From contig CAIXTV010000130.1 of NCBI GenBank assembly GCA_903922465.1, positions 3,315 through 67,314 of the forward strand: a stretch of 64,000 nt of DNA, given 5' to 3'. Positions 1 through 64,000 of the stretch are shown here, piece after piece. The stretch's first letter is position 1. The number at the start of each line of letters is the position of its first letter. A model generated the notes under the pieces. The model did not search any database. It was not told the DNA's origin and worked only from the letters and a program-made list of their open reading frames with translations. The translations under genes and the position numbers were made by a program. Source of the DNA: an uncultured bacterium (GTDB taxonomy: Bacteria > Bacteroidota > Bacteroidia > Bacteroidales > CAIXTV01).

Positions 1-746
1 TTATAATTATATATTGTTTGTCCTGATAAATTATTAATAGTAATTTGCTTTATATTTTGAGGCAAATAATTAAAATAGATTTTATCAGTTGTAGGTATAG
101 GATAAATTTTAATTTGATTGGCATAAAAATTGTTAATAGAATTCATTTTCGTTTTTTCTAAATATATCTTATCAATATTAGCTGCAGAAAAATTAAAAGG
201 ACTACTATAAGTACCTGAAATTTCAATTTTAGATGCATTTTCATTTGCAATAAATATGGTATCCACATAAAGCCATTTTATATCGCTTATTATGGGAGAA
301 AAAATAGAATCATTAGAATTATTAAAATTAAAATAGAATTGACAAGGCTGAGTACTTAATCCTCTAAATGTGTTCAATGATACATAATAACTTAATTTAT
401 ATATGGAATCTTTTTCTAATTGAGTGATTAATGTGGCCATTCCTGTTTCATTACTTCCAATTACAATATAAGCATTGCCTGTTGCGGCAGTATCATTATC
501 CCAATTGCATGGAATATCTCCATTTACCATTCTATCGGGTGACCCTTTTACTACAGTCCAAAAATCGGGACCTTGTATTAATTGCATGGGTATACAACTT
601 CCTCCAGTAGTATCCCATATTCCCTTTGTCCATCCTCCAGAACTACTATTAGGTCCCAATTCAAAATCCCCATTAGGGATTAAATTTTGAGAAAAAACAG
701 GAGTTAAAAGCATTGATAGGTATAATAAGAGTATTAATTTTTTCAT
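1..746 (-). CDS. A-family secreted protein, copy A0 (3' end runs off the window). Signal peptide plus CBM-like QNLIPNGDFE domain. Paralog of 1456..2337, 3017..3856 and 4536..5423.
   Basis: Absent from the ORF track because no stop lies in the window. Hand translation from the ATG (revcomp of 744-746) gives MKKLILLLYLSMLLTPVFSQNLIPNGDFELGPNSSSGGWTKGIWDTT..GPDFWTVVKGSPDRMVNGDIPCNWDNDTA.., colinear with the other A copies. Confidence 0.75.
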   Translation of the reverse strand, partial: MKKLILLLYLSMLLTPVFSQNLIPNGDFELGPNSSSGGWTKGIWDTTGGSCIPMQLIQGPDFWTVVKGSPDRMVNGDIPCNWDNDTAATGNAYIVIGSNETGMATLITQLEKDSIYKLSYYVSLNTFRGLSTQPCQFYFNFNNSNDSIFSPIISDIKWLYVDTIFIANENASKIEISGTYSSPFNFSAANIDKIYLEKTKMNSINNFYANQIKIYPIPTTDKIYFNYLPQNIKQITINNLSGQTIYNY

Positions 747-758
747 GATATTTTAATG

Positions 759-1427
759 TTAGAATTGATAAGAGAAAGTATTTTTACCTTTTAAAGCATT
801 ATTAATAATGCTATTACCGATGGCAGTTTTGGCAATACCACCATCGGCAATCTCAGGCTTGGCTTTTCGGGTTTTAAAGACACTTGCTGTACCTATGCCA
901 ACATTGCCTTCGCGTGAAAGATAATTTGAAGAATTTACCCAGCGTGACGGACCAACGATGCGCATACGCTCATAAGCATACTCATTATTATTCAAAAAAG
1001 GAAATGGTGGAGTATGAAATGTCATATCTCTGGTAGACGATTGAATGGAAAAATTATAATGATCGTCGCCAACAATATTTCCGAAGTTGCATATTTTCCC
1101 TATTTCTGCAGGATTTGGACCATTAGGCTGCCCACCTGTCCATAATCGCCATGAGTTTTGTACATTTGAAGGTCCATCGGTACGGAATAATTCACCGGGT
1201 GTAAAAAAAGTTGATGTAGGTAGAAGATTTGTATTTACATGTAATGCTGATAGAGGTGAATTTGGTGCTGTGAAATTTCCTATCCCAATAGAATTTTCTG
1301 AAGCAGGTAATAAGCTATACCAAAAATTTCCTGCTGAATTTTGGATGCTCCACTGAGCAAATAAAACTTGTGTCTGAAGGATAATTGCAATTAATACAAT
1401 ACACCCTATAATAAATTTGTTTTTCAT
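759..1427 (-). CDS. B-family secreted protein, copy B1 (222 aa). Signal peptide, IGIGNFT..LSALHVN motif, FRTDGPSNVQNSWRLWTGG core, ERMRIVGP..GNVGIGT C-terminal motif. No T9SS tail.
   Basis: ATG-started ORF 12 nt downstream of the A1 stop-to-start chain. It has three paralogs in the window. The motifs resemble the G-x-V-G-I-G-T / L-H-V heads of Bacteroidota tail-fibre-like surface proteins, but that is an inference and not a family assignment. Confidence 0.7.
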   Translation of the reverse strand: MKNKFIIGCIVLIAIILQTQVLFAQWSIQNSAGNFWYSLLPASENSIGIGNFTAPNSPLSALHVNTNLLPTSTFFTPGELFRTDGPSNVQNSWRLWTGGQPNGPNPAEIGKICNFGNIVGDDHYNFSIQSSTRDMTFHTPPFPFLNNNEYAYERMRIVGPSRWVNSSNYLSREGNVGIGTASVFKTRKAKPEIADGGIAKTAIGNSIINNALKGKNTFSYQF

Positions 1428-1455
1428 GAGATTATATTTTTTTTATGATTGAATG

Positions 1456-2337
1456 TTATTTAAATACTATTATTTTTTTTGTAATATATTTTCTGTTTGT
1501 TAAATAAATATTGATTGCATAGATACCTTCTTTAAATTCGGAAAAATCAATATTAATTTGATTTGATGATATGTGTTTAACTTCTGATATATTTAATGCT
1601 CCTGTAATATTAAATATCTGTATATCTGATATAATATATTTTTTTGAGATAATAGAAACAAATCTATTAGTTGGATTAGGGAACATAGATATAGTATTAT
1701 CAAGATCAAAAAAATTATAGATTTTTGAAGATGTTATTTTTTCAAGAAATAAATTATCAACATTTGCTCCAGTAGGTAGCCCAAATTTTATAGCTTGAAT
1801 TTTTATTTCTGAGCAAGATGTTGAAGCTATAAATATAGTATCATAGCATTCCCATTGAGTTGAAGAAATGAGTGGTGAAACTATTGTATCATTTTCAAAA
1901 ATAAAAGCAATAAGTGCTGGCGAAGAAAGTAACCCATTAAATGTCTGACGGTTTAAGCAATATCTTAAATGATATAATGAATCTTTTTCAAGAGGATTTA
2001 TTAATATAGCTTTTGCTGATTCTGTATAATTAGGGTTTCCTGTTCCACCAGATGCAAAATCAATATATGCTTTTCCTGATTGAGCAGTGTCGTTATCCCA
2101 ATTGCAAGTTGGTATGTCACCTTCAACCATTCTATCAGGAGTAGCATCAACAACAAACCAAAAATCAGGTCCATATACAATAGTTGTTGGTGAGCAGGTT
2201 GTGTCCCATACACCAATACTCCAACCGCCAGAGGAACTATCTGGTCCCAATTCAAAATCCCCGTTAGGTATAAGATTCTGAGAAAAAACACGAGTTATAA
2301 GTATTGTTATGCAAATTGAAAGTATTATTCTTTTCAT
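1456..2337 (-). CDS. A-family protein A1 (293 aa): signal peptide, CBM-like jelly-roll domain, type A T9SS C-terminal sorting domain.
   Basis: N-terminus MKRIILSICITILITRVFSQNLIPNGDFELGPDSSSGGW. The C-terminal ~80 aa (FPNPTNRFVSI...GIYAINIYLTNRKYITKKIIVFK) are typical of a Por secretion tail. Confidence 0.75.
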   Translation of the reverse strand: MKRIILSICITILITRVFSQNLIPNGDFELGPDSSSGGWSIGVWDTTCSPTTIVYGPDFWFVVDATPDRMVEGDIPTCNWDNDTAQSGKAYIDFASGGTGNPNYTESAKAILINPLEKDSLYHLRYCLNRQTFNGLLSSPALIAFIFENDTIVSPLISSTQWECYDTIFIASTSCSEIKIQAIKFGLPTGANVDNLFLEKITSSKIYNFFDLDNTISMFPNPTNRFVSIISKKYIISDIQIFNITGALNISEVKHISSNQINIDFSEFKEGIYAINIYLTNRKYITKKIIVFK

Positions 2338-2349
2338 GATATTTTATAG

Positions 2350-3012
2350 TTAGAATTTATTAGAGAAATAATTTTTGTCGATTCCAGCATTAAGAATAAT
2401 GCCCTTGCCGATAGTGGTTACAACAATGCCACTATCGGCAATCGCCGGCTTGGCTTTTCGGGTTTTAAAGACACTAATTGTGCCTATGCCAACATTACCC
2501 TCGCGTGAAATATAATTTGAAGAGTTTACCCAGCGTTGTGGTCCAACAATGCGCATTCGTTCTTTTGCAATTACCGTATAAGGCATTAAAGGCATTGTAT
2601 GAAAAGTCATATCACGAGTAGATGCTTGTATGGAAAAATTTAAAGTATCCTCAGGATGAACTGAATTAGCACCATAGCAGAAAATCATACCTTTTTCACT
2701 TGGGGTAGATACGTCTGTTTGACCTCCTGTCCAAAGACGCCAGGAGTTTAATACATTTGAAGGTCCATCGGTGCGGAAGACTTCACCAATGTTAAATATT
2801 GATGAATTAGGTATAAGATTTGAATTAACATGTAGAGCTGAAAGAGGTGATGAAGTAAAATTACCAATACCTATAGTTGTTACAGTAGAATTTGTTATAC
2901 CACAAACATTACTGCTAAGTATTGGTTGATTAAATTGACCATAACTTGAATTAATGGCTGTGCAAATTGCAACAATAGTCACAATAATTGCTATTTTAAA
3001 ATCTGATTTCAT
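2350..3012 (-). CDS. B-family secreted protein B2 (220 aa), the most diverged copy.
   Basis: Shares IGIGNFT..LSALHVN, FRTDGPSNVLNSWRLWTGGQ, NFSIQASTRDMTFHT and ERMRIVGPQRWVNSSNYISREGNVGIGT with B1 and B3. Confidence 0.7.
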   Translation of the reverse strand: MKSDFKIAIIVTIVAICTAINSSYGQFNQPILSSNVCGITNSTVTTIGIGNFTSSPLSALHVNSNLIPNSSIFNIGEVFRTDGPSNVLNSWRLWTGGQTDVSTPSEKGMIFCYGANSVHPEDTLNFSIQASTRDMTFHTMPLMPYTVIAKERMRIVGPQRWVNSSNYISREGNVGIGTISVFKTRKAKPAIADSGIVVTTIGKGIILNAGIDKNYFSNKF

Positions 3013-3016
3013 AATT

Positions 3017-3856
3017 TTATTTTATTATAAAAAGTTTTTGTTTATACGTTTTTTTGTTTTTTGATATAATGATTAAATAAATTCCAGATGACAGATATGA
3101 TATATCAATATTTTCATCCGAAGAAAGAATATGTTTTTCAAGTACAATTTTCCCAAATATATTAAGGATTTGCAGATAAGAATTTTCACCATTAATATTT
3201 CTAATAGTAATGTTATCTTTTGCGGGATTAGGATATATGTTGATATATTTCGAAAATTCAAAATAATTTAACCCATCCCATGAAATTTTTTCAAGTTTTA
3301 TATTATCAATATTTGCACCCGATTGACCAAATTTGTTATTATAAATTGTAATTTCCAAAGAATTATTCGAAGCAATAAAAATAGTGTCTGCATACCTCCA
3401 TATAGTATCATTAATTAATGGTGAATACAATGTGTCATTTACATTTGAAAATTTAAAACATAAACGAGATGGCTGATTTGAATTGCCTCTGAATGTTTGT
3501 AAAGAATATAAATAACTAAGTTTATAAACAGAATCCTTTATTAATGGAGAAGTCAAAGTCGTTTTGCCTGCATCAAAATTTACAAAATCAATATAAGCCT
3601 TTCCTGATGATGCCATATGATTATCCCAACATGGTACAATGTTACCAACTAATCTATCAGGAGTACCAGATACAACGCTCCAAAAATCTGGACCTAAAAC
3701 AGTTCCAATCATTATACATGTAATATCAACACCATTAGTCCATCCTGCAGACGTACTATCTGGTCCTAATTCAAAATCACCATTAGGAATTAAGTTCTGT
3801 GCAATAATTGGGGATATAAGTAATATTATGCAAATTAAAAGTATTATTTTTTTCAT
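3017..3856 (-). CDS. A-family protein A2 (279 aa), CBM-like domain plus T9SS type A CTD.
   Basis: QNLIPNGDFELGPDSTSAGW, GPDFWSVVSGTPDRLV, and C-terminal YPNPAKDNITI...GIYLIIISKNKKTYKQKLFIIK. Confidence 0.75.
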   Translation of the reverse strand: MKKIILLICIILLISPIIAQNLIPNGDFELGPDSTSAGWTNGVDITCIMIGTVLGPDFWSVVSGTPDRLVGNIVPCWDNHMASSGKAYIDFVNFDAGKTTLTSPLIKDSVYKLSYLYSLQTFRGNSNQPSRLCFKFSNVNDTLYSPLINDTIWRYADTIFIASNNSLEITIYNNKFGQSGANIDNIKLEKISWDGLNYFEFSKYINIYPNPAKDNITIRNINGENSYLQILNIFGKIVLEKHILSSDENIDISYLSSGIYLIIISKNKKTYKQKLFIIK

Positions 3857-3871
3857 GATTTAAAGTTAGAA

Positions 3872-4531
3872 TTAATAAAAGAAATAATTTTTGCCTTTTA
3901 AAGCATTATTAATAATGCTATTACCGATGGCAGTATTGGCAATACCACCATCGGCAATCTCAGGCTTGGCTTTTCGGGTTTTAAAGACACTTGCTGTACC
4001 TATGCCAACATTGCCTTCGCGTGAAAAATAATTTGAAGAATTTACCCAACGTGACGGACCAACGATGCGCATACGCTCATAAGCATACTCATTATTATTC
4101 AAAAAAGGATAGGGTGGAGTATGAAATGTCATATCTCTGGTAGACGATTGAATGGAAAAATTATAATGATCGTCGCCAACAATATTTCCGAAGTTGCATA
4201 TTTTCCCTATTTCTGCAGGATTTGGACCATTAGGCTGCCCACCTGTCCATAACCGCCAGGAGTTTTGTACATTTGAAGGCCCATCTGTGCGGATTAGTTG
4301 ACCAGGAGGAAAATTAAATGCTGTAGGTAAAATATTAGCATTAACATGCAAAGCTGCTTGTAATGCTGTTGAAAATGGACCAATTCCAATAGCATGAACA
4401 GTTGGTGTATTGGAAGTAATTAAAACATTATCGCCAGACAAATTAGTATAATTCCATTGTGCTATAACGAGATTATATTGCAGGGTAATTATTGCAATAA
4501 TAATTAATCCCCTAATAAATGATTTTTTCAT
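3872..4531 (-). CDS. B-family secreted protein B3 (219 aa).
   Basis: The core and C-terminal two thirds are nearly identical to B1 at nucleotide level. A CAA to TAA change removes the last two codons relative to B1. Confidence 0.7.
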   Translation of the reverse strand: MKKSFIRGLIIIAIITLQYNLVIAQWNYTNLSGDNVLITSNTPTVHAIGIGPFSTALQAALHVNANILPTAFNFPPGQLIRTDGPSNVQNSWRLWTGGQPNGPNPAEIGKICNFGNIVGDDHYNFSIQSSTRDMTFHTPPYPFLNNNEYAYERMRIVGPSRWVNSSNYFSREGNVGIGTASVFKTRKAKPEIADGGIANTAIGNSIINNALKGKNYFFY

Positions 4532-4535
4532 ATTA

Positions 4536-5423
4536 TTAAATGTTTTTGTTTAAAATAATTTTTTTTGTAAATATTGAATTTTTTGAATAAATTGAAATAT
4601 AGTATATTCCTGAATTTTGATTAACCATTGGTATTTCTGTAATTTCTTTTATCATAATAGTGTGAAAAATAACCTGACCAAGCGAATTGAAGATAATAAT
4701 TGTATGTTTTAAATTGTCATTTATTGTAACAGAAAGTATATTATTGTCTGGATTTAAGATTATTATGAAAGAAATACAATTAAATGAATTTTCTTTTATT
4801 GAAGTACTTGTATCTTCCTGTAGAGAAATATCATCAATATAAATTGGAAGTGGACTTTGATTATTCCCATGAAATTTAAATTCCGTTGAATTAGCTTGTG
4901 CTGTGAAAATTGTATCATATTTCCTCCAATCTCCATATCCAGTATAAGTAATTAATGGGGAATTAAAAGTATTTCCACCATTATTAAAAGTAAATATAAT
5001 TCCTGTTTGAGGTGAAAATCCACCTTGTTGCATCCAATAAGCAAACCATAAAGAATCTAAGCAAACAAAATATTCAAGTTTATATTTATGTCCTGCAATT
5101 ATAGAATTAATTAATGTTGTATATGCTCCATCATTTCCATTAAATTCAATATGTGATGTCCCCGAATGAGAAATAATATTGTCATAGCAATTAAAAAAAG
5201 GAGAACCATATACAAATCTGTCCGATTCACCTTCAGCTGTCCAATAATCACATCCGACCACAATAGGATTTACATTAATAACACAATCATAGCTTAATAT
5301 ATACAAAAATGTATTAGTAGAAGTATCTATTCCCTGCTCAAAATCACCATTAGGGATTAAATTCTGAGCAAAAACAGGAGTTAAAAGCATTGATAGGCAG
5401 AATAAGAGTATTAATTTTTTCAT
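4536..5423 (-). CDS. A-family protein A3 (295 aa), diverged CBM-like domain plus T9SS type A CTD.
   Basis: QNLIPNGDFEQG is retained, the signal-peptide DNA is nearly identical to A0, and the C-terminus GIYYISIYSKNSIFTKKIILNKNI is CTD-like. Confidence 0.7.
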   Translation of the reverse strand: MKKLILLFCLSMLLTPVFAQNLIPNGDFEQGIDTSTNTFLYILSYDCVINVNPIVVGCDYWTAEGESDRFVYGSPFFNCYDNIISHSGTSHIEFNGNDGAYTTLINSIIAGHKYKLEYFVCLDSLWFAYWMQQGGFSPQTGIIFTFNNGGNTFNSPLITYTGYGDWRKYDTIFTAQANSTEFKFHGNNQSPLPIYIDDISLQEDTSTSIKENSFNCISFIIILNPDNNILSVTINDNLKHTIIIFNSLGQVIFHTIMIKEITEIPMVNQNSGIYYISIYSKNSIFTKKIILNKNI

Positions 5424-5434
5424 GATATATAAAT

Positions 5435-5545
5435 TTAGAATTGATAAGAGTAAGGGTATTTGTCGTAAAAAGATTTAAGAAAAATCTTTATCCGATGGTA
5501 GTACCGGCAATACTACCATCGGCAATCGCAAATCCGGTTTTGGGC
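5435..5545 (-). pseudogene. Decayed 3' fragment of a fifth B-family gene.
   Basis: It begins with the same ttagaattgataagag as the B1 stop region. It retains tttgtcg, attaaga and atcggcaatcgc colinear with B2. No open frame remains. Confidence 0.55.
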
Positions 5546-5776
5546 AAGGCTTTGCAAATACAATCATTAATATTAATGGGTATGCAATTGTGGGTTAATA
5601 TTAATTTATAGCCGGTCATTATTAAACTTAATTTTGTTTATAAGAATATTCTTATACAAAAGGGTATAGTCTTTGCAAAATGAATTACAAAGATATAAAT
5701 TTAATTTCGATATTGTATGATAAGTTGCAAATTACAGAATCTGTCAGATTCAATTTGCAAAGGCACTTCGTAAGTT

Positions 5777-6235
5777 CTATCTAATCCCCAGAGTATCCTC
5801 AGGCATTTTATCAAAATCAACTTCTTTGGTGAGTTTTCCGGCTTCATCCCAGAATTTCCAAATGCCGATTTTCTTGCCCTCTTTATAGTGACCTATATAA
5901 TATGTATTTCCATTCGGGTGCCAAACGCTGCGTATGCTATCGTTTTGTCCGTTCTTAAAATAACCTTCGCTCCACTTTTTACCATCATCAAACCAGGCAG
6001 TCCAAAGTCCATCGCGTTGCTGATTAGAAAAACCACCTTCCATTTTCTTCTTTTGGTTAGGATGATATTCAATTTCCTTAATCAATGTTTCTTTCCCGTC
6101 GGTCGAAAAGTATTGCTCCAGTTTGGGTTTGCCATCCGGGAAAGCTTCCTTGGTTACTTTCTTAAATTTTTCGGCGCAAGAAAATAGAAAAACCAGAATT
6201 AATAGGGCAAGTAAGCGATTTAAAGGTTTATGCAT
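5777..6235 (-). CDS. MORN-variant / YwqK-like repeat lipoprotein (152 aa).
   Basis: Lipobox LVFLFSC. Repeated G-x-W-x-x-(W/Y)-x-x-x-G motifs (DGLWTAWFDDGKKWSEGYFKNGQ, GHYKEGKKIGIWKFWDEAGKL). Confidence 0.6.
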   Translation of the reverse strand: MHKPLNRLLALLILVFLFSCAEKFKKVTKEAFPDGKPKLEQYFSTDGKETLIKEIEYHPNQKKKMEGGFSNQQRDGLWTAWFDDGKKWSEGYFKNGQNDSIRSVWHPNGNTYYIGHYKEGKKIGIWKFWDEAGKLTKEVDFDKMPEDTLGIR

Positions 6236-6254
6236 AAGGTAAGAAGCAAGAGAA

Positions 6255-6923
6255 TTATTTCTTTTTATATTCTTCGTTAAGTTGTTTCAACACATCTTTG
6301 GTAATGTTGTGCTTTTCGTTTGCAAACAAAATACCACCCCCTTTTGAAAACCCAAGAATGAAATCGTATTTCTTACTATTGTTCATACGATGAACAATAT
6401 TGATAATGCTATCCTGCACTCTGTAGTTCATTTCAAGTTCTTGCTGACCCAACAAATGGGTGTATTTATCGCTGAGTTCCATAATATCCTGACGCTCCTT
6501 CATAAGCTTGCTTTCAGCGTTTTTAGCTTGTTCGTCGCTTATTCTTTTTTTCAGAAGATTATCCTGATAGTTTTTCACCTTAGCCTCAAAACTCTGTTGT
6601 TTAGAAGTAACTTCAGCTTCGAGTATCACTTTTTTCTTTTCAAGATCAGTCTTGAGTTCCTTCACCATATCATAATTCTCGATAAGGGTATCTGAATTCA
6701 CATAAGCGATATTGTTATTTCCAATTCCACCTGAGGATGTTGCACTCGACGAAGAGTTATCTTTCACAGTCCTGAAAAAGAAAATATAAAGAATAAGCAC
6801 CGCAAACAAAAGAACCCCATTAAAGATTAAACTTAAACGCAATTGTTTGCTTAAGCGATTCAAGGTTTCAATTTCGATTGAGGAATTAATAGGAATTTCA
6901 TCCTGCATGTTAATATCTTCCAT
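6255..6923 (-). CDS. OmpH/Skp-like periplasmic chaperone with an N-terminal membrane anchor.
   Basis: A coiled-coil-rich ~170 aa region begins NIAYVNSDTLIENYDMVKELKTDLEKKK, typical of OmpH family. It lies 14 nt downstream of recQ. Confidence 0.6.
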   Translation of the reverse strand: MEDINMQDEIPINSSIEIETLNRLSKQLRLSLIFNGVLLFAVLILYIFFFRTVKDNSSSSATSSGGIGNNNIAYVNSDTLIENYDMVKELKTDLEKKKVILEAEVTSKQQSFEAKVKNYQDNLLKKRISDEQAKNAESKLMKERQDIMELSDKYTHLLGQQELEMNYRVQDSIINIVHRMNNSKKYDFILGFSKGGGILFANEKHNITKDVLKQLNEEYKKK

Positions 6924-6937
6924 AATTTGATTGATTA

Positions 6938-9151
6938 CTAGTTTCCGAGTTCCGACATAAATTTAATACGGAGTAAACGCACTTCATCTTCCGAAAATTC
7001 ATCTTCTCCAAGCACCCTAAGGGCATCTAAAATAGAATCAGATTCAGCTTCTCTGAAATAATCGAAAATTTCTTCCTGATGATAAGGATCAACAAATTCT
7101 TCCAGATAATAATTTAAATCTATTTTGGTTCCTGAAGCAACTATACTTTCAATTTCAGTTATTAAATCTTTTAGAGTTAATGATTTAGCAACAGCAATAT
7201 CTTCCAGATTTATTTTACGATCAATGTTTTGAATAATATAAACCTTAAGACCCGATTTATTGATAACCGATTTAACAACGAAATCCAACGGACGTGAAAT
7301 TTCATTTTCCTCAACATATTTGGCAATTAAATCAATAAAAGGTTTGCCGTATTTATGTGCTTTTCCTGTGCCAACACCCGTAATCTGATTGAGTTCTTCA
7401 TTTGTAATTGGATAATGAATAGCCATATCTTCTAAAGAAGGATCTTGGAAAATCACAAAAGGAGGAAGATTTTCTTTTCTGGCTATAACTTTTCTAAGGT
7501 CTTTCAACATCGAAAACAATGCTTTGTCAGAAGCCCCCGATTTGCTTGAACCTGCGCCCATTTCACTGAAAAATTCCTCATCATCAGAACCTTCAGGATC
7601 ATGGTCTTTGGTAAACATTATCGAAAAAGGTTTTTTAAGATATCTAATGCCTTCTTTGGTTAGCTTCAGAATTCCATAGCTTTCAATATCTTTTAAAATA
7701 AGACCGGCAATTATCATTTGCCTAATAGCCCCATTCCAAAATCTTTCACTTTTATCGTCACCCTTTGCAAAGGTTCTTAGCTTGTGGTGTTTATATTGTT
7801 TAATCTGAGAAGTAGCTTTACCCGTAAGAATATGAACAAGATGTTTCGATTTAAACAATTGCTTCACATCCTGAACGGTTTCTAGTACAAGTAGGATGTC
7901 TTCTTTTGCATCAAACTTAGTTTTTGGATGAAGGCAATTATCACACGAATTGCAATTCTCTTCTTCATAACTTTCACCAAAATAATGTAAAAGTTGTTTC
8001 CTGCGACAAATAGTCGATTCGCAATATGAGACGACTTCATCAAGCAGTTGTCGCGAAATTTCCTGTTCCGAAACATGTTTGTCTTTGTTGAACTTATCTA
8101 ATTTATCGATGTCGTCAAGACTAAAGTATGCGATGCAATTCCCCTCGCCATCATCCCTACCTGAACGACCTGTCTCCTGATAATAGCCTTCAAGACTTTT
8201 AGGCACTTCGTGATGTATTACAAAACGAACGTCAGGTTTGTCAATGCCCATACCAAATGCAATGGTAGCAACAATAACTTCAACTTCTTCCATTAGAAAT
8301 TTATCCTGATTTGTTATTCGGGTGAGAGAATCTAAGCCTGCATGATAAGGTAAGGCCCTAATTCCATTCACAACAAGAGATTCAGCTACCTCTTCCACCT
8401 TTTTCCGGCTTAAGCAGTATATTATACCTGATTTACCAGCATGGTGTTTTATGTATTTGATAATGTCTTTTACAACATCTGTGTTTTTTGGTCGTACTTC
8501 GTAATATAAATTGGGTCGGTTAAAAGAAGCTTTAAAAACAGTTGCTTCAGACATATTCAGATTTTTTAAAATATCTTGCTGAACCTTAGGAGTAGCCGTT
8601 GCTGTAAGTGCAATAACAGGTACATCATGCCCAATTGCCTGGATAATTGGACGAATTCGTCTATATTCAGGTCTGAAATCGTGTCCCCATTCTGAAATAC
8701 AATGTGCTTCATCAATAGCAAAGAAAGAAATTTTAATTTCTCTGAAAAATTCAATATTCTCTTCTTTTGTTAAGGATTCAGGCGCTACATAAAGCAGTTT
8801 TGTTTTCCCACTTGTTAGCTCACTTTTCACATGTGCTATTTCACCTTTTGAAAGTGAAGAATTTAAAAAATGTGCTATTCCCAGCTCGGCACCAAAGTTT
8901 CTGATTGCATCCACTTGGTTTTTCATTAAGGCAATCAAAGGTGAAATGATTATAGCAGTACCCTCTTTCATTAATGCCGGCAACTGATAGCAAAGAGATT
9001 TACCTCCCCCTGTTGGCATTATGACAAAGGCATCCTTCCCCTCCAATAAGTTGAGAATGACAGCTTCCTGGCTGCCCTTGAAATGATCAAACCCAAAAAC
9101 ATTTTTAAGTACTTCGTGTATTGTTTTGGTATTATAAGTTATGTTTTCCAT
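6938..9151 (-). CDS. recQ: ATP-dependent DNA helicase RecQ.
   Basis: FGFDHFKGSQEAVI, PTGGGKSLCYQLPAL, DEAHCISEWGHDFRPEY, a zinc-binding CRR..LL.YFGE..C..CDNC, and a C-terminal HRDC-like region. The track start at 9154 is TTG; ATG is the next codon (9151). Confidence 0.93.
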   Translation of the reverse strand: MENITYNTKTIHEVLKNVFGFDHFKGSQEAVILNLLEGKDAFVIMPTGGGKSLCYQLPALMKEGTAIIISPLIALMKNQVDAIRNFGAELGIAHFLNSSLSKGEIAHVKSELTSGKTKLLYVAPESLTKEENIEFFREIKISFFAIDEAHCISEWGHDFRPEYRRIRPIIQAIGHDVPVIALTATATPKVQQDILKNLNMSEATVFKASFNRPNLYYEVRPKNTDVVKDIIKYIKHHAGKSGIIYCLSRKKVEEVAESLVVNGIRALPYHAGLDSLTRITNQDKFLMEEVEVIVATIAFGMGIDKPDVRFVIHHEVPKSLEGYYQETGRSGRDDGEGNCIAYFSLDDIDKLDKFNKDKHVSEQEISRQLLDEVVSYCESTICRRKQLLHYFGESYEEENCNSCDNCLHPKTKFDAKEDILLVLETVQDVKQLFKSKHLVHILTGKATSQIKQYKHHKLRTFAKGDDKSERFWNGAIRQMIIAGLILKDIESYGILKLTKEGIRYLKKPFSIMFTKDHDPEGSDDEEFFSEMGAGSSKSGASDKALFSMLKDLRKVIARKENLPPFVIFQDPSLEDMAIHYPITNEELNQITGVGTGKAHKYGKPFIDLIAKYVEENEISRPLDFVVKSVINKSGLKVYIIQNIDRKINLEDIAVAKSLTLKDLITEIESIVASGTKIDLNYYLEEFVDPYHQEEIFDYFREAESDSILDALRVLGEDEFSEDEVRLLRIKFMSELGN

Positions 9152-9172
9152 CAATTAGTTTTTAAAAGCATG

Positions 9173-9180
9173 CAAAGATA
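9173..9180 (-). promoter_or_regulatory. Bacteroidota -7 box TATCTTTG (TAnnTTTG) for recQ.
   Basis: The plus strand reads caaagata, 21 nt upstream of the recQ ATG. Confidence 0.45.
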
Positions 9181-9319
9181 ATTTTTTGTGAAGTATTCTT
9201 TCAATACAAATTTATATTTTTTTTCCGTGTTAAAGAAAAGTTTTTTTCATTAGGTCAGTTTTAGTTGAAATTTGACAGTACTTAAATCCTGTTGAATTCT
9301 TCTAAAAGCCTTGATATCA

Positions 9320-10801
9320 TTAGAAAGAAAGGTAAATAAAAGCTTGCGATTCGGCACTATAAAATTGATATATAATAAATATTAAAAAGAAGAAAACAAC
9401 TGATTTTACACTCCAATGCATGCTAGAAAAGATATTAAATGCTCCAGAATTTAACTTTAGAGGCAAAAAATGAAGAATAAATCCAAGTAACATGACAAGA
9501 AATGGGTACAAATATAAATTTATCCATTGACCTGCAACAGAAAAATCTGTTTTATAAAAAATCATCCGATAAGAATCAACAGCCATACTCATATTTCCTG
9601 ATTTAAATAGTATTACTGAGAATACTATAAAATGAAATGTTAGAAATATACTCATGAATTTGTATAGCGTTTTTGGAACAAAGTTTTTTATTTTCCCTCT
9701 TATCGATTGGGAGGCTATATCCCATGCAAGTGCCACTCCATGAGCGCTTCCCCACAAGATATAGGTCCATTTTGGTCCATGCCATATCCCGGAAATAATA
9801 AAAGTGAGCATTACTGCAAGCATAGTTCCAAAGATTGAGAATGAACGGAAACTAAATGACAAAGGATAAAATAGATATTCATTCAGCCAGCGGGAAAGTG
9901 TAATATGCCAACGTTTCCAAAAATCAGTAATATTCTGTGCAATAAAAGGTTGATTGAAATTATGCTGAAAACTAAAACCTAATAATAAGGCTATCCCTAA
10001 TACTATGTCTGTGTAACCTGCAAAATCGCAATAAATCTGCAGAGTTGCACCATAGGCGGCCATTAAATTCTCAAATCCGGTGAAAAGCGTCGGGGAATCA
10101 TACACTCTGTTGACAAAGTTGACCGCTATAAAGTCGGCAACGCACACCTTTTTAAACGCTCCCATGATAATCAGAAAGAATCCCCTATTTACATTCATTT
10201 CGGTGATCTTTGTTGGCTGATTAAATTGAGGTAATAAGTCTCTTGCCTTTGTAATAGGGCCAGCAATTATGTTTGGAAAGAAGGAAACATATAAAAGATA
10301 GTTAGTATATTTCTTTTCCGGGACATCAATGCTACCATAATATATGTCGAAGATATATGTTAGGGTTTTAAACATATAAAATGATATCCCAATAGGCTGA
10401 ACTATATTAAGCAAGAAGGGTGAAGGCTCGTTATAGAAGAATCCCCACCAACTTTGCAAAATAAAGTTCAAGTATTTGAAGAAAGCTAAACAACTAATAT
10501 TAATTACTAATGACGATATAAGCAGAAACCTTCGCTTCTTTATATTTTGTGATTTCGCCATAGCCTTTCCAATGAAAAAATCGGAGGAAGCCATGAAAAT
10601 AAGGAGCAGCACAAATGCTTCTCCCATCTTATAATAGAAAAACAAGCTAAAAAGCAATAAAAGTATATTCCTTACCTTAATATTATCAGCATAAAAGGCA
10701 TATAATATGTAGAATCCTGAAAACAATAATACAAACATTATCGAAATCAACTGCAATGGATTGTTCGCCTGAAAGCCAAATATATCAAATAGTGTCTCCA
10801 T
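9320..10801 (-). CDS. MBOAT family membrane O-acyltransferase (AlgI/DltB/PatA-like).
   Basis: 493 aa and polytopic. The conserved catalytic-His region is FWKRWHITLSRWLNEYLFYPL. Confidence 0.9.
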   Translation of the reverse strand: METLFDIFGFQANNPLQLISIMFVLLFSGFYILYAFYADNIKVRNILLLLFSLFFYYKMGEAFVLLLIFMASSDFFIGKAMAKSQNIKKRRFLLISSLVINISCLAFFKYLNFILQSWWGFFYNEPSPFLLNIVQPIGISFYMFKTLTYIFDIYYGSIDVPEKKYTNYLLYVSFFPNIIAGPITKARDLLPQFNQPTKITEMNVNRGFFLIIMGAFKKVCVADFIAVNFVNRVYDSPTLFTGFENLMAAYGATLQIYCDFAGYTDIVLGIALLLGFSFQHNFNQPFIAQNITDFWKRWHITLSRWLNEYLFYPLSFSFRSFSIFGTMLAVMLTFIISGIWHGPKWTYILWGSAHGVALAWDIASQSIRGKIKNFVPKTLYKFMSIFLTFHFIVFSVILFKSGNMSMAVDSYRMIFYKTDFSVAGQWINLYLYPFLVMLLGFILHFLPLKLNSGAFNIFSSMHWSVKSVVFFFLIFIIYQFYSAESQAFIYLSF

Positions 10802-10807
10802 TTTCTT

Positions 10808-12574
10808 TTACTTCACTTTCAGTTTATCACCAGGGTGCAATTTATCGTCCTTTAGTTTATTAAGTTTCCGTAATGCCTCTGCAGTGGTGCTGAATTTCTT
10901 TGCAATGCCAGAAAGATTGTCCCCGGAAACAACAGAGTAAACATTTTTGCTTGGGGAAGTTGCCTTTGTTTTGGGTGAAGGTGTTTTTGTGGTGGAATTT
11001 ACATTTAGCTCATTTGTAAAGAGATTAAGCTTTTGCCCAATCTTTATCTTGTTTTTCTTCAGGTGATTCCATTTGCTGATTTGTTTCACCGTTATGGCAA
11101 ATTTCTCTGCAATTGACGAAGGGGTATCTCCCTTTTTAACGACATACACAGTATTGGTTCCAACAGGATTCGAAGAGGGTTCTTCCTTTTTTTCAAATGT
11201 ATTTTCATTTGAAATGGTTTTATCTTCCTTATTTAAGAAGGGGATGCTATCAATTGGCATCCTAGTTTCAGTTAAGAGAGAAGAAGCTCCCTTGGCCTTT
11301 AGATATTCGGAATAGGAGTTCAAAAGGGCATTATACCACAACTCTGCTTTAAGATAATAGCCTTCGAAGGTCAAATGAACCTTATCGCGTTTAGCAAAAT
11401 GAATTTTAAGCCATTTCAACATCGAGAATTGCCCACCACTTATAGCGTAATAGTCGTAAAAAGCACAATCATTTTCTAACGCTATCTTGCGAGTGAGTTC
11501 AGAAAAGGCCTTACAGCTTGTAATTTCTTTCTTTCGATAATAAATATCCTGAGAGTTAGTGACAATTATGGAGGTTTCGGGAGAAGCATCCTTAATAGTT
11601 TTAATAATTTTCTTCAAATTATCTTCCAATTCAGGGGTGTTGAAGGTTTTTCTGTAAAAATCGTTAGCACCAAGGTCAATAATTACCAAATCGGGCTTGA
11701 GTTCCGCGAGTTGACTCCCCATAAGCGATTGCCGTAAGATGCTTTTGTATCCTGCACCATTTATTCCCACACTATTATATAGTATTCCTCCTGCTTCATC
11801 ACTCTCAATTAAAAGTCCATAACACTCGAAATAGCGCTGTGTGGAATCGGTTTTATTTACGAAAACTTCAATGGTATCGCAGGCAGAGGGTAAATTGATT
11901 TGAACGTAGGGCTTACTATTAAAGGTGTCGGTTTCTAAGTAAATAGGAATGTCAGTTGAGTAGCTTTTCATCTTTAATTGAAAGCTTTCGGGGCATTTCT
12001 TCAGGTATATTTTGATCGTTTTAAAATCGCTCCTTATGGTTCCCTGATGAAAGACTATTTTAAAGGACGCCGTTGAGTCGTAGGTTCGAATGGTGACACC
12101 ACTTATTCCCATGTCAAGAGGTTTTTCTTCCTGCATGACATTTCTTGAGTATTCCCATTTGCCTTCGCAGAAGGTTCGATAGTCATAAGCAGCATGGGTT
12201 TTTGCAGCTTTATAGGGAAAGACCATTCCCCGGCCACCATAACCAAATGTTTCCTGCAATTTGTTGCGTAAACGACCCGTAAATATGTCGGCTTGCAGGT
12301 GTGAGTCGCCAATGTGCAGGATTTTCACCCGCTTACTGCCCACTTGCTGCAGTTGTTTAAAGAAATGTGAGATGGAAGTGGGATTATTCCACTCGATATA
12401 GTTCTTATTATATTGAATAAAGGGGAATTCGTGGGTATATGCTTTTTGTTTCTCAATATAAGTTAACTGAGAGAGGGAATCCTTATTAATAGGAAGGGCT
12501 GTATTATTTTTAAAGGGCGTAAAAGCCATTAAAAAAAACGCCATCATCAGTAGGACAATATTTATTTGCTTCAT
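10808..12574 (-). CDS. Exported SGNH/GDSL-type acyl-hydrolase/transferase with two C-terminal LysM domains.
   Basis: Block I is ILHIGDSHLQAD and block V is RDKVHLTFEGY. LysM-like YVVKKGDTPSSIAEKFAITVKQISKWNHL..IKIGQKLNL and YSVVSGDNLSGIAKKFSTTAEALRKLNKL..LHPGDKLKV. Confidence 0.75.
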   Translation of the reverse strand: MKQINIVLLMMAFFLMAFTPFKNNTALPINKDSLSQLTYIEKQKAYTHEFPFIQYNKNYIEWNNPTSISHFFKQLQQVGSKRVKILHIGDSHLQADIFTGRLRNKLQETFGYGGRGMVFPYKAAKTHAAYDYRTFCEGKWEYSRNVMQEEKPLDMGISGVTIRTYDSTASFKIVFHQGTIRSDFKTIKIYLKKCPESFQLKMKSYSTDIPIYLETDTFNSKPYVQINLPSACDTIEVFVNKTDSTQRYFECYGLLIESDEAGGILYNSVGINGAGYKSILRQSLMGSQLAELKPDLVIIDLGANDFYRKTFNTPELEDNLKKIIKTIKDASPETSIIVTNSQDIYYRKKEITSCKAFSELTRKIALENDCAFYDYYAISGGQFSMLKWLKIHFAKRDKVHLTFEGYYLKAELWYNALLNSYSEYLKAKGASSLLTETRMPIDSIPFLNKEDKTISNENTFEKKEEPSSNPVGTNTVYVVKKGDTPSSIAEKFAITVKQISKWNHLKKNKIKIGQKLNLFTNELNVNSTTKTPSPKTKATSPSKNVYSVVSGDNLSGIAKKFSTTAEALRKLNKLKDDKLHPGDKLKVK

Positions 12575-14049
12575 GAATTGTGCTTTTTGCGGAATAAATA
12601 CAAGTTATACTCCACCATTAAAGCATTAAAGAGTTTCTCACTAATCATTTTTTGGCCTTTAGGGGTCAAATGACCATCATAGGAAGCCAGACCTTTTTCT
12701 GTCCAGGTTAAAATGGCATCTTCTCCCCCCATAATTTCATATAAATCCCAAAATGCACAACCCGCTTTGAGGGCTGCTCGCTTCTGCGCATCACGTATTT
12801 CGGACAACATGGGGTAAGATTCGTACTTTCCATCAATACTTCTTGCCATATCGCCTGCTCCTATCACCAGCACTGAGGTTTCGGGGGCTTTGGCCTTATA
12901 TCGCATGAAAAGTTTATAATATATTTGCTCGAGATTCTTACAATCTTTTTCGTTTTTTATGTAAGGCACCACATTGGCCCCATATTGAAACAAAACCAGC
13001 TTGGTGTGCAGGTCTTGAATTTGTTTTGCCAGAAAATCAGGCTGAATGTTCATCAAACCATCGCCTGAATGGCCACGAATTGCGTAGTTGTCCACCTGAA
13101 CACCCTTATCTCCGTCGAATAAGAGTCCATAAAAATCGGGGCTTATGCCCGAAATGAATTCAATTTTAATGGCCAATGGGTTAGTGGGAAGCTTTAGTTC
13201 GTGAAGGTTAAACTCAAAGGAGGCAGCAAGGGTATCCCTCAATATTATTTCGGAAGTTTTGGTGTCATAGACATTAATCAGGCAGGGAGTTTTAGCATTT
13301 CCATACATGAGGGTGATCGTTTTGTAGGAAGTTTGGAAATGATAGGAGACCCAAGCGTTGTGAAAGGCTACAATTTTCCCACTTTTACTACTCGAATCGT
13401 AGATTGTTTGATTTACGGTGGTGTCTTTTTCTTCGGAATGGTCTATAATATATTTGCTAAAGCGGAATACTGTTCCCGAAAGTCCATAATATCCACCTTT
13501 ATAGCGATTATGGAATACCGTATATCGTATCCAGTTGTCGCTGGAGGCGATGCTGTAGTCGACACTGGTGGCAATGTCGCAGAGAGGAACGAAACCCAGC
13601 CCATAACCCCCAAATTTCTGTTGAAATTTCTTTCTGATGAAGCAGCTAACCCGGTCGCCTTCCAATTGGGAGTCGCCATAGTGGGCAATGCGGAGTGATT
13701 TTGGATGAAGGCTATCGCCTAAGGCCACAAAGAAGCTATCTAAATAGGAAGAACCGAGGGTATCGGGGTTGAAAATAAAGGATTCGCCTTTTTTTCGTTT
13801 CAGTTCTTCCAGTTTTTTGAGGCTGAATTGGGCAGAAACGCTCACCGAATCTTCATCTTCATACTTATTGATGAGGCTATCGGCCATTTGGTTTTGGTTT
13901 ACTTTCCCTAAATTCAACAAAGTTTCCCATTTCATGAACCTAAGAGGGCTTCCGTCGGGCACATAGGCGCTAAATAGCAGAACCGTTGCCACTACCAGGG
14001 CATCGAACAGCAATATGACAGAAACAATTTCGAAGGCTTTTCCTTTCAT
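12571..14049 (-). CDS. Membrane-anchored SGNH/GDSL-like (DltD/AlgX-like) protein.
   Basis: N-terminal TM helix, block I RIAHYGDSQLEGDR, C-terminal SYDGHLTPKG. Its stop overlaps the next start (ATGA at 12571-12574). Confidence 0.65.
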   Translation of the reverse strand: MKGKAFEIVSVILLFDALVVATVLLFSAYVPDGSPLRFMKWETLLNLGKVNQNQMADSLINKYEDEDSVSVSAQFSLKKLEELKRKKGESFIFNPDTLGSSYLDSFFVALGDSLHPKSLRIAHYGDSQLEGDRVSCFIRKKFQQKFGGYGLGFVPLCDIATSVDYSIASSDNWIRYTVFHNRYKGGYYGLSGTVFRFSKYIIDHSEEKDTTVNQTIYDSSSKSGKIVAFHNAWVSYHFQTSYKTITLMYGNAKTPCLINVYDTKTSEIILRDTLAASFEFNLHELKLPTNPLAIKIEFISGISPDFYGLLFDGDKGVQVDNYAIRGHSGDGLMNIQPDFLAKQIQDLHTKLVLFQYGANVVPYIKNEKDCKNLEQIYYKLFMRYKAKAPETSVLVIGAGDMARSIDGKYESYPMLSEIRDAQKRAALKAGCAFWDLYEIMGGEDAILTWTEKGLASYDGHLTPKGQKMISEKLFNALMVEYNLYLFRKKHNS

Positions 14050-14066
14050 CGGGCTTTATTGGCGCA

Positions 14067-14303
14067 CTAAAGGGCTTTCGACTGTATGGTTTTGATTAAG
14101 TCGCCCACGTTGTCCATCCTTATGACTTCTCTAAGGTTGAATTTTATATGGAATTCGCTTTCCACGGCATGAATTAGATCCATGTGGTTGAGCGACGACC
14201 AATTTTCGATGTCGTTTGAGGTGGTGTCTTCCGAAACCACTATGCTGGTGTCTTTAAACACCTTCCCGAAGATGGGGTTCAATCTTTTTTTTATTTCGTC
14301 CAT
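14067..14303 (-). CDS. Acyl carrier protein (DltC-like, 78 aa).
   Basis: Small acidic four-helix-type sequence. The candidate phosphopantetheine site is in IENWSSLNHMDLIHAVESEF. Confidence 0.7.
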   Translation of the reverse strand: MDEIKKRLNPIFGKVFKDTSIVVSEDTTSNDIENWSSLNHMDLIHAVESEFHIKFNLREVIRMDNVGDLIKTIQSKAL

Positions 14304-14304
14304 G

Positions 14305-14955
14305 TTATTTAAGCAGATGTAAGGGTGAGGTTAACTGTAAACGGCTGTTTGAGGGTAAAAATTGTAATAAAGCCTCGTCGCCGGTGACTTTATGTTTCAG
14401 GCTAAAGCCCATTTTTTGATAGGCCGCCAAGGCATTTTCGTTGGTTTGTGCCAAAATGATTTCAACCGCGGGGGCTTGGGCCTGAAGTGCATGATGTTGT
14501 ATGAGTTTTCTTATCAAACCTTTCCCACGAAATGCCGCAAGGGTGTATACCGACTCGATTTGCAGGCAGCCTTTTGTGCGTTCGATGTGAATTCCTTTCA
14601 TGATTTCGTTTTTCGAGAGCCCTTCTTTGAAGTTAGCCGCCGGAAGGTATTCGCCAAGCAGGCTGCCGGTGATGATAGAAGAGGAAATTCCATACGTTCC
14701 TTCTATCCACGAACAGCAAGTAGCCACAGCTTCCCCATCGACGCAAGCAATGGCAAAGCCCGAAATGCAGAGTTGCTGACCTTCGAGGTCTTCGGCCAGC
14801 ATTTTGCGCATGAGTTCTATTAGTTCGGCTTGGCTCAGGCCAAAGATGCCGCAATAGCTTATCATTTCTGAGCCGCTTTTTTCGGCTTCGATGATGGCTT
14901 CGATAAGAAAATCAATATCCTCGGCTCCGGCCTGTCTTATTTCGCTTACTAACAT
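14305..14955 (-). CDS. GNAT family acyl-CoA N-acyltransferase.
   Basis: Motif A is VYTLAAFRGKGLIRKLI, followed by NENALAAYQKMGF. The track start at 14979 is TTG and overlaps the predicted -7 box, so I use the ATG at 14955 (MLVSEIRQAG..). Confidence 0.75.
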   Translation of the reverse strand: MLVSEIRQAGAEDIDFLIEAIIEAEKSGSEMISYCGIFGLSQAELIELMRKMLAEDLEGQQLCISGFAIACVDGEAVATCCSWIEGTYGISSSIITGSLLGEYLPAANFKEGLSKNEIMKGIHIERTKGCLQIESVYTLAAFRGKGLIRKLIQHHALQAQAPAVEIILAQTNENALAAYQKMGFSLKHKVTGDEALLQFLPSNSRLQLTSPLHLLK

Positions 14956-14976
14956 ATATATGGTTGAAAAATCGCG

Positions 14977-14984
14977 CAAAAGTA
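14977..14984 (-). promoter_or_regulatory. -7 box TACTTTTG for the GNAT-ACP-SGNH-SGNH-MBOAT operon.
   Basis: The plus strand reads caaaagta, 21 nt upstream of the ATG at 14955. Confidence 0.45.
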
Positions 14985-15163
14985 CTAATATTTGAGCTCG
15001 AACTAAGATAATAATTCAGGCAAATGCCTATCGTATTGATTATAGCATTGATGGGGCAAGCTGTTTTTCGGGTTTTATCCTTATAAAAACAAAAATATCA
15101 GCTTATTGTATGGGATTTTGGGCCTAAAACTTCCATCATCCAACAAAAAACACCCAAAATGAA

Positions 15164-15222
15164 AGCCACCTATTCGCTGATTATCTTTTTATTAGTTTAA
15201 ATAATCAGCAGAATTGGTGGCT
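15164..15222 (-). terminator. Long hairpin downstream of the 15347..16192 gene (possible terminator).
   Basis: The arms agccacctattcgctgattat and ataatcagcagaattggtggct are about 21 nt and complementary except for one mismatch and one bulge. T-rich runs flank the hairpin on both strands. Confidence 0.4.
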
Positions 15223-15346
15223 ATAAATATTTTTTATTCCGAAAAACGGCTTATTTAAGCAGTTTTTTGAGCAGAATTTAAGAACTTTCTTTTTGTAGGT
15301 TGAGCATTTCGTGGCCTTTTGCCCACAAAAAGCGGTATTTTTTTTT

Positions 15347-16192
15347 CTATCCTAAAACATAGGTATAGGTAGTCCCCATAACGGTTACATAGACGATTAA
15401 ATCGCATGAACCATCGCCATAATCCACCGTAATATTAGGATATCCTGCATTCACAATGTCTAATTTGCCTGAGGCAATAATCCAACGATAGATATTTAGG
15501 CAAAGTTTGCAATAGAGAGGGGAGGTAATGTTTACGCTGAAGGCTGCTCCGCTAATGTCGGTGCCATTTGCGGTGCCGGTTACATAATATTCGTCGTCGA
15601 AAGGATTCATATAAGTATCATACCCCGCTGTCCATTCGTTCTGACGTTGTGAGGTCCAATGAATTGTGCCTTCGGTGTAGGAAATGCTGGCATTTTGCAC
15701 GTCAACAGAGAAGTAAGGGTGCCCAAGACTGTTATGACCTAAGTTCTTAATCACTTGTGTGCCCTGAATTTGATGGTCGACGCCATTAATGTTCTCGAAA
15801 TAATTATCGAAAGTAGAAGTAATTGTAGAATTTGAATCGACATAGAGGCCGGTGGCATGCGATATTATCTTACCTCTTCTCACAACGCCGTCGTCGCCTG
15901 TGCAACTTGCGCCAAAATCGAGGGTTACAATTTTGTCGGGCCAAGCTCCTGTGATATAAAGGGTTGGACAGCCTACAATAGTATCATTTACGCTTTTCGA
16001 ACCCACCTGACGCAGGGCTTTTGAAATTTGACTGTAAGAACGGTTGAAGGTTGCTTCGGCCGTTGAATTGTCTTGTGCAGCACGATAGTTGGCTGTTTTG
16101 TCCTCAGTGGTTTTCTTACAGGATGAAAACATTAAACTTCCCATGGCAAAGAGCATTGCAAATGCAATTAGATAGCTTTTTAAATTTTTCAT
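15347..16192 (-). CDS. Hypothetical lipoprotein (281 aa).
   Basis: Lipobox MGSLMFSSC. I recognise no family. Confidence 0.55.
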   Translation of the reverse strand: MKNLKSYLIAFAMLFAMGSLMFSSCKKTTEDKTANYRAAQDNSTAEATFNRSYSQISKALRQVGSKSVNDTIVGCPTLYITGAWPDKIVTLDFGASCTGDDGVVRRGKIISHATGLYVDSNSTITSTFDNYFENINGVDHQIQGTQVIKNLGHNSLGHPYFSVDVQNASISYTEGTIHWTSQRQNEWTAGYDTYMNPFDDEYYVTGTANGTDISGAAFSVNITSPLYCKLCLNIYRWIIASGKLDIVNAGYPNITVDYGDGSCDLIVYVTVMGTTYTYVLG

Positions 16193-16708
16193 GATTTGTG
16201 TTGTTTAGTTACTATAGTAACGCTTTTTAAATTTGCTTATTGTGTTAGTAAAGGTCTTTTTTTCATAGACACACAAAACGCTTAAAAAGTTGCTTGAACC
16301 TTGAATTTTATTTGATTTTTTTCAAATTGATGGCGATTTATCGAAAATGCTGCCCTATTCGTGCCCAAAACTATGCTTAAGCGCAATAATTGTTCAAGAA
16401 AAATGACTTCATCTCTGATATGTTACACTTGGGCGAAGGTTTAGGATGAAATTTCTGTAGCCCCATTTGGGTTTGCTTGCGAATGTGAATTTTGGTTTAT
16501 TTTTTGTGGATGAAGTGAAGTGAAAATAAATTTTGAGGCATAAAAAACTCTTCAAAGGGGTTCTGCTTATGCCATAAATACCCAATTAAAGGCCCAAAAC
16601 CTCTCTGTATTTTTATTATATACTGATATTGTGTGATATATAAATAAAATACTGAAGAAATGTGCTGCTAGAAAAGCCGTTTTTGGGTCAAAATCCATCA
16701 AAAAGGGA

Positions 16709-16890
16709 GGAAGAACTCGCCATTCCTAAATTCAGAATGGCGAGTTGTTCCAGAAGAAGTGGGCATTCCTCGTTCAGAATGGCGAGTTGTTCCAGAAGAA
16801 GTGGGCAGTCTGGATTCAGAATGGCGAGTTGTTCTGCTAGAAGTGGGCAGTTTGGATTCAGAATGGCGACTTCTCGGAGAAGAACTCGCC
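16709..16890. repeat. 42-bp tandem repeat, about 3.8 copies, bounded by hairpins.
   Basis: Units start at 16731, 16773, 16815 and 16857 (ttcagaatggcgagttgttccagaagaagtgggca...). 16709-16725 is the inverse complement of the unit core, giving a 17-bp stem with one mismatch. Confidence 0.9.
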
Positions 16891-17217
16891 AAAATCAGCA
16901 AAATCATCCCAGTTTTAGAAGATGATTTCCTCGTTTTACAAACGATATGTCGAAGTGTTTTACCCCCTTGCTGTGATTATTTTTTCCTACACCTTATATT
17001 TATATAGCACATCCATCATCCAAAAAAAAATTCCATCCTTGTTCTGGATGAAATTTTTCTTTTCCTTACATTTTAATCTCTATATCAATAATATCAAAAT
17101 ATTTTGCAGTTGAAGTAGGCTAATGAGGCCTTACAACTTAATGTAATGGGAAAACATCAGCATTTTTTCACTGTAGAAGTCCCACATCCTGATGCAAATC
17201 GGCTTTTTGGTTAGGCC

Positions 17218-20200
17218 TTATTCCCACATGGGGATGAGGGGCGAATGCATTTCTTCGCCAAACTGCCTTGCATCCTTCAAATTAAACCTTTTGTGGAGCT
17301 GAATGTAGCAATCGAAGGTAACTTTTCCCTCCTGGTCGGCCTTGAAATTGGTGTTCCAATAATTATTCATGGCATAGAGGAACAAATCGGAGGTCATGGA
17401 TATGCGGTCTTTCCATGCACGCGAGCCTTTGTTGAGGGGCCTTTCGTCGGTGATACTTCCCAACTCAAACAGAGCGGCTTGGGGGCTGCAAACGGTGGCT
17501 CCGTTGTCGTCGTTCGAGATATCTATCCAGCGTTGAACCGAGAAAAAGTCCTTGTTAGACCCGGGTATCTGACTTTTTCCCGGTATAAAGAAGGTGTCGG
17601 AGATGCCCACGCGGTCGAGCGGCCCCGAAATGTCGAAAGGAAACACAATGTGCAGGCCTTCTTTTTCTCTGATGGCCTTCTTATCGATTGTGCAACTGAG
17701 TTTTATGTAGTTCAGCCCATGATAAAAGCTAATCTGATAGCTAACTTGATGTGTTCCCTCCATATTGCAGTTTATCTTGATGGTTTTTGTGATGATGCCG
17801 TTTTCGCTTTCCTCAATATTTTTCACAACAGAGGTGGTGCGATTGGCAGGGTCGAAACCTTTGACATACAATGCCTGATTCAAGCCCTTGAAATCGGCAG
17901 TATTCACCCATTCTTTGTCTAAATACTTGAGTTGTCGCAAAGCGCCGCTGAGGCTGTCTATCGTATAGCTGTATTGGTCGATAGGCATTTCTTGTTTTCG
18001 CTTGCTCGACACAAAAGTAAACTTCTTGCTGCCCGAAGCCGCCACGTTTTTCGCCAAAAAACAAACATTGCCGTTGTTCAAATGCTGAATAAAGCTGAAT
18101 TCACCGTTTTCGTCCATCACTCCATTGCCCTTAATGTTGCTTGGGAGGCTAATTTCGACATAAGCCGAGCGCATATAGGGCAAGGTGTTGTAAACCACCA
18201 GGGTTTTTGGGCTAGGGTTTTCGGGAAGTAAGACTTTTTCGATTAGGGCGATGTATTTTTTGGTCGAATCGATGAAAGCTTTTTTGTAGTTCCACTGATT
18301 GATGGCGAAAGCATCGTCGGGGGCCGAAATACTATTCCATGCACCCCAGGTGTGCTCGTGAAACATCACCACATTTTTGCGTGCTTCGATGAAGTTTTCG
18401 GGCTGAACCGTTTTTTCGGGCTTGATGTTGGCCAACAATTGCAGTTGCTCAACTTTGTCGCTCAGTATTCTGTTCTCGCATTCTTCAGCCGCCGTTGAAT
18501 ATGCCCCATCTTCCCAGTAGGGAGTGAAGTCGCCACTCAAAACAGGCAAATCTTTGCCATATTTTTGTTCGAAACGCTGCATCATATCGTCCACATTGGC
18601 GATGATAATCTTAGGTGAGACATATTTTAGGTTCCAATCGCGCACAAAATTGCTTAAATTGGTATCCAATGGGCCGTTGTCCGACTTAATGGTGTATCTG
18701 AGCTGAATCATATCGTAAGGATATTGGGCCGAATCGAGTTTATTGATATAAATGCTCAACTTTTCCTTCATCTTATTGCCCAATTCAGGAAAAGGAATGC
18801 CGTGAAAGGCGCCATAACCGAGGCCTGCCGTCCAAAGTAAGACTTTTTCGTTGCTCTTGGTCGATTTCCAATAAAAAGGTTTGTCGCCTAACTTGCGATA
18901 AATCGAGCCAATTCGCTCGCCCCCGTCAGGTGTTTCGGGAATATAATTGGGTCCGTTCGATAAATATTTAAATCCGCCGGCCAAAAGGGCATCAACGGTG
19001 CTCCAACTAATACCCGGAATATCACTCAACATGGCAGAGGTGATGTTAAAGCCATATTTCTTCTTCAAAATGCCTGCATATTCACTAATCCAGCCAAGTT
19101 CAGGGGCCGAACACAGGCCTGTCATCACGCCTGCATAGAATGATGTTAAACAAATGCTGTTATTTTTTACGGCATCGATGAATCTTGCTTTGTCTTTGCC
19201 CCTTGCGTTGGCAAAAAAGTATTCAACAGGCCAAAGAGTCTCTTCATTCCACACAAAACGGCTGCCTTTAGGGTAATTTGCCGTGCGGTCAATCATATCC
19301 AAGGCATCCATGATGTTCTGTTGCTGTATTTTCATCACATCATCCTGAAAATGTGAGTAACCAATGTCGTTATGGCTGTGATGTATGATGTCAACTTCTC
19401 TCCTAATCACCGGATTTTGCATGACGCTAAGCTCATACACCACCTTATTCCCCAATTTCAGAACAGTATTAAGCTGAAGGGGGGCGCTCACGGTATCTAA
19501 AGGAATTTCAAGACTGTTAAAACCTTCATTAACCGCCACTTCAATTGGCTTTTGATTGATGATGAGGGTGATTTTCTTCTCATTTGGATAAATATGATCG
19601 ATGTAAACCTGAAGAAGTTGCTTAATGCCTTTGTCGGTGTTCATTAAGAAAGGAGTTGCGGTAATGAGTGCTTTCTCTTTATAAGGATATCGGAAAACCA
19701 TAAACCAATCGTTGCGGTTTTCGGCCATTCCTGTCATCGAAAGACTCAAAGGCTTGCCCGCAGTGAGGAGTTTACGGGGAACACGCAAATACATATCGCC
19801 AAAAAGGTCTTTATGCACATCGGTTTTTGTGGCCGAGAAAACCACTTTCACCGAATCTTTACCCGAAAACGACCAAACTAAAGGAGGTTTTTGGTTTTGT
19901 TGGATGGTGATTTTCAGGTAATTTACCCCGTTGATGCTGAGTTGGAAAGAACTCACCCCAAAGCTGGTACCACTCGAGTGTCCCGATAGCCAATAGAAGT
20001 AATAATAATCCTTATCGAGCACTTGTGGCAGACTTTCAGTTTCCCAACTAATGGTTTTCTTGCCATCGGTGCATCTTGTGAGCAAGGCATCCTTGGCAAA
20101 ATAGGCTGATGATGAATAATAGTTTAAAATTTCGCCCGAAATGTCCTTTTCAAAGCCATTCATTAGGTTTTGTTTCCCGAAAACGGGGAGGTCGCGCTGT

Positions 20201-20274
20201 GCAAACAGCCCTTGTTGGCTCAAAATGAGCATTAAGGTGAGCAGAAGTCTTGTGCTTAGTTTTGTTATTTTCAT
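17218..20274 (-). CDS. Secreted GH38-like glycoside hydrolase (alpha-mannosidase-like), 1018 aa.
   Basis: Signal peptide. The metal-site-like motif DIIHHSHNDIGYSH resembles the GH38 N-terminal HSHxD signature, and the size fits. The family assignment is tentative. Confidence 0.5.
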   Translation of the reverse strand: MKITKLSTRLLLTLMLILSQQGLFAQRDLPVFGKQNLMNGFEKDISGEILNYYSSSAYFAKDALLTRCTDGKKTISWETESLPQVLDKDYYYFYWLSGHSSGTSFGVSSFQLSINGVNYLKITIQQNQKPPLVWSFSGKDSVKVVFSATKTDVHKDLFGDMYLRVPRKLLTAGKPLSLSMTGMAENRNDWFMVFRYPYKEKALITATPFLMNTDKGIKQLLQVYIDHIYPNEKKITLIINQKPIEVAVNEGFNSLEIPLDTVSAPLQLNTVLKLGNKVVYELSVMQNPVIRREVDIIHHSHNDIGYSHFQDDVMKIQQQNIMDALDMIDRTANYPKGSRFVWNEETLWPVEYFFANARGKDKARFIDAVKNNSICLTSFYAGVMTGLCSAPELGWISEYAGILKKKYGFNITSAMLSDIPGISWSTVDALLAGGFKYLSNGPNYIPETPDGGERIGSIYRKLGDKPFYWKSTKSNEKVLLWTAGLGYGAFHGIPFPELGNKMKEKLSIYINKLDSAQYPYDMIQLRYTIKSDNGPLDTNLSNFVRDWNLKYVSPKIIIANVDDMMQRFEQKYGKDLPVLSGDFTPYWEDGAYSTAAEECENRILSDKVEQLQLLANIKPEKTVQPENFIEARKNVVMFHEHTWGAWNSISAPDDAFAINQWNYKKAFIDSTKKYIALIEKVLLPENPSPKTLVVYNTLPYMRSAYVEISLPSNIKGNGVMDENGEFSFIQHLNNGNVCFLAKNVAASGSKKFTFVSSKRKQEMPIDQYSYTIDSLSGALRQLKYLDKEWVNTADFKGLNQALYVKGFDPANRTTSVVKNIEESENGIITKTIKINCNMEGTHQVSYQISFYHGLNYIKLSCTIDKKAIREKEGLHIVFPFDISGPLDRVGISDTFFIPGKSQIPGSNKDFFSVQRWIDISNDDNGATVCSPQAALFELGSITDERPLNKGSRAWKDRISMTSDLFLYAMNNYWNTNFKADQEGKVTFDCYIQLHKRFNLKDARQFGEEMHSPLIPMWE

Positions 20275-20307
20275 AAGTTGCAGTATTTAGATTTTAATCA
20301 ATTCGAA

Positions 20308-20766
20308 TCATAGGGCATCAAAAGTAGGAATTTCTTTAATTAAATGAATATTTTTCCCTGATGGGGAAGAATTACACGAAACCATATAATGTTTCATTCC
20401 ATTACTTATCACTAAATAAGGGACGTTCAGCGAAAAATTGTAACGTGCAATTTGTTCCAACACTTTCTGATTTATGGGGATGTGAGGTGCCTTACATTCA
20501 ATCAAAACCAGCGGCTGAGCCTCTGCATTGAACACCAAAGCATCGCATCTTTTCTTCAAACCATTATATTGCAGACTAAATTCGACGGCAATCAGGCTGG
20601 CGGGATAGTTTTTTTCTTCTACAAGATATCTAAGGAGGTGCTGCCTGACCCATTCTTCAGGAGTATTCTTCACGTATTTCTTTCGTATAGAGTCGAATAT
20701 CTCAATATTGCCACTGTGTTTTCTAAAAGAAAACTCAAATTCCGGAAAATTTAATTTGCCTAACAT
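20308..20766 (-). CDS. HsdR-N-terminal-like (PD-(D/E)xK fold) stand-alone protein.
   Basis: EEWVRQHLLRYLVEEKNYP..IAVE....G..KRCDALVFN...QPLVLIECKAP matches the pattern of the type I restriction enzyme R protein N-terminal domain family. Confidence 0.65.
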   Translation of the reverse strand: MLGKLNFPEFEFSFRKHSGNIEIFDSIRKKYVKNTPEEWVRQHLLRYLVEEKNYPASLIAVEFSLQYNGLKKRCDALVFNAEAQPLVLIECKAPHIPINQKVLEQIARYNFSLNVPYLVISNGMKHYMVSCNSSPSGKNIHLIKEIPTFDAL

Positions 20767-20787
20767 TATTGATATTGTTTATTCAGT

Positions 20788-20795
20788 TAATTTTG
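20788..20795 (+). promoter_or_regulatory. -7 box TAATTTTG.
   Basis: 29 nt upstream of the ATG at 20824, with a TTG about 16 nt further upstream. Confidence 0.4.
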
Positions 20796-20823
20796 TAAAA
20801 AACATCCAAAGATAATATATATT

Positions 20824-21288
20824 ATGAATTCTTACCCAATAAACAAAACCGAAGAGCTTGCGGCAGTGATAAACGCATGCGATGTTTGCTACGTTTCAAT
20901 GGTTGATGAGGAGCAAAAGCCTTATGTTTTACCTTTTAATTTTGGTTACGACGGGAATTACCTCTACCTTCATTCGGGATCAGAGGGGAAAAAGATGGAT
21001 ATTTTGGCTCATAACAACAATGTATGTATCGTATTCAGTACCAACCACGAATTATATCATCAAAACGAAAAGGTTGCCTGCAGTTGGGGAATGAAATATA
21101 AAAGCGTAATGCTGTATGGGCAGAACGAATTCATCGACGATTTGCATCAGAAGGCCGATATCCTCAATATTATCATGAAAAAATATTCAGGAAAAGACGA
21201 TTTCTGCTATAGCGACCCTTCACTAAAAAATGTTACGATTTTTAAGATCAACATCTCTTCAATTACAGGCAAACAAAGGGGGCATTAA
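20824..21288 (+). CDS. Pyridoxamine 5'-phosphate oxidase-like FMN-binding protein.
   Basis: 154 aa. CYVSMVDEEQKPYVLPFNFGYDGNYLYLHSGSEGKK is typical of the split-barrel flavoprotein family. Confidence 0.7.
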   Translation: MNSYPINKTEELAAVINACDVCYVSMVDEEQKPYVLPFNFGYDGNYLYLHSGSEGKKMDILAHNNNVCIVFSTNHELYHQNEKVACSWGMKYKSVMLYGQNEFIDDLHQKADILNIIMKKYSGKDDFCYSDPSLKNVTIFKINISSITGKQRGH

Positions 21289-21425
21289 TAAGCTTAGGGT
21301 TCAAAAATGAACTCATTTGGGTATTTTTAGCCGCTGATACAATAAGTTATTCCTTAAAAGCAATGTGTATTGATGAGGGCGCAGGGTGTTTTTTGTTGAG
21401 AAATCTTTGAGGGACAGAAAAAACT

Positions 21426-22526
21426 CTAATCCACCACAATTTTCTTCGACATAGTCCGGTTTCCCGCATCGAATTGCACAATATATATGCCTTTCGACAA
21501 GCCCAAACTTTCAATACTAAAGCTTAAACGATGTTCGTTGGCATTGAGATACTTATTATACAAGTCTTTTATCCTTATGCCCCTTTCATCAAAAACAGCA
21601 ATCGAAACTTTTGCGCCCACACTCAAGCGAAAGCCAATATCTAAAGTGCTTTTCACAGGATTAGGGAAGACCTTAACATCAAACTGATAGGCATTATTCT
21701 CAATACCGGTGCCTGCCATGTTCATAAACACCACATCTGCCGAATTGAAGCAGGGAATAACCAAAGTGTCGTTGAGTTTATTGTAAAAGATGTCGGCCGG
21801 ACCGTCAACTGCCGAAGCAACTATGGTGGGAGAGCCCGAGAAAGTGCTGTTATAACGATAGACTTTATTGGTTGCCCAACTCGAAACATAATAATTCCCC
21901 GAACCATCACGGGTAATCCCGTCTAAATTCGAAACCGTAGTTGCGGCAAAGGTCGAAATCACATCGCTGCCAAGGGTTATCGACTGAATTGGCGAATTGA
22001 GGCGGTAGGAAACAAAAAGCAAACGGTTGGCTGCGCTGTCGAGCATGATGCCATTGGGAGAAATGACGGCAGATGCCACGTCAGGCAGGGGGGTCACCTG
22101 CAACGTACTGCGGTTTATCTTGAAAATCTTGCTTGCGGCATTATCCGTAACATACATAAACCCATTCCCTGCATATACAATATCATTTAGAAAGGTGGCT
22201 CCCGTAATGTTTATGGTAGCAAGGACACTTGCACTCGTAAGTCCGATGGCCTTCACCGAAGTAACATCAGCAACAAAAAGAGTATCGCTGATAATGCACA
22301 TCCCTTTGGGAGAATTGACGCCGTTGGTCAAAAAAGGAGTGACAGCCAGGGTGTTTCTGTCGACAACCACCAAATTCCCGCCCGAGGTCCCGTTTCCGGC
22401 ATTCGAAATTATGTAGCGACTGTTGGCTGCATCGTAAATCGCGCTCTCAGGACTTGAATACTGCGCATTTGCAAACTGACTTATCATCAAAAGAGTCAGA
22501 CAAATAAAGAAAATGTTTTTTTTCAT
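21426..22526 (-). CDS. Secreted beta-propeller-like protein with a T9SS type A CTD.
   Basis: Signal peptide, repetitive propeller-like blades, and C-terminal FPNPVKSTLDIGF...GIYIVQFDAGNRTMSKKIVVD. Confidence 0.6.
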   Translation of the reverse strand: MKKNIFFICLTLLMISQFANAQYSSPESAIYDAANSRYIISNAGNGTSGGNLVVVDRNTLAVTPFLTNGVNSPKGMCIISDTLFVADVTSVKAIGLTSASVLATINITGATFLNDIVYAGNGFMYVTDNAASKIFKINRSTLQVTPLPDVASAVISPNGIMLDSAANRLLFVSYRLNSPIQSITLGSDVISTFAATTVSNLDGITRDGSGNYYVSSWATNKVYRYNSTFSGSPTIVASAVDGPADIFYNKLNDTLVIPCFNSADVVFMNMAGTGIENNAYQFDVKVFPNPVKSTLDIGFRLSVGAKVSIAVFDERGIRIKDLYNKYLNANEHRLSFSIESLGLSKGIYIVQFDAGNRTMSKKIVVD

Positions 22527-22548
22527 GACGAATAATGTTTAGGAAGAA

Positions 22549-22556
22549 CAAAAATA
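22549..22556 (-). promoter_or_regulatory. -7 box TATTTTTG.
   Basis: The plus strand reads caaaaata, 23 nt upstream of the ATG at 22526. Confidence 0.4.
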
Positions 22557-22630
22557 AGAATTATTTTGAAGAAAAAGTAAGTTGAGCTAAATCCTTTTCA
22601 AGAGAAACGAGCTTTCATCTCATCGAAGGT

Positions 22631-22975
22631 TCAATTTCTTTTCATGGCTCTGACAATTAAAAGGATGATAGTAGTGAGCCATCCTATCGGATAAGGCAAA
22701 ATAAGCGTTCCCCACCACCACGAAAGCTTCGAACTACCCCCAAAACCACCAAGTGAGGATAAAAAGAACAAAAAGAAAACACCAAAAGCTATCATTATCA
22801 TGGAAATAAGAAATATTTTCCAATGCCTGTCGTGTGTTTTATGGGTAGTTAAGGCAAGAAGGGCGCTGCCCATGATAATTAATATGGAACCTTCCAAAGG
22901 ATCGATTGCCCCAACGATAAGTGTTATAATTCCAATGAAATAAACGCTACGAATCCATTTTGGTTTGTCTTTCAT
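22631..22975 (-). CDS. Small integral membrane protein (114 aa, about 4 TM helices).
   Basis: The hydrophobic segment pattern is the only evidence. Confidence 0.45.
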   Translation of the reverse strand: MKDKPKWIRSVYFIGIITLIVGAIDPLEGSILIIMGSALLALTTHKTHDRHWKIFLISMIMIAFGVFFLFFLSSLGGFGGSSKLSWWWGTLILPYPIGWLTTIILLIVRAMKRN

Positions 22976-23619
22976 ACTGCCTTATGTTTTTTAGATTATT
23001 GGGCTGTGCCCTGATTATAAAGTTTAAAGTTGAAAAGCTGTGCCACAAAGTTACAAAAAACTTCTTTAACCAAACACAATGACATCCTTTTGATTGCATA
23101 AGATTGATATTTCAAGAAAACACTAAATGAAATCTGCTGTAATTCAAAATGATTTTTGCCTTACACCGTCATCTCCTCTGCATTAAAAGGTGGAATTCCC
23201 TGATTTGAAAATATATTTTCCTACAAAATCATCATTAAATAAAGAACAATCCCCTGAAAACGAACGGAAAATAATGGATATCTAATCAAATTTAGTATTT
23301 CCTGAAGGATATTTCGAGCTAATAATTTATTACAGCATTTAAAATCTAAATAATTTCGCCTTCCAGTAAATAATAATATGCCCTGAACAGAAAAAACAAA
23401 AACTTATTTACCCAATCAGCTCAATTTGTAATATGCTACTAATGAAGACAGGCATAGGAAAGGGAATACTGCTGTAATAATAAATGTCCATGCCATAATT
23501 ACAGTAAATATTTCAAAAACATAATGATTTAGCGGCTTCTTTTCCGAGCTCACCCCACGAAAGTAATGCTGTTTTTCCGAATAATCGAATTATTTATTTT
23601 GATAACAGAAATATTTTAT

Positions 23620-23627
23620 TACTTTTG
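23620..23627 (+). promoter_or_regulatory. -7 box TACTTTTG for tRNA-Phe.
   Basis: It ends 12 nt before the mature tRNA 5' end. A TTG lies at 23599-23601, at about the -33 spacing. Confidence 0.45.
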
Positions 23628-23639
23628 CCGCCTATTGTT

Positions 23640-23712
<73 letters not shown>

Positions 23713-23716
23713 CATC

Positions 23717-23751
23717 AAAAAAGGCTGTCTTAATTAAGGCAGCCTCTTTTT
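23717..23751. terminator. Bidirectional rho-independent terminator.
   Basis: Stem AGGCTGTC / GGCAGCCT (one G-U pair) with an 8-nt loop. An A-run lies upstream and a T-run downstream. It sits between the tRNA and the convergent 23771..26458 gene. Confidence 0.7.
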
Positions 23752-23770
23752 GTTTATAGGGTTTTCTTGT

Positions 23771-26458
23771 CTATCGAATGATAGTCACCGAACCCGAGTG
23801 AGATAGGTCTTTGTTTAAGGAAGCACTATGCCAAGTAAAGATATAATAATATACTCCATCGGCTGCACCTTCTCCACCCCACAAATTATCATAACTACTT
23901 TTCTCGAATATTTTCTTTCCCCAGCGGTTATAGACTACAAAAGTGTTGCTACGTTCGGGTAACAAACCTTTAATTGCAAAATAATCGTTGTTATTATCTG
24001 CATTAGGTGTAATTACATTAGGGAACTCAAATTCTGGTTCAACAGTAATGTTCATACTGAATGTTTTAACACAACCTTCTGTTGTGGTAACAGTCAATAG
24101 AACTAAATAAGTGCCGTCAACCGTAAAAGTATTGCTAACAACCTGACCACTTCCGGTGTTACCATCTTTAAAATCCCAATCCCATGAAGCAACATTGGGC
24201 ACAGAACAAATACCCGTAAACGTTATTGTGCCATTTACATCAACAATGTTAGGGCTAGCAATAAAACTAACATCAGGGACATCATATACGGTTATATAAC
24301 TATTCTTAATTTCATCATCTTCGCACCCTAAGTCTGTTTTCACATGAAGTGAAACACTATACACTCCCGGAGTCAAATAGGTATAGGTTGGATTTTGTAA
24401 AGTAGAGGTGCCTCCATCACCAAAATCCCAATTCCATAAAGCAGTATTGGCTCCACTCGTATTATCGATAAAAGAAGTGGTAAGAGGTTCACATCCATTC
24501 AAGGGCGAAGCAGTAAAATCGGATAAAGGTGCAGGGTGAACCAAGATATTTATAGTATCAGAGTCGACACAAGAAACATTACCGTTTGTATTTGTAGCAA
24601 TCACCCAATACTGATCAGGTGTATTGATAAATATTATGGAATCAGGACCTGTAGCACCGGTAGACCATTCATAAAGTGTACCAATTCCACCTCCGTTCAA
24701 TTCAATAACTTGACCCGTACATATTGCTGTATCAGGACCTAAGTCTACTACAGGTTGAGTAAGTACATTTACAAGGAAAGTAGTGTCATATTGACAACCA
24801 AAAGCATCGATTAAAGTAAAAGTATAGTTGTAATTGTTACCAACAGGAGGTTTAATAATTGCAGAAGTATCCGTTAAAGGGAAAATGTAAGGGCCTGTCC
24901 ACATAACAGTATCAATAGGAACTGTGTACTGCCAACCTGTAGGTAATAAATTGGGGTCAAGATTTAAATCCCATGAAAATATATATCCATTATCGATTCC
25001 CCATTGGTCACAAATACGAATTGTCCATGTTCCATTAAGAGGACAGCCAATTAAACTGGTAAAGGATTGGTCAGGAGTGAAATAATTGGTATGATTCACT
25101 GTATTTGTTGAATCTATTGTTCCTGAACTAGGTTGGGTATTCATAGTACTTCCCTGAGGATATATTTGCGACCAACAATAATTCCAACCCACACCAAATG
25201 GATTATCAACAGGAAGGCAACCATTGTCATAGGTACTGTGATTAGCGCCACCATAAGGAACCCCAAGGAAAGCTCCTGCATTTGTTTGAGCTGAACCCAA
25301 GTAAGTCTTCAAAATTGCTTGCTGATTATTGGGGCAAATAATAGTAAAGTTAAGGTCTCCATTGAAGGAGTGTTCAATATTTACGCAAACTGATAGTATG
25401 TTAGATGCAGCAGAAATGGTTTGCCCAGGAATAAAACAGTTAAAGTTTACATCAGTGTTGTAGCAGGGATTAGATGGGTTGCAATTGGGTCCATCAGGAA
25501 TAAACATAGTACTATCGAAGCGTTGACTTGAACTCTGAATAGAACCAACTGGAGTAATTAAAAAAGTTGACCCAGCATCATATCCTACTTTAACCATTAT
25601 ACTGTCAATACTACAAATATCAGGCAATGCATTTAAATGCGCAATAGGATTCCCTGAAACTCGAACTCTATAATTAATTGCATTGGTACTTAAACAGCCA
25701 TGATTATCGCGCATAGTCAGCTGAATATCATAACCTCTAACTTGAGTGAAATTATGAAAAATTGTCCCACCAGTAATTGAATCTATTGTTCCATCCCCAA
25801 AATTCCAGATATAAGTACAATTCGCATCTGATTGCTGGTAAGCAAAGTTGTTTTCAGGATAATAGCCTTTTCCTACAAACTTAACAGGTTCACCAAAACA
25901 AATATCTATATAATGACTCGAATCAGTTACCGCTGGATTAAAATGTTCGGGTTGAGGATCCGTCAACACAGAATCAATTCCAGCAAAAACTATTTGACAG
26001 GGGGTATAACAAGTGATAGTTGCATCCCATCCTGCAGTATTGGTAGCCGCACTCGATTTAAATTTAAAAGTTAATGCTCCTGAAACATTTGCAAGAGTTG
26101 CTTTAACGGGAAATAGCACCAATGAATTGCTGTTATTGTAGAAAGTATGATTTGTTTGCCCTGTTTGAATTAAGGGTGCAGCAGTGTTTGCTCCATCATA
26201 TATCCACAACGAATCGGAATTATCAACATTAAAGGTGTTAAAATAAAAACTAACCCTTTGTGCTGTGCTACTAGGTTGAAATGTTACAGTATAATACTCG
26301 TTATCAGCATAATTTACCGAACCTCCACCATCGTAAAACAAACCTGAACAGGTAGTGATTGTTTGTCCATCTACAAAACCATTATTCAGCCAATATGTTT
26401 GTGAAAAACCTGACTGAATGAACATAAGACTTATTAATACAAAAATTATTCTTTTCAT
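23771..26458 (-). CDS. Large secreted multidomain protein: CUB-like N-domain, proprotein-convertase P-domain-like module, PKD repeats, type B T9SS (CHU_C / gliding-associated) C-terminal domain.
   Basis: The C-terminus FPNVITPNADNNNDYFAIKG...VYNRWGKKIFE...GVYYYIF is the type B sorting domain. IEHSFNGDLNFTIICPNN ... GTWTIRICDQWGIDNGYIFSWDLNL is P-domain-like. WNFGDGT and WDFGDGG are PKD signatures. Confidence 0.8.
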   Translation of the reverse strand: MKRIIFVLISLMFIQSGFSQTYWLNNGFVDGQTITTCSGLFYDGGGSVNYADNEYYTVTFQPSSTAQRVSFYFNTFNVDNSDSLWIYDGANTAAPLIQTGQTNHTFYNNSNSLVLFPVKATLANVSGALTFKFKSSAATNTAGWDATITCYTPCQIVFAGIDSVLTDPQPEHFNPAVTDSSHYIDICFGEPVKFVGKGYYPENNFAYQQSDANCTYIWNFGDGTIDSITGGTIFHNFTQVRGYDIQLTMRDNHGCLSTNAINYRVRVSGNPIAHLNALPDICSIDSIMVKVGYDAGSTFLITPVGSIQSSSQRFDSTMFIPDGPNCNPSNPCYNTDVNFNCFIPGQTISAASNILSVCVNIEHSFNGDLNFTIICPNNQQAILKTYLGSAQTNAGAFLGVPYGGANHSTYDNGCLPVDNPFGVGWNYCWSQIYPQGSTMNTQPSSGTIDSTNTVNHTNYFTPDQSFTSLIGCPLNGTWTIRICDQWGIDNGYIFSWDLNLDPNLLPTGWQYTVPIDTVMWTGPYIFPLTDTSAIIKPPVGNNYNYTFTLIDAFGCQYDTTFLVNVLTQPVVDLGPDTAICTGQVIELNGGGIGTLYEWSTGATGPDSIIFINTPDQYWVIATNTNGNVSCVDSDTINILVHPAPLSDFTASPLNGCEPLTTSFIDNTSGANTALWNWDFGDGGTSTLQNPTYTYLTPGVYSVSLHVKTDLGCEDDEIKNSYITVYDVPDVSFIASPNIVDVNGTITFTGICSVPNVASWDWDFKDGNTGSGQVVSNTFTVDGTYLVLLTVTTTEGCVKTFSMNITVEPEFEFPNVITPNADNNNDYFAIKGLLPERSNTFVVYNRWGKKIFEKSSYDNLWGGEGAADGVYYYIFTWHSASLNKDLSHSGSVTIIR

Positions 26459-26467
26459 GATGACTGA

Positions 26468-26911
26468 TTATTTTGTTTTATTTGAATTGAATTTTGTTGT
26501 CGTTACACTTTGTGGATAAAACACTAAATATTTTCCATTTCCAAGAGAATATGAAATGTAATGAAGATTATCAATTTTGAAATTATACTTTAAGTAATTG
26601 AATGTTTTTGGTGAAATCGCATTTACATCTTCATTAAAATAGATTGCGAAATCTTTTCTGAGGGTCACATACTTAATGTTTTCGATGGGGCCCTCGGCTT
26701 TATCGGAAATATAATATGCATTTTCAATTAAGTAATTGTAGAGGACGATACTTTCAGGCTTATTTGTTTGCATATCGTTCAACTCTTGTTTGCTAAACAC
26801 CTCTTGCAGACGTTTATCGGGAGTTAATTTAGTTTGATTACTTTGTGCAGAAACCTTTAAGGAAGGAATTAATAACACAAAAATCATTAGATAAAGTAAT
26901 TGGTTTTTCAT
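26468..26911 (-). CDS. Hypothetical secreted protein (147 aa).
   Basis: Signal peptide ..LKVSAQ. It lies 9 nt upstream of the large type B CTD gene. No family recognised. Confidence 0.5.
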   Translation of the reverse strand: MKNQLLYLMIFVLLIPSLKVSAQSNQTKLTPDKRLQEVFSKQELNDMQTNKPESIVLYNYLIENAYYISDKAEGPIENIKYVTLRKDFAIYFNEDVNAISPKTFNYLKYNFKIDNLHYISYSLGNGKYLVFYPQSVTTTKFNSNKTK

Positions 26912-27018
26912 TTTTTCAGTTTTAAATTGACACGCGAAGTTATAATAAATATTTTAATTCAAGCTTAAGACGAAAAAAATAATCAAAGGGTTGCTTCTCT
27001 CAATGTGATTATTTATAT

Positions 27019-27026
27019 TAATTTTG
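27019..27026 (+). promoter_or_regulatory. -7 box TAATTTTG for lepA.
   Basis: It ends 6 nt before the lepA ATG (27033). Confidence 0.4.
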
Positions 27027-27032
27027 CAGAAT

Positions 27033-28820
27033 ATGGAAAACATTCGAAATTTTTGTATTATTGCTCACATCGATCATGGCAAAAGCACTCTTGCCGATCG
27101 ATTGCTTGAATACACCGGAACAATAAACGAAAGAGAACAACAAGATCAGGTGCTCGACGACATGGACCTGGAACGTGAAAGAGGTATCACAATTAAGAGT
27201 CATGCCATTCAGATGGAATATGTCTATAAAGGCAAACCCTATGTTCTCAACCTCATCGACACCCCTGGGCATGTGGATTTTTCCTATGAAGTTTCACGTT
27301 CTATTGCGGCTTGTGAAGGCGCCTTGTTAGTAATTGATGCAACTCAGGGCATTCAAGCTCAAACTATTTCAAATTTATATTTGGCTGTCGAAAATAATCT
27401 GGAGATTATCCCAGTATTAAATAAAATGGACATGGAAAATGCCATGCCCGAAGAAGTAAAAGATCAGATTGTTGATTTGTTAGGCTGCAAAAGAGAAGAT
27501 ATAATTGAAGCCAGCGCTAAATCTGGCTTAGGGATTCCCGTTATTATCGATCAAATAATCAATAAAATACCTGCACCCTCGGGTGATCCAAATGCACCCT
27601 TACAGGCTTTAATTTTTGATTCAGTTTTTAATTCATTTCGTGGCATAATTGCCTACTTTAGAATTTTTAACGGACAAATTCACAAAAACGATTTGGTGAA
27701 ATTTGTTTCTACAGGAAAAGAATATGGGGCTGATGAGATAGGTGTTTTAAAATTGAAGCCCGAAGCAAAAGATGTGCTTTATGCGGGTGATGTAGGCTAT
27801 ATTATTTCAGGGATTAAAGTTTCAAAAGAAGTTAAAGTTGGTGATACTGTGACCCATGTAAGTAATCCTTGCTCCAATTTTATTGAAGGTTTCGAAAATG
27901 TAAAACCTATGTTGTTTGCAGGGATATATCCTGTTAGTGCTGAAGATTATGAAGAACTCCGAAATTCAATTGAAAAACTACAATTGAACGACGCTTCATT
28001 GACTTTTGAACCTGAATCTTCCATTGCTTTAGGTTTTGGGTTTAGATGTGGGTTTTTGGGCCTGCTTCACATGGATATTATTCAAGAAAGGCTTGATAGA
28101 GAGTTTGACATGGATGTAATTACCACAATTCCAAACGTTTCATATAAAGTAATTACTACAAAAGGCGAAAATATCGATGTTCATAATCCACTGAACTTGC
28201 CAAACCCAAGTAAGATTGATCATATTGAAGAACCATATATCATAGCTCAAATCATTACCAAATCGGAGTACGTTGGCCCCATAATGAAACTTTGTATTGA
28301 TAAAAGAGGGATACTCAAAAATCAGGTTTATTTAACTACTGATAGAATTGAAATCACCTTCGAACTTCCTTTAGGTGAAATTGTTTTCGATTTTTATGAT
28401 AAACTTAAAAGCATTTCGAGAGGTTATGCGTCTTTCGATTATTTTCAGTCGAGTTATCAACCCGCCAAATTAGTTCGATTAGATATTTTGCTGAATGGAG
28501 AGCCCGTTGATGCACTTTCTTGCTTGATTCATGCCGATAATTCCTATGATTTTGGCAGAAAAATCTGTTCCAAATTAAGAGAACTCATTCCTCGACATCA
28601 ATTTGACATTGCAATTCAAGCGGCTATTGGTGCAAAAGTAATTGCCCGCGAAACTATTAAAGCCGTCAGGAAAGATGTTACTTCGAAATGCTATGGAGGT
28701 GATATTACGCGTAAGCGTAAATTATTAGAGAAACAGAAAAAAGGAAAGAAACGTATGCGTCAGATAGGCAATGTTGAAGTACCACAGTCAGCGTTTCTAG
28801 CAGTTTTGAAGATCGATTAA
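27033..28820 (+). CDS. lepA: Translation elongation factor 4 (LepA).
   Basis: [37 protein letters not shown], and the C-terminal LepA_C-like region ..[24 protein letters not shown]. The track start at 27024 is TTG. Confidence 0.95.
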
Positions 28821-28894
28821 AGCATTGATTCTCTTTAATTAAATTCATTTTTTATAGAGGAAATTTTAAATTTGAGACTTAAGATTTAAAGCAA

Positions 28895-29270
28895 AAATCC
28901 TGGGATATTTAGAAAAAATCTTGGGATTTTAAGTTGAAATCCTAGAATATTTTGCAGAAATCCTAGAATATTTTGCAGAAATCCTAGAATATTTTGCAGA
29001 AATCCTGGAATTTTAAGTTGAAATCCTAGAATATTTTGCAGAAATCCTGGAATTTTAAGTTGAAATCCTAGAATATTTTGCAGAAATCCTAGAATATTTT
29101 GAAAAAATCCTAGGATTTTAAATTGAAATAGTGGGATTTCAACTTAAAATAGTGGGATTAAAATTTGAAATTTCAGGATTTTAACTTGAAATAGCGGTAT
29201 AAAAAATTTTTATAGCCGGATTTCAAATCGAAATAGTGGCATAAAAAATCAAAATAACGAGATTTAAAAT
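28895..29270. repeat. Phased 21-bp tandem array organised as a long imperfect palindrome.
   Basis: aaatcc recurs at exact 21-nt steps from 28895 to 29105 (11 units). ggattt recurs at about 21-nt steps from 29113 onward (about 8 inverted units). The centre is the perfect palindrome aaatcctaggattt (29105-29118). Confidence 0.9.
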
Positions 29271-29430
29271 CAGGATTCGCTATAAATATTGATCCATACG
29301 AGAAAAACGCCTTCATTTACATCTTCAATAATCCTTCATTCATTAGCCAAAACTGAGGGCTAACTCTTAGTAATTTCAAACTTAGGTCTTATTTTCTTAT
29401 CCAGAACATCAGTAATTGATATTTTCTTTT

Positions 29431-29438
29431 TACCTTTG
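29431..29438 (+). promoter_or_regulatory. -7 box TACCTTTG for the C25 peptidase gene.
   Basis: 19 nt separate the box from the ATG at 29458. This supports that ATG over the track start at 29416. Confidence 0.45.
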
Positions 29439-29457
29439 TATTGTTAAAACTACAATC

Positions 29458-32400
29458 ATGAAAAAAATATTACTAATATCTGTTATTACTTTCTTTTTAT
29501 TTTCAATCATTACTGTTTCTTTTGCCGGGGAAATTCATTTCAATAAATCCGCTAAACAGGAATTATTAATAATAGAAAACAGTTCTTCGAAACTAATCGT
29601 TAAGAACACATTAAACACATTGGATTATACCCTTGTGAATACTTCAAAAGGGTCACATATCCGCCTTTCGGTTCCCGGATATGCAGCTTCTGAAAAAGTA
29701 GGCATGCCACTATTACCTGTTAACAAATCACTGATAGAAATACCGCTAGGCGCAACCATTAGCTATAAAATCACTTCATTTACGACTGAAGAAATTAAGT
29801 TGGCTGATTTCGGCATCGTTCAACCTTTGTTTCCGGCTCAAGCTCCCATTTCCAAAAGCTTTACGGGTGAAGTTGATTTAGTAAAGAATTCGCAAGCCTA
29901 TCAAAGTCAGGCTTATTTAAATTCAGATTTGGTGAAGATTGACAAAATAGGCATTATGCGAGGGCTCAATCTTGCCCGCTTGAATATTTGTCCGTTTCAG
30001 TACAATCCCGCGAAAAACTCCTTATTAATTTATCACAATATGGTTGTTGAAATTAGTTTTTCAGGGGCTGATGAAACAGCAACTATCGAACTCAAGAAGA
30101 AAAACAATTCGCCTTATTTCGATGCAGTGCAATCCACAGTGATTAATTATAAACCTCTTTTGCAAAAAGATTTGATTACCAAAGCCACAGTCAAATATGT
30201 TATTGTTTCCAACCCTATGTTTCAGGCAACACTTCAGCCTTTTATTCAGTGGAAAACCAAAAAGGGGTTCAATGTAATTGAGGCTTACACAAATAATCCA
30301 CTTGTCGGCAGCACAACCACTTCAATAAAAGCCTATTTGCAAGGGCTATATAATGCAGGAACTCCTGCCGACCCTGCTCCTTCTTTTGTTTTGTTTGTTG
30401 GCGACATTGCTCAGCTTCCTTCCTTTGATGGCACAACAGGAACTCATCCAACTGACCTTTACTATTGCGAATACACAGGCGATTTCCTACCCGAAGTGTA
30501 TTATGGAAGATTTTCTGCTGAAAATGTAGATCAATTGGCTCCACAACTCAGCAAAACCCTAGAATATGAACAATACCTCATGCCTGATCCTTCTTTTCTG
30601 AATCAAGTGGTGATGATAGCAGGGGTCGACGCTGGAATGGCTCCTACTTATGGTAATGGTCAAATTAATTATGGCACTCAAAATTATTTCAATTCCACTT
30701 TTGGACTTACTTCACACACCTACTTATACCCTGCATCTGAAACTTCAGCAGCTCAAATCATACAAGATGTGAACAATGGTTGTGGTTTTGCAAATTACAC
30801 TGCACACGGCTCTCCTTCCGGTTGGTCTAGCCCTGGTTTCTCGGTAAGTGATGTTAGTGGACTTACCAACAGCCATAAATATCCATTAATGGTAGGCAAT
30901 TGTTGTTTAACAAATAAATTTGATGAAACCGAATGCTTTGGCGAAGCCCTATTAAGGGCAACCAACAAAGGAGCCATTGGCTATATAGGTGGTTCGAACA
31001 GCACCTATTGGGATGAAGATTATTTTTGGGGAGTTGGAGTTAAAGCCATAAGTGCTAACCCTTCCTACTTAGCTTCCGCATTAGGCTCTTACGACAGGAC
31101 TTTTCATTCGCATGGCGAAACTTATTCAAATTGGTTTGTAACCCAAGGTCAAATGGTGATTGCTGGTAATTTAGCCGTTACACAAGGTTCTGCCGGCAGC
31201 ATGAATTACTATTGGGAAATCTATCATTTAATGGGCGACCCTTCTCTAATGGTGTATTATTCGGTTCCTCCTACCCTAACCAATAGTTATGCTCCATTCA
31301 TTCCTCTTGCTGCAACAACCTTTTCTGTTACTACCGAACCATACGCATATGTTGCTGTATCAATGGGAGGCATTTTACACGGAGCTGATTTCGCTGATTC
31401 AACTGGGATATGCAATCTAAACATTCTTCCTTTTAATATTCCCGGCTCAGCCGATGTAGTGATGACAAAGCAAAATCGTCAGCCTTTTATAGGCACAGTA
31501 AATATTCAAACTCCAACAGGCCCTTATGTGGTTTATAAATCTCATATTCAAAATGACCCCACAGGCAACAACAACCACCTTGCCGATTTCAATGAAATCA
31601 TTTCTCTTGATGTTACCCTGAAAAATTATGGCATAAACGACACTCTTGTTTCTGCCATTTTATATACTGCTGATACCATGGTAAGCATTCTTGACAGTAC
31701 CCATGCATGGGGTTTCATTGCTCAAAACGATTCCCTTGCCAAGTCGAATGCATTTTCTTTTAAGGTTAAGAACTTCATTACCGATCAACACAATGTTGTT
31801 TTTAATATTAAAGTGACGGATAATTTAGGGAATATTTGGATATCCACATTAACAGTAAAACTGAATGCTCCAGCTTTGGCCGCAGGAAATATGATAATTG
31901 CTGATAATGGAAATCACAACGGCAGGCTCGACCCAGGTGAAACGGCCACAATAACAATCACCAACCATAATTACGGTCATTCAATAGCAACAAACACAAC
32001 TGGGACCTTGTCAACCCAAAGTTCATTGATTACTATAACTAATCCAACGTCCCCAGTCGGGAATCTTCCAATTGGGGGAGATGGCAGTGCAACATTTAAT
32101 GTCATTGTTAGCAGTTCTGCTACATTAGGAACTTATCTTCCTTTGAACTACAACGTTGAATCTACCCCTTACCAAAACAGTAAAATATTTAGCACTATGA
32201 TTGGTTTGGTTTCTGAAGATTGGGAAACAGGAAGTTTTACAAAATTCAGCTGGACCCAAGTGAATACTTCTCTTTGGTCAATATCAAATATTCTTCCTTA
32301 CGAGGGTGTTTATTGTGCACAATCGGGCGCTATTTCAGACAACGAATCTAATGCCATACAAATATCAATGAATGTGTTAGCCGATGATAGTATTTCATTT

Positions 32401-32913
32401 TACAAAAAGGTTTCTTCCGAACTAAATTACGATTTCCTTGAATTTTATATTGATAATGTAAAAATTGATGAATGGTCAGGAGTCCAATCATGGAGTCGTG
32501 TTGTGTATCCTGTAATTTTCGGCAACCATACTTTTAGGTGGACTTATAGCAAAGACATCTCTTCAATTGGAGGAGAAGATAAAGCTTGGGTGGATTATAT
32601 CTTATTTCCTCCTGCTATTATTTCAAATGGGCTAAATGAAACTTCCAATGAGGATAATCAATTGATTATTTATCCTAACCCTGCAAAGGATGCTGTTCAA
32701 ATTTCATTTAACATGAATCAGTCTGCAAAAGTAGAAGCATCAATATATAATTCATTAGGGAAAAAACTTATTGTTATTCAAACATACAAAGAATTAGGGG
32801 TAGGAAATCAAATCATTAATATGTCTACCGAAAGCTTAACCTCAGGTATTTATTTTGTAAAACTAAACATTGGGAATAATCAGAAAACCATAAAGTTGAT
32901 TATTAACAAGTAA
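29458..32913 (+). CDS. Peptidase C25 (gingipain-like cysteine protease) with a T9SS type A CTD.
   Basis: YVIVSNPMFQATLQPFIQWKTKKGF; catalytic-type ANYTAHGSPSGW and PLMVGNCCLTNKFDE; C-terminal IYPNPAKDAVQISF...GIYFVKLNIGNNQKTIKLIINK. Confidence 0.85.
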   Translation: MKKILLISVITFFLFSIITVSFAGEIHFNKSAKQELLIIENSSSKLIVKNTLNTLDYTLVNTSKGSHIRLSVPGYAASEKVGMPLLPVNKSLIEIPLGATISYKITSFTTEEIKLADFGIVQPLFPAQAPISKSFTGEVDLVKNSQAYQSQAYLNSDLVKIDKIGIMRGLNLARLNICPFQYNPAKNSLLIYHNMVVEISFSGADETATIELKKKNNSPYFDAVQSTVINYKPLLQKDLITKATVKYVIVSNPMFQATLQPFIQWKTKKGFNVIEAYTNNPLVGSTTTSIKAYLQGLYNAGTPADPAPSFVLFVGDIAQLPSFDGTTGTHPTDLYYCEYTGDFLPEVYYGRFSAENVDQLAPQLSKTLEYEQYLMPDPSFLNQVVMIAGVDAGMAPTYGNGQINYGTQNYFNSTFGLTSHTYLYPASETSAAQIIQDVNNGCGFANYTAHGSPSGWSSPGFSVSDVSGLTNSHKYPLMVGNCCLTNKFDETECFGEALLRATNKGAIGYIGGSNSTYWDEDYFWGVGVKAISANPSYLASALGSYDRTFHSHGETYSNWFVTQGQMVIAGNLAVTQGSAGSMNYYWEIYHLMGDPSLMVYYSVPPTLTNSYAPFIPLAATTFSVTTEPYAYVAVSMGGILHGADFADSTGICNLNILPFNIPGSADVVMTKQNRQPFIGTVNIQTPTGPYVVYKSHIQNDPTGNNNHLADFNEIISLDVTLKNYGINDTLVSAILYTADTMVSILDSTHAWGFIAQNDSLAKSNAFSFKVKNFITDQHNVVFNIKVTDNLGNIWISTLTVKLNAPALAAGNMIIADNGNHNGRLDPGETATITITNHNYGHSIATNTTGTLSTQSSLITITNPTSPVGNLPIGGDGSATFNVIVSSSATLGTYLPLNYNVESTPYQNSKIFSTMIGLVSEDWETGSFTKFSWTQVNTSLWSISNILPYEGVYCAQSGAISDNESNAIQISMNVLADDSISFYKKVSSELNYDFLEFYIDNVKIDEWSGVQSWSRVVYPVIFGNHTFRWTYSKDISSIGGEDKAWVDYILFPPAIISNGLNETSNEDNQLIIYPNPAKDAVQISFNMNQSAKVEASIYNSLGKKLIVIQTYKELGVGNQIINMSTESLTSGIYFVKLNIGNNQKTIKLIINK

Positions 32914-32952
32914 GAATATTACCAATAATCCACACAATTGAACTTTAAAAAC

Positions 32953-32985
32953 AAAAAAACCTTCTTGAATCAAGAAGGTTTTTTT
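32953..32985. terminator. Bidirectional rho-independent terminator.
   Basis: A7 run, stem ccttctt / aagaagg, T7 run. It lies between the convergent C25 and oxidoreductase genes. Confidence 0.7.
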
Positions 32986-33002
32986 ATTTGAATACTTTAA
33001 CT

Positions 33003-33554
33003 TTAAAGAGTATGAACAGGATAAATAATATTCTTTCCTGTTTCAATTGCTTTTTCATTCTCCGGAATCATACCATGATGACGTTTAGGAAGTGATTTCT
33101 CTAATCCTTTGTGCATAAACTCAGGTAAAATAATAGGCTTTAATTTCAGATAACCACCAAGTACAATCATGTTAAACACTTTTGATATACCTAATTTTGC
33201 CGCTTCATCATTAGCATCTATTCTGTAAATGTTAATATCTTTACGTTCAGGATGTCTAGTTATTCCATTGCCGTCATAAACCAACAAACCACCTGGTTTA
33301 ACAGTGCTTTCAAACTTATCCATCGATTGTTGGTTGAGGATAATTGCGGTATCATATTGATGTACAATTGGAGAACTAATGCGTTCATCGCTTATAATTA
33401 CTGTGACATTTGCAGTCCCTCCTCTCATTTCAGGCCCATACGATGGCATCCATGAAACTTCTTGGTTTTGCATAACGCCTGAATAAGCGAGTATTTTCCC
33501 CATTGAAAGGACACCTTGTCCTCCAAATCCAGCTATAATAATTTCTTCTGTCAT
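33003..33554 (-). CDS. 2-oxoacid:ferredoxin oxidoreductase, gamma subunit.
   Basis: MTEEIIIAGFGGQGVLSMGKILA and the four-gene context. Confidence 0.85.
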   Translation of the reverse strand: MTEEIIIAGFGGQGVLSMGKILAYSGVMQNQEVSWMPSYGPEMRGGTANVTVIISDERISSPIVHQYDTAIILNQQSMDKFESTVKPGGLLVYDGNGITRHPERKDINIYRIDANDEAAKLGISKVFNMIVLGGYLKLKPIILPEFMHKGLEKSLPKRHHGMIPENEKAIETGKNIIYPVHTL

Positions 33555-33589
33555 AATTTCAATGTTTTTTAAAAGCTTAATTCAAAAAT

Positions 33590-34360
33590 TTATTCAACAG
33601 GTAATTTAATGTCACCCAAAGGATAGAAAGGAAACATATTTTCTTCCATCCATACATTGGATTGAACTGGAGTCATTTTCCAACCCGAGTTACAATTCGA
33701 AACAAATTCAACAAAAGAAAGTCCTTTATCAAGCTTCTGATTTTCAAATGCAATGCGGATTGCTTTTTTTGCTTTACGAACCGCTGATGGTGTATGAACA
33801 GCTTGACGTGTTACGTATCTTACACCTGGTAATTGAGCAACTAGTTCAGTTATTTTAAGAGGGTTTCCCATCATTTTCACATCTCTTCCGTAAGGGCAAG
33901 TTGATGCTTTCATTCCAGGAAGCGTAGTTGGTGCCATTTGACCTCCTGTCATTCCATAAATTCCATTGTTTACAAAGAAAATCGAAATGTTTTCACCTCT
34001 ATTGCATGCATGAATAGTTTCTGCAGTTCCAATTGCAGCTAAATCTCCATCACCTTGATAAGTAAATACATATTTTTCTGGCATTACACGCTTAACTCCT
34101 GTTGCAACAGCTGGAGCTCTACCATGAGCTGCTTGTTGCATATCTACTTCCAGAAATTCATAAGCTAAAACAGAACAACCTACAGGTGCAATACCTATAG
34201 TTTCCGCCTGTATACCCATTTCTTCAACCACTTCCATAATAAGTCTATGAACGGTTCCATGTCCACATCCTGGACAATAGCTAAGTGCTTTTGGTGTAAG
34301 TAAACTAGTTCTTTTATAAACCAGATTTTCTTCTTTAATTATATCTTCTCTTGTTAACAT
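33590..34360 (-). CDS. 2-oxoacid:ferredoxin oxidoreductase, beta (TPP-binding) subunit.
   Basis: YCPGCGHG and YQGDGDLAAIG. The track start at 34375 is TTG; I use the ATG at 34360. Confidence 0.87.
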   Translation of the reverse strand: MLTREDIIKEENLVYKRTSLLTPKALSYCPGCGHGTVHRLIMEVVEEMGIQAETIGIAPVGCSVLAYEFLEVDMQQAAHGRAPAVATGVKRVMPEKYVFTYQGDGDLAAIGTAETIHACNRGENISIFFVNNGIYGMTGGQMAPTTLPGMKASTCPYGRDVKMMGNPLKITELVAQLPGVRYVTRQAVHTPSAVRKAKKAIRIAFENQKLDKGLSFVEFVSNCNSGWKMTPVQSNVWMEENMFPFYPLGDIKLPVE

Positions 34361-34364
34361 ATTA

Positions 34365-35447
34365 CTATCCTCCAATTATTTTTTGTATCAAAGCTGTTAG
34401 AACTTCATCTGGATTGGGGATAACACCACCAAATCGCCCAAAGTATTCCACTTTATTTTTACCATTTACTGCTAAACGAACATCTTCAACCATTTGACCT
34501 AAATTCATTTCCACTACCAAAAAGCCTTTAACCTGATCTGCCAATTCAGAAATTCGTTCTGATGGAAATGGGAAAAGGGTAATTGGTCTTAAAAGTCCCA
34601 CTTTAATTCCTTTTGCACGTGCCATATCAATTGACTTTTGGCAAATACGGGCACTCGACCCAAAAGCTACCAAAATATACTCTGCATCTTCGGTCGCAAT
34701 TTCCTCAAAGCGAACATCCTCTGCTTCCATTCTGATATATTTGTCACGCAAATCACAAACATGTTTTTCTTGGACATATGGGTCAAGATAAAGAGAGGTA
34801 ATAATATTTCTTTCTCTATCAGGAGTTCTCCCGGTAGTTGCCCAAGGGGTATTTTTAATAATCTCTTCTTGAGTTAAGCGAGCTTGAGGTTCAAAAAGTT
34901 CAACTTTCTCCATCATTTGCCCAATAACTCCATCGGTTAATATCATTACCGGATTGCGATATTTAAAAGCAAGTTCAAAGCCGAGAGGAACAAAATCGCA
35001 CATTTCCTGAACAGATGCAGGAGCTAATACCAACATACGATAATCTCCATGCCCTCCTCCTTTTGTTGCCTGAAAATAATCAGATTGAGAAGGCTGTATC
35101 GTTCCTAAACCAGGACCACCACGAACCACATTAACAATAACACAAGGCAATTCGGATCCTGCAATGTAAGAAATACCTTCCATCTTGAGACTAATCCCAG
35201 GGCTGGAAGAAGAGGTTAAAGTACGTTTTCCACAAGCAGCAGCGGCATAAACCATATTAATAGCTGCCACTTCGCTTTCAGCTTGTAAAACAACCATCCC
35301 TGTTTGTTCCCAAGGCTTTTCTGCCATTAAGTATTCTAGAATTTCAGACTGGGGTGTAATAGGATATCCGAAATAGGCATCTGCTCCTGCCCTAATGGCA
35401 GCTTCAGCTATTGCTTCATTCCCTTTCATTAATTTTAATTCTTTCAT
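34365..35447 (-). CDS. 2-oxoacid:ferredoxin oxidoreductase, alpha subunit.
   Basis: MKELKLMKGNEAIAEAAIRAGADAYFGYPITPQSE. The upstream track extension overlaps the delta subunit gene. Confidence 0.87.
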   Translation of the reverse strand: MKELKLMKGNEAIAEAAIRAGADAYFGYPITPQSEILEYLMAEKPWEQTGMVVLQAESEVAAINMVYAAAACGKRTLTSSSSPGISLKMEGISYIAGSELPCVIVNVVRGGPGLGTIQPSQSDYFQATKGGGHGDYRMLVLAPASVQEMCDFVPLGFELAFKYRNPVMILTDGVIGQMMEKVELFEPQARLTQEEIIKNTPWATTGRTPDRERNIITSLYLDPYVQEKHVCDLRDKYIRMEAEDVRFEEIATEDAEYILVAFGSSARICQKSIDMARAKGIKVGLLRPITLFPFPSERISELADQVKGFLVVEMNLGQMVEDVRLAVNGKNKVEYFGRFGGVIPNPDEVLTALIQKIIGG

Positions 35448-35466
35448 CGTTGGAAATATTTTATGA

Positions 35467-35694
35467 TTATTCGTTAGTTTTAACTCTATAAACCGATATT
35501 GCACCATCAGGACATACAATTGCGCAATTCACACAACCAGTGCATCCTTCTGTTACTTCTACGGCATAACGATATCCTTTTTTGTTAACTAATTTTGACA
35601 TTGAAAGGACAGAAGCTGGACATGCACCAATACATATTTCACAACCTTTACATCTTTCAATATCAATAACTAGAGTTCCTTTTACTTTAGCCAT
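35467..35694 (-). CDS. 4Fe-4S dicluster ferredoxin-type delta subunit.
   Basis: Two CxxCxxCxxxCP motifs (CKGCEICIGACP, CTGCVNCAIVCP). Confidence 0.82.
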   Translation of the reverse strand: MAKVKGTLVIDIERCKGCEICIGACPASVLSMSKLVNKKGYRYAVEVTEGCTGCVNCAIVCPDGAISVYRVKTNE

Positions 35695-35786
35695 TGTAAT
35701 ATATTTTAGTTTTAAACTTTTATTTGTTTTTGTAGTCCTGCAAAGAAAACAATTTTAATCGGAACTATATGGTTTTTTTTCAATTA

Positions 35787-37109
35787 TTATGAATTGAGAG
35801 GATGGTTTTCGTTGAATTTCCTAAGCCTAGATTCAAGAGTAGGGAATTGTCCCCTGTCAACTAAAGAAACACATGCTCTTAAACCCTCTAAACGTTCACT
35901 GCCTGTTATTGCTAAAGAAATAGCACTAATACCATAATATAAAAACTTCTCAATCAATTGTTCTCCGGTAAATCCAGGATATGAAATGGTAAAATAAAAT
36001 CCATCAGCCAACTCCAAGTCTTCATCTTTGTCATAAACAATTTCAAAACCATTATCGGTAAACATCTTCTTCATAATAATTGCCTTTTCACCGTATTCTT
36101 TAACTGAATCAACAAAATTGAAACTTCCTTCATTTGCAGCTTTAAGCATTGCAGCAAGGGCATATTGTGCCGAATGAGAAGTACCCGAACTTAAAGAGTA
36201 TACCGTTCCAAATATCATTGCTCGCCCAAACATATCTGACGAATAATATTTAAGTAAATCAGGAGAGGAGGTATTAAAGAGTTTATCTGAAATTACCATC
36301 ATTCCGATTCGTTCTCCTGCATAGCTAAATGCCTTGGAACTAGAAATAAATAAAATAAAGTTATCTGTATATTTTGCAACTGAAGGCTGATAAGGTGGTA
36401 CTCCAGGTTTCGAATAATCCTTCCTGAAGTCCATACAAAAATAAGCAAGGTCTTCCATTACAATTACATTATACTTATTGGCCAATTCTGCGATAATACG
36501 CAGTTCCTTATCGGTAAAACATATCCATGAAGGATTGTTTGGGTTCGAATATAGTAATGAAGAAATGTTTCCTTTTATAAGATACGATTCGAGTTTATCT
36601 CTAAGCTTATCCCCGCGGTAGTTATACACGTCAAAACTTTCAAATGGAACTCCTAACACCTTGCACTGTTGTTTATGAACCGGAAAACCAGGATCTAAAA
36701 ATAATGTCGTGTTTTTTTCTTTATGAATACGGTTTACTGTCATAAAACAGGCAAATCCACCTTGCATTGAACCAACAGTCGGTATACAGTTATATGCAGG
36801 CACATCAACGTCTAAAAAGAGTTTAACGAAACGTGATATTTCAGCTTTCAGAATGGGAACGCCATCAATGTCAGGATAAATTGCTGCAACTCCTTTTTTT
36901 AAAGCTTCAATTTGAGCATTCACACCAATATAAGAAGCGGGAATACCTGGCACACCCATTTCCATACGAATAAATTTCTGGCCACTTTCTTTTTCAATTT
37001 CATCTATCAGTCGTTTGGTTTCACGAATAGAAGCTTTTCCTACAGCTGGCAGGTTACTTTCTGCGATTTTTTTTAAAACAATGTCTTGGGGGATGGGAGT
37101 ATCAATCAT
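35787..37109 (-). CDS. PLP-dependent class I/II aminotransferase.
   Basis: 440 aa with the PLP-lysine region FISSSKAFSYAGERIG. Confidence 0.72.
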   Translation of the reverse strand: MIDTPIPQDIVLKKIAESNLPAVGKASIRETKRLIDEIEKESGQKFIRMEMGVPGIPASYIGVNAQIEALKKGVAAIYPDIDGVPILKAEISRFVKLFLDVDVPAYNCIPTVGSMQGGFACFMTVNRIHKEKNTTLFLDPGFPVHKQQCKVLGVPFESFDVYNYRGDKLRDKLESYLIKGNISSLLYSNPNNPSWICFTDKELRIIAELANKYNVIVMEDLAYFCMDFRKDYSKPGVPPYQPSVAKYTDNFILFISSSKAFSYAGERIGMMVISDKLFNTSSPDLLKYYSSDMFGRAMIFGTVYSLSSGTSHSAQYALAAMLKAANEGSFNFVDSVKEYGEKAIIMKKMFTDNGFEIVYDKDEDLELADGFYFTISYPGFTGEQLIEKFLYYGISAISLAITGSERLEGLRACVSLVDRGQFPTLESRLRKFNENHPLNS

Positions 37110-37133
37110 TTGATTATATGTTATAGTGAAGAT

Positions 37134-37832
37134 TTATTTTTTCGTCTTTAAAATGGCAATGGAAAGTAAAATACCCAAAAATACACTCAGTAGGGCTGCA
37201 AACAATACTTGAAATTCTTCAGGAAGTAAAAATGTAAGGGTATGAGCTGGAATCCAAAACAGAGGAATTGTTCTAGCAAAAACAAATCCCCATTGAACTT
37301 TCCAATCGATTCCTTTTAGTATTTCACCAAATTGGATGGGATGAATAAAAGCTTCTAACGCCCCATTCCATTTATGTATATGAGTATCTGTAATCTTATG
37401 AAAAGTCATCATAACTGGAGCAAATATCAGGTTCATACAAAAACTGATACTAAATGCAGTTAAGAGTTTAATCCCTGAAAAATCCTCTTTAAGAGATAAT
37501 TTTGAACCTTGTATGCCAAGATATTCAAGAAATGCGGGTGTTCCATTGCGGAAAATCGAAAAAGCAGCTACTATAGAGACACCTAAAAAACCCCACACAA
37601 TTGCTTTTGCAAAAAGCCCAAACCCTTTTTCATTATAGACCCCTTTCTTAATCCTTAGTCCAATGGATTCCCCAAGTGTTGACAATAAGGCAAACTTAAT
37701 AAAACCCATAATAAGTCCATGGTCTTTATTAAATTGAAAGTAAAAATTGTACACATCACTAAAGATAAAAAAAGGCAATAACAACAATATCAAAATAAAA
37801 ATTAAGCCTAAGTCGTTTCTTTTCACAAGCAA
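37134..37832 (-). CDS. Polytopic membrane protein of unknown function.
   Basis: Hydrophobicity only. The start is uncertain (TTG at 37832 or GTG at 37826). A TAAATTTG box lies at 37866-37873. Confidence 0.45.
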   Translation of the reverse strand: MLVKRNDLGLIFILILLLLPFFIFSDVYNFYFQFNKDHGLIMGFIKFALLSTLGESIGLRIKKGVYNEKGFGLFAKAIVWGFLGVSIVAAFSIFRNGTPAFLEYLGIQGSKLSLKEDFSGIKLLTAFSISFCMNLIFAPVMMTFHKITDTHIHKWNGALEAFIHPIQFGEILKGIDWKVQWGFVFARTIPLFWIPAHTLTFLLPEEFQVLFAALLSVFLGILLSIAILKTKK

Positions 37833-38127
37833 TTTTATTAATTATGGAAATATTTCCACCGTTGACAAATTTAAACGGATTTTTATTAACTCCAAGAATT
37901 CAACGAAAATATTTTTCGAAATATATTTACTGACCATTTTTGCCAGCCTTTTAAATTGCCTATTGACTCTTAAATATGCTTGTAATCAAATGAATAATAA
38001 TTCTAAATAATTCTCTTTAGCTAATTTAAACAAAATGAAATCAAAATTAAAAAGCACAATCCTTCCCAATTTTTCTTTTGAAGTTTTCAAAAAACGGCTT
38101 ATTACGCTTTTCTATAAAATTATACTG

Positions 38128-38135
38128 TAATTTTG
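38128..38135 (+). promoter_or_regulatory. -7 box TAATTTTG.
   Basis: 22 nt separate the box from the ATG at 38158. Confidence 0.4.
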
Positions 38136-38157
38136 TCCTGAAAAAAAGACATAATTA

Positions 38158-39342
38158 ATGAAGAAAAACTTATTACTCTCCAAAGCAATTATTTTTGTTT
38201 TCATATTGTTTGCTATTGTAGGATGCAACAGTAAACAGGCTGGCAAAAACGATTTTGTCATCAAAGGAAAATTAAGCAATTCATTAGGGGGTTACCTGAA
38301 ATTAGAGGTGCTTACCCCTAAAGATGTTATTCCTCTAGATTCTGTAAAACTAAAAGAGGATGGGAGTTTTTTCTTCCGCTATAAGCCAAATGAAACTGGG
38401 TTTTATTTTCTTAGTACAGATGCAAAAAATCATGTTTCATTATTGATACAAAAAGGCGAAACACTTGAGTTTTATGCCGAATTTGCATCTTTAGGCAAAA
38501 ACTATCAGGTTTCAGGTTCTGAAGGTTCAATGGAAATGAAGTTAATAAATGATAAGCTTAATGAGAATTATGTAAAAGTAGACTCTCTTCGAAAATTACT
38601 CGACATTAATAAATATCGCCCCAACTTTTTGGATGTCAAGAGACAATTAGATTCTGCCTATATTCAAATCAGGACAAAACATAAAGAGTTTATGCAGCAA
38701 TTTATCGAAAGTCATAGTACCTCATTGGCAAGCATAATAGCCATTTATCAAGATTTCGGAAGTTCGCATGTTTTCTCAGAGCGTAAAGACATTGCAATAT
38801 TCGACAAACTTGCTAAATCTATTATCTCTACTTATCCTGATAATTCACATGCTATTGAGTTTAATAAATCCCTTATTGGAATTCATAAAAAAATAGAAGA
38901 AGAAAATGCTATAGACAAAAGTCTAAGTGTAGGATCAATGGCACCCAACTTTCAACTCCCTGATACAAATAGAGCTATTTTCAACTTATCTTCTTTAAAG
39001 GGCAAAGTCGTGCTAATTGATTTCTGGGCAAGTTTTCATGCACCTTGTCGAAAACTCAACAGAATGTTAATTGCTCTTAATAATAAGTATAACCATAAAG
39101 GCTTGGAGATATTAGGCGTTTCGATGGATAAAGATGAAAAAGAATGGAAAGCTACTATTAAAAAAGACAAAATGACATGGAAAAACGTGAGCGATTTATT
39201 ATATTTCGAAAGCCCGGTCGCCAAGTTATACAATGTCACAGGCATTCCTTATTTAATTTTAATTGACCGTAGTGGGAAAATTATTGCTAAAGGAATTAAG
39301 CCTGGTGATTTGGAGAAAACCATAACAGAAGCGCTAAAATAA
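38158..39342 (+). CDS. TlpA/ResA-like thioredoxin-fold lipoprotein with an N-terminal DUF4369-like domain and an atypical active site.
   Basis: Lipobox FAIVGC. The thioredoxin-fold region is GKVVLIDFWASFHAPCRK, where the usual WASWCGPC is replaced by WASFHAPC. Confidence 0.72.
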   Translation: MKKNLLLSKAIIFVFILFAIVGCNSKQAGKNDFVIKGKLSNSLGGYLKLEVLTPKDVIPLDSVKLKEDGSFFFRYKPNETGFYFLSTDAKNHVSLLIQKGETLEFYAEFASLGKNYQVSGSEGSMEMKLINDKLNENYVKVDSLRKLLDINKYRPNFLDVKRQLDSAYIQIRTKHKEFMQQFIESHSTSLASIIAIYQDFGSSHVFSERKDIAIFDKLAKSIISTYPDNSHAIEFNKSLIGIHKKIEEENAIDKSLSVGSMAPNFQLPDTNRAIFNLSSLKGKVVLIDFWASFHAPCRKLNRMLIALNNKYNHKGLEILGVSMDKDEKEWKATIKKDKMTWKNVSDLLYFESPVAKLYNVTGIPYLILIDRSGKIIAKGIKPGDLEKTITEALK

Positions 39343-40097
39343 TGAGTTCAAAAATATATTTCGCCTCTGATTGCCACTTAGGTGTTCCCAACAAAAAAAG
39401 CAGTTTCGAACGCGAGAAACGTTTCGTTGGTTGGCTTGATGAAATCAAAACGGATGCATCAGAGTTGTTTCTTTTGGGTGATATTTTTGATTTTTGGTTT
39501 GAATATCATTCTGTAGTACCTAGAGGATATGTCCGCTTGTTAGGAAAGTTGGCAGAGCTGTCTGATAGTGGCATTAAAATTCATTATTTTACTGGCAACC
39601 ACGATATGTGGGTGTTTGATTATTTCACTGAAGAGCTGAATATTGAAGTCCATAAACAACCCATAATAAAAGAATTAAACGGAAAAAGATGTTTTATTGG
39701 GCATGGCGATGGATTGGGGGCTAAAGATTATGGATATAAGTTTATTAAAGCCATATTTGCTAGTAAAATAAACCAATGGCTTTTTGCTCGTTTGCATCCA
39801 AATTTTGCTTTTCGTATAGCAAAGTTTTTTTCGAGTAGAAGCAGAATTGCCAATGGAAATACCGATGAAGTTTTTTTAGGAGAAGAAAAAGAAAGACTCA
39901 TTAAATATTGTAAAGAGAAACTAGCTTATGAACATTTCGATTTTTTCATTTTTGGACATCGTCATTTGCCTTTGGATGTTCAACTTAATGACACTTCACG
40001 ATATATTAATTTAGGGGAATGGATTAAATCCAACTCTTATGCAGTTTTTGAAGATGATAAGCTTACATTAAAATTCCACAAAAGTTCACCTGACTAA
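39342..40097 (+). CDS. lpxH: UDP-2,3-diacylglucosamine diphosphatase (LpxH).
   Basis: IYFASDCHLG, LLGDIFDFWFEY, GNHDMW, GHGDG and FGHRH metallophosphoesterase motifs. The start overlaps the previous stop (TAATG). Confidence 0.85.
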   Translation: MSSKIYFASDCHLGVPNKKSSFEREKRFVGWLDEIKTDASELFLLGDIFDFWFEYHSVVPRGYVRLLGKLAELSDSGIKIHYFTGNHDMWVFDYFTEELNIEVHKQPIIKELNGKRCFIGHGDGLGAKDYGYKFIKAIFASKINQWLFARLHPNFAFRIAKFFSSRSRIANGNTDEVFLGEEKERLIKYCKEKLAYEHFDFFIFGHRHLPLDVQLNDTSRYINLGEWIKSNSYAVFEDDKLTLKFHKSSPD

Positions 40098-40128
40098 CAT
40101 ATTTACACTAATTCGCAAAACTATTAAC

Positions 40129-40596
40129 ATGAAAGCATCTAAACGCATTGCTCTTGTAGCGCACGACAACCGAAAAAAGGACCTCATCGAATGGGTCGAT
40201 TGGAACTATAAAATATTATTGAACCATCAATTGATTTGCACTGGGACTACCGGTATGATGGTAGAACAAGCGCTTCAAAAAAAATTACAATCTCACGATA
40301 ACTTTCGTTTCCCTGTTAAAAAACTTAAATCGGGTCCCTTAGGTGGCGATCAACAATTGGGTGCAATGATTTCGGAAGGAGAAATCGATTTAATGGTGTT
40401 TTTCTGGGATCCTATGTATTCTCAACCTCACGATGTGGATGTTAAGGCTTTGCTTCGCATAACAGTTGTTTATAATGTGCCCACTGCTTGCAATCGTTCG
40501 ACGGCTGATTTTTTAATTTCCTCTCCTTTATTAACAGAAGAGTATCATCCCCGAATGAATGACTATATAGATTATCGAAACCGCGAAATCACCTAA
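40129..40596 (+). CDS. mgsA: Methylglyoxal synthase.
   Basis: IALVAHDNRKKDL, LICTGTTG, GPLGGDQQLGA, FFWDP...HDVDVKALLR. Confidence 0.92.
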   Translation: MKASKRIALVAHDNRKKDLIEWVDWNYKILLNHQLICTGTTGMMVEQALQKKLQSHDNFRFPVKKLKSGPLGGDQQLGAMISEGEIDLMVFFWDPMYSQPHDVDVKALLRITVVYNVPTACNRSTADFLISSPLLTEEYHPRMNDYIDYRNREIT

Positions 40597-40694
40597 GGTG
40601 TTTCTAAGATTTACAAACAGAAAGTAGAACGCAATTACAATTTCACAACTGTAGTCGTAGAATTAGAAAAAATATCTTTTAAACAAAATCTGAT

Positions 40695-40702
40695 TAGCTT
40701 TG
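40695..40702 (+). promoter_or_regulatory. -7 box TAGCTTTG.
   Basis: 24 nt separate the box from the ATG at 40727. Confidence 0.4.
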
Positions 40703-40726
40703 TTGAATAAAATTAAATATTGAAAT

Positions 40727-41152
40727 ATGACTCTCAAAGAAATAGAAGAAGAAATCATTAGCGAATTTGAAGAATTCGATGATTGGATGGATAAATATAA
40801 CTACATCATCGAATTAGGCAAGAATTTGCCTATGATTGACGAGAAATATAAAGCCGACCAATTTCTTATTAGCGGTTGTCAATCGAAGGTTTGGGTGCAT
40901 GCTGAGTTTATTGAGGGAAAAGTAATTTTCTCTGCCGACAGCGATGCAATTATCACAAAAGGAATTGTAAATCTCCTTATTAGAGTTCTATCAGGCCGAA
41001 CTCCCGATGAAATATTAGAAGCCAAAATGGACTATATTAGCAAGGTTGGCCTCAATGACCATCTCAGTCCTACCCGTTCAAACGGACTAACTTCTATGAT
41101 TAAGCAAATGAAACTTTATGCTTTAGCATTTAAAACAAAACAATTAGGTTAA
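40727..41152 (+). CDS. sufE: SufE-like cysteine desulfuration protein.
   Basis: 141 aa with ISGCQSKVWVHAEF and RSNGLTSMIKQMK. Confidence 0.85.
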   Translation: MTLKEIEEEIISEFEEFDDWMDKYNYIIELGKNLPMIDEKYKADQFLISGCQSKVWVHAEFIEGKVIFSADSDAIITKGIVNLLIRVLSGRTPDEILEAKMDYISKVGLNDHLSPTRSNGLTSMIKQMKLYALAFKTKQLG

Positions 41153-41204
41153 AACCCCATATCTTATATTAATAAATTCAATTCACAAATTAAAATATTG
41201 TCCC

Positions 41205-41525
41205 ATGGAAATCCTTAACCCTAGCCCTTTAGAAGCAAAAATAATTGAAAAACTTAAAGATATATTTGATCCCGAGATTCCTGTAAACATTTTTGATCTG
41301 GGTCTGATTTATGGTATACGCGTCAATCCAGAAAATGAAGTCCATATAATAATGACGCTAACTTCGCCCAACTGCCCTGTTGCAGAATCGTTGCCTAACG
41401 ATGTTCATAATGAGATATTATCAATTGAAGAAGTGAAAAACGTTAACATCGAACTTTCTTTCGATCCTCCTTGGGATAAAGATATGCTTTCTGAAGAAGC
41501 GATGCTTGAATTGGGTTTATTATAA
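41205..41525 (+). CDS. DUF59 / SufT-like Fe-S cluster assembly protein.
   Basis: DPEIPVNIFDLGLIY and MTLTSPNCPVAESL. Confidence 0.8.
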   Translation: MEILNPSPLEAKIIEKLKDIFDPEIPVNIFDLGLIYGIRVNPENEVHIIMTLTSPNCPVAESLPNDVHNEILSIEEVKNVNIELSFDPPWDKDMLSEEAMLELGLL

Positions 41526-41538
41526 GCCCACAAATGAT

Positions 41539-41850
41539 GGTTTGAAACGTCATTGCGAGGAACTAACCTGCCTAACAGGCAGAGAAGGACGAAGCAATCT
41601 CAAACCTAAAAAGCTGTTTAGCTGTTTAGTAGTTTAGGCTTTTAGGAAGAAAAAGTCCCAAGTCCCAAGTCCCAAATTTCAAATTCCAAGACCCAAGGGG
41701 TGAAATCGCTTACTTGAAACTTCAATGCAAGGGGAAATGGCTTGTTTGAAACGTCATTGCGAGGAACTAACCTGCCTAACAGGCAGAGAAGGACGAAGCA
41801 ATCTCAAGCCTAAAAAGCTGTGTAGTAGTTTAGGCTTTTAAGAAGAAGGA
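41539..41850 (+). repeat. About 1.7 tandem copies of a ~190-bp REP-like composite unit (left arm of a foldback structure).
   Basis: gtttgaaacgtcattgcgaggaactaacctgcctaacaggcagagaaggacgaagcaatctcaa occurs twice (at 41540 and 41744), with cccaagtcccaagtcccaaatttcaaattccaag between the copies. Confidence 0.88.
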
Positions 41851-42131
41851 CCAAAAATCAGATTTTTAATTGAAAATAGGGGGATTGGGTAAGAGTTATT
41901 AGGTTAATGGGTGGATTTGAGGTGAAGGATATGGTGATTTCAGGTGCAAAATGGGCTAGACTGATTTCCGATTATATTTATCTTTCTAATGTTTTGGCAC
42001 TGTTTCTGTAGTTGAAAATTTTTCAATACATCACTTCAATATTTTGTTTTTGAATAGCTATTGTTTACCCACAGCATTTTGCCCTATTAGGTTTTTGATG
42101 AAATTTTGCTTTCAAATGGGAAAATAAACAT

Positions 42132-42420
42132 GTTTGTCGTTATGACGAGCAGCATCATAGTGAAAAATAAGTTTGTTTGTCACAGTGATTGGTTGAATCA
42201 TAGCATAAAATAAGTTTCTTTATCGTCATGAACCGGAGCGTCATAGTGTAAAAGGAGTTTCTTTATCCTTATGAACCGGAGAGTCATCCTATAAAAGGAG
42301 TTTCTTTATCGTCATGAACCGGAAATTCATAGTATAAAAAGAGTTTCTTTATCGTTATGAACCGAAGAGTCATAGTATAAAAGGAGTTTCTTTATCGTTA
42401 TGAACCGGAGCGTCATACTT
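42132..42420. repeat. 43-bp tandem repeat, about 6.8 copies.
   Basis: Units start at 42132, 42171, 42214, 42257, 42300, 42343 and 42386 (gtttctttatcgtcatgaaccggagcgtcatagtgtaaaagga). Confidence 0.88.
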
Positions 42421-42987
42421 AATTACGTAGGGATTCAGAGGACAACCACCATTTTTTTCCTCCTCCTGAGCGGCGAATTTTTACGATGAGGATAATTTGC
42501 AATTATCATCATTATTAGATGCATTCTGTTACAAAACAACACGATTTAAACCTTAATAGAAAAACCACTAAAACACCTAACTCCAACCTTATTAGCATTT
42601 CGAGAGGAGAGAAGGTAATAAGCTTAGGGTTAATAAGGCCTTGGCTTTTCTATTAAGGTTTGGAAGGGGAAGAAGACTTTTATTCAATTGACAATTGAGA
42701 ATGGAAAATTGACAATGATTTTTTACCGATATATCATCCCTGACGGGATTTGGAGAATTAAAAATGGGTTGTATGGTAACTCTTAAATGGTAAATGGATT
42801 GATACAAAGTAATAATTTATGGGTTTGTGTTTATTGATATTATATCAGGCTTGTGAGAGAAAGATGTAATTAGCGAATTTATTTTATCATATTTTTGCAA
42901 GAGTAAATCAGCAATTAAATCATAAAAATCAGCGTTTCTTGAATCAGCGTCATCAGCGTTCTATTTTTCCAACTAATTAAATTTGCA

Positions 42988-43710
42988 AACAGCTTTTTGG
43001 CTTTGAGATTGCTTCGTGCTATGACGTTTCAAATGGGCGGTTTCGTCTTGCAATACCGTTTCAAATAAACGGCTTCCCCTCTTGGGACTTGGAATTTGAA
43101 ATTTGGGGCTTGGGTCTTTTCTTCCTAAAAGTCTAAACTACTAAATGTCTAAACAGCTTTTTTGTTTTGAGATTGCTTCGTCCTTCCCTGCCTGTTAGGC
43201 AGTGAAGTTCCTCGCTATGACGTTTCAAATGGGTGGTTTCGTCTTGCAATACCGTTTCAAATAAACTGCTTCCCCCCTTGGGACTTGGAATTTGAAATTT
43301 GGGGCTTGGGTCTTTTCTTCCTAAATGTCTAAACAGCTAAACAGCTTTTTGGGTTGGAGATTGCTTAGTCCTTCCCTGCCTGTTAGGCAGTGAAGTTCCT
43401 CGCTATGACGTTTCAAATGGGCGGTTTCGTCTTGCAATACCGTTTCAAATAAACGGCTTCCCCCCTTGGGACTTGGAATTTGAAATTTGGGGCTTGGCTC
43501 TTTTCTACCTAAATGTCTAAACTACTAAATGTCTAAACAGCTTTTTGGCTTTGAAATTGCTTCGTCCTTCCCTGCCTGTTAGGCAGTGAAGTTCCTCGCT
43601 ATGACGTTTCAAATGGGCGGTTTCGTCTTGCAATACCGTTTCAAATAAACTAATCCCCCCCTTGGGACTTGGAATTTGAAATTTGGGGCTTGGGTCTTTT
43701 CTTCCTAAAA
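42988..43710 (-). repeat. About 3.8 tandem copies of the same ~190-bp unit, inverted relative to 41539..41850 (right arm).
   Basis: The anchor ga(g/a)attgcttcgt occurs at 43005, 43169, 43357 and 43553. The reverse complement aligns with the left-arm unit at roughly 85-90 percent identity by eye. The last unit contains the stop codon of the 43705..45510 gene. Confidence 0.88.
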
Positions 43711-45510
43711 GCCGTCTGAAACTCTAATTTTAATGCTCCCCCTCTTCAGTTGAAAAGGAATTTTATCCACGTTCCATAAATAAACAAGCATTTTTTTTGC
43801 GTCCTTAGCGTCATGAGGAATCCAAATCTTAACAGAAGTAGTGCCATAGGGCGAGAGAAAAGCAGCCTGAAGCCATTCAAGAGGAGAGTTTTTGTAGAGG
43901 ATGTTGCCCCCGGCGCTGTCACTCAACGAACAAACTAAATGCAAACGGGGAGCCTTGCGAAGGGTCTGCAAATTAAATTGTGTTTCAATCAGAAAACATT
44001 GCCCACCAAGGGTGTCGGCTCTTGATGTTTCGTAGAAACCAAAAAACTCATCATTGCAAGTTGAAGGGCTGTTAATATCGGTTCTTTGATAAACATCCAC
44101 AGTGCGATGAATGCTTTTTCGCTTGGCAAGTGTTATATTCGACCAGCGATCGGTGTAAACCGAATCATAAAGATTTCTGTTTAAATCAAAATCACCCCTG
44201 ACATACATTATAAAGTCCTCGTAATTGCTGTAATAATCAGCGAACTGAAGATTTTGAAGCTTATCCTTCTCCTGATAATTATACCAAGCCCATTGAAGAG
44301 ATTGCATATGATAGCCGCCTATAGTAGGATCCTTTATTCCGTTAGTGTCCGAGGTTTGATCATGAACTTTATTCCAGAATTCTTTCGAAATCCCTTCATC
44401 TTTCCATAAAGTAGTATATCCTAAATTCATATGAAAAACAAAATGCACTAAAAAGAAAATCGAAAAAGCATAGGCTAAGTAATGAAAGCGGGCATGGAGT
44501 TTGTCGAGAATAAACAGCATCGAAAGCCAAAGAAGTAAAATCAAATGCATTCCCGTGCGGTCAGAAGGATAATTGATGTTTAAAAGCCATTTCATCATAA
44601 AAAGGCCTGCAACATTCAAAAATAATAGCCCGGGTAAGAGGATGGTGGCAAATTCATTGGACGTTTGAGTCTTAAAGCGATAAACAAAGACAGACAACAG
44701 CAAGATGCTGATTATAAACCAGCACACCCAAATGGAATCGGCTAAAGGATTGATACTTCCGAAATACATCCGGCTAAAGGATGAAATGGAAACTTCCCAA
44801 AAACTTTCGCCTTCGCCATAATACAAGAGGTTCAAGGACTTAAGTTTGAAAGAAAGCATCACCAAGGGGATTGAAAAGACCATAAACATGCCGAGAAGCA
44901 GGCTTATTTTCATCTTAAAAAGGCTTTTTCGGAAGTTCAACACTTGCTGAAGACCTACAAGAAAGCAAAAAATGAGGGCGATGTTCAATAAGGTGAGATT
45001 ACCAAGTATTGCGAACCAGAAAAACATTAGGGAATAGCTCAAATGCTTCAATTTGTATTGCCTGAAAAAAATAAGACCAAAATAGAAAGCCCCCATCAAC
45101 AAAGCCATCGAAATGCCATAGCCTCGGCTCAAGGTGAAAAACTCGATAAACCCATGCATACATAAACCTAAAGCCCAAAAGGAAACCCTCAGTAACTTAT
45201 GCTCTAACAATTCGCTCAGTTTTAGGAGGAAGTAAGCATACACTATAAAAAACAGCAGATTAGGCAGGCGAAGGGCAAAAAGGTTATTCCCCAAAAGACG
45301 AACCGACCCTATACTCAAAGCCGAATTGATGAGGTGATTGTTTGCATCCCAATGGGCTAATCCCGGAATGAATTCGCCTTGTATAACGTAATGAAAGAAG
45401 GTAGCGGCTTCATCGTGCATGATAGGCACATAGCAGGCCCTTAGAATCAGATAGATGAAAACTAATGCTGCACTTATGAAAAATGTGAGCCTGTTGCTTA
45501 TGATATTCAT
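43705..45510 (-). CDS. GT-C fold membrane glycosyltransferase (ArnT/PMT, GT39/GT83-like).
   Basis: It has at least 10 TM helices, a first-loop HDEAATFFHY (DE motif), and a ~200-aa C-terminal soluble domain. Confidence 0.55.
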   Translation of the reverse strand: MNIISNRLTFFISAALVFIYLILRACYVPIMHDEAATFFHYVIQGEFIPGLAHWDANNHLINSALSIGSVRLLGNNLFALRLPNLLFFIVYAYFLLKLSELLEHKLLRVSFWALGLCMHGFIEFFTLSRGYGISMALLMGAFYFGLIFFRQYKLKHLSYSLMFFWFAILGNLTLLNIALIFCFLVGLQQVLNFRKSLFKMKISLLLGMFMVFSIPLVMLSFKLKSLNLLYYGEGESFWEVSISSFSRMYFGSINPLADSIWVCWFIISILLLSVFVYRFKTQTSNEFATILLPGLLFLNVAGLFMMKWLLNINYPSDRTGMHLILLLWLSMLFILDKLHARFHYLAYAFSIFFLVHFVFHMNLGYTTLWKDEGISKEFWNKVHDQTSDTNGIKDPTIGGYHMQSLQWAWYNYQEKDKLQNLQFADYYSNYEDFIMYVRGDFDLNRNLYDSVYTDRWSNITLAKRKSIHRTVDVYQRTDINSPSTCNDEFFGFYETSRADTLGGQCFLIETQFNLQTLRKAPRLHLVCSLSDSAGGNILYKNSPLEWLQAAFLSPYGTTSVKIWIPHDAKDAKKMLVYLWNVDKIPFQLKRGSIKIRVSDGF

Positions 45511-45560
45511 GCTTTATTAATCTATAGTAATGCTTAAACTTAAACAAGCGACCCCCAAGG

Positions 45561-47894
45561 CTACTTTGTTTTCTTCTTTGGGGGAATAATAATTTGGGGC
45601 TTCTTAATCACCTGCGCTTGAAAAGTCAATACGGGTTTTACGCTAGTATTAGCATTAATATAAATCTCTTTCGAATAGCTTCCTTCTGTTATGGGAGCCG
45701 TGAACAAAATATTAATCATCGACTTGCCACCGGGCAAAATCTTTTCGGGAGAAAAGTCGAAGCTAAAGCAGTCGGAATTGCTGCTAAGGGTTTTAATATA
45801 AAGAGGCGATTGCCCGGTATTTCTTATGCTACACGAAACCACTTTCTTTTCACCTACTGGGATGTTCCCTATGTTGAAGAGCTGCAGGTCGAAGGAAACA
45901 GTGGTGTTTTGCAAACTGTCTTTCTGCTTATTAGAGAATGAATCGTAATATAATATCTGAATCTTGCGCTCAAGGGCAGCTTCAGGATTGTAAATGGAAT
46001 TGCGTGGGTCGTTAGGATTGTCGCTAACTTTAGGGTTGGCTTTACTCTTGCCGAAAGGTTCTTCGTAAATCTTTAAGCGAGCATCTTGTTTTGTCGTCGA
46101 ATCCATAAATGCAACGAAATAGCCCTTTTCATAAACCCTTATGAAATTAAGTAAACTCGAAATGCGTCGCTTCGAAAGATTGACATTATACTCGCTATTG
46201 TTTAGCGGACTGGCATAACCTTTTATGGTGATGGCTACCCGGTTGCCTTTATCAAGGTCTTTCTTCAGAAGTGCCAAAAACTCTTCTAATTGCTGAAAGC
46301 CTTTTTCGACATAATTGCTAAAGAAATCCCTGATACTGTTTTGAGCCTCAGCTTTTTCTTTCCCCTTCAATCCTCTTGAAAACTCAGTCGAATATTCCTC
46401 TTTCATTTGCAGGTAGTTCGATAAGCAATGCTGATAGGTTTGATCAGTTGAGGTTTTGGTAGTTGCAGGGTCAGGCTCATCGTTATGGAAAAAGAGTGTA
46501 AGAGGCAGGAAACTGCGGATGGTGTCCTGATATTGAATGGTGTCGGTGTGTTGAATAATGCTGTCTACCCTAGTATTAATCATTTCCCACGAATAAATGT
46601 CATTGCAACAGGTTTCTCCTTTAATATGATAGGAGCCTGGACGATTGGAGGTGAAATAGCCGTCAGTGTCTGAATTATTCACCACAAAATACATCTCGTT
46701 GCAAGCTGAATTTAGGGGATAGCCAACATTGGCCGGAAGGGTCCAAGCATTAAAACCTCCTGCCGACTTAAAGATGTCGAATCCCCCCAATCCTCCGTGC
46801 CAATCGGAGCTGAAATATAAGATTTGGGTTTTTGAATGATAAAAGGGAGTGATTTCATCTCCGGGGGTATTGATGATATTGCCTGCATTTACCGGCTCAT
46901 AGAAGCGATTATTCTTGTAAACAGAATACCAGATGTCGTTGCCCCCGAAACCACCTTTGCGGTCGGACACAAAATAGAGCACTTCATCTCCCTCAACGGT
47001 TTTTGCAAAGCAGGGTTGAGTGGAAGTAAAGCCCTTAGCATTTATATTTAGCTTATAAGGAGACTGCCATTCATTATTTTTCTTTTCGCATGCGTATATG
47101 TCGCACTTCAACTGCCCGTTAGTGCCATTCTGGCATTGAGTGTAAATTAAGAGGGTGTAATTTTCGTTAAAAGTAAGGTTAGCAGTGTGGTATTTTGAAT
47201 TATTAATACGATTTTCCCAAAGTTTTCTGTGTGCATACCCTGCCATTGTCATCTTAGCACTTCCAATGCGCGAAAGATAAACGCTTGGGAAAATTGAACC
47301 ATAATCGTTAGTAGTGAGTTGCTGCAAAGTAGAGAATAGAAGTAAGCTGTCGCCCAGTTGCAAAGCCCCGAACTCTGAATAAGGGGTATTAACCTGCTGG
47401 TCAAGATGAAAGATATTTGTTGCAATAGGGTTATTAATCAATTTTTGAGCCGAGGCACAGGCTACTATTTCCTTTTCTGCCTTCAGGCAGTAGAAGTCTT
47501 TCTCCTTACAATATTTTTTAAGATAAAGTTTAAGATAAAGCATTGCTTCATCATAATTAGCTTCACTTTTCAACATCATTGCAAGCCAAAAACAACTTAA
47601 AGGATAGGCGTCTGCGCTGTCGTGTGAAAAAACAAAAGAATACCATACAGCAGCCCCAGGATAATTATTACTTAAACGGAAAGACTCAGCAAGTTGAAAA
47701 GTTAAATCAAGGTTGGTGGAATCTTTAGTGATGTATTGATTAAGAATGTCGCTAGCTAAAAAATAATCTCCATCGTCCATAGCCTGACTTGCAGCCTTTT
47801 CTGTTTCAGTGGCTTGCTGAGAATACAAGGGCTGCAAAAAGAATAATCCAATTAAAATAAACAGCAAACGAATATATGTAGAATTGATTTTCAT
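45561..47894 (-). CDS. TPR + PD40/TolB-like propeller + OmpA-family peptidoglycan-binding + DUF1573-like protein.
   Basis: FVSDRKGGFGGNDIWYS is PD40-like, ITIKGYASPLNNSEYNVNLSKRRISS is OmpA_C-like, and the C-terminal FNIGNIPVGEKKVVSCSIRNTGQSPLYI is DUF1573-like. The track start at 47903 is TTG; I use the ATG at 47894. Confidence 0.8.
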   Translation of the reverse strand: MKINSTYIRLLFILIGLFFLQPLYSQQATETEKAASQAMDDGDYFLASDILNQYITKDSTNLDLTFQLAESFRLSNNYPGAAVWYSFVFSHDSADAYPLSCFWLAMMLKSEANYDEAMLYLKLYLKKYCKEKDFYCLKAEKEIVACASAQKLINNPIATNIFHLDQQVNTPYSEFGALQLGDSLLLFSTLQQLTTNDYGSIFPSVYLSRIGSAKMTMAGYAHRKLWENRINNSKYHTANLTFNENYTLLIYTQCQNGTNGQLKCDIYACEKKNNEWQSPYKLNINAKGFTSTQPCFAKTVEGDEVLYFVSDRKGGFGGNDIWYSVYKNNRFYEPVNAGNIINTPGDEITPFYHSKTQILYFSSDWHGGLGGFDIFKSAGGFNAWTLPANVGYPLNSACNEMYFVVNNSDTDGYFTSNRPGSYHIKGETCCNDIYSWEMINTRVDSIIQHTDTIQYQDTIRSFLPLTLFFHNDEPDPATTKTSTDQTYQHCLSNYLQMKEEYSTEFSRGLKGKEKAEAQNSIRDFFSNYVEKGFQQLEEFLALLKKDLDKGNRVAITIKGYASPLNNSEYNVNLSKRRISSLLNFIRVYEKGYFVAFMDSTTKQDARLKIYEEPFGKSKANPKVSDNPNDPRNSIYNPEAALERKIQILYYDSFSNKQKDSLQNTTVSFDLQLFNIGNIPVGEKKVVSCSIRNTGQSPLYIKTLSSNSDCFSFDFSPEKILPGGKSMINILFTAPITEGSYSKEIYINANTSVKPVLTFQAQVIKKPQIIIPPKKKTK

Positions 47895-47903
47895 GAATGC
47901 CAA

Positions 47904-48950
47904 TTAGAAGATAGGGCAAGGGACTTCCTTGTGCTTTGTTCTTTTCTTTTTGTCAATAATATATTGCAAGGTAATTTCGGGGCCTCCTTTTGCATAACTG
48001 GCAACACTCAATTTCGAGAAATTCACATCATAACTAAAGCCAATATTGAGTTTACGATAATCAACTCCTAAAATTATGACACCAGCATCTGCTGAGCGAA
48101 GGAAGACTCCTGCATTAATAGCAGAATAAAAATTGGTTTTACTATCGGTAAAGAATTTAAAAGAGCCTCCAATCAATAACTCCGTATAGGGCCCTTGCAT
48201 CATCAACATCATTTCGGGTATGAAACTAGTGTTGTCTCCAATGGTGATGGGTGCTTTGGCGAAAATGTCAAGCTTAGAATTCAATACTACACTTTCATTG
48301 GCAAAGAGGGTCATTTTAGGCTTATTGATGTGCCACATAGCAGCACCCGCTTCGAAGCCCAACTGTTTTTTCACCTGATAATACCAGTGAAAACCTGCCG
48401 ATAAATCATAAAACCAAAACTGAGTCTTCGATAAGTTCTCATTAGAAGAAAGGTTAGGGTCATAGGCATTCCCATCCCATTGGGCATCGAAGTTTAAATC
48501 ATTATAACGAATACTTCTTTGCCCCAGACCCAAAGCAAACCCAAGACCAAGGAAGTGATTATTTTTCCTATTGAAGGCTTTAACGTACGACATACTAAAA
48601 GTTCCCTGCATAGTGCCAAAGTCAGAATCGCCTGCAATATCATGATAAATGGTTAAGCCAATTCCTAACATGTCTTGCTTGTAATTTCTTTTAAGCAATT
48701 GTCCGTCAAAAGAAACAAAAAAGGTTTGATAAGGAACCGTAACTGTATTCCACTGATTTCGGTAGGCGGCATTTACCCGGAATGACCCACTGAAGAAACC
48801 GGTATATGAAGGACTTATATAAAGAGGTGTGTTCTGGAATTGTGAAAAATGAATATCCTGAGCTTTAAGCTGAAATGAAAATAAAACAAAAAAGAAAACA
48901 ACACCCATAAATGAGCGATAGCTTAGTTTCTTTTTGTAATAGGTAATCAT
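47904..48950 (-). CDS. Type IX secretion system membrane protein, PorP/SprF family.
   Basis: AQDIHFSQFQNTPLYISPSYTGFF is the family hallmark, and the length (348 aa) is typical. Confidence 0.88.
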   Translation of the reverse strand: MITYYKKKLSYRSFMGVVFFFVLFSFQLKAQDIHFSQFQNTPLYISPSYTGFFSGSFRVNAAYRNQWNTVTVPYQTFFVSFDGQLLKRNYKQDMLGIGLTIYHDIAGDSDFGTMQGTFSMSYVKAFNRKNNHFLGLGFALGLGQRSIRYNDLNFDAQWDGNAYDPNLSSNENLSKTQFWFYDLSAGFHWYYQVKKQLGFEAGAAMWHINKPKMTLFANESVVLNSKLDIFAKAPITIGDNTSFIPEMMLMMQGPYTELLIGGSFKFFTDSKTNFYSAINAGVFLRSADAGVIILGVDYRKLNIGFSYDVNFSKLSVASYAKGGPEITLQYIIDKKKRTKHKEVPCPIF

Positions 48951-48970
48951 TCTGTATTAAGGATATTGGT

Positions 48971-51900
48971 TTATTTGATGAGGGTGATGTTGCCTTTGTG
49001 CAGATACCTTTTTTGAGCAAAACAGCCGGCATCAATATAATAGACATATACTCCTGGTTCGCAGGGTTTGCCTTTGTAATTGCCATCCCATCCCATCCCA
49101 ATGTTATGACTCTCAAAAACTTTCTCACCCCATCGGTCATAAATTAAAAATGTAAGGTCAGTTACAATATTACTTCGAACGTAAAGTACATCGTTTTTGT
49201 TATCCCGATTCGGGGTAAATGCATTTGGGACATAAATAAATGGTTCGTCACAAATTACTTCTAAGATAACGATCTTCACAGTATCAACTTTTTGACAACC
49301 ATAAGTATCGGTAACAGTGACAAAATAGGTAGTTGTTCCGGTAGGAGAAGCTACAGGATTGGAAATGCTTGGATTGCTTAAGCCTAAAGTAGGTGACCAT
49401 TGATATTGATATCCATTAATAATGGTAGCGTTTAGCTGGGCAGATTGGGATTCATATATGGTATCAATTTTCTTCAGTGTGTCATTTCCTATCCAAGCTT
49501 TAAAATCAGGGGGGAAAGTAGAAGTGATATTAACATTAATGTTTTTTACTGCCTCGCAATTATGGGCATCTGTTACCGTAACCGTATTTAAACCAAAACA
49601 TCCATTAATATTCGGGTTTACCAATGCCCCATTGTTCCATATATAAGCATAAGGAGGCACACTCCCTTGAACCGTTGCAGTGATAATAGAATTACAAACA
49701 TTTGCACAAGGGACATCAGTGGCTGTGAGGGTAATGACAATAGGACTCGGGGCAAGCAATTGAAAAGTGTCAACAGCAATACAGCCTAAGGAATCGCTAA
49801 CTGTAATATAATAGTCCCCGGCACAAAGATTTGCAATTGAAGGAGTGCTTTGCCCTGAATTCCAGCTATACAGATATGGTGAAATACCTCCTGAAGCTAG
49901 AATTGAAAGAAAGCCATTACACGAATCATGGCAAAGAGGATTGGTGAGATTGAGAGTGTCAATAGATACCGGCTGAGGTTGGGGCACTTGAATAAATGCC
50001 ATGTGAATGCATCCATGAGATTCTGTTACACGGACACTGTAAATGGCTGAACATAATTGAAAAATGGAATCATTGGTGCTGTTTGTATTCCAAAGATAGG
50101 TGAAAGGAGGATAGCCTGCTGAAGCTACCACCCAAGCAATGCCATTGCATGAGTCGGCACAATTTGGCTGTCTAAAATGTCCAACGGCATTAAAGTTAGA
50201 GGTATCTAAAACAGGGGCTGAAGCAATAGCAGTGCAATGGTTTGCATCTGTAACCGTTAATGTATATAAACCAGCACAGAGATTAAAAATCGTATCATTG
50301 GTTTGGCCCGAAATCCATTGATATTGATATGAAGGAGTCCCTCCACTTACTGCCGATACTATTAAACCATCACAAATACCATTGCAAACCACATGATTGG
50401 TGTCGGGAAATGTGATGACCAATGGTTGAGGTTGAGTGATAGGTTGGGTAAATACAGTTTTGCAGCTATTACTATCTGTTATCGTAAGGGTATAATTGCC
50501 CGGACAAAGGGTGGTAATGTTATTAGTACTTAGTCCATTACTCCAATTGTATAGATAATTAGGACTTCCTCCTGTTACCCCAACACTTATTTGCCCATCG
50601 CAAAAACTATTGCAGCTCACGTTACTAAAGCTGATAGTAGGGATAAGTTTTATAACGGTAATCTTCATACTATCTACCTTTGAACAGCCAAAACTATTGG
50701 TTGAAGTAACATAGTAAGTTGTTGTGCTCGAAGGATTGACAAGGGGACTAGAAGTATTTCCTCCCAAAATGATTGAAGAAGTTGGTGACCATGAGTAGCT
50801 AAGCGACATACCTGGGATTAGGTTGCTTACACTTAAGAAAGTAGAATCTCCAAAGCAAATACTTTTATTATTTCCAGCATCAATATTCACTACCGAAACA
50901 GTCAAATGAACACTATCCGTTTTTTCGCAATGGCCATTAGTGACTTTTAAGTAATAGGTGGCGCTGTTCTGAACTATAATATTATAATTCGGATTGCTGG
51001 TTGGCGAGTTAAGGGTATCAGTGAAGCTTGAATTGCTAGACCATATATATTGTATATTCCCAGCTAGGCCAATGACAGAGCCATGCAAAGGAATGGTATC
51101 TCCCTGACATACATTTATATTGTTGCCTGCCTCCGCAAGGAAACTGTACACAAAAACTTTTTGAAATAAAGTGTCGGTGCAAATTCCATTTGATATATAA
51201 AGGGTGTAATTTGTGGTTGTTGTTGGGCTGGCAAATGGATTTGCGGCGATTGGGTTGCTTAGGTTAGTAGTGGGCGTCCAAATATAAGTTAAATTGCTCC
51301 CTACCTGTGGGATAACCCCAATTTGAGTTTGTTGCCCCAAGCAAATAGTATCGTTGGGCAAAGTATCTTTTACTCCAGAAAGCACAACCATTTGGTGGCT
51401 TATGGTATCAGAAAAATTACAACTTCCTGTATCCGAAACAATCAAACGAATATCATATACACCCGATTGATTGTAGGTATGATTGGGTGAATATATAGTG
51501 GAATAGGTTCCGTCACCAAACGACCAATTGCAAACCATGCTTCCTGAACCTGAGATTGAAGTATTTTGAAAAGTAATGGTATATGGCGCACAACCAACAG
51601 GGGGTACTGCAAATTCTGCAATGATGATGGGTAAATTAAAGTCAAACTTTATAACCCCATTATTACAATTCCCACTATTATTCGTATTTGAAACCGCTCC
51701 GGCTGTGGTGGGAAAATCGTCATTGCTTCCACAACCAGCACAAACCGATTGATAAATCCGCCCCTGACGATCGAAACGACTTGTACCCCCATCAACATGC
51801 TCGGCAGATTGAGGTCCGCCAAAATAACTTCCATACATTATGCCTGAAGCATCATCTTTTATCACTAAAAAGTAATAATCGCTATTGTCGGTAGTGGTTT

Positions 51901-53893
51901 GGAAGGCATTTGAAGTGATGGGTAAGCCGGTAGTTCCGCCAAAACCATTTACTGCACCGCCCCATCCCGAAAGGTAAACACTATTGCAAACATCTACAAG
52001 AAAAGCCGTTGGTGAAATGTTAGGACCTGTTGTGCCAGAACCGAAAGTAGTTGACCAGATTTTATTATCAAGTTGGGAAGAAAGTTTACTAACAAATTGT
52101 CCTCCTCCGGGGTAGGACCATAAAGCATTAAATATATATGTATTGGCTGGAGCGTCGGTTTGGCCTAGTACATAAACATTCCCGTTGCGGTCGGTTTCTA
52201 GCAAATATACCTGATCGTAACCGGCAGCCCCATAATAGGTTGATTGCATAATGGCATTCCCATTTTTATTAAGATGGGTGATGAAACCATCGCAATTTCC
52301 ACCCGGATAAACAGGAAATAATACGCCGGCAGTTACAGGAAAGTTTGGCGAACAGGTGCCACCTGCAACATAAATGTTTTCGGCAGGGTCGAGTTTTATG
52401 CTATAAATAGCATCATTTTTATTCCCTCCCAAATAAGAACTCCAAACAAGTGAACTGAGGTTTTGATCGAGTTTTACAATACATCCATCTTGCAAACCTC
52501 CACCATGAGTGGTTTGAAAAGCTCCCGGGGTAACCGGGAAGTTTAATGAACTCGTGCTGCTGACAACGTAGACATTGCTGTTTTTATCAATCATAATTTC
52601 CCCTCTCACATCGTCGGCATAATTTTTCTTAAGCGTATCAACCGTATTTAAACCATCGTTGCCGTTGCCCCCAATGTAGGTTGAAGATAACAATTGAGTG
52701 CCATCGGAACTTAATCGGGCAACAACAATATCGGAACCGGCGGAGTATTGCAACACATAAGTGAGTGTATAGGGCGTTCCTCCGTTAAAACTATTATCAA
52801 ATGCATTGGCTGTCATCGGAAAGTCGATGGAACCCGTGGTTCCAAGAATAAATAATTCCCCATTTGCATTGGTAATAATGCTGTTTGGAACATCCGCACC
52901 CAAGCCGCCTAAATAAGTAGAGTAAACCATCACATGTCCGCTGGTGTCATATTTCGAAATAGCCATATCGCAACTTCCTCCACCATAATTAATTTGGTAG
53001 GCACCGGCAGTGGTAGGATATCCAAGTGTGAAAATATTGCCTCCGGCATAGAGAAATCCAAATTTATCATACGTAGCCGTGTAGCCCCAATTGTCGGAAG
53101 TAGATCCCGAGTAGGATGAAAAAATCAAAGTTGGGTCAACAACAAGAACTTTTGAGTGATCATAGCCATTAGGAAATTCAAAAGAAAGAATGTGCTTCTT
53201 CAGTTTGAAATTACAACTCACTTCAAGGTTTTTTCCACCATCTTGCACCCAAGCTTTGGGTTTTACTTCAATAATTTTATTGATCGAAGTGGTGATGATT
53301 AAATTTCCATTGGCATCGACCGTGATGTTTTTGGCCCCTTCATACGAAAACTGAACCTTGCTGATGTCGGCATTGGGTTGAGCAACCACTTCATATTTCA
53401 GCAAATAATCTTTTTCGAAAACATTCAAATTTATATTATCCCAAAGATTGATATACTCGAATTCCTTGTATTTTCGCACTTTACTTGCCCAGCGTTTTGG
53501 GTTATTGCCTATGAAATAATTTTCATATGTATCTGAAGGATAGTGAGCCTTGGTGCTAACATTGGGGTTAGCCCCGATAAAATTCACTCTATAAGCATGA
53601 CAATTGATTGTGGTGTTGGGGTTGTGCTTAAGTTTGTGCTCTTCGGCCGATAAATATTTAAAGGATAATATTTTTTCAATAGCATCGGCATCTTCAAAAG
53701 CAAAGGTGAAGCGAGTTTTCTCAAAAAAAGCAGCCCCTCCGTCAATAGTGGCTTTATACAGAATATTTGCATCCCACTGATTCAGGTTTTCGATAAATTC
53801 GAGCCGTCCCGAACGCAGTGAGTCTCTGTGGGCTTGTGTTTTACATTGAATTATCAAGATAAAAACCAACAATAAGAAGTAGCCTTTTTTCAT
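48971..53893 (-). CDS. Giant SprB-like cell-surface adhesin (1640 aa): SBBP beta-propeller repeats, PKD, multiple SprB/HYR-like repeats, type B T9SS C-terminal domain.
   Basis: YLGGNKNDAIYSIKLDPAENIYVAGGTCSPNFPVT is SBBP-like. CNSFCDGQISVGVTGGSPNYLYNWSNG-type units repeat. The C-terminus is VPNAFTPNRDNKNDVLYV...IYDRWGEKVFE...GVYVYYI. Confidence 0.85.
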   Translation of the reverse strand: MKKGYFLLLVFILIIQCKTQAHRDSLRSGRLEFIENLNQWDANILYKATIDGGAAFFEKTRFTFAFEDADAIEKILSFKYLSAEEHKLKHNPNTTINCHAYRVNFIGANPNVSTKAHYPSDTYENYFIGNNPKRWASKVRKYKEFEYINLWDNINLNVFEKDYLLKYEVVAQPNADISKVQFSYEGAKNITVDANGNLIITTSINKIIEVKPKAWVQDGGKNLEVSCNFKLKKHILSFEFPNGYDHSKVLVVDPTLIFSSYSGSTSDNWGYTATYDKFGFLYAGGNIFTLGYPTTAGAYQINYGGGSCDMAISKYDTSGHVMVYSTYLGGLGADVPNSIITNANGELFILGTTGSIDFPMTANAFDNSFNGGTPYTLTYVLQYSAGSDIVVARLSSDGTQLLSSTYIGGNGNDGLNTVDTLKKNYADDVRGEIMIDKNSNVYVVSSTSSLNFPVTPGAFQTTHGGGLQDGCIVKLDQNLSSLVWSSYLGGNKNDAIYSIKLDPAENIYVAGGTCSPNFPVTAGVLFPVYPGGNCDGFITHLNKNGNAIMQSTYYGAAGYDQVYLLETDRNGNVYVLGQTDAPANTYIFNALWSYPGGGQFVSKLSSQLDNKIWSTTFGSGTTGPNISPTAFLVDVCNSVYLSGWGGAVNGFGGTTGLPITSNAFQTTTDNSDYYFLVIKDDASGIMYGSYFGGPQSAEHVDGGTSRFDRQGRIYQSVCAGCGSNDDFPTTAGAVSNTNNSGNCNNGVIKFDFNLPIIIAEFAVPPVGCAPYTITFQNTSISGSGSMVCNWSFGDGTYSTIYSPNHTYNQSGVYDIRLIVSDTGSCNFSDTISHQMVVLSGVKDTLPNDTICLGQQTQIGVIPQVGSNLTYIWTPTTNLSNPIAANPFASPTTTTNYTLYISNGICTDTLFQKVFVYSFLAEAGNNINVCQGDTIPLHGSVIGLAGNIQYIWSSNSSFTDTLNSPTSNPNYNIIVQNSATYYLKVTNGHCEKTDSVHLTVSVVNIDAGNNKSICFGDSTFLSVSNLIPGMSLSYSWSPTSSIILGGNTSSPLVNPSSTTTYYVTSTNSFGCSKVDSMKITVIKLIPTISFSNVSCNSFCDGQISVGVTGGSPNYLYNWSNGLSTNNITTLCPGNYTLTITDSNSCKTVFTQPITQPQPLVITFPDTNHVVCNGICDGLIVSAVSGGTPSYQYQWISGQTNDTIFNLCAGLYTLTVTDANHCTAIASAPVLDTSNFNAVGHFRQPNCADSCNGIAWVVASAGYPPFTYLWNTNSTNDSIFQLCSAIYSVRVTESHGCIHMAFIQVPQPQPVSIDTLNLTNPLCHDSCNGFLSILASGGISPYLYSWNSGQSTPSIANLCAGDYYITVSDSLGCIAVDTFQLLAPSPIVITLTATDVPCANVCNSIITATVQGSVPPYAYIWNNGALVNPNINGCFGLNTVTVTDAHNCEAVKNINVNITSTFPPDFKAWIGNDTLKKIDTIYESQSAQLNATIINGYQYQWSPTLGLSNPSISNPVASPTGTTTYFVTVTDTYGCQKVDTVKIVILEVICDEPFIYVPNAFTPNRDNKNDVLYVRSNIVTDLTFLIYDRWGEKVFESHNIGMGWDGNYKGKPCEPGVYVYYIDAGCFAQKRYLHKGNITLIK

Positions 53894-54112
53894 GTGAGTT
53901 GAAATATGTTACTAAATTACTCAAAATAATGATTGTAAAATCAATATTAGCTTGTAGACACAAATTTTTATTGAAAGGTTGTATCCGTAAAGAAATTAGT
54001 TTGTACTATTTTGGAAATTTATCCTGAGAAATACATCAGAAATAGTAGCCTGATTTTGCTTTATTGTTCTTATTTTCAGAGATGTTATTGGGGTAACATC
54101 CTGATGGTGCCG

Positions 54113-54874
54113 CTAAAGGGATTTCATAAACCCTTGTTTTACTAAAGTTTTAAGGAGTTTCTCTGAGAAATACTCATTATCTTTTTTTGTATAGCGTTTA
54201 TAAGCAAAAATTTGGGCAAGATTTTCAAGTTGGTTCTCTTCAATCAAATCGTGGGTGAGTTGCGATGCTTCTTTTTCGGCATAAATCTCGTCGATACACT
54301 GTGGGGTGTAATCTTCGTAGGTTTCGTAATGCACCAAGCCCGAATCGGGCAGACGGTCGGTCAGGGGAGGGCTTTCGGCGGGATAGCCAATAACCAATGT
54401 GGTGATGGGAATTACGTGTTCGGGCAGTTTCAATAATTCGATAATTTCATCGGCATTGTAGGTGGTGGTGCCCAAATACACAATACCCAGCCCATAGCTT
54501 TCAGCAGCCACGGCAACATTTTGCGATACAAGAATGGCATCGATTGAAGCCGTCATAAACGAAAGGAAATTGTCGTAACCGGGTTCGGCATTGCGTTGTT
54601 TGCACCAGATGTTGAAGCGGTGGAAATCGGCGCAAAAAGTCATCACCATTGGGGCTTCAAGAACCATATTTTGTTTGAAATGAAGTTCCCAAAGTTTCTT
54701 TTTATTTTCGGCATCTTGCGTAATTACCACGCTATAAACCTGCATATTTCCGGTGGTTGAAGCGCGAAAACCTGCTTCTATGATAGAATCTACAATTTCT
54801 TTCGGAATTTCTTTATCGCTGTATTTACGAATTGTGCGGTGTTGGAGTAGGGTTTCGAGGGTTTGATTGCTCAT
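54113..54874 (-). CDS. Nitroreductase family (NfsA-like) flavoprotein.
   Basis: LLQHRTIRKYSDKEIP, RASTTGNMQVYSVV, and the size (253 aa). Confidence 0.78.
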   Translation of the reverse strand: MSNQTLETLLQHRTIRKYSDKEIPKEIVDSIIEAGFRASTTGNMQVYSVVITQDAENKKKLWELHFKQNMVLEAPMVMTFCADFHRFNIWCKQRNAEPGYDNFLSFMTASIDAILVSQNVAVAAESYGLGIVYLGTTTYNADEIIELLKLPEHVIPITTLVIGYPAESPPLTDRLPDSGLVHYETYEDYTPQCIDEIYAEKEASQLTHDLIEENQLENLAQIFAYKRYTKKDNEYFSEKLLKTLVKQGFMKSL

Positions 54875-54897
54875 AAAGTAGTGGATATTGTTTTTTA

Positions 54898-54905
54898 CAA
54901 AAGTA
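54898..54905 (-). promoter_or_regulatory. -7 box TACTTTTG.
   Basis: The plus strand reads caaaagta, 24 nt upstream of the ATG at 54874. Confidence 0.4.
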
Positions 54906-55107
54906 GCTAAATATTAAAAAGAGCAAAATAATGCTGCTGAAATTATGAAAGCGATTTTCGGGATGAAGATTTTCGGGATTTCGGAAATGATTTTTAGGGG
55001 AGGATGATTATTGGGGATTTGTTGAGTTTTGGGGCAAAATACCCCGAAAATCCAGGAAGATGAGGCAAGGAAGACCATTTCAAGTTAGCGAAAGCCTATT
55101 CTAATTC

Positions 55108-55296
55108 GGCGGACGAAAAAATCAAGAGTACGGAAAATGAATTCAAGAGTGGGAATAAAGAAATCAAACTGGCGGACGAAAAAATCAAACTGGCGGACGA
55201 AAAAATCAAATTGATGGATGTTGAAATCAAAAGAGCGGAAGGCAAAAAATACTAGGCGGACGATGAAATCAAGAGGGCGGATGATGAAATCAAGTG
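55108..55296. repeat. Phased 21-bp tandem array, 9 units.
   Basis: The ggcggacg-type unit heads lie at 55108, 55171, 55192, 55213, 55234, 55255 and 55276, all multiples of 21 apart. The unit is ggcggacgaaaaaatcaaact. Confidence 0.88.
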
Positions 55297-55766
55297 AAAT
55301 TTTGGGCTTCCGCAGGCTTATTTTTACCGTTTACCTAAAAAGAATAATTAACAGCTAGGTATTTCTCATAATGCTAGTTGTAATATTCTACTTCCATGAA
55401 CTTAATTTTCTATTTCTGAGATTATTACTCATCTGAAATTCTATAATTTTATATATTCTAGTAACATATGTTTACGAATGCACAGTTTTACTGATCATTC
55501 GTCAATTAGGAATAGTCATCCAAGGGTTAAAAATGATGATTTTAGGATAAAAACCGGCCATTCTAACAATATAAATCATTTATATTCAGCTATTAAACCG
55601 ATATTTTCAATTGTTTTTTATAGAGAAGAAGATAGGAAAATAAAAAAGTCCCAAATCATCAATGAAAAACTCAGAATTTAAAGTCATTTCCATGACTTTA
55701 AGGATGAATTTTCCACTTTTAATTTGGGACTTTCGACCTATACAGGCTTAAATTCCTGTATATTAT

Positions 55767-55807
55767 AAAAAAAAAGTTTGGGTTAAGCCAAAACAGCTAA
55801 CCCAAAC
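55767..55807 (-). terminator. Rho-independent terminator of the 55827..56744 gene.
   Basis: A perfect 10-bp stem gtttgggtta / taacccaaac with a 12-nt loop, followed on the minus strand by a T9 run. Confidence 0.72.
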
Positions 55808-55826
55808 GTTTAAACGGAGATTTCTT

Positions 55827-56744
55827 TTATTCGAGAGTGAAAACGGTAGTTCCAATCACATTCTTATCTACAAAAATATCAACTGTATAATTGCCTTTTT
55901 TCAACTCTTTTTTCACGTCATAGTACACGCAAAGATCCATCGCTTTGTTCGCATAGCTGATTTCCTGAAGTTGGGTATAAACAATTTGTTTCCCATCGAA
56001 AGTAAACATGTGTGCATCGTCTTTCGAGTCGGCAATAACTTCGCCACCCGGCTCCGAAATGCGAATATACACAGTTTTTGTGCCAGCCTGAGCAATTGCA
56101 TTTTCACTCAACAAGAAACAAACTCTGATCTTCTTAACCCTTTTAGGATTCTTGGTGGCAATTTCTTTTGTTCCACGCATTTTAATGGGTTCAGCAGCAA
56201 TTTCGTAGGCTTTTAACACCGAACCGGCTTCAACTTTGGTAGATAAGTTGGTGTTTTGAGTATACAAACTGGTGTTTTCCTTTTGTGTCGAGTCCAAGGC
56301 GGTTTTTACTTTGATATTCTCGAAGGTAAGGGCTTCGTTTTTGGCTTTTAGTTCCTCAATTTGTTTCAAATAATCGGCCAAACGATTTTCCAGAGCAGTC
56401 ACTTTCTTTTTGTAATTAGCAATTGAGCCTTTCTGATTTTTGATATCAGAAATCATTTTAGCAACATGTTCTTTTTCTTTGGTGAATAAAGAATCGAGAT
56501 TAGAGTAATCTTTTCCCAATTGGTCGTATTGTTTTTCAACCTTTTGGAGTTTATCGAGCAGGGCAGTTTTATCATCAGTAACTTCATTTTTGATGATAGT
56601 CACTTCTGTCAATTCACTGTTTGTAGTGAAATACAAGATAGCCATAACGATGGCTATAACTGCAAATATTGCAGTGAGGATGCGCCAGGTGTTCAATTGT
56701 TTTTTCATTGCGATTTCGTTTGTTTGAATTTGATTTGTTTCCAT
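55827..56744 (-). CDS. Membrane-anchored coiled-coil protein with a C-terminal beta-rich domain (paralog 1).
   Basis: One TM helix (WRILTAIFAVIAIVMAILYF), a ~130-aa heptad-rich region, and a conserved C-terminal domain shared with 56912..57814. Confidence 0.6.
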   Translation of the reverse strand: METNQIQTNEIAMKKQLNTWRILTAIFAVIAIVMAILYFTTNSELTEVTIIKNEVTDDKTALLDKLQKVEKQYDQLGKDYSNLDSLFTKEKEHVAKMISDIKNQKGSIANYKKKVTALENRLADYLKQIEELKAKNEALTFENIKVKTALDSTQKENTSLYTQNTNLSTKVEAGSVLKAYEIAAEPIKMRGTKEIATKNPKRVKKIRVCFLLSENAIAQAGTKTVYIRISEPGGEVIADSKDDAHMFTFDGKQIVYTQLQEISYANKAMDLCVYYDVKKELKKGNYTVDIFVDKNVIGTTVFTLE

Positions 56745-56768
56745 TGTTTTTGATATTAATTTAGGTGC

Positions 56769-56907
56769 TTAGGCATTTAGACTTTTAGGACAGTCGTTTT
56801 CTACCTAAACTCCTTATATTATACAGTTTATTAATTGCATTTTCAATAGTATTATGTTTAATTTCTTCATTCTAAAAGACTAAAAGTCTACAAGACTAAA
56901 TGCCTAA
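56769..56907. repeat. Inverted repeat in the spacer between the two coiled-coil paralogs.
   Basis: ttaggcatttag+acttttag (56769-56788) matches the reverse complement of ctaaaagtctacaagactaaatgcctaa (about 56880-56907), apart from an 8-nt insertion in the right arm. Confidence 0.7.
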
Positions 56908-56911
56908 AATC

Positions 56912-57814
56912 CTATTTAAGCTCAAATTGTCCCTGACCTATTTCATTATCCTCAAGGAAAACATTTACTTTATAAACCCCCTTCATGGCTTCATCTTTAG
57001 GATTTTGTTTTTCCCAATACATGCAAACATTCACAGCGGCATTCTGATAATCAACTTCCTTTTTTATTGAATATTGCAAACGTTGACCTTTATACATGAA
57101 AGAATACACCTCGTCGCTACCTAGGGTTACGATTTTATTATCAGGGCGGGCAATTCTGATGAAAACAGATCGGTTGCCCGGTTTAGCAACAGGGTTTTCG
57201 GCAAGCGTAAAACATATCTTTATCTTTTCAACCCTGCGGGCTTTATCAACAGCCTCTTCTTTTTTCCCTGACGACTTCATTCTTATAGGTTGTGCTGTCA
57301 CATTATATGCTTTAAGCACGGCAGCCATGTTTACTTTTTCGGTCAATTCATCTTTATCTTTAACCAATAATTGAGTCTTATCTTTCTCTTTGCTAAACTC
57401 ACCTTTGATGAAAGTGTTTTCTTCGTTCAATTGTTTGTTAACACGATACAAGGAATCAATTTGAGAAATATAACCTTGAGTCATATTGCGTAAAAGCGAT
57501 AATTTCTTCTTGATTTTATTATAATCGGCCTGGGTGCTAATAAGTTTTTCAATCTCCATAGCATCAGCCTGAATGAGACTATCTTTAGAAGTAAGCTTAT
57601 TTGAAAGACTGCCATATTCCTCTTTTATTTTTGTGTGTTCTTTCATCAAGGAATCTAATTCAGTTTTTAGGCCAGTGTTTAAACTTGAAGTTTCTTGCTG
57701 TTGTACAATAATAGTATTCACCCGCGAAGTTTGAGTAATCAATAAGAGAGCAAGAATAATAATGACTATCGCTTCGATAATGATTATGGTTCTGAGTTTT
57801 TTAGTGTTTTCCAT
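56912..57814 (-). CDS. Membrane-anchored coiled-coil protein with a C-terminal beta-rich domain (paralog 2).
   Basis: The architecture matches paralog 1. AAVLKAYNVTAQPIRMK..VEKIKICFTLAENPVAKPGNRSVFIRIARPD aligns with the paralog 1 C-domain. The track start at 57820 is TTG; I use the ATG at 57814. Confidence 0.6.
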   Translation of the reverse strand: MENTKKLRTIIIIEAIVIIILALLLITQTSRVNTIIVQQQETSSLNTGLKTELDSLMKEHTKIKEEYGSLSNKLTSKDSLIQADAMEIEKLISTQADYNKIKKKLSLLRNMTQGYISQIDSLYRVNKQLNEENTFIKGEFSKEKDKTQLLVKDKDELTEKVNMAAVLKAYNVTAQPIRMKSSGKKEEAVDKARRVEKIKICFTLAENPVAKPGNRSVFIRIARPDNKIVTLGSDEVYSFMYKGQRLQYSIKKEVDYQNAAVNVCMYWEKQNPKDEAMKGVYKVNVFLEDNEIGQGQFELK

Positions 57815-57827
57815 ATACAAATTAAGA

Positions 57828-58085
57828 TTAGTTTTTGTTGATTTCGTCGAGGTAATTTAAGCGCACTTCACTCAGAAACCCATCTAACATTCTAATGAGT
57901 TCGGGCGAAAGATTATTTTGTGTTTTTTCTTTTATCATTTCAAGCATTTCTATCGATTGTTTTGCTTGTTCTATATTTTTTTCAATTACATTTGTAATCG
58001 GATTTTTAATTTTACCTAATGCCTGCATTGCCGATGCATGAAAAATGTAAACCATTTGAAGGAAGAGTTGATCTTTTTTTTCCAT
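57828..58085 (-). CDS. DUF1844-like small protein.
   Basis: FLQMVYIFHASAMQALGKIKNPITN...EMLEMIKEKTQNNLS. The ATG at 58085 lies 25 nt downstream of a -7 box; the track start at 58112 is TTG. Confidence 0.6.
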   Translation of the reverse strand: MEKKDQLFLQMVYIFHASAMQALGKIKNPITNVIEKNIEQAKQSIEMLEMIKEKTQNNLSPELIRMLDGFLSEVRLNYLDEINKN

Positions 58086-58109
58086 AAAGTTTTTAACATT
58101 GTGTCTTTG

Positions 58110-58117
58110 CAAAATTA
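58110..58117 (-). promoter_or_regulatory. -7 box TAATTTTG for the DUF1844 / coiled-coil operon.
   Basis: The plus strand reads caaaatta. Confidence 0.4.
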
Positions 58118-58169
58118 AATTAATTATCTTTATAATTTGAAACTGAATGCTTTTTAATTCATTTTACTT

Positions 58170-58859
58170 ATGAAACTGATAGATGATTTCCTCAATTTGC
58201 TCTTTCCCGCTACTTGTGCGGCCTGCGGGAATACTTTATTTAAGAACGAAATAGTTATTTGTATATTTTGTCAACACCAAATGCCGCAAACACATTTTCA
58301 CCACTACCGTAATAATCCTTTGGAGAAAGTTTTTTGGGGAAGAGTTCCTCTAAATGCAGCAACTTCAATGTATTTTTTTAGAAAAGGTGCTAAAGTTCAA
58401 CATATGATACATCAGTTTAAATATAAAAACCGCAAAGAAATTGGTCTTTATTTAGGCCGACAGTATGGAAAAATGCTTCTCGAATCGGAATATTTTAATT
58501 CGGTGGATGTAATTCTGCCTGTTCCTTTGCATCCGAGCAAACTTAAAAAGAGAGGCTATAATCAAAGTGAGATTTTTGCCCGTGGAATTTCCGAGTCGAC
58601 ACATAAACCTGTTGATACTGTTACTCTTGTACGAAAATATGCTTCTGAAAGTCAAACGCGCAAATCAAGGCAAAATCGTTGGGAGAACGTTAAAGAAATA
58701 TTTTCCCTTGAAAATTCTGTTACTTTTCAAAACAAACATGTACTTTTGGTAGATGATGTTATAACCACAGGTGCAACCATCGAATCGTGTGTAAATGAGT
58801 TATTAAAAACTGTTGAAATTAAAGTAAGCATAGCTTCAATTGCTTGCACCACCATATAA
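58170..58859 (+). CDS. comF: ComF family phosphoribosyltransferase-domain protein.
   Basis: N-terminal Cys pairs (CAACG...CIFCQ), RGYNQSE, and the PRPP loop VLLVDDVITTGATI. Confidence 0.8.
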   Translation: MKLIDDFLNLLFPATCAACGNTLFKNEIVICIFCQHQMPQTHFHHYRNNPLEKVFWGRVPLNAATSMYFFRKGAKVQHMIHQFKYKNRKEIGLYLGRQYGKMLLESEYFNSVDVILPVPLHPSKLKKRGYNQSEIFARGISESTHKPVDTVTLVRKYASESQTRKSRQNRWENVKEIFSLENSVTFQNKHVLLVDDVITTGATIESCVNELLKTVEIKVSIASIACTTI

Positions 58860-58870
58860 ATTACCTTGTT

Positions 58871-59392
58871 ATGAGATATAAATTAGATCCCGAAATAGAA
58901 GAACGTTTTGAAATGGTGGGCATTTTGTGTCAACAGAAAGATTTTAAGCTTGCTTTTGTGTTTAACGATTTGTTGAAGTTTTCTTTTGTTAGAATCAAGA
59001 GCTTCAGTCAGTTTATTGACACAGAAAAACCCAATATCGAATTCTCGCTTTATTATTATTTTGATGAAATGAATAGAATTGGCTATTATTTAATCTCAAA
59101 TCGCTCGCAAGACAATATTCTTGTTGATCGCCTCAAACATTTTGACTATTTTTTAATCGTTAAAACCGAAAATGTACAATTTAAATTGGCTGATATATTG
59201 AAGAAACTTAAAAAAGCCCCAGAGGTTTTGGGTATTTTCAATATTAATATGACCACTTTCCCTAATATTAAGTATTTCTTTCAGGATATTGATATTCATG
59301 TGACAAATCTTAATAAAGAAGATAAGATTCAGGAAGATGAGGTTAGAAAAAACATCCAAAAAAACAAAATTACCTGGGGAACGAGAAGATAA
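58871..59392 (+). CDS. Hypothetical protein, possibly related to the Bacteroidota IPExxxVDY family.
   Basis: FEMVGILCQQKDFKLAFVFNDLL and LVDRLKHFDYFLIV loosely fit that family pattern. The track start at 58844 is TTG inside comF. Confidence 0.45.
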   Translation: MRYKLDPEIEERFEMVGILCQQKDFKLAFVFNDLLKFSFVRIKSFSQFIDTEKPNIEFSLYYYFDEMNRIGYYLISNRSQDNILVDRLKHFDYFLIVKTENVQFKLADILKKLKKAPEVLGIFNINMTTFPNIKYFFQDIDIHVTNLNKEDKIQEDEVRKNIQKNKITWGTRR

Positions 59393-59427
59393 TTATAGAT
59401 AGATTTTGGTGAGAATTTCCCAACTTC

Positions 59428-61590
59428 CTATTGTATGCTCCATCTAACCGAAAAATTTATCACTCTTCCATCGATGGGGGCCCAAAGTTTGTGAAAAACA
59501 GGCTTATATGTTGTTCCATCATAGATACGTTCGTATGTACTTTGGCGGAAATCCAATAAATTTTCTCCATTTAACACAAAACTCAAACTCCCAATATTAT
59601 AGCCTATCATGGCAGCCATCAGAAAATAGTCTTTTGTGGGATGATAATCCTGATTCAATTGATTTGCAATGTAGGAAGCCTCAATGCCGAAGCGAAGATG
59701 AGCGTTTACATCATAAAAAAAGGTAGATGAAAGCTGTTGTTTTGGAGTTGTATAAGGCGTTTTATGAAGAGGAACATAATTTTGCACCACATTTGTGTAA
59801 ACATACCCAAGATAAATCTCCAAATCACAGTAATTCAGGCGGATGTAGGTTTGTAAACCATCTGTCACCAATGATTTTTGGGCATTCACAAGGGCAATTT
59901 TTGTAGAAACAGACGAACTATCATATACTGGCTTATCGATATTGGTGATAAAGAAGGATTGATTAATGGTTATGCTTACTTTTTCCTTAAAAAAGTGCTG
60001 ATAATTGATATCTGCATTGGCGCCTTGCGAAAGTTCAGGCTTTAATTGGGCGGAAATCAGACTCTTTAAGTCTGTTTCGGGTTCAATATAAGAGAACTGC
60101 ACAGGGGTTTTATATCCCAAGCCCCCATTTATGCGAGTGGTGAATTGTTTATTTATTTTACACATCAACGATAGGCGAGGCAAGGCAAAGAAACCATATT
60201 TAGAATGATAATCTTCCCTGAAACCACTCTCAATTAAGAACTTATCGGTGATTCGCCAGGTGTTTTGCAAAAATACCCCCATTGTACTATAGTCATAATT
60301 CAACACTTCGATGAGTTCGTTGCTACGATTGTTGAAAATATCACCATTATAATTAAGGCCCATCACCCAATCGGTTTTTGGCTGGCTTTTGTAGAATGAT
60401 ATTTCGGAATAATACAATTGTTGGCTGCCCTTAAATTTATAGTCTTTGGTCGATAAATTTTCATCCAAATTATTATAACTAAATTTCAGGCTTAGATTTG
60501 ATTTTTCGGAGAAAGCATACATCCATTTGGCATCAGCAGAATGGCGTTGAGCACTGTTAGTCACATGATAAAGCGTATCGGAAGCCCCTTTTGTGAAATA
60601 CGACATATCGCCCCCCTCACGATGATCGATTGTGGCCGTATAGTTCAGAGTGAGAGTCGATTTCGGATTAAAATAGAAGAACAGTTTAGGATGTATTACG
60701 GTAGAATTCACCATGGGCACATCGCTCATACTATCATTATTCACATCCATCTGTTTTTGAAGGGTTTGACCAAAAAATAAAGTATATCCGAACTTCTTAT
60801 ACCGACGGGCAGCATAAAGGTTAAAATTGGTTTCGGAGAGGGTAGTTTGGTTGAGCGTAAGGCTAATTTCCTGAGAAGTGGGTGGCGTTTTGCTAATCAA
60901 ATTGATGATGCCCCCAATGGCATCGGCTCCATAAAGGGTAGAAACACAACCTTTTATTATTTCAATTTGTTTCAAATCTAAAGGTGGTATTTGCATAATA
61001 CTGAAACCCGCCGACATTCCACCAAAAAGCGGAAGCCCATCACGCAGAATTTGGGTGTAACGACCGTTTAATCCCTGAATGCGTGCATAAGTATTGCCCG
61101 AACTTGCCGATACTTGTTGCATTTGAATGCCTCCCATATCGCTCAACATACTCATAATATTGCCCGGTTTTATCCCATTTTCTTCATTTACTTCTTCAAA
61201 ACCAAGCACTTCTATCTTAGTGGGATTGTTTTCGATAGTAGAATTGGTGCGAACCGACGAAATGATGATTTCGCCCAATTCTTCGGTATTGCTTTGCAGA
61301 TAAACCACCAGTAAACTATCACGTTGAGGGATGTCAACTATCATGTTTTTAGATATATAACCTATAAAACCCAACACAATTTCGTATTGACCTTTTTTGC
61401 TAAAACTGAGTTTCGCTTTTCCGTTCATATCGGCCGAACACCCATGTGTGGTACCTTTTTCTACAAGAGATGCGCCCGCCAAGGTTTCTTGATTGGCCGA
61501 ATCGCGAACGGTTGCAACGAAAATGTATTGCGAATAGGACAATTGTTGCATCGTCAGCAGGGCAAATAATAATAAAACTTTAATCTTCAT
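59428..61590 (-). CDS. TonB-dependent outer-membrane receptor with an N-terminal carboxypeptidase-regulatory-like domain.
   Basis: Signal peptide, plug region (VLGFEEVNE...GIQMQQVSASSGNTYARIQGLNGRYTQILRDGLP), and terminal ..INFSVRWSIQ. Confidence 0.85.
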   Translation of the reverse strand: MKIKVLLLFALLTMQQLSYSQYIFVATVRDSANQETLAGASLVEKGTTHGCSADMNGKAKLSFSKKGQYEIVLGFIGYISKNMIVDIPQRDSLLVVYLQSNTEELGEIIISSVRTNSTIENNPTKIEVLGFEEVNEENGIKPGNIMSMLSDMGGIQMQQVSASSGNTYARIQGLNGRYTQILRDGLPLFGGMSAGFSIMQIPPLDLKQIEIIKGCVSTLYGADAIGGIINLISKTPPTSQEISLTLNQTTLSETNFNLYAARRYKKFGYTLFFGQTLQKQMDVNNDSMSDVPMVNSTVIHPKLFFYFNPKSTLTLNYTATIDHREGGDMSYFTKGASDTLYHVTNSAQRHSADAKWMYAFSEKSNLSLKFSYNNLDENLSTKDYKFKGSQQLYYSEISFYKSQPKTDWVMGLNYNGDIFNNRSNELIEVLNYDYSTMGVFLQNTWRITDKFLIESGFREDYHSKYGFFALPRLSLMCKINKQFTTRINGGLGYKTPVQFSYIEPETDLKSLISAQLKPELSQGANADINYQHFFKEKVSITINQSFFITNIDKPVYDSSSVSTKIALVNAQKSLVTDGLQTYIRLNYCDLEIYLGYVYTNVVQNYVPLHKTPYTTPKQQLSSTFFYDVNAHLRFGIEASYIANQLNQDYHPTKDYFLMAAMIGYNIGSLSFVLNGENLLDFRQSTYERIYDGTTYKPVFHKLWAPIDGRVINFSVRWSIQ

Positions 61591-61782
61591 CGAATTAGGA
61601 TATAAAAAACTTAAAAATATGCATTTTAGAAATGATAAAATTACTAAAAAACCAAAGCCATTGAGTATAAATTAAGCCTTTTTAAGAGTTGCGGTGGCTT
61701 GGCTTTCAATGAAAAATCAGGCATTTAGAGGATGCAAAGAAGAGTGAGGCTCAAAAAATCAGAAAATTGGGGATGTTTCAGA

Positions 61783-62205
61783 TTACAATTGCTCCCCTTT
61801 TCCCGTAAAAAGGGCTTCTTTTGTTTTCTTTCCGGCTTTATATTCAATTTCGTATTGCATAGGATGGTTTTTTTGGTCGATTTGAGCAATTGCGATAATC
61901 ACCCTATCTTTCCCATACTTCGAATAGAAAGCATCTTTCACCATATCAGGCAGTTCGCTCAGCAAAATGGGAGTTTCGGTTTCGACACATTCGCCTTCAG
62001 CAGTGAAATTAGCCGAGCAGGCCTTCCCGTTTAACATAAATGAGGCTTCGAACTCCTTGCTGCCTTCTTTTTCCCATTTAACATGGGTGGCATTGGCAAA
62101 TTTAAGTTTAAATAAATTTTTAACCTTTTCGGGAGCCTGAGATTTGCCTACATTTATACCTAAAAAAAGCATGATTGCGAGACTTTGAAAAATGATTTTT
62201 TTCAT
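61783..62205 (-). CDS. PepSY-like (putative beta-lactamase-inhibitor-like) periplasmic protein.
   Basis: Signal peptide, then two half-repeats (KVKNLFKLKFANATHVKWEKEG..EFEASF and LPDMVKDAFYSKYG...YEIEYK). Confidence 0.65.
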   Translation of the reverse strand: MKKIIFQSLAIMLFLGINVGKSQAPEKVKNLFKLKFANATHVKWEKEGSKEFEASFMLNGKACSANFTAEGECVETETPILLSELPDMVKDAFYSKYGKDRVIIAIAQIDQKNHPMQYEIEYKAGKKTKEALFTGKGEQL

Positions 62206-62490
62206 TTTAGAAGTGTATAATTTGTTTGAAGCAAAAATGGAAAATTATGGAAGCAGCAAACGCAAGATATTATGGAAATTTCGATAAAATGAGGCTTTAA
62301 TTTTGATCTAAAACTTCAAATCAATCAAAAATAGGGTCGGAAAACATCTAAAAATAGTGTTTTTTTCATTTGTTTTTGGTTTTGGAAATAATTTTGTTGA
62401 AAAACATGAAAATTTGAAAATCGCTGAAACTCTCATTCTCATTGGGTTTGAAAACATGAAGTGATTTTGAAAACCATTTTTATATGATAA

Positions 62491-62700
62491 ACAAAAAAGA
62501 TAAACATATAAAAATCGATTTTTACAGCAAAACCTAAAATGATAAACCTATAAAAATTCATTTTCATAGAAAAACCTAAAATGAAAACCATATAAAAATT
62601 CATTTTCATAGCAAAACCTAAAATGATAAACCTATAAAAATCGATTTTCATAGGAAAACCTAAAAAGATAAACATATAAAAATGGATTTTTATATGAAAG
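62491..62700. repeat. 42-bp tandem array, 5 units.
   Basis: Units start at 62491, 62533, 62575, 62617 and 62659. Each contains an aaaaat(c/t/g)(g/c)attttt pseudo-palindrome. Confidence 0.88.
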
Positions 62701-63066
62701 TCATTTTGTATATTGATATAAAAATATTTTTTCAGGTATTTTCCATTAATACTCTTCTAGCGAAAATGAATTTTCATATTAAAAGTCAAAATATTGACGC
62801 ATCAAAAATCGATTTTTATATCAGTTTACTTAAAGAAAATTCTCTATATATCAATTTTCAATATAAAAATAATAATGAAAATCATCTGAAAATGTTCCTT
62901 TCAAACCCCATTCTTGATAACAATAAATGAACAGAGTAATGGCAATTCAAATGCACATCAATTATACAAAAATTTACTTCTATTGATTAAAAACCTGAAA
63001 AAGAAAACTTCAAAAAACTTAAATTTTCAGCCGACAAAATTAAGGTGGATGAATTTTCGGGGAGTT

Positions 63067-63420
63067 TTACTCCATCAAATGCATTTTCGAACGATTCTGC
63101 CAGCCTGCATCGCTCTTATACTTAGAAAAATAGATTTTTAAATCGGCATCGCTTTTATATTCGCAAAAATATACGGTCACTTTTGCATCGCTTTTGTAGC
63201 TACAAAAATGCCATAAACCGTTGTTGCCCGATGCATCGCTCTTATAATCACATTTATACACCACCAAATCGGCATCGCTTTTATATTCACAAGAATAAAT
63301 TTTCACTTTTGCATCGCTTTTATACTGACAGCTATACACCGTCTGCGATTTTACACTGCTAGCAAAGCCTAATAGCAAGAACATTGCCGCTAAAAATGAG
63401 TTTCTGAACGCTTTTTTCAT
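63067..63420 (-). CDS. Small secreted protein with six YKSDA repeats.
   Basis: Signal peptide ..SSVKSQ, then 6 x [Y-x-C-x-YKSDA-(K/D)-(V/L)-x-(V/I)] at about 13-aa spacing. Confidence 0.65.
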   Translation of the reverse strand: MKKAFRNSFLAAMFLLLGFASSVKSQTVYSCQYKSDAKVKIYSCEYKSDADLVVYKCDYKSDASGNNGLWHFCSYKSDAKVTVYFCEYKSDADLKIYFSKYKSDAGWQNRSKMHLME

Positions 63421-63480
63421 GAGTTTTGGTTTAAAACGTTAAAATTACAGATTATTTACGAATTATCAAGGAAAAAAAAA

Positions 63481-63871
63481 GAAACAACAGTTCGATAAGC
63501 CGGATTCTGTTTCCCAACGAATTGGAAATTCTATCATTTATCTGGAAACGTTATCACTAACGAGTTCAATCAGCCTACCCCCCGGAAATAGACGAGCCAT
63601 CTATGATCTGTAAACAGATGCTTCCGGTATATTTGGCCTTTCAACCCATAAGGTTTACCCCCACCCTATATCACTATAAAGCGTTGTGAGCTCTTACCTC
63701 ACATTTTCACCCTTATTGCGACGAGTCGCAACGGTTATTTTCTGTGGCACTCTCTGTCTTGCGCCAGTCATCCAACGCAATCCTTCCCGTTAGGAAGTAT
63801 GGTGCTCTATGTTGTCCGGACTTTCCTCCACGGTACTTTTAAACCGAGGCGATAGAATGAACTGTTGTTTC
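63481..63871 (-). ncRNA. rnpB: RNase P RNA, bacterial type A.
   Basis: The reverse complement contains GGAGGAAAGTCCGGAC (P4 5' strand), AGAGAGTGCCACAGAAA, AAGGGTGAAA..GTGAGGTAAGAGCTCAC, GAAAGGCCAAATA, GGGTAGGCTG and ACAGAATCCGGCTTATCG (P4 3' strand). The termini pair as P1 (GAAACAACAGTTC / GAACTGTTGTTTC). Confidence 0.93.
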
Positions 63872-63939
63872 GATTGCAAAGATACACAAAAGCACCCACT
63901 TCGACTCTTAAGAAATTTATAATCTTAAAAACGAGAAAT

Positions 63940-64000
63940 TTAGGCGTGCGCAGCCATTCGAGCCTTTGCAAAACGAAGAGTTTGTTTTAAGATGGCTTGA
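63940..64000 (-). CDS. 3' end of an unidentified gene entering from beyond the window.
   Basis: An open frame reads ..QAILKQTLRFAKARMAAHA-stop (TAA at 63940-63942). It is too short to identify. Confidence 0.3.
   Translation of the reverse strand, partial: QAILKQTLRFAKARMAAHA

Follow-up and report, generated by a model that had tools for sequence, protein, structure and literature searches.

Inverted tandem arrays of hairpin-forming modules in a convergent intergenic region of an uncultured Bacteroidales bacterium

In an uncultured Bacteroidales bacterium, a gap of about 2.2 kb (positions 41526-43704 of the 64-kb window, the whole stretch of DNA that was analysed) separates two genes that converge on it, and in this gap a non-coding repeat unit of about 190-204 bp forms two tandem arrays of opposite orientation. 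The explanation that we favor, with a probability of roughly 0.6, is that this island is a lineage-specific, BIME-like mosaic cluster of hairpin-forming intergenic modules that grew in tandem in the tolerant space between convergent genes. The term BIME-like refers here to a likeness of behaviour and not to family membership. On this best reading the island is neither a gene nor a structured RNA gene, nor is it a transposon in its own right; since its modules are individually widespread, it represents a large, local variant within the REP/BIME/MITE type rather than a new kind of system.

The gene on the left of the island (41205-41525, + strand) encodes a DUF59/FeS_assembly_P protein of a SUF cluster (PF01883, E 2e-17) and ends in a TAA at 41523-41525; the first unit of the left array begins at 41540, 14 nt past this stop codon. 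On the right, a 601-aa membrane-protein-like ORF (43705-45510, - strand) has its TAG (43705-43707) inside the last repeat copy. Both placements agree with the first-pass annotation of this DNA. The same annotation had labelled the 601-aa gene GT-C, a label indirectly supported by homologues of 28-40% identity, some of which carry PF13231 and one of which is named glycosyltransferase family 39, but not by the protein itself, which has zero Pfam matches even at E<=10; the product is probably GT-C/PMT_2-like. Its C-terminus, RVSDGF, aligns with GVSEGK of a 63% homologue, indicating that the end of the gene is ancestral and ruling out that its C-terminal codons were created by the repeat. The right array ends at 43709 according to TRF, and the nhmmer homology that continues to 43722 is probably an overlap due to chance or microhomology.

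The earlier description of the island as gene-free was borne out, as its longest ORF is 71 aa (TTG start) and lacks a Pfam match, and Rfam returned nothing credible in 41400-43900 even at E<=5. At the Rfam gathering score, the whole 64-kb window contains just RNase P and one tRNA. A hidden coding repeat was rejected: a 38-aa ORF recurs in each unit, but a 32-nt deletion breaks its frame, and a search of 5.8 billion proteins returned a single match, which is also a spurious ORF (on a 763-bp contig). We also discarded a CRISPR array, since the units abut head to tail without unique spacers, and no cas-like Pfam matches were found among the neighbouring genes. A replication terminus or dif-like region was dismissed because GC skew shows no switch at the island.

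The left arm consists of one full unit of 204 nt (L1, 41540-41743, + strand; nhmmer E 5.8e-62) and an innermost partial unit detected by nhmmer (L2, 41744-41850, + strand), which comprises module A and the start of module B. In L1, all on the + strand, module A (41540-41605), with the hairpin CTGCCTAACAGGCAG at 41568-41582, is followed by module B, which is made of GTTTAG words (about 41606-41655), by module C, a low-complexity stretch of the form CCCAAG...CCCAAATTTCAAATTCCAAG...GGGG (about 41656-41703), and by module D, a half-copy of A (about 41704-41743). The right arm lies on the - strand and consists, from the core outwards, of the truncated copy R4 (42988-43034), the full units R3 (43034-43229, 196 nt), R2 (43230-43417, 188 nt) and R1 (43418-43613, 196 nt), and the partial unit R0 (43614-43709), which comprises the end of B followed by C and D and holds the TAG of the 601-aa gene. 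The three full units were recovered by nhmmer with E values of 1e-63 to 1e-69, their start-to-start spacings are 188 and 196, and TRF reported a period of 196 with 3.6 copies (92% matches, score 1216) over 43018-43709. In R4, module A has suffered a 32-nt deletion (junction CATAGC/ACGAAGC) and has lost its hairpin insert. Thus, the first-pass picture of a four-part unit in an opposite tandem array on the right holds, with two adjustments: the left arm contains two copies of module A, which amount to 1.5 units of 204 nt and not to 1.7 units of 190, and the right-arm unit reported to be hairpin-less has indeed lost CTGCCTAACAGGCAG, but is missing 32 nt and not about 27.

Sequence comparison of the copies indicates that the two arms are arrays of one unit that have been homogenised separately. 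The module A copies of the left arm (at 41540 and 41744, spaced 204 nt apart) are 93% identical over 97 nt, L2 is 96% identical to L1, and R1-R3 share 95.7-96.4% identity with each other versus 84-90% with the left-arm copies. Overall, identity is 93-98% within an arm and 78-90% between arms. Pairs of 98-188 nt taken from opposite arms are 79-90% complementary, the longest exact match between the arms is 22 nt, and diagnostic differences are fixed separately in each. Three sub-motifs of the unit have 2, 5 and 10 matches, all of them inside the two arms, whereas shuffling the 64-kb window gave expectations of 0.00, 0.03 and 0.27, and a profile of the unit found no further match elsewhere in the window (nhmmer).

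Two of the modules occur far beyond this locus. When its insert is left out, module A belongs to a palindromic family that is widespread, GTCATTGCGAGGAACGAAGCAATC. This form was found in 39 IMG/VR contigs, where it stands alone, in inverted pairs 66-200 bp apart or in 41-nt tandem arrays with an inverted copy behind them, and in three JGI metagenome contigs, with perfect 28-bp hairpins after stop codons. These insert-free copies are mostly located between ORFs; statistics on their gene context in viral contigs are uninformative because the genes there are mostly co-directional. In the island, module A carries a 27-nt hairpin insert, a separable piece. Module A is an imperfect palindrome (ATTGC...GCAAT), with fold energies between -16.5 and -18.6 kcal/mol and a z of about -2.8 for either strand, and its 13 distinct copies vary too little to inform on covariation in the hairpin. 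Seven loci with generic module A or variants of it gave no Rfam match. The 20-mer of module C has matches in 37 DNA stretches, of which 35 belong to Bacteroidota MAGs, and several of these MAGs hold multiple copies (eight in GWA2_32_17 and seven in ELA062, for example); module C is absent from IMG/VR. A pairing partner follows module C within 150 nt downstream at 18 of 35 distinct sites and never lies upstream, and the 24 sites that could be classified fall between convergent (11), tandem (10) and divergent (3) genes. Within the island, 1.3-2 kb separate module C from its pairing partner. The spread of insert-free A, the phylum-wide occurrence of C as a hairpin arm and the separability of the hairpin insert all accord with the initial view of a REP-like modular unit. 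Searches of the literature with sequence strings returned primer coincidences only and keyword searches led to BrickBuilt and a MITE review, both discussed below, but to nothing on these modules, so that, within this limited search, the GTCATTGCGAGG...GCAATC palindrome and the CCCAAATTTCAAATTCCAAG hairpin arm appear to be families without a formal description. A plasmid or phage origin of the unit was rejected, as blastn gave no match in PLSDB or INPHARED. Elsewhere in the window, smaller B-type and C-like hairpins are present.

The core between the arms (41851-42987, 1137 bp) is non-coding and unique in the window, with no ORF >71 aa and no Pfam or Rfam match. It includes a 43-bp minisatellite of 5.1 copies (42198-42417; TRF 86% matches, score 335) and a long hairpin of about 120 nt (42545-42665; 20-nt terminal arms at 42548-42567 and 42642-42661). 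The latter is a 95% complementary inverted repeat, single copy in the window, with a predicted RNA fold of -39.9 kcal/mol (z -4.6) that none of 200 shuffles equalled in stability. At the right-hand end of the core, module E (ATCAGCG words at 42928, 42943 and 42952) with about 110 bp of inner flank (42860-42987, - strand) adjoins the right arm, and the same segment follows the innermost right-type copy at the two other junctions described below, L001 and L053. Beyond these right-hand ~130 bp, comparison with the L001 core and with the DNA downstream of GT-gene homologues showed no similarity. The idea that the core is an ancestral intergenic region also present in the relatives was rejected, given that BLAST detected no match between the core and this downstream DNA of the GT homologues. 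These downstream regions also hold arrays with a 42-bp period, for which homology to the core minisatellite was unsupported. A full Bacteroidetes-type promoter (TTTG...TAnnTTTG) was not found in the island, and sigma-70-like matches occur at chance level.

The full unit was found only in this population, namely in the window and at a minimum of two further junctions (L001 and L053); in all, the complete unit is known from three junction types of a single environmental population. The contigs L001-L003 encode the identical DUF59 protein, match the window at 99.6-100% and differ in the number of left-arm A copies, with one in L002, two in L003 as in the window and three in L001, although these copy-number differences, like the alternative junctions, come from short-read metagenome assemblies, which may collapse tandem repeats or mis-join paralogous ones. 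Past this same DUF59 gene, at least three contexts were seen in such assemblies: the window core, a nadB-like gene (L001) and a gene of 160 aa (two contigs). The L001 array is located upstream of the nadB-like gene and runs antisense to it. The inner boundaries of the island in the window (A-B on the left, A-B'-E on the right) recur in L001 and L053, and L2 stops at the unit phase of the innermost left copy of L001, but the cores differ. In L001 the core is a 423-bp element in which 27-nt inverted ends surround a 21-bp x 7.4 minisatellite, and the minisatellites of the three islands (periods of 43 bp in the window, 21 bp in L001 and 21 bp in L053) are mutually unrelated in sequence. Relatives with DUF59 proteins of 87% and 83% identity keep the upstream gene order and have no units, and their DNA homology to the window stops at or within 10 bp of the DUF59 stop (window 41525 and 41515, in L056 and L059). 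In addition, nhmmer found no units downstream of homologues of the GT gene. The relatives without the island also have different neighbouring genes; hence, they do not provide a clean empty site.

These observations could be explained if four short kinds of repeat common in Bacteroidota intergenic DNA had fused into a higher-order unit of about 190-204 bp, composed of A (the GTCATTGCGAGG...GCAATC palindrome with its 27-nt insert), the GTTTAG words of B, the C/A-rich hairpin arm C and the half-A module D. The two arms retain the polarity of the parent hairpin elements, with A(+) and C(+) on the left and A(-) and C(-) on the right. The simplest origin would be a single large nested palindrome, each arm of which was then amplified separately by slipped or unequal recombination. 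The island presumably persists because insertions are tolerated where two genes converge. If it has any effect, this would be a by-product, for example through scattered hairpins at 3' ends, through its role as a spacer between converging transcription units or as a substrate for rearrangement.

Rather than a by-product, the sense-oriented units might be a selected 3'-UTR device, acting as terminators, as barriers to 3' exonucleases or as an insulator against collision of the convergent transcription units. This we regard as unlikely. The geometry fits, since neither array starts more than 14 nt from the stop codon of its gene and both are sense with respect to the two genes, and the first-pass annotation is correct in stating that the unit would have the same sense in either of the convergent transcripts. 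Elsewhere, C-type hairpins are enriched in the gaps of convergent gene pairs (11 of the 24 classified sites versus 3 divergent), and generic A hairpins directly follow stop codons. On the strand antisense to the flanking genes, each unit also contains AGCTAAACAGCTTTTT, in which a weak stem of 4 bp precedes a T-run and which could stop read-through into the opposite arm. Nevertheless, no canonical hairpin with a U-tract is present in the sense orientation in the arms; the CTGCCT-AAC-AGGCAG hairpin is followed by AGAAGG or GGAAGG and has no U-tract. Only two terminator-like sites were found in 41000-44200 versus 3.4 expected, and the sole one in the island is a weak site of 6 pairs in the arrays (43669-43652). 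Another convergent pair in the window does use a classic bidirectional terminator (32925-33013). Compared with shuffles, the RNA of the arms has no extra stability (z -0.3 and -1.1), the stability of module A does not differ between the strands, and module C lacks a local pairing partner. Moreover, a 3' device leaves the need for 1.5 and 3.8 copies unexplained and fits poorly with the L001 array, which is upstream of and antisense to its adjacent gene, and the relatives manage without arrays.

An unlikely alternative to the mosaic cluster is a non-autonomous foldback-type element, in which inverted ABCD arrays around a variable minisatellite core would be mobilised in trans and would have caused the break in synteny after the DUF59 gene. 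The inner boundaries of the arms and module E are common to the three islands or junctions around different cores, and the same DUF59 gene continues into the three or more contexts described above, but these alternative junctions may be misassemblies induced by the repeats. Generic module A resembles the terminal inverted repeat of MITE-like elements of 66-200 bp elsewhere, and the L001 core (423 bp, 27-nt inverted ends, 21-bp x 7.4) resembles BrickBuilt of P. gingivalis. The island itself, however, has no matching termini, since its outer ends are in different unit phases: the left end begins with module A (GTTTGAAACGTCATTGCG) and the right end finishes with modules C/B (...CTTGGGTCTTTTCTTCCTAAAAG). 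Its flanks, ...CACAAATGATG on the left and, on the right, CCGTCTGAAACTC... in the window and ATAACTCAATTT in L001, contain no direct repeat that could represent a target-site duplication in either case. No transposase or recombinase, nor a Y1 transposase, was found among about 30 ORFs examined in the window, and the arms were homogenised independently. The foldback element proposed at first pass is thus not supported, and its architecture was overstated as unusual in bacteria, given that smaller inverted tandem arrays are found at 28891-29270 and 62470-62731 of the same window. Taken one step further, the islands of the window, L001 and L053 would be copies of an undescribed prokaryotic family of foldback-like composites, each with long inverted arms of tandem ABCD units, a conserved inner junction at module E and an exchangeable core with a minisatellite of ~21-bp period, an extension that we consider quite doubtful. 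Composite elements that move or recombine between loci would explain the three continuations after DUF59, and gene order in these Bacteroidales would then be reshuffled by such islands. Shared inner boundaries around different cores would also be expected of a mobile composite with variable cargo.

Much less probable is an assembly artefact in which the arrays were created or inflated by the assembler. Short-read assemblies do break or vary inside the arrays, and all six short-read contigs of the GT gene whose downstream DNA was read end 46-337 bp past the stop, within the array. Independent assemblies, however, reproduce the left arm and the first 1.7 units after the GT gene base for base, and the copies differ at diagnostic positions, indicating that they are not a simple collapse or duplication. 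Spurious ORFs in two more contigs also lie at the distances from the flanking genes that would be expected for arms of the window length.

Bacteroidales are known for DNA inversions, and recombination between the inverted arms of 300-700 bp on both sides of the core could flip the 1.1-kb segment, as the first-pass annotation had suggested. Such a phase-variable segment is the least credible of the explanations: both flanking genes point into the island so that no gene could be switched, the core lacks a full Bacteroidetes-type promoter (TTTG/TAnnTTTG), no recombinase gene is nearby, the two contigs that cross the junction of left arm and core (a small sample) both have the orientation of the window, and the 22-nt limit on exact inter-arm matches, together with the fixed arm-specific differences, argues against exchange between the arms.

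BIMEs are extragenic mosaics of short imperfect palindromes and other motifs that occur in clusters, in both orientations and in variable copy number, typically at gene 3' ends and between convergent genes. They are associated with RAYT and bind gyrase, IHF and Pol I, and the REP consensus of Enterobacteria has a conserved GTAG-type head. Like REP/BIME sequences of E. coli and Enterobacteria, the island is a non-coding palindrome mosaic with tandem repetition, both orientations and variable copy number. Dispersed extragenic palindromes are represented by A (39 IMG/VR and 3 JGI contigs) and C (35 loci), and a mosaic cluster by the ABCD unit, tandem in both orientations. Unlike REP/BIME, the island has a unit of ~190-204 bp, which is far longer than a REP pair and has no sequence relation to it, and its orientations are segregated into arms 1.1 kb apart instead of alternating; none of the modules, as read from their sequence, contains the GTAG-type head. 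The island also resembles eukaryotic Foldback (FB) transposons in having long inverted ends of tandem subrepeats and a non-repetitive middle, but differs from them by the lack of matching outer termini, a target-site duplication, signs of movement and an associated transposase, and by arms that are just 78-90% alike and were homogenised separately.

Another likeness is to BrickBuilt, a Porphyromonas gingivalis MITE, which has 19 genomic copies and consists of a 23-nt minisatellite with a leader and tail of up to about 300 nt and small inverted ends (Klein et al. 2015, PMC4596501). BrickBuilt is likewise a strictly intergenic composite in Bacteroidales, with variable length and copy number and spurious ORF annotations (PMC4596501). 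In both cases a minisatellite (23 nt in BrickBuilt, 21-22 or 43 bp in the islands here) lies between conserved segments, a design best matched by the L001 core. The arms of the island, unlike BrickBuilt, are mutually inverted tandem arrays of a 190-bp unit, and the minisatellites differ between islands; the designs are analogous, but the families are different. Similarly, the pneumococcal and neisserial BOX, RUP, SPRITE and Correia elements and other prokaryotic MITEs (reviewed in PMC10969869) are short modular hairpin-forming intergenic repeats, some with a variable number of internal modules and some in 3'-UTRs or terminator-like. They are dispersed single elements of about 100-300 bp, whereas the modules of the island form a higher-order tandem unit seen so far at a few loci of one population. 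MITEs are small (tens to a few hundred bp) and carry no transposase; the island has no coding capacity but, at 2.17 kb, is far above the typical size of prokaryotic MITEs (PMC10969869).

As a mosaic cluster, the island illustrates how tolerant intergenic space in uncultured Bacteroidota becomes filled with low-complexity modules that form hairpins. Its present value is mainly that of a caution and a catalogue entry. The repeats account for the breaks and mis-joins of short-read assemblies of the species at this site and for the spurious small ORFs that gene callers put there, and modules A (GTCATTGCGAGG...GCAATC) and C (CCCAAATTTCAAATTCCAAG) would be useful additions to the repeat libraries used in annotation. 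If the islands were mobile or recombinogenic, they would be an equivalent of foldback elements in bacteria and would promote breaks in synteny.

Finally, these genomes appear to be enriched in minisatellites whose period is a multiple of about 21 bp, which may be a subject for a separate study; a keyword search found no literature on a 21-bp periodicity in Bacteroidota. The window alone contains five intergenic arrays, the core minisatellite included, with periods of about 21, 42, 63 or 84 bp.

The DUF59/FeS_assembly_P gene that ends the SufE-DUF59 cluster (41205-41525, + strand; PF01883) and the convergent 601-aa gene (43705-45510, - strand) are separated, stop to stop, by 2179 bp (41526-43704) in which the longest ORF has 71 aa and neither Pfam nor, even at E<=5, Rfam gives a match. 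The first-pass annotation described two inverted arrays in a gene-free interval, and this description was correct: matches to the unit sub-motifs occur only in the two arms (shuffles expect 0-0.3), and a unit profile search of the 64-kb window returned no copy elsewhere. The left arm (41540-41850) begins 14 nt past the DUF59 TAA and holds two copies of the 66-nt module A, 204 nt apart; the array had been recognized, but comprises 1.5 units of 204 nt rather than about 1.7 of about 190. The right arm (42988-43709) has the opposite orientation (TRF period 196, 3.6 copies, 92% matches, score 1216). The stop codon of the 601-aa gene (TAG, 43705-43707) falls within the last copy of this arm, and the truncated innermost copy (42988-43034) carries the deletion reported earlier, which measures 32 rather than about 27 nt. 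Pairs of stretches from the two arms (98-188 nt) are 79-90% complementary.

Although the 601-aa protein has no Pfam match of its own, its earlier GT-C label finds indirect support in homologues of 28-40% identity annotated as PF13231 or 'GT39'; its probable identity is an uncharacterised glycosyltransferase of the GT-C type. Its family (homologues P0002-P0120) consists of Bacteroidota proteins of about 600 aa, most without Pfam matches and a minority with PF13231 (PMT_2), whose conserved motifs include HDEAATFFHY, RGYG(I/M)SM and NYPSDRTGM. The gene adjoins T9SS-related genes (PorP_SprF, DUF1573).

Both flanking genes have the unit in sense, and in that orientation its order is A-B-C-D: module A is GTTTGAAAC-GTCATTGCGAGGAAC-[TAACCTGCCTAACAGGCAGAGAAGGA]-CGAAGCAATCTCAAAC, B a string of GTTTAG words, C a low-complexity block (AAGTCCCAAG...CCCAAATTTCAAATTCCAAGNCCCAAGGGG) and D a half-copy of the left part of A. 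On its inner side the right arm is followed by module E (ATCAGCG words) and about 110 bp, a stretch that also comes after the innermost copy of right type in L001 and L053, two further contigs of the same population. Copies are 93-98% identical within an arm versus 78-90% between arms, with fixed arm-specific differences (e.g., CATTGC/CATAGC, CTAACC/CTTCAC) and a longest exact match between arms of 22 nt. Intergenic hairpins with B- or C-like words also occur elsewhere in the window, at 56753-56915 and 55645-55733 (TTTAGGCATTTAGACTTTTAG / CTAAAAGTCTA...CTAAATGCCTAAA, and AAAGTCCCAAAT / ATTTGGGACTTT).

The core between the arms (41851-42987) contains a minisatellite (42198-42417; 43 bp x 5.1 by TRF) and a near-perfect hairpin of about 120 nt (42545-42665) with 20-nt ends that are 95% complementary (-39.9 kcal/mol, z -4.6). 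This hairpin is single-copy in the window, has no Rfam match and may represent an sRNA or a small MITE. The only Rfam gathering-score matches in the window were RNase P RNA class A (63480-63868, - strand, 248.8 bits) and one tRNA (23640-23712, + strand).

The modules, unlike the complete unit, are widespread. When a single genome of each species was scanned, the module C 20-mer was found in 37 DNA stretches, 35 of them from Bacteroidota MAGs of groundwater and lakes, several of which carry multiple copies (8 in GWA2_32_17, 7 in ELA062); the other two were chance matches within Clostridia genes. At 18 of 35 distinct sites the 20-mer pairs, as 5' arm, with a G/T-rich partner downstream to form a local hairpin, and at none of the 35 was a partner found upstream. 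The sites favor 3' gene ends (of 24 classified, 11 convergent, 10 tandem and 3 divergent). In GWA2_32_17 the hairpin lies within a conserved multi-copy element of >200 nt (loci L009, L010, L012, L015, L029, L033 and L037, with which L006, L025 and L028 were grouped) that opens with a box resembling the Bacteroidetes -7 element (TTATACTTTG) and has GGTATAGGGTATA / TATACC hairpins; such elements could be an sRNA gene family or MITEs. The motif A(A/T)TTTATCCCG stands just 3' of the module C hairpin at five loci in four MAGs.

Without its 27-nt insert, module A reduces to the 24-mer GTCATTGCGAGGAACGAAGCAATC, which, prefixed by TTTGAAAC, was found in three contigs of JGI metagenomes; two of these also contain an inverted partner with which it makes a perfect 28-bp hairpin, once directly past a stop codon. 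The 24-mer was also present in 39 IMG/VR contigs (37-55% G+C) as inverted, MITE-like pairs around 66-200 bp (three copies of about 130 bp in L060), as solo copies, and as 41-nt tandem arrays that end in an inverted copy (L089); the variants fit GTCATTGCGAG-N(7-25)-GCAATCTC. It is abundant, with its variants, in some viral or proviral contigs (L060 8244-9165, L061, L086, and L089 at 692-893, 3350-3552 and 5503-5672), where the palindrome often reaches CC-GTCATTGCGAGG...CCTCGCAATGAC-GG. The complete ABCD unit, by comparison, was found in L001 and, with the spurious ORF of the unit as bait against 5.8 billion proteins, had one further match, the 763-bp contig L053 from the sampling series of the window, the comparative DNA consisting entirely of short-read metagenome assemblies and the source genome being represented by 64 kb. 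It had no match in plasmid or phage collections. The unit is a mosaic of hairpin modules, each dispersed independently.

Three contigs whose DUF59 protein is identical to that of the window, and whose DNA matches it at 99.6-100%, have one (L002), two (L003, as in the window) or three (L001) copies of module A in the left arm. The arrays are non-coding, variable in copy number and homogenized arm by arm. Beyond its left arm, L001 has a different core, followed by module E, a degenerate right arm and a nadB-like gene (+ strand); a third continuation after DUF59 was seen in two further contigs. The L001 core, nested between the two arms, is a 423-bp segment (2804-3226) with 27-nt inverted ends (85% complementary) that enclose a 21-bp x 7.4 minisatellite (TTGAGATGAAGCATCCGAAGC), a design like that of BrickBuilt. 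All six short-read contigs with the 601-aa gene whose downstream DNA was examined end inside the array, 46-337 bp past the stop codon, and spurious-ORF positions in two longer contigs would agree with arms as long as those of the window. In the two closest relatives, with DUF59 identities of 87% and 83%, the five upstream genes are conserved but the island is absent: DNA homology ends at, or <=10 bp from, the DUF59 stop codon, after which one has a 63-bp minisatellite and the other its next gene 1 bp on. Only minisatellites of 42-bp period lie downstream of two homologues of the 601-aa gene with 63% and 50% identity. By these comparisons the island is lineage-specific and lies at a synteny breakpoint.

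The island has the descriptive features of a REP/BIME-like mosaic, and enterobacterial REP/BIME clusters are its closest known counterpart in mode of organization. We favor, at a probability of about 0.6, the view that it is BIME-like in operation and not a member of the BIME family. The polarity of the parent elements appears to be preserved in the arms, with A(+) and C(+) in the left one and their complements in the right, as is the case for the small hairpins of A pairs and of C elsewhere; the simplest history would thus be a nested palindrome of hairpin elements in a convergent intergenic region, each arm of which was then amplified in tandem independently by slipped or unequal recombination. 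Convergent intergenic space would tolerate such growth, since no promoter is disrupted. The same behavior is known from REP clusters/BIMEs and from modular repeats such as BOX. What is new is the higher-order unit of about 190-204 bp, the segregation of orientations into arms, and two apparently undescribed module families: no Rfam family matches module A or C, and no description of either was found in the searchable literature.

The arrays had been proposed to terminate or stabilize the flanking transcripts, and the same-sense geometry invoked for both convergent genes is right. This reading is nevertheless unlikely. The arrays contain no canonical terminator, whereas the organism uses one at another convergent pair, where a textbook bidirectional terminator (32925-33013; A-run, ACCTTCTTGA/TCAAGAAGGT stem, T-run) lies between the genes at 29416-32913 (+) and 33003-33554 (-). 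Furthermore, the arms as RNA do not exceed shuffled sequence in stability, module A folds as well on one strand as on the other, module C stands apart from its pairing partner, and the L001 array is upstream of and antisense to its adjoining gene. The foldback-type architecture is real and recurs around different cores, as a foldback transposon would predict, but we consider this origin rather improbable, because the features that define a MITE or foldback transposon (matching outer termini, a target-site duplication, evidence of mobility) were not found at the island and none of about 30 ORFs examined is a transposase gene; that the island belongs to a family of mobile, foldback-like elements that rearrange gene order is also quite improbable. 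Eukaryotic foldback elements resemble the island in architecture only. Another of its closest known counterparts is BrickBuilt, an intergenic MITE of the Bacteroidales species P. gingivalis that has a leader, a 23-nt minisatellite and a tail (PMC4596501). Inversion of the core between the arms, also suggested earlier, has no supporting evidence and several counter-indications, and its probability is very low.

Bacteroidota intergenic minisatellites, in the window and at other loci, strongly favor periods that are multiples of about 21 bp, a length of two helical turns. All five window arrays (16730-16869, 28891-29270, 42198-42417, 55108-55293, 62470-62694) follow this pattern, as do others in L001 (2897-3051), L050 (9798-10133), L052 (1871-2051), L053 (697-761), L056 (1458-1600, 6374-6573), L039, L041, L032 and L018. 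Among the 66 TRF arrays in 431 kb of loci, the period is exactly 21, 42, 63 or 84 bp in 28 and 43 bp in two others, a count partly biased in that loci were gathered via module C, itself of 21-bp period. Their sequences are unrelated, and several units have a short central palindrome (TTCTAGAA, ATCGAT, CCGG, AAGCTT). Finally, two smaller 'foldback' arrays in the window (28891-29270 and 62470-62731) consist of 21- or 42-bp tandem units followed immediately by the same units inverted, indicating that inverted tandem arrays are a recurrent intergenic pattern in this genome.
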